Assembly: GCA_964016885.1 (NCBI GenBank)
Contig: OZ024747.1
Span: 10,292,001-10,356,000 of the forward strand
Source of the DNA: Eledone cirrhosa
Taxonomy: Eukaryota
DNA: 64,000 nucleotides
Direction of reading: 5' to 3'
Numbering within the stretch: the stretch's first letter is position 1; every line of letters starts with the position of its first letter. The notes under the pieces were generated by a model. The model did not search any database. It saw only the letters and a program-made list of their open reading frames with translations, and had not been told where the DNA came from. Positions 1 to 64,000 of this stretch are shown here, piece by piece. A program made the translations under genes and the position numbers.

Positions 1-255
1 TAATTTTCACTGTCAAAATGTCCATAGCAAAAGTGTTTTTCTGTGCAATCAGTTGTTGGCTTCATGGCCGACCTGAAACCTAGAGTTCCTGTTTGATCAT
101 TTGGTTTTGTATATGTATATGTGTGTGTTTGTGTGTATGTATGTGTGAGAGTGTGTGTATGTGTGTGTGTTTGCGCTGCTAATTTCAATCCCAAAACAAA
201 GTTTTGTAGTTAAGTTGCAGATGATTTTCCGCAACCTTTATTAGAGTAATATACA

Positions 256-472
256 ATCATCATCATCATCATCTCTATCATCCTTATCACCTTCATCATC
301 GACATCATCATCATCACCATCATAATCATCATCATTATCATCATCATCTCAACCACCACCCCCACCATCACTATCACCATCATAATCATCATTATTATCA
401 ACATCATCTTCATCATCTTAACCACCACCATCATCAACATCATTCCCATCATCATCATCACCATCATCGTCG

Positions 473-503
<31 letters not shown>

Positions 504-820
504 AATCATCATTATTATCAGCATTGGCAGTATCGGTAGAGAGTCAGACGCCATGCTTTGCAGCAAAGAGTTACGCCCCTTTATGATCTGAGTTCAAATC
601 TCGCCGAGGTTAACTTTGCCTTTCATCTTTATGGGGTCGATAAAATAAAGTACCAGTAATACCCTGGATTAATTGCTGGCCTTGTGCCAAAAGTAGAAAC
701 AATTATTATCAGCATCATCATCATCTCAACCACCACCACCGTCATCGTCATCATTATTATCATCATCATCTCAACCACCACCACCATCATCAACATCATT
801 AACATCATCAACAACAACAT
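256..820. repeat. (ATC)n/(ACC)n microsatellite interrupted by a SINE
   Basis: Direct reading; explains the poly-Met ORFs. Confidence 0.95.
524..708 (+). mobile_element. Second SINE family (near-identical copy at 63084-63275; minus-strand copies at ~3987-4345, 43690-44490, 56455-56560)
   Basis: Shared GAGGTTAACTTTGCCTTTCATC..GGGGTCGATAAAATAAAGTACCAG..GCTGGCCTTGTGCCAAAAGTAGAAAC with a B-box-like GAGTTCAAATC. Confidence 0.75.
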
Positions 821-1544
821 TTTATGTTGATTGTTCCATGATTACATGAGTTGGTTAGGTCTTTTCCAACATAGTTTGCCTCTCTTCATTGTGTTCCTTC
901 CTGATCACCTTTGTGGGGTTCACCATTTTAAGATCAGCTCTCACCACCAGTAACAAAATGGGGAAAACCAAATTGTGGGATTTGGGAACATATGCAGGAA
1001 GAATCGGGATTCAGATTTGAAAATGGACAAACTTTTAAACTTAAAAACATATTCATGTGTTTGTTTGGTAATGTTGTCTATGTCTTAAGGGGCTGTGGAG
1101 AGCTTGCCAAACAAAGGGTTGGGAAGAGCCTTCAGTCATATCAAGGATATGACAGCCTCTCTAGTGTTTGGTGATCTACGTGATAAATACACCCAGTACA
1201 TGCTGTAAAGTGGTTGGTTATAGGAAGGGCAACTAGTCATAGAAAGCTTGCCAAACAAAGGGTTGTTTCAAAGACATGACAACCTTTCCTGAGTACTGCA
1301 TGAAACATAAGACCATACATAAGTGAGACACAAGTCCCTGGCCTGCCTGGAAGATCAGTGGCTCCACTTCAGTACTCACTTGGTCTGTGTAGACCTGTCA
1401 TTAAACAATGAGGATGATATATTGATAGGTCTGCACAAACTATGGTATATAGTATTTCTACATGTATAATATATTTAGATTTCTTGTATTAATGGTGAAA
1501 TTAGAATGTTTGGTATCACCACATAGTCAAGTCATACCTTTTCC

Positions 1545-1711
1545 TCCTTCTTCTCTCACTTATTCCTGAGAGGGTCGTGGGGGTGGAGTCCTTAAACACT
1601 CCGTCCAGCGGGTCCTGTCAGAAGCAACCGTCTCTAACTGATCTGGCTGGATCCCCAAGCGAGACCACTCAAGCTCATGGATGTTATCCAACCACCTTGC
1701 ACGGGGTCTAT
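1545..1711 (-). mobile_element. RTE-like LINE C-terminal fragment with long flanking direct repeats
   Basis: The minus strand reads [43 protein letters not shown]. Related copies at ~56567-56815 (+) and ~60570-60635 (+). Confidence 0.7.
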
Positions 1712-2232
1712 TATTTCTACATTGTATAACATATTTGGGCTTCTTCAGAGAATGGTGAAATTAGATTATTTGGTATCACCACATATTCAAGCCATGCCAT
1801 TTCACTAATTATTTCTCGATATTTTATTTATTTAAGAATCCTAACAGAATCCCCTCTCTCCAAAATCAAATAACAATGTTCTTATAGTTACCAATAAACT
1901 AAACACTTTATGAAAATTTATCCCTAGAGTTCATTATAGAAGAGACGAAATGTCGACGATAGATAAAAAATAAAATATATACTTTGTACTCCTTTATTAA
2001 TTTTTTTTTCATTCAACTATTATTAAAATTCTTTATTTTTTTTTAAAGGGGAAAAATAAATCCTTTCTTTTCTTTATAAATCTAAGGTGAAAATGGTTAT
2101 TGCTAAAGGAACATATTAAATTGAAATATTGTTATATAATAGGGGAAGAAAGTAAATTCGATAGAAGTCCTAAGGTATGATATATTTACTGTAATAAATA
2201 ATCTGTGTTATCTCTCTACAGTTGACATTAGT

Positions 2233-2243
2233 AAGATGGCGGC
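2233..2243 (+). promoter_or_regulatory. YY1-type motif overlapping the DENND10 start codon
   Basis: AAGATGGCGGC contains the ATG at 2236. Confidence 0.45.
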
Positions 2244-5200
2244 TTCCTGTCAGTTGCTGTCTATTGGTTTGGTTGGTGAGTGTTAGTTTCTTTCTTTTGC
2301 TACTTAAAACCAAATATTCTTTTCTAATCCTTCTTCTTTGTCCAGTTAATTCATAGCCTTATTTACAAATCTGTTCTAGAATATATAACGGTTTCTTTAT
2401 AGATTCTAAACACCCACTACATTATTACACACGCCTCTCTATCAACAAAATATATTCATACAGGATTTAACACTCGGAATCGTCTGTTAAAATCGCCTTT
2501 GTTTACATTTTATTTCTATCAACATTTAAAAAATAAATCTGCAACACTGTAGATATTTCTAGAACAGCCGTGTACTTGATACAAACGACTCTTAGTATGT
2601 TTTTTTAAAAATAATATTAACTAGTTAAAACAGAAACACCGTATCGTAACACACCCACACAACTAGTATATATATATATATATATATATGAGAGATAAAG
2701 AGAGAATCTGCGGTGCTGAGATCGGGGAGAGCATGAATAATGGGAGTACTCAATGCACGGAGAGATGAAGAATGGGTACAGAGAGAGGTATAGACCCGAT
2801 ATATATATATATATAAAATTGGAAATTAGTAAAATCGAATCTCTGGCGGTTTGCAAGTAAATTCGGCCTACTTATATGAAATGATGAGTTAGCAAAGCAC
2901 TTGATAAGTTAGGGCCTTAGAGTAATAACATACGTTTGTGTGTGTGTGTTTGCCTTTGTGCCTGTCTGTGTACACTGTTTTCAGTTCGTTAAATTTGTGT
3001 ATATGTGTGTTTAAGAAGCTGGCGATCTAAAACTATATATCTATAACTTATACATCATACACAATGATAAGTTGATTGAAGTTAACTAAAGTTTGGGGAC
3101 GAGATTGGTGTATCAGGTGTAAAATGAACTTCAAAAAACACCCCTTCTAGAAAATAAACTTTTACTACTCGTAGTTTCCACGATTCCGTTAAGGTTGTCA
3201 CAGCTTATTTATTAGACGGCAGTTTAGATTCTGTATGTTAAATGGAGAAAGTTCGTATACCCTAGGGTTATGATTGATAAACATTGTATGAGTATATACA
3301 TACATACACACACATAGACATATCATCACCGTTTAACGTCCATTTTTCCATGCTAGCATGGGTTAGACGAGTTGTCCTGTTGTGAGCAATGCTAGGTCAG
3401 GTGACTATGTCTTACTCCTACAGAACTGATTTTGGCTTGGTTTCTACAGCTGGATGCCCTTCCTAACACCAACCACATTTACAGTAAGTTCTGGGTGTTT
3501 TTTGTCGTGACACCTACACGTCCACTTTACAGTATGTACTGGGCACTTCCTGTTGTGGTTCTAGGGTGACCATTCTATGGTGTGGGTTAGGGACTTGGGT
3601 GGGGTGGGGAAGATGCATGGGGATGATTACAGAGAGGGAACTTGGTGCATACTAACTATATGCCTCAGCTCGTGCATATGGTAGGGCAAGTTTCTATTTG
3701 TTTATTTATTTATGTTGTTGTTTCCCTGATTTCCAGAGAAGGACCACAATGCTGACAGCCTGTTTGTTTGGTCATATCCATCGTTCAGTGGTGAACAGCA
3801 GGAAAAATTCCTGCATCGCTGTAATGTTGCCACAGAAGCATCTCCTCACATACAGTTCTTGTATAGCCAATCTCAACGACATTGGTATTACATTTATACA
3901 ACACCAATACCTCTCAACTGTCACAGCTTACCAAAGGTTAGTTTTTTTTTCTCTTCCTTTTAATACATCATCATCTTTCTTCTTCTCGACCCCAGTACTT
4001 TACTGGTACTTTATTTTATCAACTCCAGATGGATGAAAGGTAAAGTTGACCTCGGCATGATTTGAAGACACAATGTAAAGAAGTGCAACAAATGCCCAAA
4101 GTTCTAATAATTCTTGGAATTAAAGAAATAATGGTTTCTGATTTAGGCACAAGGCCAACGATTTGTGGGGGTGGGGAAGTGAATTAAACCCCTACCCTAA
4201 TGTGTTACTGGTAGTTTATTTTATCAACCCCATAAGGATGAAAGGTAAATCTAACCTCAACAGGATTTGAACTCAAAATGTAAAGCAATGTAACTCTATA
4301 TCACAAAGCATGTTGTCTGATGTTCTACTGATTCTATCAATCCACGTCCCTGAATAAATTAATGAACTAATGTTGAAACTTTTACTTTTACAGGACTAAT
4401 GTTGAAACTTTTACTTTTACAGGTGACGTTTGTGTCTTTGGTTTTAGTTGCCAAAAACTTCCAACCAGAACAGTACAAAACCCTGTGTGAAGTTCTCAGC
4501 AATGTCTACATGAAGTCTGCTAATCCAGCTTTGATGTTACAGTGTTACTTGAATGTTGTGACCAAAGGAGAGTGTGTAACAGAAGACAAGCTGTCTTTTA
4601 CAGTGAAAGACTTTGATGTCAGGCAAGCTTATGCTGCATCGGACTTGAGAAGTGAGTAAAGAAACTAGGATTAATAATAATTTTTAGAAGTGAAGAAAAT
4701 CTTGAATGCTGGAGAATAGTTGTGAAAACAGCTTTAGAAAAGTGGGTAAAATACCCCTTATAGATGAAAAAGGTGGCCTATAGCCACAACAGAGAATTAT
4801 ACTCTGTACCTGGTGGAACGAGCTGGAACAAATATCACAATTAAAATTATCCAACATTATATCTTAGAAATAAAAAAAGAAGAAAACCTATATTTATTCA
4901 ATAGCCATCAATCAATTGTTTGAATTTCACTCAGGTGTGTGTTCTTTTAATTCCAGGTGTTATACAAATCTTTGGAGTGGAAACAATCTTAATTTACACA
5001 GCACTGTTGCTGAAGAAGTCTATAGCAGTCTACCACCCCAAAATAAGTGAATTGTTGGCCTTCATTCGGTGAGTAAAGTATATTTTGTTGTGTAGTGTCA
5101 GGTAGAATTAGTTGAAACTGTGGGAACACTTCTATCTCAGTGTATGTATTTAACCCAGCTTCACATACAGACATCCCTACATATACTCCGAGTATTGAAT

Positions 5201-7311
5201 TGGTCTGAAATAATCTGGTCAACCTCTGTGAGCAGAGAAAAACAGACATTAAATGATGATAGTGAGATATAATGTATAAGAGTTTGCCATTGTCTTTTCT
5301 GTTTATAGGGGTTTACCAGCACTAGTATGGCACCGCCAAGACTGGAGCAATTTGTTTCCTTACATTACATTGGACAGTACAGATATTGAGACAGATTTGA
5401 AAAGTCGAACATCTTATATTGCTGGTTTTACTGATGCCTTGGTCCAGAACAGGTATTGTGGTTTTTAGAAAATAAACTGTGTATCTGGTTTACAATAGGT
5501 ACACCATATCCCTATGTTTTGTAAGAAGTGATGTGTGAATCTGGTTTAGAATATGTATACTGTACCCCTGTGGTTTTTATAAAACAAACTATGTGTATCT
5601 GGTTTAGAATAGGTACATTGTAAGAAGTGCCATGTGTGGATCAAATTAAACAAGTTTCATTTATTTTCTCTGTAGAACGGAGCTGTATGACTTACTAGTG
5701 AACGTACAAACTCGTGAAATCAGTATTAGTCCAGGGGCTAAAGGTAAGTTGTTTTAGACTTTGAAAAGGAGATGTCTTTTATTTCTTCTAGCAAATATTT
5801 CTACCATACCTTGATGGTTCAATGAGGAAGTCTCTACAGAACTGTACATCCTACTATGTAAGGCAACTAAATCTTCCTGATATCATACACACAACACACA
5901 TATATATACATTAGACAATGTAGTTCATCATCATCACCGTTTTACGTCCGTTCTTCCACGCTAGCATGGGTTAGACGGGTTGTCCTGTTGTGGGCAGTGT
6001 CTGGTCGGCTGACCATGCCTTGCTCATACAGGAACTGATTTGGCTTGATTTCTACAGCTGGATGCCCTTCCTAACACCAACCTCATTTACAGTGAGTGCT
6101 GGGTGCTTTTTCGTGGCGCCTACACATCCACTTTACAGTGTGGGCTGGGTGCTTTTTTGCCATGGCACCTCCACGACCACCTTGCAGTGGGAGGGTGTGG
6201 GGGAATATTATCTATATGCTTCAGCTTGTACCCATGGGAGGTCAGGTACTCTGTATTACTGCGTGACGCCAGAGGTCACGGTTGTGTGTCATTGCCTTTG
6301 AGAGGTGTAATTGGGTAAGGTCGGCTTTTATCACCTAGTTGTATTTATATATATATATACATTAGACAACATGTGTGTGTATGTATATATTCATATTACA
6401 TAAACCAGATGTTTCTCCTAAACTGATATCATAGTACTTGAACTATAAATATTTGCTATACCTAAAAGCTAAGTGGTAGATGTGGAGGATCCAGATTTTA
6501 GAGTAGAAATATCTAATATCAATAGAAATATAAGACATAACTAGTGTATTTGACATTGTTCTAATTCATATTTTGTAGAATCACTTGCAATGGGAAAACT
6601 ACACAGAGACATTGCAATGTTTATGGTGAAATCAGCTGAAGATACCGACTGCTCAGAACAGATGTTAATTAAGGTAAGAACAATTATTTATAACAATATC
6701 TTGCAGTAACTGTACACTTATCCTTTTTCAGCCACAAACTGGTTAAGGTTCTAAGAAACAAAACCACCCATTTTAAAGAGGGTTTCCAACATACAGTGGA
6801 ACCTCGGTTCATGAACTTAATTCATTCTTTAAGGTCAGTTGTCACCTAAAATATTCATGTGAAACTATTTTCCCCATACAATATGTTGAGAGAGAGAGAC
6901 TGTGAAAGACAGATAGATATCACCGTAGTAACTAACTACACGGCAAATGATGCTTCGAACCACATTTAAAAATAAAAGCATCTGGTTGTTAGAATAATAT
7001 CTAAAGTAAAACTTTCATCTAACACAGGCCAACATGATAACAATAATATATTCTGGTTATTAGAATGCCTAACACAGGCCAACATGATTATGACAATGAT
7101 ATATTCTGGTTATTTCCTTTTTTTTTTGTTATTTCAGAAAATTTCTGAGAAAACCAAAGAAGTCCTTACCAATTTGACAGGGTTGTCAGAAACAGATGAA
7201 ACCGGGAAATCTTATATTACTTTAGAACTGCTAAGAAATAGGAAAATGCCCAAGAATACAGAAACTTTTCTATATAACCTAGCTGTTTGTGAAGGACTGG
7301 CCAAATATTGA
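2236..7311 (+). CDS. DENND10: DENN domain-containing protein 10 (FAM45A) ortholog, 8 coding exons, 353 aa
   Basis: Exons 2236-2275, 3737-3936, 4423-4651, 4957-5068, 5309-5452, 5676-5743, 6579-6673, 7138-7311. All are GT-AG with consistent phases and total 1062 nt. The translation (MAASCQLLSIGLVEKDHNADSLFVWSYPS...VLVAKNFQPEQY...DFDVRQAY...FGVETILIYTALLLKK...LPALVWHRQDW...AMGKLHRDI...TETFLYNLAVCEGLAKY*) matches my recollection of human DENND10 along its length. AATAAA at 7405-7410. Confidence 0.93.
5926..6340 (-). mobile_element. RTE LINE 3' fragment (near-identical copies at 17292-17658 and 40220-40508; diverged copy at 3322-3700)
   Basis: The minus strand encodes VIKADLTQLHLSKAMTHNRDLWRHAVIQST* followed by the shared 3' UTR and (GAT)n tail. 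Flanked by the direct repeat ATATATATACATTAGACAA. Confidence 0.82.
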
Positions 7312-7778
7312 GTTGACCCCTGAATTGATGATGGAACTTTAAAACCATTTACAGTGCATTGCAGTTTAGGGGTTTAAAAATTCCTGAAGAAATAATGTTT
7401 ATTTAATAAATTGAAACTAAAAAGAATGATTTAAGTATCAAATTGATTAAATCAAACCAGTCTTTGATGGGACATCTCGTTAGTTACAGGACAAAGAATG
7501 GTCAACCAGTCTTTGATGGGACATCTCGTTAGATAATTATATTCCCTTAAAATGGTATTCCATCATTTCTTTGGCAGATTTTTTTAATGAAAGGTTATTG
7601 TTAATATTTACCATTTTGACTGTTTTGGTACAGAAGTATTTTAGTTGGAACAATCAAGACCTGTAATTCTTGTTTCAAATTAGTGTTTAAAATAACATTT
7701 TATACATTGAAAAGCTTCATTAATCCTTTTAGTTTTAAATAATTTTATTAGAAAAGAAAAAAAAACAGAAAGAGATTC

Positions 7779-7948
7779 ATGTTGAGTGTGGGTGACTTAA
7801 AACCAGCAAGTCTGATGTCAACTCTGACTCTGTTGAGTGTGGGTGACTTAAAACCAGCAAGTCTGATGTCAACCCTGACTCTGTTAAGTGTGGGTGACTT
7901 AAAACCAGCAAGTCAGATGTCAACCCTGACTCTGTTGAGTGTGGGTGA
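7779..7948. repeat. 51-bp tandem repeat, ~3.3 copies, between the DENND10 and BRD8 stop codons
   Basis: TGTTGAGTGTGGGTGACTTAAAACCAGCAAGTCTGATGTCAACCCTGACTC units. Confidence 0.95.
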
Positions 7949-8146
7949 GGTAAAGGTAGAAGCAATATTGATTAAGAACACATGACAGAAGGACTGAAGG
8001 GAAATGAGAGAAGGTTGGAGTGACAATTAGCTGGGACATAACAGTTTTGTTCTTATTTTGGGGTCACTTGTTAGGAGTTTTCAGAGGTTTAGAGGGGACA
8101 GGAGCTACAAGGAGCTGGGACATAAGAGTTTGGTTCTATTTCAGAG

Positions 8147-37207
<29,061 letters not shown>

Positions 37208-37455
37208 GTTACACTCCGGTTTGCGAGCCGAGTAGATATATCCTAGTCGTATGACCACGTTAATTAAGCATGTAAAGGCAAAAAATTGGCTTCCGTTTGT
37301 GCAAATATGTAATATATGTTTTTTAAACGACTTAGGAAGGAGTGGTTTATTTCTATTTCCTCTTTAATCACGACTGTTTTCTTTTAATAATGGCTATAAT
37401 CATAAAAAAAATAGGAGCCGATTGTTTCCTCAGTGCAGTCGAATGGCGTGTGTTT

Positions 37456-37516
37456 ATCACGTGACCACCGGTAACAATATGGCGGTTATACAGATCTGGT
37501 AGCCGCCATATTGTTA
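37456..37516. promoter_or_regulatory. BRD8 upstream promoter: E-box TCACGTGA plus two inverted YY1-type motifs
   Basis: ATCACGTGAC at 37456-37465. TAACAATATGGCGG (37472-485) and CCGCCATATTGTTA (37503-516) are perfect reverse complements, ~270-310 bp upstream of the BRD8 ATG. Confidence 0.55.
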
Positions 37517-37824
37517 TTCTAACTTCCTTCACAGCCAGTCTTTACTTTCATTATAGCTACCTGCTACTCTACTACGTAGTAGTCTTTTCATGCAGTTCTG
37601 TTGGCATCAAGCTTCACCATAGAAATTATAATATTAGACGAAACTAAATATTGTTTGTTTTTTAAAAAAAAAAGATAAAGAAAACATTTTATTTAATTTA
37701 ATTAATGAAAATATATTTTTATTTTTGAAAATATACACAATTTAATAAATAAGTAGTTACATGAATGAATGACTATAAAATAATTAGAAAAACACTACAA
37801 ATATTTAAAAACGGAAAAGGAGGG

Positions 37825-38010
37825 AAAAAGCAAGTGCTCTAGGGCCACAGAAGACAGGGAGGGGATGATGAGCACTGAGTTTAGGGCACGGCTGTGTTGG
37901 GGCTGCGTCCGTGGACAAGACCGCAAAAACATTTCCGCAGGCATTGGCTAGTGACACCCGCTGCAACAACCACTCCACTCCGCGGAGCTCCTTCCTCAGA
38001 CGAGCTGGGG
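37825..38010 (-). mobile_element. CRE-like RLE LINE extreme C-terminus and 3' UTR
   Basis: The minus strand reads RKELRGVEWLLQRVSLANACGNVFAVLST, matching the consensus FLxQRISLAIQRGNAxxILGT. Confidence 0.55.
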
Positions 38011-38722
38011 GGAAGGAGTAAATAAGGGCAGATCTGGTTGTGTGGGTAATTAGAAGAAAGGACTATTAAAAGCCATAAATGAGAGGAAACGCAAGGACTC
38101 TAACGTCATAGATTTGTAAGGAAAAAAAAAAGGTAATAAAGATATTTTAACTACGGAAATTCAAATAATTATTTCTAATTTAGGCACAAGACCAGTAATT
38201 TGAGAGGGAGGGGGTAAAGTGTATATGCTGGTTTATCAACCTTCCCGCACTGTGTTGAGGTTTCTCACTACTTTCTTTGATATCACGCGTTCAAATGCGT
38301 GACTTTCGCGCACTGAGTCACTATCTTCTGGGCGCCGAAGTGTTTCTGCCGTGAATTTGAGGTAACTTTGAGAAACTGGTCACATTGGGGATTAAGATGG
38401 TAAAGACTTCTTGATATTAGTTTTCTGCTGAAAAGTGGCGTTGGATCACAGCAAGCCCGATTCAGAACAGAAACTAAGGAGTCACGGCAAAAATAAGTGA
38501 AAGGATTTTCACCACTTGACGGCCGTCTTCGAAGAAGATCACTGACAACTATGTCATCCAAATACCGTGGCAATTCCCCAGCTTGTTTGGAGTGGTATGT
38601 AGCTTAATCATATGACATAGCTTTATAAAGCAACTTGTTTCAAGCAATATCAAATTATTTGATTGCACTCGTCTCTAGTAATACTTCGTATTAAAATATA
38701 GATCCTTCTTAAAATATTCTGA

Positions 38723-38833
38723 GAGTCAGACAGGGTGTCATGTCGTATAAGTCGTAACAAGGTAGACGGCGACATGTCTCACGTATAGTACGTGATTACC
38801 CGATTCATCATGTCTTCTGAACACAGAAGGATC
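38723..38833 (-). ncRNA. SNORD13: U13/SNORD13-type box C/D snoRNA (guide for 18S rRNA helix-45 ac4C)
   Basis: The minus strand reads GAUCCUUCUGUGUUCAGAAGAC-AUGAUGA(box C, 38811-38805)-AUCGGGUAAUCACGUACUAUACGUGAGACAUGUCGCCGUCU-ACCUUGUUACGACUU(38763-38749)-AUACGACAUGACACCCUGU-CUGA(box D, 38729-38726). The 5' GAUCCUUC and GUUCA are antisense to 18S GAAGGAUC and UGAAC. The internal 15-mer is antisense to 18S AAGUCGUAACAAGGU. Order and spacing match human U13 as I recall it (AUCCUUUUGUAGUUCA..UGAUGA..GGGU..ACCUUGUUACGAC..ACCC.UCUGA). Confidence 0.9.
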
Positions 38834-38899
38834 TGTTCACAAAATATTACGGCTTGGTATTTATTCATTCTTTATTAAAATTTTTCGATAGAATATCTA

Positions 38900-38907
38900 A
38901 TTTGCAT
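38900..38907 (-). promoter_or_regulatory. Octamer motif (ATGCAAAT) about 70 bp upstream of SNORD13; possible snRNA-type promoter element
   Basis: The + strand reads ATTTGCAT at 38900-38907. The snoRNA is intergenic, so it probably has its own promoter. An 8-mer in AT-rich DNA can also occur by chance. Confidence 0.35.
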
Positions 38908-39181
38908 AATTTCTTAAAATTGCTCTTTATGTTATTAATTTTCAAAAGAAAATTACTTACATTTAATAATATGAGTCATTTTAAATATTAAGCAATATTA
39001 TTTGATTTATAAAGCCGTCACCAACATACTCATAGTATTTAATAATAATATTTTATCGAAGAATATATTTAAAAATTATATCTGTAAAGGAAAAGGAAGG
39101 GAGGTAACTCGTTCCACTACTTCAACTGTTATTTTAAACCAGTGAATCAGTGCTGTCAATAACGACGGTAACAGCATTGAA

Positions 39182-39838
39182 TATTAACTATAATGAAGGA
39201 AGGTCTGCGGGATTGCATCCAGAATATATTTTTTTACCCCATTTATAAAATAAGTTGGATTACTTTGAATAAATAATGAAGGAATATTACATAATTTATG
39301 TGCTAAATTTCATGGCTGTTGATTAGATATATTTTATAGCTTAATCTTTAAAATTATCAAATGTCAACACTTCCGGTTAGCGGCGGGATATCGTCCAGAA
39401 TATATTTTTTTACCCCATTTATAAAATAAGTTGGATTACTTTGAATAAATAATGAATGAATATTACATAATTTATGCGCTAAATTTCGTGGCTGTTGATT
39501 AAATATATTTTATAGCTTAATCTTTAAAATTCACTTCTTTAAAATTATCAAATGTCAACACTTCCGGTTAGCGGCCGTTATATTATAACACTTATAATCG
39601 CATATATTTCTGTCGCTAATTTTCTCCTAATGCAGTTTATATATGTCTTTTTTTAATATATCATGGATTACTGATTACAGAAGACTGTAACATAGGCTTT
39701 GTTCAATTTCTGTGTATATTGTCAATTACGATTTTATTTGATGTATCATATCTACATGCATATATATTTGTGTATAATATCAATATACACACTACACATG
39801 CGAGCAGAAAACAACCCGTAGGGTGGTTTTTCTGCTAG
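39182..39838 (+). mobile_element. Non-autonomous Helitron, 657 bp, with an internal ~170-bp tandem duplication
   Basis: Ends with hairpin ACCC-gta-GGGT followed by ..CTGCTAG(39838)|T and starts after A at TATTAACTATAATG. No TSD. The uninterrupted host sequence appears in reverse orientation at ~50470-50580. Internal duplication ~39207-39385 / ~39383-39575. Confidence 0.75.
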
Positions 39839-40504
39839 TGTATTTAATTTTTAGAATCCACAATTGGTATCCCACATATATCAGGATTACTGGATATATG
39901 TACAATCATACAAACCGAGATTCATGATTTGATAAATTCGTGGTTCGAATAGAAGAATCCCTAGAGTTTATGGACGTGATTAAAGATAAAAATGATAATT
40001 TAGTACTTTATTTCTAGGCTATAATTCAGCATATATGTACAAATGACATACAGAATTAAATAAGGAGTAACTTTCAAGAAATAACTATTTACAGGGACAA
40101 ATGTAGGTTAGAACCCAGGAACTTATTGGAAAGTGAATTTCTTATTGTAGCAAAATGACTGAGGTAGAAAATGCAGTGTGTGTATGTTTGTGTGTAGATT
40201 TTTAAGTGTTTCAGACGGATCATCATCATCATCACTGTTTTACGTCCGTTCTTCCACGCTAGCATGGGTTAGACGGGTTGTCCTGTTGTGGGCAGTGTCT
40301 GGTCGGCTGACCATGCCTTGCTCATACAGGAACTGATTTGGCTTGATTTCTACAGCTGGATGCCCTTCCTAACACCAACCTCATTTACAGTGAGTGCTGG
40401 GTGCTTTTTTGTGGCGCCTACACGTCCACTTTACAGTGTGGGCTGGGTGCTTTTTTGCCGTGGCACCTCCACGACCACCTTGCGGTGGGTGTGTGGGGGC
40501 ATAT

Positions 40505-40542
<38 letters not shown>

Positions 40543-41159
40543 AGAGAGAGAGAGACATGTGACATATTATTATGGTTGTATGTGAATGATATATTAATTT
40601 AAATAGGTTTTCTAAACTTTCCTACATGTTAAAAATAATAATAATTGCTAGATTCCATAAAAATATAAAATATGAAAAGGTTTTGAGATTAAACTCCAAC
40701 TGAGAAAGTTCTTTGTAAAGAAAAAACTATAAGATTATTGTTTTTTATTTATCAAATGATGATGGCAAATTGACAGAGTTGTTAGAACATCAGATAGAAT
40801 ACTTTGTGATATTTGTTTCAGCTCCCTACTTTCTAGATTCAAATCCTGCTGAGGTCAACTTTGTCTTTCATCCATTTGAGGTCGCTAAAAACAAGTACCA
40901 GTCAAGTACTGGGGTAGATTCTTCCTCTTATATCTCTTTCTTGATTCCATTCTCTTACTCTTTCTATCCTTCTCTGGGGAAATATGTTGTGTTCAGACCT
41001 GGAGAGGATTGAGCTCTGCCAGGTTTTAAAATGCCCTAGAAATGTTGTATGCGATTACTGTGCCCCTGTGACTCCCTCAGGAGTTACAGGACCAAGCATG
41101 CATTTATCTAATGTATAACAATTTCTTTTCAGAAATTAAAAAAAATAATTTTTAGGAAT

Positions 41160-43245
41160 ATGGCAAGCAAGTGACAAAGAAGGCAGTGCTTGAATTTGAA
41201 CAGTGCATCGCAACCAATCCTGACAGTAAGGTGTTCTGGAAATATGTTCATTCAAAGCAGAGACCTCACTCTCCAGTTGGTCCTCTTCGCAATCCCCACA
41301 CAAGCCAGATCACTGACGATCCCAAGGAATGCGCAGAACTCATTGCTGAGTGCTATGCAAGTATTTTTACTGTTGAAAACCAGAATGTACCATCTCCACC
41401 ATCTCTAACATCAAATTCCATAACAACTATGGAATTTACACCTGCAATGTTGCGACGTCACCTTAAGAATAAGCGCAACTATGCCTCCCCTTGTCTTGAT
41501 GGTGTGACATACCTGCTTCTCAAACGTGGCGGGTATTTCCTTTTGCGCCAGCTTTCTTTCTTCTTTCAATACTGTCTCAACAATGGTGCTACTCCGGAGC
41601 AGTGGAAAACTGCCAGTGTCATTCCCCTGTTCAAAAAGGGCAACCGCATGTCACCTGTCAACTATCGTCCAGTCAGTCTTACTAGCTGTATGGCCAAACT
41701 GATGGAATCCTGTGTCAGAGAAACACTTTGGAACTTCTGGAGCTCTCACAGCCTCATCCGGCCCTCACAGTTTGGATTTATCCCTAACTCCAGCTGCTGT
41801 GATCAGCTTATCGAGTTCCTTGAGGACATCACCCGGATCACTGACAGCGGCTCATGGGTGGATGTTGTTTACCTTGACTTTGCTAAGGCTTTTAATTCTG
41901 TGCCACACAAAAGACTTATGGCAAAACTCTCTGCAATGGGTGTGAGGGATGATCTTTTCGACTGGTTGAAATCCTTCATTCTCAGCCGAAAGGAAGTAGT
42001 CACGGTTCTAGGACAGCATTCTTCACCATATGAGATGTCATCTGGTGTACCACAGGGATCTGTTCTTGGTCCTCTTTTGTTTGTGGCATATATTAATGAC
42101 ATAGATGCCAACTTACAGAATGCCACGGTACTAAAATATGCAGATGACATCAAGCTGTACCTTGAAATCAAAAGGACTGATCCTGAAATTTACAACTCTT
42201 TCCTACAATCAGACCTGGACACAATGCAGCAATGGATCACAGACTGGCAACTGAAGCTGGCTGTGGACAAGTGTACCACCATGCATTTTGGAAGGAAAAA
42301 TCCAGCGTCTACATACTCCCTCCACAACACTGATATCAAAAAGTCCTCTTGTGAACGTGACCTGGGCATTACTGTCAGCAACGATTTGCGTTGGACAAAG
42401 CATGTCTCTAAGATTGTCAAGAAGGCCGAGGGTGTCTTGGCATCACTCAGCAAGACCTTTGTTAGCCGCTCTCCAGCCATCTATTTAAAACTGTATACAG
42501 CTATGGTGCGACCACACTTGGAATTCGCATCATCAGTCTGGAACCCCTATCTTGCTCGGAACATTGACCTCCTGGAAACTGTTCAGAGACGTGCAACCAA
42601 GCGCATACCCTCCATCAGACACCTACCATACTCTGAACGCCTTGCTTCCCTGGGCATGGATTCATTGAAGCTCAGACGTCTGGCAATGGACTTGGTGAAT
42701 ACCCACAAAGTTTTTAACCATCTCGCCAATTGCAACCCTGAGCGCCTCTTTGATCTCCATGTGTCTAACACACGTGGACATGCCTACAAGATCAGAAAAC
42801 AGCACAGCTCCCATGACTTTCGTAGACATTTTTTCACGCTCAGAGTTGCTGAAGCATGGAACAAACTGCCTGCGTCAATTGTTAGCTGCCGAGACACTGC
42901 ATCCTTTAAGACACTCATGCTTCCCGAAATACGCCAAAACTACACCTGATGTACCCCTTCCATACACATGCACACGTGTGTATCATGACTCGTGCACTTT
43001 TCATTTTACTGATGTTTGTGCATTGCCCTATGTACTGTACATGCACTTTTTTGATGAGTTGTGGTGCACCTGGGCACTGTACACAATATTTCATTATTGT
43101 TATTGTTATTATATCATGACTCATACACTGTTCATTTTCCTGACATTTGTACATTATTCTATGTACTATACATGCACCTTTGATGAGATGTAGTGCACCT
43201 GAGCACTGTACACAATAATTTCATTATTATTATTATTATTATTAT
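41160..43245 (+). mobile_element. 5'-truncated CR1-clade LINE with uninterrupted RT ORF and (ATT)n tail
   Basis: ORF 41171-42949 plus a 3' UTR with a duplicated terminal motif (GTGCACCTG.GCACTGTACACAAT) and an ATT microsatellite tail. Confidence 0.92.
41171..42949 (+). CDS. CR1-type reverse transcriptase ORF2 fragment (592 aa; no APE endonuclease, starts at GTG)
   Basis: Motifs NYRPVSLTS, QFGF, YLDFAKAFNSVPH, SGVPQGSVLGPLLF, YADD, ERDLG, LYTAMVRPHLE, VQRRATK, TRGH, FFTLRV..WNKLP. Confidence 0.88.
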   Translation: MTKKAVLEFEQCIATNPDSKVFWKYVHSKQRPHSPVGPLRNPHTSQITDDPKECAELIAECYASIFTVENQNVPSPPSLTSNSITTMEFTPAMLRRHLKNKRNYASPCLDGVTYLLLKRGGYFLLRQLSFFFQYCLNNGATPEQWKTASVIPLFKKGNRMSPVNYRPVSLTSCMAKLMESCVRETLWNFWSSHSLIRPSQFGFIPNSSCCDQLIEFLEDITRITDSGSWVDVVYLDFAKAFNSVPHKRLMAKLSAMGVRDDLFDWLKSFILSRKEVVTVLGQHSSPYEMSSGVPQGSVLGPLLFVAYINDIDANLQNATVLKYADDIKLYLEIKRTDPEIYNSFLQSDLDTMQQWITDWQLKLAVDKCTTMHFGRKNPASTYSLHNTDIKKSSCERDLGITVSNDLRWTKHVSKIVKKAEGVLASLSKTFVSRSPAIYLKLYTAMVRPHLEFASSVWNPYLARNIDLLETVQRRATKRIPSIRHLPYSERLASLGMDSLKLRRLAMDLVNTHKVFNHLANCNPERLFDLHVSNTRGHAYKIRKQHSSHDFRRHFFTLRVAEAWNKLPASIVSCRDTASFKTLMLPEIRQNYT

Positions 43246-43689
43246 CATCATTATTATCTTTTAGTCAAATAATTTTGCTGCTGAAAAATGGTTTGTTCCT
43301 TACTGAAGTTCTATATAGTCTGCTAAATATATATGCCAACTTTAAGTACAAAATCACTGGCTTGTGATAGTGGAAAATAAGGACCAGGTGTAGCTGGCTT
43401 TATGGAAACTTGTTCACTGGCAATCACAAAGAACGTGGTAGACCACCTCAGGGAGGACTGAGTGCTTTATATCGTGTCTCCACCACTACCACTTTACAGG
43501 GTGGACTGGGTGATTTTCATCATGGCACCATTACCACCATCTTACAGGTCGATTAAGAGTTTTTTATCATAGCACCAGCACTACAACCATACAGTGGACT
43601 GGGTGCTTTTTATTGTGGCACCAGCACTACCACGTTACGCAGTGAACTGGGTACATTTTATTATGTCACCAACACTACCACTTTAGAAT

Positions 43690-44490
43690 TAAATCAACCT
43701 CAGTGTGTTACTGGTATATTGTCTGTAAGGATGAAAGGCAAAGCTAACCTTGGTGGGAATTGAACTCACAACATAAACCATGTTGTCAGACACTCTACCA
43801 AATAATTGTTTCTACTTTTGGCACAAGGCCAGCAATTACCCAGTACATTACTGGTACTTTATTTTATCGACCCCGTAAGGATGAAAGACAAAGTTAACCT
43901 CAGTGGGATTTGAACTCAGAATGGCAAGGGCCGTACTCATGCGTCAAAGTATTCTGTCTGACCCTCTACCGATACTGCCAATCCACAATGATGGTGATGA
44001 TAATAATGGTTTTTGATATAGGCACAAGGCCAACAATTTCGGAGAATGGAAAAGTCAATTAAATCGATCCCAGTGTATTACTGGTACTTTATTTTATCGA
44101 CCTCATAAGGATGAAAGGCAAAGCTAACCTCGGCAGAATTTAAACTCAGAACGCCAAGGGTCGTAACTCTATGCCATGCAGCATGTTGTCTGATGCTCTA
44201 CTGACTCTGCCAATCCAATAATGGTTTCTAATTTTGGCAGAGAAGAGTGATGGGCTTCACCAGGTTTATACCAAGACATGAGACAGAACAGGTTTATAAT
44301 GACCATATGACTTCATCATGAGTTAAGGGTTCTTTACTCTCATTTAAGGCCCAGAGTCAACAGCTTTTTGGGGGAAGAGGGGAAAGTTAATTAAATCGAC
44401 CCCAGTATGTGACTGGTACTTATTTTATCGACCATGGAATGATGACAGGTAAAGTTGGCCTTGATGGGATCTGAACTGAGAACCTCAAGA
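43690..44490 (-). mobile_element. Head-to-tail cluster of four SINE copies just downstream of ARMH3
   Basis: Four occurrences of the ACTGGTA..GATGAAAGGCAAAG..ACCT..GGATTTGAACTCAGAA-type module. Confidence 0.7.
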
Positions 44491-44823
44491 AACAACAATA
44501 ATAAAATAAGAATGAAAAAGAACAATAAAAAATTAATTGCATTTATTGTATATAATTTGTAGACATATTTATTTAAAATTTACATGGGGGTGGGGGAAGG
44601 GGTGAACGGGGGAGGAAAAAGAAAGACAGACAGACAGCAGGGAAAGTCTGTAAATATACATCTGCTGCCAAAGTCCAAATTATGTTGAAATACGAGAGAG
44701 GTTAACGAGAAATAAATAATTTAATTTCAATAATAACTGGTCAGAAGGAAGTTAGCAGTCCCCCTCCCCTAATACAAACAATGGCAATAGCGGGACTTTG
44801 TTTGCTGAGTGAAAGACAGGACA

Positions 44824-47800
44824 TCAGGATATCATTGGATATTGGTAAAGAAGGTTCTCTTGTTGTATTGGGGCTAGATTGGTTCCACTCTTGCGGACGT
44901 CACACGTGATTGAACGGATCTGGAATATTTGGAAAAATAGGATTAAGATCAAAGAAAAATGGTGTTTAACAAGAGAGAGAGAGGCAGTGACAGTGGGAGT
45001 TTGGTTCTTGTGTTCGGACCTGGTATATATGTGTATATAGCTGTATAAAAAAGTGCAGGGCAATGAAAATTGACGGAAGCTGCGGAGTGGGTAGACCAAG
45101 AAAAACCTGGGACGAGGTGATAAAAATTGACCGTGCTCACTTACACCTCTCGAAGACAATGACACTGGATCAAGACCTTTGACACCATGCAGTTGTACAG
45201 AAGACCCGACTACCATCGCATACAAACCTACAGTCAGTAGGCACCTCTTAAATCAATGTACACCCCACCCCATCCTCCTTCTCCCATTCTGTCCACTGTG
45301 TTGATGACAACAGTCCACACTGTAAGGTGGCCGTGTAGGAGACAGTGAAAAGGCTCCCAGTCCACACTGTAAATGTAATTGGTGTTAGGAAGGGCATCCA
45401 GCTGTAAAAAAAACCTGCCAGAGACGCTTCTGTGTGAGCGAGACATGGTCTCCCGACCATTCCTGCATCAAATGGAACAAAACCGTCTAACCCATGCTGG
45501 CGTGGAAGATGGACTTAAACGATGATGATGATGATGACCACACCACACATTTTATGATAGTAAATAACAGACAAATGTGTACTTCCTTTTTTAAGATGGT
45601 AGGAGGGTGAGATATGAAGATTTATGTAAAGAAAGACAGTAGTGAGTTACTTACAAGTTGTGTGAAGAAACCAGCTTCCCGGGGTTTCTCTGAATATCTG
45701 TCAAACTGATCCAAACTGTCTTGTAACTTCAGTGTGAGAGTATCATAGTTACTTTGGACCACTTCTAATACCTACAATGAGGAGACAATAGCAACTGGCT
45801 AATAGAAGTCTTACTTTATTTAAACAATTTAAACATGCGTATAGAGCTAGTAAGCCATGACAGACTAGGGGAAGTATCTAGTACTTCTTACAGTTGATAA
45901 CAAATTAATTTAAACATCCCTATAGAGCTAGTAGTTTACTTGCTGTTGTTTTCATAGTAATAGTCGTATTGTAGCAGCAGTAGTAGTAGTAGTAATAATA
46001 ATAATAGTATCGGCATAGCTAAGAAGTTTGCTCCGCAATCATTAGTTCCTGGGTTCAATTCTACTGTGTGATATTTGGTATTTTGGGCATCATTTGTCAT
46101 CGACTTAGGTTGACCCATACGTTTTCAGTAACATTTAGTAGATGGACGTTTGAAGGCTCCAAATTGAGTTCTGTCCAATGTCCTAACATTTATCGGTTCT
46201 ACAGACATCTTTCCTAGCAAAGAAATAATGAAAATAACAGAGCTCTTACTTGTTTCTCTGTGAGGGACGACAAATGGTTCTGTGCAGCCCAAGAATCCAC
46301 TTTAGGGGAGAAATGGTTTATTATGGCTCTGAAAGACAAATAATATACCAATATCAATATCAGATGCACACAAACAAATGATGCATATCTCTCTCTCTCT
46401 ATATATATATATATAAATATATATAAATATATATATCTATATATATATCATCATCATCGTTTAACGTCCGTGTTCCACGCTTGCATGGGTTTGGAATATA
46501 AATATATATATATAAATATATATCTATATATATATATAAATATCTATATCTATATATATATAAATATATATATCTATATCTATATATATATATATATATA
46601 TCTATATATATAGATATATCTATATAGATATATCTATATCTCTATATATATATCTATATCTATATATAATATATATATATATATAGAGATATAGATATAT
46701 ATATGTGTGTGTGATGACCCATACAACAGTTGCTAGCAAGGAAAATGGACATTAAATAATGATGACAGTGATGATGATGATGGTGGTGACAATGATGATG
46801 ATGGTGATGATGACAATGATGATGACAATGACAGTGATGATGATGGTGATGACAATGACAGTGATGATGATGACAGTGATGGTGATGACAGTGATGGTGA
46901 TGACAACGATGATGATGACAGACAGTGAAGTTACCTGATATTTCCGAGGTGGTTCTTCAATTTAGCAGCAGAATCTTTCCATTCTCCTTCATTGGTGGTA
47001 TACCTCAGAGCTGGGTAAGAGAAACCATAGAAGAATTAGTTGACAATTATTGTGGTAGTAGGAATATTCCAAACATCAGCTTCGTTAATTATCCCCTTCG
47101 AGGCATGTGGCCTAATGGTAAGTGTGTTGGACTTATGATCATAATGTCGTGGGTTTGATTCCTGGACTGGGCTGTGTGTTGTGTTCTTGAGCAAAACACT
47201 TTGTTTCGTGTTGCTCCCGTATACTCAGCCGAAGATGAATACCAGTAATACCTGCGGGTTTAACCCTGCGATTGACTGGCGTCCTGTCCAGGGGAAGTGT
47301 GGTACTCTCAGTTGCTTCACACCATGGAAACTGGGATAAACACCGGCCTGATAAGTTTCTGGGCTTGAGACAGACTTTAACCCTGTGATGGACTGGCGTC
47401 TTGTCCAGGGGGAGTCTTGTACTCTTAGCCAGATGAGCCTCCAGGCTTGAGACAGACTTTAGAATTAGTTATCTCATTACACTCTTCAACTTTTTAAAAC
47501 TAATTGATACACATTGGCTGTATATTTCACTAGAGATATAGTAACAGTGTTATATAGGCTGTATATTTCACTAGAGATATAGTAACAGTGTTATATAGGC
47601 TGTATATTTCACTAGAGATATAGTAACAGTGTTATATAGGCTGTATATTTCACTAGAGATATAGTAACAGTGTTATATAGGCTGTATATTTCACTAGAGA
47701 TCTGGTAACAGTGTTACATAGGCTGTATATTTCACTAGAGATATAGTAACAGTGTTATATAGGCTGTATATTTCACTAGAGATATAGTAACAGTGTTATA

Positions 47801-50800
47801 TAGGCTGTATATTTCACTAGAGATATAGTAACAGTGTTATATAGGCTGTATATTTCACTAGAGATATAGTAACAGTGTTATATAGGCTGTGTATTTCACT
47901 AGAGATATGGTAACAGTGTTATATAGGCTGTATATTTCACTAGAGATATAGTAACAGTATTACATAGGTTGTGTATTTCACTAGAGATATAGTAACAGTG
48001 TTATATAGGCTGTATATTTCACTAGAGATATAGTAACAGTGTTACATAGGCTGTATATTTCACTAGAGATATGGTAACAGTGTTACATAGGCTGTGTATT
48101 TCACTAGAGATATGGTAATAAGCAATGAACCAAGTAAACAACTTACCCATAGAATAAACATTGTCAAAGACTTGGTGCATTCGAATGATTTCATAGTAAA
48201 GCTCATCATAACTAGTTGGATTAGGTAAGAATGTGTCACCATAGGTGATAAACAAGTTGAAGATATTGACAACCTGTATGGAATAAAACAATAAACATTT
48301 TGATATCAGCATAAGATAATTTTAATATGAGCACAAAATAATTTTGATATGAATATGAAAAAAATTTGACATGGGAACAAGATGAGTGATACACATTTAA
48401 GTATGAGTCCAAGATAATAATGAAAATTATTGTGTACAGTGCTCAGGCACACTACAACTCATCAAAGGTGCATGTATAGTAATAGAATAATATACAAATG
48501 TCAGGAAAGTGAACAGTGTATGATAATTTGGATATGAGCAGTAAATACTTTAATATGAGCCCTGGATTGGTAGAATGAAGAGAGAATGAAAAGAGAGAGA
48601 GAATATGAGAGAGAGAGAGTATGAGTGAGAGAGAGAATGAGTGAGAGAGAGAGTATGAGTGAGAGAGAGAATGAGTGAGAGAGAGAGTATGAGTGAGAGA
48701 GAGAGTATGAGTGAGAGAGAGAATGAGTGAGCGAGAGAATGAGTGAGCGAGAGAATGAGTGAGCGAGAGAATGAGTGAGCGAGAGAGTGTGAGCGAGAGA
48801 GTGTGAGTGAGAGAGAATGAGTGAGAGAGAGAATGAAAAGAGACAGAGTATGAGTGAGAGAGAGAATGAGTGAGAGAGAGTGTGAGTGAGAGAGAGAATG
48901 AAAAGAGAGAGAGTATGAGTGAGAGAGAGAGTGTGAGTGAGAGAGAGAATGAAAAGAGACAGAGTGTGAGTGCGAGAGAGAATGAAAAGAGAGAGAGTAT
49001 GAGTGAGAGAGAGAATGAGTGAGAGAGAGAGTGTGAGTGAGAGAGAGAATGAGTGGGAGAGAGAGTGTGAGTGAGAGAGAGAATGAAAAGAGAGAGAGTG
49101 TGAGTGAGAGAGAGAATGAAAAGAGAGAGTGTGAGTGAGAATGCTAAACATGAAATTAACAGCTAAAATTATATTTTCTTTCTATGATGATGATGATGAT
49201 GATGATGTGGTAATTTCATTTGTGTCTGTTTATAAAAATGAAAGTATTTCTCCAACTCACTTTCGAAGCAACATGAAATATGTTGTGTTTCTTCACCAAA
49301 TAGGATTCATGACTGAGAACAAACTTGAGTAGATTCATTAATGCTGGGAATTAAAGAGAAACAACAACGAATGTAATTAATTTAAAGGTGGTGTTAGTCA
49401 TGTGACATGTTATTCTTTTTTACCTGTAATTCTGAACTGGTTGTTGCTGTTGTTTAACCTCAGCTCAGCACTGATTCAACAAACCTATAATCAGAGGTAT
49501 TTCTGCCATGACCACCCAACATTTTTTTCTATATGCAAAGAATCCAGGATCACGTTATTTAGCATGTCCTTTTCATTTGGGGGAGATTTGGCTGCTATTT
49601 CTAGCAAGTTTTAGGCTCCTGCATTGGTTATTTCTTGACCGGTGGTGTTATTTAGTAGACAGTAGTGGTGAGTGTATGCGTTGGTATGGGCTGGACAAGT
49701 TGCTAGGGTCCAAGTCAGTACTTATGTGGAGATACTGCACTATTAGATGAGTCAGAGGACCATGCCCAGCTCATACATTCTAATTCTTGGTATGGTTTCT
49801 ATGGCTGGATGTCCTTCCTAACACCAACCACTTTACCGAGTGTACTGAGTGTACTCTGTCATGGCAGCAGCACTTGTCATGTCCTCAACAATACTAAAGA
49901 CCTCACTTTGTTGTTATTTGGACATCAACCATTCTATAGAGTGTGGCCTCAACACTTTAACAATATTATCCCACCATCCCAACCATACTTTCTAAAAACT
50001 GAACAACCAATCACATTCCATTCCTTACCAGTCCAAAGATCTTTCCAGGAATATTGTAAGCGCACTCGGCATTTCTTTTGGTAACACAGTACTCGATGAA
50101 TGATTCCCAAGCAGCGCCTGTTGATTGAATAAAATTTAATTAGAGAGAGAAAAAGAGAAAGATTTCTTATGTCAGTCATGTTGCTACAATAAGAAGTTCA
50201 CTTTCCAACCACAAGTTCCTGGGTTATAATCCTACATTTGTCTCAGTAAATAGTTAATTCTCCTAAATTACTCCTACATTTAACCCTGTATGTTGTTTGT
50301 ACATATATACTGAATATTTATGTATAATTATATCCTAGAAATAGATTATTAAAATATCCTCCTTATCTTTAATCACTTCCACTGGTCAGTAATCAACATA
50401 AACTATAGGGTTTCTCTTATGTAAACTATTAATTTATCAAAACGTCAATTTCTCAGTTTATATGATTGTTCATATATTCAGTAATCCTGGTATATATGGT
50501 ATACGAATCCTGGACTCCAAAAATTAAATACATTCAATGTTATTACCGTCATTATTGACGGCACTGGTCTACTGGTAAATAAATAAATGACAAATATTTA
50601 CAGGTGTAATAAATATTTACAGGTGTAATAGATACTTACAGGTGTAATTCTGAAGGAAAGTTCTTCATTAAATGACATAGAATAAATTCCACCATCAGAT
50701 CTGGAAAGAGATTTCACAGTAAATTACATTGGTTCTAATCCAAAAGTTATTTTAGACTAGGTACTGAATGAAGGCATGTCCCTTAAGGGTTAAAGTGTTG

Positions 50801-53800
50801 AGTTCCCAATCATAAGGTTGTGGGATTTGATTCCCAGACCAGGTGATCATTTTACAGTAAATGTCATTGGCTTAAATCCAAAACATTTATTTTAGACAGG
50901 GCACAAAATGAAGGGTTAGGGTATTGAGCTGATGGTCATAAGGTTGTGGGTTTAATTCCCAGATCAAGTGACTCATTATATTCTTGGGCAAGGCATTTCA
51001 ATTCACATTGCTTCAGTTCATTCAATGAGTACCAGTGGCTGGTGGGGAGTTAAATCTGTGATAGACTAGCATTCCATCCAGGGTGGAAGGAAATTTTCTA
51101 TTCTCAGTCATTTAATACTTATGAAACTGGGATAAACTCTAGGCTTCATCTAATCTGTACAAGTATAGAAATAGGGAAACAAAACAACAATTCTACTACA
51201 CAGGGACAATTCTTATAAAGAAGGGAGTAAAATGAATCAACAACAGCTGTCAATAGCACCACCACCACCGCTGCTGCCACCACCACCACCACCGACCTCG
51301 GTTTAAAGAGAAACTACAACACAACAAAAATAAGATAACTTACCAAGAAGTGCACAGACCAACGGACGGCACAGAGGGAACTGATCAACATTAACCTTTC
51401 GATGTCGCATTGGCTGTAAAACAACAGGGTAAAGACTGTAGAGTTTGATAGAGAGGTGGGTTATAGAGGTTATATACTGTGTAACACAATGAAAAAAATC
51501 AATAAATATACCATGAAACTCACCATTCTGTGCAGTGGGACACGAAATGTCATATTATTATCGGTCATTAAGGAATTGGCATACTGATCCTGGAATCACA
51601 AGGAAATTTAACAATGTTAACATATATAGACATATAAGCCCCTAAAGATGGAGATATAGGGGGTATAAGCCCTTAAAGATAGAGGTATGGGCTGTATAAG
51701 CCCTTAAAGATATAGAGATATGGGGTGTCATTTTCCCTACTAAAGCAGGGGTTAGCCTTGTGGGCCCCATGACAGGCTTTATAATCATTGTAGGGTCCTT
51801 TTTGAGGAAATATTTTACAGTCAGATGGCCTTGCCAACCATTTTACTCACCTTTCACACCATGCAGGGATATGGTGTATATAATACTGTGAGTGTATGGT
51901 GTATATAATACTGTGAGTGTATGGTGTATATAATACTGTGAGTGTATGGTGTATATAATACTGTGAGTGTATGGTGTATATAATACTGTGAGTGTATGGT
52001 GTATATAATACTGTGAGTGTATGGTGTATATAATACTGTGAATATAATACTGTGAGTGTATGGTGTATATAATATTGTGAGTGTATGGTGTATATAATAC
52101 TGTGAGTGTATGGTGTATATAATACTGTAAGTGTATGGTGTATATAATACTGTGAGTATATGGTGTATATAGTACTGTGAGTGTATGGTGTATATAATAC
52201 TGTGAGTATATGGTGTATATAATACTGTGAGTGTATGGTGTATATAGTACTGTGAGTGTATAGTATTTATAATATTTTGAGTATATGGTGTATATAGTAC
52301 TGTGAGTATATGGTGTATATAGTACTGTGAGTGTATAGTATATATAATATTTTGTGTATATGGTGTATATAGTACTGTGAGTATATGGTGTATATAGTAC
52401 TGTGAGTATATGGTGTATATAATATTGTGAGTATATGGTGTATATAGTACTGTGAGTGTATGGTGTATATAATACTGTAAGTGTATGGTGTATATAATAC
52501 TGTGAGTATATGGTGTATATAGTACTGTGAGTATATGGTGTATATAGTACTGTGAGTGTATAGTATATATAATATTTTGAGTATATTTGACAATCACATA
52601 GATTTTATCTTTTACAAAAGGAATGAAAGTCTGATATATTTATATGAAGATTAATCTAGTAAATATTAGTTGATATAACAGAATATATCTTAAAAAGAGG
52701 TGCTCCAGCATGGCCATAGTCAATGACTGAATCCTTTCTTGAATTTTCTTTGTGTATTTGCTACACATACATATATGGACACACACACACAGTGTTTCAT
52801 GAACCGTCATGCTGAGAGGGTTAGGGTTAGGCTCACAGGCCCCATTGAGTGTGAAACAAGCTTAGTGAGAGTTAGGGTTAAGCTCACAGGCCTGTTTGAG
52901 TGTGAAACAGGCCTAGTGAGGGTTAGGGTCAAGGCCTCATTGAGTGTGAAACAGGCTTAGTGAGGGTTAGGGTCAAGGCCTCATTGAGTGTGAAACAGGC
53001 TTAGTGAGGGTTAGGGTCAAGGTCACAGGCCCCATTGAGTGTGAAATAGGTTTAGTTAGGGTTAGGGTCAAGGTTAGGGTTAGGCTCACAGGCATAGTTT
53101 TACCACAGCCCCTACTTACCTCCGCAATGCAGTTGAGTATTATTAAACATAGTTTAGCATTGTTATATCTGGTTTCATCTGGAATAAACATAAACACAGA
53201 GAATCTCAAATACAGTTTAAAACAAGAAATAACCTCATTTGGACCTACTTTATAAACATTACAAAACAACAACAGCTGCCACCACACCTCGATAACCATC
53301 ACCATCATCATTGTTTAAATCATTAGCATTTAAACCGGCCATATCCGGCCAGAACTGTCTCACTTCTGTTCAAACCGGTTGTAACCAGCTCATACTGACG
53401 TTAAGGTATTGTTCTCAAAATAAATGATAACAATAGAACTGTAGATTGTAGGAATAAAAGTTACCTTTTGTATCCTGCATAACAATAGAACTGTATTCTA
53501 GAAATGTGACCAACAAATTGGTTGGTTGTTTCGTTGGTTCATCTGGATTTAATGTGGCATCTGAAACTGGAGATAGTAACATGTGGTGTAATGTAGTATC
53601 TGGGAGAATATAGTAACATGTGGTCGAGTTGTGTGATGTAGAACAGTAAGGTGTGGTGTAATGTAGCATCTGGGAGGGGACAATAACATGTGGTGTAATG
53701 TAGTATCTGGGAGAATATAGTGACATGTGGTCGAGTTGTGTGATGTAGAACAGTAAGGTGTGGTGTAATGTAGCATCTGGGAGGGGACAATAACATGTGG

Positions 53801-56800
53801 TGTAATGTAGTATCTGGGAGAATATAGTGACATGTGGTCGAGTTGTGTGATGTAGAACAGTAAGGTGTGGTGTAATGTAGCATCTGGGAGGGGACAATAA
53901 CATGTGGTGTAATGTAGTATCTGGGAGAATATAGTGACATATGGTAATACTGAGCATATAATGGAGAAAGAAGATGAAATAAACCTACCTTGTTCTTCTG
54001 TTGGTAATGAGGTAGGGAATGCTGGAGATGCTGGGGGTGTAGCTGGCGTAGAAGGTGTGTGTGCCTGGTCAATCAGAGTTTATATTAGTTTATTATTGAA
54101 TATTGAACGATATACCATGTTTATTGATGATATCATATATTTCATCACAATATAACATACATAAATATTGAATGATATACTATGTTTAATGACAATAATA
54201 TATATCTCATTACAATATAACACATATATATATATATATAGTAAAAGCTGAAGACCCTCTTCAGTCACAAATGACCATGGGAGTTGCATCTAGAAAGTTC
54301 CCCTCTGAGGTACAATTCTGGGTAAGGTTGTTTATGGAAGACCAGCTGTTACTCATGCATACCAGTCTCTCATCTCCACACCACAGATATTGTTTAAGGG
54401 AAAGGCAATGGCTGATACAGCCTGGCACCATTGACGTCACAATGCAATACCTAGTCTGGGAATCAAACTAATATTTCTTGCTTACATATGTTACCGCATT
54501 CTGCTGAATGCATTTTATTGTGGCACCAACACTTGGTAAGTTGTTATGACTTATACACAATAGCTCAATGTCTTTCCTATCTCAATTTACAGAGTGTACT
54601 GGGTGCATTTATCATGTAGATCACCAACATCAAGGAGGTTGTTATATTTTTGACTCAATGGAAAACAAAATCAAACAGAATACTAACATGTGTCAGAGCT
54701 GTGATGAAATTACGGTTTAAGTGAATAGCTTCATAAAGTGCCAGCAAGATGGAATCATTAGCTCTGAAAATGGAAGAAAACATAAAAATTAATTTCCGAG
54801 TTGTACATGACTGGTTAGTAACTTGTTCTGAGACTGTGTTGAAACTAGAACAATTACACCATGGGAAAGTCATTTTAGCTACAGTTGTACATGTCTGGAC
54901 TTGATCTGAGACCATGTGTTGAAACTAAAACAATTACTTATATGTTTCAAGCCAACCTTATCTAACCAGAAAATGTTTTGCATTAAAATTTTCACCTTTT
55001 TTTTCTGGCAAAATGTCATACAAATTTTTAGCTTTTAGCAGTCATGTATACAGTTCACACTTCACTACTACACACTCTTAAACAAGACTGGACATAATAA
55101 TGAAATTATTGTGTACAGTGCTCAGGTGCACTACAACTCATCAAAGGTGCATGTATAGTACATAGAATAATGTAATGTACAAATGTCAGGAAAATGAACA
55201 GTGTATGAGTTATCAAAAAAGTGCATGTACAGTACATAGGGCAATGCACAAACATCAGTAAAATGAACAATGCACGAGTCATGATACACACGTGTGCATG
55301 TGTATGGAAGGGGTACATCAGGTGTAGTTTTGGCGTATTTCGGGAAGCATGAGTGCATGTTAGATAATGAAGTCTTAGAGACACTATGACTGATAAAAAA
55401 TGACAAGATGTCTGCCAGATCAATGTTGATCTGGAACTAAACAGCAAGAACAATTATAAAATAGGGTTTATTTCCCTCAGAAATGTTTTACTGGAAGAAT
55501 ATTCACCTGACAGATTCCACCGTCTTCTCTTCTGCAACAAACATGTTACCAACCTAAATAAACAAAGAGAAACACATACACAAATATTTCTTATTTTCAA
55601 ATAAATTCAAATAAATCTAACCAACAAGTCTGACCTCTTCATTAAACCAATTTAACAGTCGTTCCCGCTTCTTCTCATCATCATCATCACAACCACAGTT
55701 AAACAACCAAACGTCATGGTTTTTTTTTTAGGTGTTAATTTCAATAGGGGGCTTAATTCCTCCTGTAAACCTGTAATTTACTGAGGTGTCAGGTGATGCT
55801 CATGAGGGTGCTTGGTTGTTTTGGCGCCTTAGCCTCGCCATCACTCGCGGTAATGCTGCGAGCGTATTGGCTTGCCTCAAAATATTCCATTAAATATATA
55901 TAATAAATTAAAAATCACTGAATTAGAATTAAGGGCCAAAACTCTCTCGATGGGTTTTCTGAAGAACTTCTGCTGTCCAACTCTCGACAGCTAACAACCG
56001 AGCAATTGTAGAAAACATCAGGTTTGTGGTATGATGAAGAAGAAGAAGAGGTGGATTCTGCAAAAATGAGAGATTAAAAAAGAAAAAAAAGCTCACCATG
56101 TTAGCTATGGCAGAAAACCATCCAGTTTGTGGTTCAGAATTTTTAGTCTGGTATTCTCTGTAAATATAGAACAAGTAAAATGAAAATAGCTAGAAATGTT
56201 AGTAACTTCACAACATTTCCTTTTGTTTTTACAGCTATTTCTCCTATGGCATTTATTTCTTTATTCTTCATCATCAAAATGATTTAATGTCCATTTTCTC
56301 TGCTAGTAAGAGTGTTTTCACAGACTGAGTCAGTACTCAAGCAGGGCTACTGACTTCTCAGATGGACTAGACGCCTGCATCTCATATATGACCCCACACT
56401 CCGCCAAGTGCATTTTATTATGATACTAACCCTATTACATCAACCCCAATACATGACAGGTACTTTATTTTATCGACTGTGGAAAGACGAAAGGCAAAGT
56501 TGACTTTGGTGGAGTTTGACCTCAGAATGTAGAGGGTTATAACTAAATACTGCAAAACAGCTCTGATACTATGGGTGTGTGGTTAGAAGGGCTGAGGAAA
56601 AATGAATCGCTGGACAGATTTTATGGGCAAAACTAACCAGCAGGTGACCTGGAGGTAGATCCCCGAGCAAGATGGTTGGATAACATCCATGAACTCAGCT
56701 GGTCATGCTTGGGAATCGAGCCGGATCAGTAGGAGATGGTTGCTACTAACAGGACCTGCTGGAAGGAGAGTTTGAGGACTTTGCCCCCACATCTCTCCCT

Positions 56801-56891
56801 GGAATAGCTGGGTGAAGAATAAGATATATATATATAGATAGATGCATATATATTTTGTATATGTGAATACTCACAATATATATATATTTAC

Positions 56892-56959
<68 letters not shown>

Positions 56960-59900
56960 ATGCTGAGGATGGCTCTGAGCATTAATCAGTATACACTGAG
57001 TATGAAAAAATCAGAGCTGTATGGGAGCCTCCCAAGAGTCAGCTCAAAAGTGACAGAGGAGACTGAGGTTAGTTGGACATGCTCACCGACATCCAGAGTT
57101 GACATTGCACACAGTGCTACTGTGGGAGCCCCTACATGGACATACTGGAAGAGGAAGACCAAGGTTAACGTATGTTGATGCCCTAAGGACAGACACTGGT
57201 CTGTTGGAGACGCAGGACATGGCAGCGATAATGAGGGACAGAGACCGCTGGAGAGAACTCGTCCATGGATCTCGGGAATTTTACCCGCCCTAGAATAGAA
57301 TACATGCATATATATTTTGTGTATGTGAATACACAATATATATACATACACATATACATATATATTTTGTGTATGTGAATACACAATATATATACATATA
57401 CATATATATTTTGTGTATGTGAATACACACACACATGTAACCACATAAACACATTAGTCAGTAATTAAGATATAATTTATCCACTCTACCTGTTAAAGTC
57501 TGTAAGAGATGATGACACTACTTGAGCATATCCCTGTAACAAAGTAAGATAAAAATGAGAAAGAGAAGCAGAACATTAGAAGTTAAAGTGACATTCTAAA
57601 TATTTCACATCATTCATTACATAAAGAATTTTTACTGTTCAAATACAAGTCAGGTTTACAATAATATATTCCCTCAAATATACACATTTCCACATATGCA
57701 GGCAAACATGTATTTATAGACACAAAGAATCAACCTCAGTACTGGACTAGTTTTTATTTTGTTGATCTCTGAATATTTCTTACAAGTATAAAAATGTCTA
57801 GCTACATTACAAACACTGTAATAACACCAATTCATATCAGATGATGGTTTAAATTTAATTGGGAGAACTTTAACCCTTTTGCATTTAAACTGATTGTATC
57901 TGGCCAGAGTTCTTTCATCTCTTTCTGTTTAAACTGGCCACTAATACTGGCATTAAGGTATTGTTCTCAAAATAGATAATATTAAAATCTCGTACATTTA
58001 ATATTATGTGAAATAAAGTCTTTACCATGAAAATACAACAGTAAATATAGAGTAATGTAAATGTTAAAGAGTTAATTCTTTGCCAGTGAGATGGAAGATT
58101 TGGTTTTCTGGTTAAACAACCAGTTTTTAACTTTACAGTCTACAATTATTTTCTTCCTTTTAAATATTTGGTGACAGTTAAAAAGGAGAGAGACAGAATG
58201 TAAATGGCAAGGAAGAATATACTTACTGTCAAAGCCAGCTCATCGTCTAAAATTGATAATTTCACAATGTATGGGTTAGCAGACTGTGGAAGAGAAGAAC
58301 ACAGCTTTTGGTTTTACTTGCAAGATATGAAATTTTATAAATGATTATATCTATTGGCAATAATAATAATAATAACTCTTATATGATTTCTTACAAAAGC
58401 ATGTGGCCAGGAATTTAAAGGAGAGGATGTAGTCCATGCGTAAGCAAGATGCAGGCTCCTAGCCCATCTAAGGGAGTTAGTAACCAGACTGGGTCTGTAA
58501 AAACTCGTCCAACCAAGTACTTGACTGGTACTTTAGTCTTTTATCCTTGGAAGGATGAAAGACAAAGTTGACCCTGTATTTAAGAATGCTATCAAGTCTG
58601 TCAGCCATTACCTTAATAATATGAGTGATGTTCCTAAGAACTGTAAAGTGGTTGATAATAGGAAGGCCATACAGCCATAGAAAACTTGCTTTACACTCTG
58701 TAAATAGACTGGTGCTAGGGTCCTCCAGTAATAGAAAGCTTGCTTTACACTGTAAATAAGTTGGTATTAGGAAGGGCTGCCAGCAATAGAAAGCTTGCCA
58801 AAAAACGGATCATATATGTGTTCTCTTGACCTTTCTAAGAGGCAGTAATTCTAAATATGAACCAACTTCACGTTCAGGGTGCATGGGGCACTTCAGGTTT
58901 GTGATGGGGTGGGTGCCCTATCTGTCCCACAATAAATCCAGCACTGCATGTCTAACTTACCTCGTATTTCCTATATTGCACCAATAATGTTAGCAGCAGA
59001 ACAGCATCATAGCCAAGGGTTGGTCGATAAATGGAATTGCCCAGAATCTACAACAGATGGTTGAAAAAAACAAAGGTTTTTTGAAGAGGTTCTTTAAACA
59101 CTTTAACATTGATGATGGTAGTCACAAACATGGCTGTGTAGTTGAAGTGGTAAGGTGATCACCACCATCTTACCACTATCACCACCACACCACAACACCA
59201 TCACTCAGAATGTAAAGAGTCATAACTCTATGCTTCAAAGCATGGTGTCCGACGCTCTACCGATACTGTTGATAATAGTTATAGAAATGTTAGAGATGAG
59301 TAACTTACCAAAATAAGTGATTCAAAGACACAATTGATGAGAATATATTCTAGCATGGTGTTCTGGGAGATGTTATCAGTGGCCTGAAATATAATGGTGA
59401 CAACTATTATTACATAAAAACAATAGATTAAAGTTTTATTTTATTATATTTTACTATATTAACACGGCTGGGATGGTATAAGGTTTTTGTTCCAGGTGAG
59501 TCCTGATCAGACAGACATACCTATAATTAAAGGTGCTTCAATCATGACTATTATATTGTTTCACTTGGTTGAATATCATTGTTTGCTTGGGTTCCTTTAG
59601 TAGAGTGAAATATTACGACATGCATGATAGCAAAACAATTAACTTGCTCTGGTGATTATATATAAATATTACATACCAAATAGGCTGCGTTTAACCTGGT
59701 TTTTAGGACATGTGTCCCATATCCTGCATGTCGTATGAGGCAACTAAAAGGGTTGGTGTCAGGAGGAGTATCTGGCTATAAAACATTGTCTCAAACCATC
59801 CTATCCAAACCCATGCCAGTGTAGACAAGTGGACATATAATAGATGATGATGATGATGATGAAAATAAAATAAAAGTTGCTAAGACAGACTTACTGTGGC

Positions 59901-61487
59901 AAGAACAAGAAGCAGCTTCAATGACAACTGTTTAAGACTCATAGAAAAGTCCCCGGTGAGAAACTTGTTTAAGCTTTCTACCAATGACTGTAAATGGGAT
60001 ATAGAAAATAATACAACTTTATAATTTGTTAATCTATATATATAAAACTGTGGTTGTCTGTCTGTCTATCGATTTTTGGCACACATCTCCTCTTAGAATC
60101 TCTCACGGAATTGCACCGAAATTGCTATATTTTTACATTGAGCCCTAGCGAAGACATCGGAAAAAAAATAATTTCAAATTGACCCACCCTATGTGACGAA
60201 ATCGAATATAATGTATCGATTTTTGAGCGTAAGTTATCAGTTATTTCCCTTTGTTCTGTTTACATTGAGCGTCTTACGTAAAAAATTACGCTGGCTTTCT
60301 CAGCGTTTAAAATGACATTAACACAATACACGAACAGATCAGTTCGAACACTAAGCTTCCGTTTTGCTTCATTTCCATTTAAAAGCATTTTAAAACAAGT
60401 CTATTTAAAGACTACGTAAAACAAGCAAATATTTCAGGCGTGCAGACAGACAGTCGTGCAGAGAGGTGATATAGGCGTGCAGACAGACATAACTGATAAT
60501 TTGGTTACGCTAATGTTTTTCTCTGCGTTGCAGTGTTTACATTTTCGATCTTTGTTAATAACCAACATGACACCCAGGTGTAGGCCATGAACAATATGGT
60601 TGGATAACATCCATAAGATTAGGTCTTGCTTGGGTGGTGGAAGACGAGGAAAAGAAAGAGAGAAAGAAGTAGGTAAGGGAAGAAAGGTCTTACCTGCATT
60701 AATGTTTCAGCCATATCAAAGCCAATTAGGATGTTAATTATATCAAATCCATAATTATTGCGAGTTTTCCGGAATACTCCACGGATTAATGCACACAACG
60801 TCTGCAATAATGAAGACAACATTTTAATTACTGGATTAAATAAAATACCTTGCCTCAATAAACTGTTCCCTTTCACGGCAATCAAAGCTGGTTCAATTCT
60901 TATATTTGTACATTATTCTATGTACTATACATGCACCTTTGATGAGTTGTAGTGCACTTGAGCACTGTACACAATAATTTCATTATTATTATAACTTTGG
61001 TTGTTATATACACACAAAATATAAAACAATAACATTTTTGCTTAATACATTTAATTGCTGACGTAATTAAATGTATTTACTTGTTTAAACATTGTGTATG
61101 CTCTGATGATTCCAGACAGTTGTCTGGAAGAAACGATCGTCAGCAATTAAATGTATTAAGCAAAAATTTGATTGTTTTATATTTTGTATTTCTGCTCTGT
61201 AATACATCTAATAATTTACATTGAGCTATTTTTCTTACTGGTAATTGGGTAATACAACATACTACCCTTTCGTATTTATAATTGTATATAATTCATATAT
61301 AAGTATAAATTATTATTATTAGCATATATATATATATTAATTAAAAAGTTATTTTTCTCTAATACTTAGGCATCTCAATGAAAGGATAAAATGTACAGAT
61401 AAGATATTACTGAGAGAAGTAATTTTACATATTAAACTTATGCTAATATCTCAACTTATACTCCCATAAATTGAGATTTTGGCATAA

Positions 61488-61530
<43 letters not shown>

Positions 61531-63811
61531 CAATAATAATAAATGTGAAGACTAAAATCCGTAGTTTATATATATATAATTCAAATTATAAGGTATATAT
61601 AGAGAGATAGAGAAAGAGCCTTATATCATTAGAGAAACACAGTATTTTGTGTGGACTGGACTGGGCACATTATATAAATATAGTTTTAAATACATTATAT
61701 TTTAAATAAAGATAGGATAGTCAGTAATAGAATGTCTTTGACCATAGCAACAGCCCAATCATGGCTGACCTAGGAGTAAACAGTTACTTACATGGATAGC
61801 ATTCACCACTCGGAATGGTGCTGTTTGTTGTTTTAACGTCTCCACACATTTATAAAACCAAAGATTGATATTGTCCTGCAATATAAACAGATAAATAACC
61901 ACTAAAATAACACATATAACCACTAAAATAACACATACAACAGCTAAAATAACAGATATATAACAGCTAAAATAATAGATATATAACAGCTAAAATAATA
62001 GATATATAACAGCTAAAATAACAGATATATAACAGCTAAAATAACACATATATAACAGCCAAAATAACAGATATATAACAACTAAAATAACATATGTAAC
62101 AGCTAAAATAACAAATATATAACAGCTAGAATAACAGATATATAACAGCTATGTAACAACTAAAATAGCAGATATATAACAGCTAAAATAATAGATATAT
62201 GATAGCTAAAATAACAGATATACAACAGCCAAAGTAACAGATACATAACAGCTAAAATAACAGATATGTAACAGCTAAAATAACAGATATATAACAGCTA
62301 AAATAACAGATATGTAACAGCTAAAATAACAGATATGTAACAGCTAAAATAACAGATATATAACAGCTAGAATAACAGATATATAGCAGCTATGTAACAA
62401 CTAAAATAGCAGATATATAACAGCTAAAATAACAGATATACAACAGCTAAAATAATAGATATATAACAGCTAAAATAACATATGTAACAGCTAAAATAAC
62501 AGATATATAACAGCTAAAATAACAGATATATAACAGCTAGAATAATAGATATATAAACGTATATGTAACAACTAAAATAGCAGATATATAACAGCTAAAA
62601 TAACAGATATGTAACAGCTAAAATAACAGATATATAACAGCTAGAATAACATATATAACAGCTAAGTAACAACTAAAATATCAGATATATAACAGCTAAA
62701 ATAATAGATATATAACAGCTAGAATAACAGATATATAACAGCTTTGTAACAACTAAAATAACAGATATATAACAGCTAAAATAATAGATATATAACAGCT
62801 AAAATAGCAGATATATAACAGCTAAAATAACAGCTATATAACACTCTTTTCTAATATCAAATAGCTAATTTTACATAATTCTTTTATTTGTTTCCGTAAG
62901 TAGACTGTGGCAATGCTAGACCAATGCCTTGATTTAGTTAATCATATTAACTCCAGTACCTATTTTTCAAGACACGCACTTATTTTATAGAATTCTTTTC
63001 GTCAAATTGCTAAGTTACAGGACATAAACACAGATGGACACAACTGTTAACACATACACACACACATTAATATATATATATTAGGCTGGTGGATTGGCAG
63101 TATCGGTAGAGGGTCAGACGCCATGCTTTGCAGCAAAGAGTTACGGCCCTTTATGGTCTGAGTTCAATTCCCGCCGAGGTTAACTTTGTCTTTCATTCTT
63201 ACGGGGTCGATAAAATAAAGTACCAGTAATACACTGGGATAATTGCTGGCCTTGTGCCAAAAGTAGAAACAATTAATATATATATATGTGTGTAAGTGTC
63301 TGTGTTTGTGTATATTTGTGCATGAAGCATGGCCACAGTGAAAGAATACATATTCTTTTTTAAAAGACATTAGTCAGAAGGATGAGAAATGTTCTCAGCT
63401 GTTGTAGGTTTTCCAAGATATTAATGAGGTTGATTCTCAGACAGAACAACTACAGCAACATCTGTAGTAAACAATACAAAGAGCTAATGGACAACATGTC
63501 TTGAGTAGATGGAGTTAAGAAACAGAACCTTCTACTTTACAGCTTCCATTGCTTCCTATTTTTTAAAAATCTATTTGTTATGCTTATTTTGTGGTGATCT
63601 GTCTAACCTAATGAAGTATGGAACATAAGACATTAAACAACAATGATGATGATGATGATGATTGTGGTGGTGATGATGATGGTGGTGGTGGTGGTAGTGA
63701 TGGTGGTGGTGATATACAGCATGTTTCACTCATATATTACCTTACCTTCAAGGATACCAAAGCATCTTCATTTAATTTGTCAAATTCTGCTTCAATGTAA
63801 GAAGATTTCAC
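44824..63811 (-). CDS. ARMH3: Armadillo-like helical domain-containing protein 3 (C10orf76), 24 exons visible (630 aa); N-terminal exons lie beyond the window
   Basis: Exons: 63811-63746, 61875-61792, 60801-60694, 59987-59895, 59383-59309, 59047-58961, 58283-58227, 57533-57490, 56157-56097, 55553-55507, 54763-54688, 54064-53989, 53560-53465, 53178-53120, 51589-51524, 51413-51344, 50700-50640, 50117-50029, 49343-49261, 48273-48147, 47010-46935, 46328-46250, 45771-45655, 44919-44824. All are GT-AG and in phase. Motifs match C10orf76 as I recall it: [107 protein letters not shown]. Confidence 0.94.
45040..45537 (+). mobile_element. RTE LINE 3' fragment in the last ARMH3 intron
   Basis: Translates to [26 protein letters not shown] and carries the same 3' UTR and (GAT)n tail. 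Confidence 0.8.
47100..47460 (+). mobile_element. tRNA-derived CORE-like SINE with a different 3' half (related partials at 25235-25353 - and 50770-51140 +)
   Basis: GAGGCATGTGGCCTAATGG head, TCTTGAGCAAAACACTTT core, AACCCTGCGAT.GACTGGCGTCCTGTCCAGGGG segment duplicated. Confidence 0.65.
47516..48118. repeat. 41-bp minisatellite, ~14-15 copies
   Basis: GGCTGTATATTTCACTAGAGATATAGTAACAGTGTTATATA. Confidence 0.95.
48575..49143. repeat. GA-rich compound microsatellite
   Basis: GAGTGAGAGAGAGAAT-type units. Confidence 0.93.
51869..52586. repeat. 25-bp minisatellite
   Basis: TATGGTGTATATAATACTGTGAGTG. Confidence 0.95.
52815..53092. repeat. ~43-51-bp repeat containing short TTAGGG runs
   Basis: GAGGGTTAGGGTTAGGCTCACAGGCCCCATTGAGTGTGAAACAGGCTTAGT-like units. 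Confidence 0.85.
53568..53945. repeat. 107-bp higher-order repeat, ~3.5 copies
   Basis: ATGTGGTGTAATGTAGTATCTGG recurs at 53581, 53688, 53795 and 53902. Confidence 0.93.
55095..55353 (-). mobile_element. 3' end of the same CR1 family (shorter tails also at ~20175-20265 -, ~48415-48525 -, ~60904-60991 +)
   Basis: Reverse complement of 42912-43235, including the last ORF2 codons and the GCACTGTACACAATAATTTCATTATT terminus. Confidence 0.85.
55780..55893 (+). mobile_element. CRE-like RLE LINE extreme C-terminus
   Basis: [37 protein letters not shown]. Confidence 0.6.
56954..57300 (+). mobile_element. RTE-like LINE 3' fragment, frameshifted
   Basis: [19 protein letters not shown]; [33 protein letters not shown]. 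Confidence 0.72.
60033..60550 (+). mobile_element. Helitron-like element, 5' portion (3' hairpin/CTAG not seen)
   Basis: A|TCTATATATATAAAACTGTGGTTGTCTGTCTGTC start, typical of animal non-autonomous Helitrons, followed by CpG-richer body sequence inside an ARMH3 intron. Confidence 0.55.
61014..61275 (+). mobile_element. Penelope-like element pLTR remnant with inverted partial copy
   Basis: A ~50-bp inverted repeat (61014-61063 vs 61138-61187) encloses the hammerhead. No RT or GIY-YIG ORF is visible. Confidence 0.6.
61099..61145 (+). ncRNA. Type I minimal hammerhead ribozyme (Penelope-like element pLTR type)
   Basis: Stem I is TGCT(61099-102)/AGCA(61142-145). Core CTGATGA at 61103-109, stem II TTCCAGAC-agtt-GTCTGGAA, GAAA at 61130-133. 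Stem III is minimal with a palindromic loop (AC-GATC-GT). Cleavage triplet GUC ends at 61141. Confidence 0.85.
61886..62843. repeat. ~23-bp A-rich minisatellite
   Basis: AACAGCTAAAATAACAGATATAT. Confidence 0.95.
63084..63275 (+). mobile_element. SINE, near-identical to 524-708
   Basis: Direct visual alignment shows only scattered substitutions. Confidence 0.8.
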
Positions 63812-63849
63812 CTGGAATAGAAAAATAGGAAGAATTAGGGAGAATGTTA

Positions 63850-64000
63850 GTGTTGTGGTCAGTGTGGGGGGTGAGGGGGGGGGTTGTGGTCAGTGTGTTT
63901 GTGTGTGGGAGAGTGTTGTGGTCAGTGTGAGGGGTGAGGGCGAGTGTTGTGGTCAGTGTGAGGGGTGAGGGCGAGTGTTGTGGTCAGTGTGGGATGAGGG
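63850..64000. repeat. ~31-bp G-rich tandem repeat running off the window
   Basis: GAGTGTTGTGGTCAGTGTGAGGGGTGAGGGC. Confidence 0.85.

What the first reader, a model, noticed from the sequence alone, without database searches (positions are those of the whole stretch)
38723..38833. Stand-alone U13/SNORD13 snoRNA upstream of BRD8
Seen: boxes C and D, a 15-nt perfect antisense to the universally conserved 18S sequence AAGUCGUAACAAGGU, and a 5' extension (GAUCCUUC..GUUCA) antisense to the other side of helix 45. Established: this bipartite layout defines SNORD13/snR45, which guides NAT10/Kre33 acetylation of the helix-45 cytidine rather than 2'-O-methylation. Inference: this is an independently transcribed cephalopod ortholog, since it is intergenic with an octamer ~70 bp upstream. 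It is invisible to the ORF track and easily missed by annotation.
Basis: partly seen in the sequence, partly recalled or inferred. Interest (0 to 1): 0.72.

Follow-up and report, generated by a model that had tools for sequence, protein, structure and literature searches.

The report
Octopus U13 (SNORD13) acetylation-guide snoRNA gene
This is an intact octopus copy of the known small nucleolar RNA U13 (SNORD13), which likely guides the enzyme NAT10 to acetylate one cytosine near the end of 18S ribosomal RNA; it is ordinary biology, except that it lacks the promoter motif shared by this genome's other small nuclear RNA genes.

Summary
Confirmed, and ordinary. Window 38832-38724 (-) matches Rfam snoU13 above the curated cut-off (49.7 vs 46 bits, E 2.9e-7). 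It is the only intact copy found; three decayed copies lie elsewhere. It sits 1.5 kb upstream of the BRD8 start codon and 6 kb beyond the ARMH3 stop. The octamer argument fails: 25 U1/U2/U3/U5/U12 genes of this genome share another promoter signature (AATTA, CA[GT]T, TATA), of which U13 has no element, and only 1 of 25 carries an octamer. Expression and acetylation are untested. Molluscan SNORD13 is published (PMC9226516), and the scan noted octopus U13 genes before on other DNA (e1-8861652, e1-10338280). New member of a known family; only its promoter is an open question.

The parts
38724..38833 (-). U13/SNORD13 snoRNA gene, about 110 nt; 5' end at 38834-38832 not mapped
   Evidence: Rfam RF01210 38832-38724, 49.7 bits, E 2.9e-7
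38818..38833 (-). 5' guide (18S-A/18S-B type), 16 nt, antisense to the 3' side of 18S helix 45
   Evidence: Duplex with own 18S end, 16 of 16 nt paired, -22.6 kcal/mol
38805..38811 (-). Box C (ATGATGA)
   Evidence: sequence
38798..38801 (-). 5' arm of the short stem next to the C/D motif (pairs with 38736-38733)
   Evidence: constrained and free folds
38779..38795 (-). 7-bp hairpin
   Evidence: folds; two compensatory pair changes against homolog L044
38770..38776 (-). 5' arm of the 7-bp stem that closes the guide loop (pairs with 38745-38739)
   Evidence: folds; two compensatory pair changes and the same 24-nt loop as L044
38749..38763 (-). Internal guide (18S-C type), 15-nt perfect antisense to 18S just 5' of helix 45; 3 more pairs after one mismatch
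   Evidence: own rDNA, 3 of 3 stretches
38739..38745 (-). 3' arm of the guide-closing stem
38733..38736 (-). 3' arm of the short stem next to the C/D motif
38726..38729 (-). Box D (CTGA)
   Evidence: sequence
38700..38724 (-). 3' flank complementary to the 5' guide (stem IV/V type; 10-bp perfect arm at 38709-38700), predicted to mask the guide in a precursor
   Evidence: -18.7 kcal/mol vs shuffle mean -9.3, 0 of 300 shuffles as good; pairing; 13 of 20000 random 40-nt windows reach 10 bp, self-matches included
38900..38907 (-). Octamer ATGCAAAT; present, role unsupported
   Evidence: 1 of 25 snRNA/U3 genes has one; 0.026 expected in 300 nt of local composition
37192..37207 (-). First coding exon of the neighbouring BRD8 gene (context)
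   Evidence: ATG and donor join in frame to the exon at 35088 that matches the N-terminus of P0001, named BRD8 of Octopus sinensis; bromodomain exon at 10538-10846
44824..48321 (-). Last coding exons of the upstream ARMH3 gene (context); stop near 44824
   Evidence: Pfam ARMH3_C on three exons; the last exon itself had no Pfam match and is assigned from the reading frame and recalled C-terminal likeness; AATAAA at 44573 and 44547

Best explanation
This is an intact U13/SNORD13 box C/D snoRNA gene whose RNA likely pairs on both sides of the CCG in helix 45 of 18S pre-rRNA and so likely lets NAT10 acetylate the middle cytidine. Shown in the sequence: boxes C and D, two guides complementary to the genome's own 18S end, three internal stems, a 3' flank complementary to the 5' guide, and a NAT10-type acetyltransferase gene in the genome. 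Inferred from human, zebrafish and fly SNORD13: a 3'-extended precursor folds its flank onto the 5' guide, is trimmed, assembles core C/D proteins, opens helix 45 and presents the cytidine equivalent to human C1842; loss would remove one ac4C with little phenotype. Inferred with less confidence (about 0.7): it is its own RNA polymerase II unit with a capped 5' extension, driven by a promoter that differs from the one of this genome's U1/U2/U3/U5/U12 genes.
For: Rfam snoU13 above cut-off over the full model. Guides pair with the own 18S end and leave the CCG-containing segment unpaired. Three-stem core identical in layout to homolog L044 (68.9 bits snoU13) with four compensatory pair changes and the same 24-nt guide loop; precursor fold z -3.81, 1 of 200 shuffles as good. 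Guide-masking 3' flank as described in PMC9670809 section 5. Only intact copy found by four genome searches and by model R1 over the window plus 100 kb each side. PF13718 (NAT10-type GNAT) matches on four clustered exons, all over the cut-off. SNORD13 knockouts abolish helix-45 ac4C in human, zebrafish and fly (PMC9226516 abstract and section 24).
Against: Neither transcript nor acetylation was observed. No element of the genome's snRNA promoter signature lies upstream (0 of 3), although a profile score was borderline (reached by 2.4% of window and 5.6% of local background). The genome-wide scorer put the locus under the cut-off (34.7 bits) and scored only 50 of 196265 candidates, so a further, diverged gene may be missed. 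No second cephalopod sequence was available for a conservation test. UTR introns of BRD8 or a non-coding host transcript are not excluded.
Confidence: 0.88

Rival explanations
1. Same RNA and same function, but it is cut out of a longer transcript (a 5'-UTR intron of an upstream-starting BRD8 isoform, ARMH3 read-through or a non-coding host), the long 5'/3'-flank stem protecting the 5' guide from trimming in place of a cap.
For: No snRNA-type promoter element; same strand as both neighbours; the flank can pair with all 16 guide nt; many invertebrate SNORD13 genes lie in introns (PMC9226516 section 23).
Against: Intron-located insect SNORD13 genes are still TMG-capped, i.e. independently transcribed (PMC9226516 section 24). 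Two YY1-like motifs (consensus recalled) at 37512 and 37476, 2 of only 3 in the window, suggest that BRD8 starts downstream of the snoRNA; ARMH3 has AATAAA signals 250-280 nt after its stop.
Confidence: 0.2
2. A silent, recently displaced copy of U13; the working gene lies elsewhere or is missing from the assembly.
Against: Every element is intact, including the 3' flank stem that a copy of the mature RNA would not carry; the other three copies are broken in boxes or guides; no other intact copy.
Confidence: 0.07
3. A box C/D RNA that guides 2'-O-methylation or only chaperones 18S 3'-end processing, not acetylation.
For: A D'-like ATGA lies 7 nt after the 15-nt guide (sequence); early work tied U13 to pre-rRNA processing (review PMC7277114, passages).
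Against: The guide ends 19 nt before box D; the ATGA is inside a stem arm and has no room for a C' partner before box D; the only rDNA complement near box D is 8 nt, a length that occurs several times per 10 kb by chance. SNORD13 deletion did not disturb processing in human cells (PMC9226516 abstract).
Confidence: 0.04
4. A scrap of inverted rDNA or a chance match.
For: 18S ends are scattered over this genome (20 matches on 8 contigs).
Against: The two complementary blocks are 62 nt apart here but 19 nt apart in rDNA, with box C and two stems between them; full-length Rfam match.
Confidence: 0.01

Closest known systems
SNORD13/U13 (Rfam RF01210, clan CL00081); human and zebrafish guide of NAT10 for 18S ac4C1842 (PMC9226516, PMC9670809)
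   Same: Boxes C and D, 5' extension guide plus internal guide flanking the helix-45 CCG, three internal stems, 3' flank that can mask the 5' guide, about 110 nt.
   Different: 5' guide pairs without internal mismatch (16 of 16 nt, one 2-nt rRNA bulge); stem sequences differ by compensatory changes; the upstream region lacks this genome's snRNA promoter signature.
Molluscan and brachiopod SNORD13 candidates (A. californica, L. anatina in Suppl. Fig. S1 of PMC9226516)
   Same: Same two-guide pairing scheme to the same 18S segment.
   Different: Sequences of these genes were not visible (Suppl.
Drosophila Or-CD1/SNORD13 (PMC9226516 section 24)
   Same: Internal guide and predicted target cytidine.
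   Different: The fly RNA lacks the 5' guide; this one keeps it.
Yeast snR45 and plant snoR105/snoR108 (RF00304, same clan)
   Same: Bipartite pairing around helix 45.
   Different: The window's best clan match is RF01210; snR45 was not compared directly.

Membership tests
SNORD13/U13 (RF01210) | Score at or above Rfam's gathering cut-off | tested here: met
   49.7 vs 46 bits, full model; 34.7 bits with the genome-wide scorer
SNORD13/U13 (RF01210) | Canonical boxes C and D | tested here: met
   38811-38805 and 38729-38726
SNORD13/U13 (RF01210) | Internal guide (18S-C) antisense to 18S 5' of the target | tested here: met
   15 nt perfect against own rDNA in 3 of 3 stretches
SNORD13/U13 (RF01210) | 5' extension guide (18S-A/B) antisense to the 3' side of helix 45 | tested here: met
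   16 of 16 nt paired, -22.6 kcal/mol
SNORD13/U13 (RF01210) | Target CCG present in 18S and left between the two duplexes | tested here: met
   20 exact CCG-type 18S ends in the genome (the pattern required CCG, so variants would not show); duplexes
SNORD13/U13 (RF01210) | Three internal stems | tested here: met
   four compensatory changes against L044, read from the folds
SNORD13/U13 (RF01210) | 3' flank that pairs with the 5' guide (stems IV/V; recurrent, not universal) | tested here: met
   0 of 300 shuffles as stable; in metagenome look-alikes 6 of 18 with a box D reached p<=0.05
SNORD13/U13 (RF01210) | NAT10 present in the organism | tested here: met
   PF13718 on four clustered exons, over cut-off; other NAT10 domains not searched
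SNORD13/U13 (RF01210) | Independent transcription with a TMG cap | not testable with these tools
   needs 5'-end or cap data
SNORD13/U13 (RF01210) | Required for ac4C at helix 45 | not testable with these tools
   needs ac4C-seq with knockdown
snRNA-type (U1/U2/U3/U5/U12) polymerase II genes of this genome | Upstream signature AATTA (-102..-82), CA[GT]T (-60..-48), TATA (-36..-22) | tested here: not met
   25, 25 and 24 of 25 reference genes (motifs defined on these same genes, 5 families) vs 0 of 3 for U13 at four start sites and no alternative start within 400 nt; profile score borderline
snRNA-type (U1/U2/U3/U5/U12) polymerase II genes of this genome | Octamer as shared upstream element | tested here: not met
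   1 of 25 genes within 700 nt
snRNA-type (U1/U2/U3/U5/U12) polymerase II genes of this genome | Downstream 3'-box-like motif | tested here: inconclusive
   16 of 25 genes have it, 0 of 6 U3 and not U13, so its absence is normal for snoRNA genes here
Methylation-guide box C/D snoRNA | 10 or more nt antisense ending directly before box D or a D' box with a C' partner | tested here: not met
   guide ends 19 nt before box D; only an 8-nt complement near box D in three 10-kb rDNA stretches; snRNA and tRNA targets not searched

The most novel reading that the evidence does not exclude
Octopus SNORD13 has left the shared snRNA promoter system used by U1, U2, U3, U5 and U12 in this genome and is made either from an octamer-driven promoter of its own or by excision from a longer transcript, with the fully guide-masking 3' stem standing in for cap protection: a third expression route for a 5'-extended acetylation guide.
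Probability: 0.2. Interest if true: 0.45.

Novelty: new member of a known kind. Interest (0 to 1): 0.2.

Why it matters
Little beyond annotation: it places the helix-45 acetylation guide in an octopus genome as a single intact gene, which makes a knockdown or ac4C-seq test in a cephalopod simple. The one open point is how it is transcribed, since it lacks the promoter signature of the genome's other small nuclear RNA genes; that signature, read here from 25 genes, may also be of use for expressing small RNAs in cephalopods.

Tried and rejected
RNA evidence: no RNA holder listed; the three runs laid are contigs of one sample of unknown kind, so nothing on expression either way. Second intact U13 gene: none in the window, none in 100 kb on each side, none among 10 matches of one genome pattern (9 others lack 5' guide and box D; 7 of them scanned, 0 Rfam hits) or 20 matches of a looser one (control 18; 12 of 20 fetched plus one followed up). 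U8 as a further promoter comparator: no match, uninformative. An 80-column promoter profile was too noisy to decide (reference genes left out by family scored -9.3 to +11.5, U13 -5.0). A structure model from alignment A1 (window plus 9 of 36 metagenome hits chosen by eye) had no consensus pairs because the alignment is out of register in the stems; it was used as a sequence model only, and no formal covariation count was made. PDB search with a BRD8 exon gave nothing. Literature: no paper holds octopus+snoRNA+SNORD13 or cephalopod+snoU13; a search for mollusc snRNA promoters gave 3 papers, none on the point. 'Octopus' does not occur in the main text or in the held, cut supplement of PMC9226516 or in the preprint's main text; Suppl. 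Data S1 and the supplements of PMC9670809 could not be seen and may list octopus genes.

Full report
Observation. The minus strand of 38833-38723 carries a 5' extension, box C (38811-38805), a 15-nt element antisense to 18S (38763-38749) and box D (38729-38726); an octamer lies at 38907-38900. A scan of the whole window against Rfam gave one match at gathering level: snoU13 RF01210, 38832-38724, 49.7 bits against a cut-off of 46, E 2.9e-7, whole model covered. The genome-wide scorer found the same locus as its only match but at 34.7 bits, under the cut-off, having scored 50 of 196265 candidates. Contigs of three runs, all one sample and possibly the source of the assembly, cover 38173-39215 in one piece with no difference at single-copy depth.

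Guides. I took the target from the genome itself: 20 exact 18S ends were found, 8 of them read. The internal guide pairs over 15 nt perfectly and 3 nt more after a mismatch; the 5' guide pairs over all 16 nt of 38833-38818 with a 2-nt bulge on the rRNA side; the segment with the helix-45 CCG stays between the two duplexes. No other site of the window matches 11 or more nt of the last 62 nt of this region. The arrangement is the one drawn for human, A. californica and other species in Suppl. Fig. S1 of PMC9226516. In three 10-kb rDNA stretches the 15-mer is the only complement present in all three that is longer than 8 nt; nothing of methylation-guide length ends at box D.

Structure. With boxes and guide held single-stranded, the RNA folds into a 4-bp stem beside the C/D motif, a 7-bp hairpin and a 7-bp stem that closes a 24-nt loop holding the guide; the free fold gives the same stems (z -3.81, 1 of 200 shuffles as good). 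A pattern scan of metagenome contigs returned 36 loci, 5 of which match the U13 clan at E<=0.01 and 18 of which have a box D at the right distance. The best, L044 (68.9 bits), has the same three stems and the same 24-nt loop, with four pairs changed on both sides relative to the window (read from the folds; no formal covariation count was possible because the alignments were out of register). PMC9670809 (sections 5, 6, 7 and 17 read) describes these three stems and also a 3' extension of the precursor that masks the 5' guide. The window has it: 38724-38700 pairs with the whole 5' guide, including a perfect 10-bp arm, -18.7 kcal/mol against a shuffle mean of -9.3, 0 of 300 as good; 13 of 20000 random windows reach 10 bp, self-matches included.

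Neighbourhood. The downstream gene on the same strand is BRD8: one exon finds a protein named BRD8 of Octopus sinensis at 90% identity, that protein maps exon by exon from 35088 to 8150, a bromodomain exon is at 10538-10846, and a 16-nt first coding exon with ATG at 37207 joins in frame. The upstream gene is ARMH3 (Pfam on three exons), ending near 44824 with AATAAA at 44573 and 44547. Between lie a LINE reverse transcriptase frame (41156-42949) and a high-copy repeat (about 39246-39888). The snoRNA is therefore outside both coding regions; UTR introns and non-coding hosts are untested. Two YY1-like motifs (consensus recalled) at 37512 and 37476 hint that BRD8 starts downstream of the snoRNA; this is weak inference.

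Copies. A DNA search found two further places: L002 (79% over 97 nt; 5' guide truncated, boxes C and D and the internal guide changed) and L003 (50-nt fragment). A loose pattern gave 20 matches against 18 for the control; one of them, L116, resembles the window between the pattern blocks (0 of 20000 shuffles as good) but has no box D and did not reach E<=1 with model R1, so it is probably a third decayed copy. No second intact gene was found in the window, in 100 kb on each side, or by two patterns. These searches are lower bounds.

Promoter. I compared 25 genes of this genome (6 each of U1, U2, U3, U5 and 1 U12, the best-scoring of 42, 48, 15, 43 and 1 matches). They share AATTA near -90, CA[GT]T near -56 and TATA near -30 (25, 25, 24 of 25; motifs defined by eye on these same genes, effective number about 13), a combination met at 0.02% of background positions. 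U13 has none of the three at any of four start sites and no alternative start within 400 nt gives all three; 0 of 3 is what 72-74% of random positions show. A long profile was inconclusive (U13 -5.0; left-out reference genes -9.3 to +11.5; reached by 2.4% of window and 5.6% of local background). The octamer is rare by chance (0.026 expected in 300 nt; 3 in the window) but only 1 of the 25 genes has one within 700 nt. It is thus no evidence that this gene uses the snRNA machinery; it could still be a real element of a different promoter.

Mechanism. Shown: guides, boxes, stems, flank, and a NAT10-type gene (PF13718 on four clustered exons). From established work (PMC9226516: abstract, introduction, sections 23 and 24, first part of the cut supplement): SNORD13 is required for one ac4C in 18S helix 45 in human, zebrafish and fly, its loss has little effect, and insect genes are capped even inside introns. 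Inference: this RNA does the same in an octopus (0.88), most likely as its own polymerase II unit (about 0.7), else excised from a longer transcript (0.2). A silent copy (0.07), a methylation or processing role (0.04) and an rDNA scrap (0.01) are unlikely.

Known and novel. It passes every sequence-testable feature of SNORD13. The family is reported from Mollusca (A. californica). Two library searches found no paper with octopus or cephalopod SNORD13, but Suppl. The review PMC7277114 (passages) and PMC3177221, PMC13652810 and the preprint of PMC9226516 (passages) were seen only as passages.

Noticed in passing
L013-L037 (U1, U2, U3, U5, U12 genes of G000): A shared three-part upstream signature (AATTA near -90, CA[GT]T near -56, TATA near -30) and, in U1/U2/U5/U12, a downstream A-rich motif ending in AGA; likely this octopus's snRNA promoter and 3' box. 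One literature search found no description for molluscs.
   Followed up: partly
L050, L072 (also L057, L063, L067, L069): SNORD13-like genes in metagenome contigs; L050 and L072 end in G4T4 telomere-like repeats and several carry an ACCCATAA-like motif about 55 nt upstream, like the Oxytricha PSE in PMC3177221, whose main text does not mention U13. Probably ciliate SNORD13; L050, L057, L067 and L072 had no Rfam match at E<=0.01.
   Followed up: partly
L041, L046, L047, L049, L056, L059, L060: A group of ~120-nt two-guide box C/D look-alikes with three stems that Rfam did not match at E<=0.01; organism not determined.
   Followed up: no
L002:1497-1604, L003:1501-1550, L116:930-1024: Three decayed U13 copies elsewhere in the genome.
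   Followed up: yes
window 39220-39565: A direct duplication of about 177 nt inside a very high-copy repeat (39246-39888) 400 nt upstream of the snoRNA.
   Followed up: no
window 41156-42949 (+): An open 597-aa LINE reverse transcriptase frame between ARMH3 and the snoRNA.
   Followed up: no
window 37476-37512: Two inverted YY1-like motifs (10-bp arms) 270-300 nt before the BRD8 start codon.
   Followed up: partly
window 38340-38600 (+): A single-copy, CpG-containing stretch with two splice-donor-like sites on the plus strand just 3' of the snoRNA; could be exons of a divergent non-coding transcript that would put U13 antisense in an intron (sequence only).
   Followed up: no
G000, several contigs: 18S ends are dispersed over 8 contigs (20 matches), one of 8 read being a truncated insertion (L008); U1, U2 and U5 lie in long tandem arrays.
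   Followed up: no
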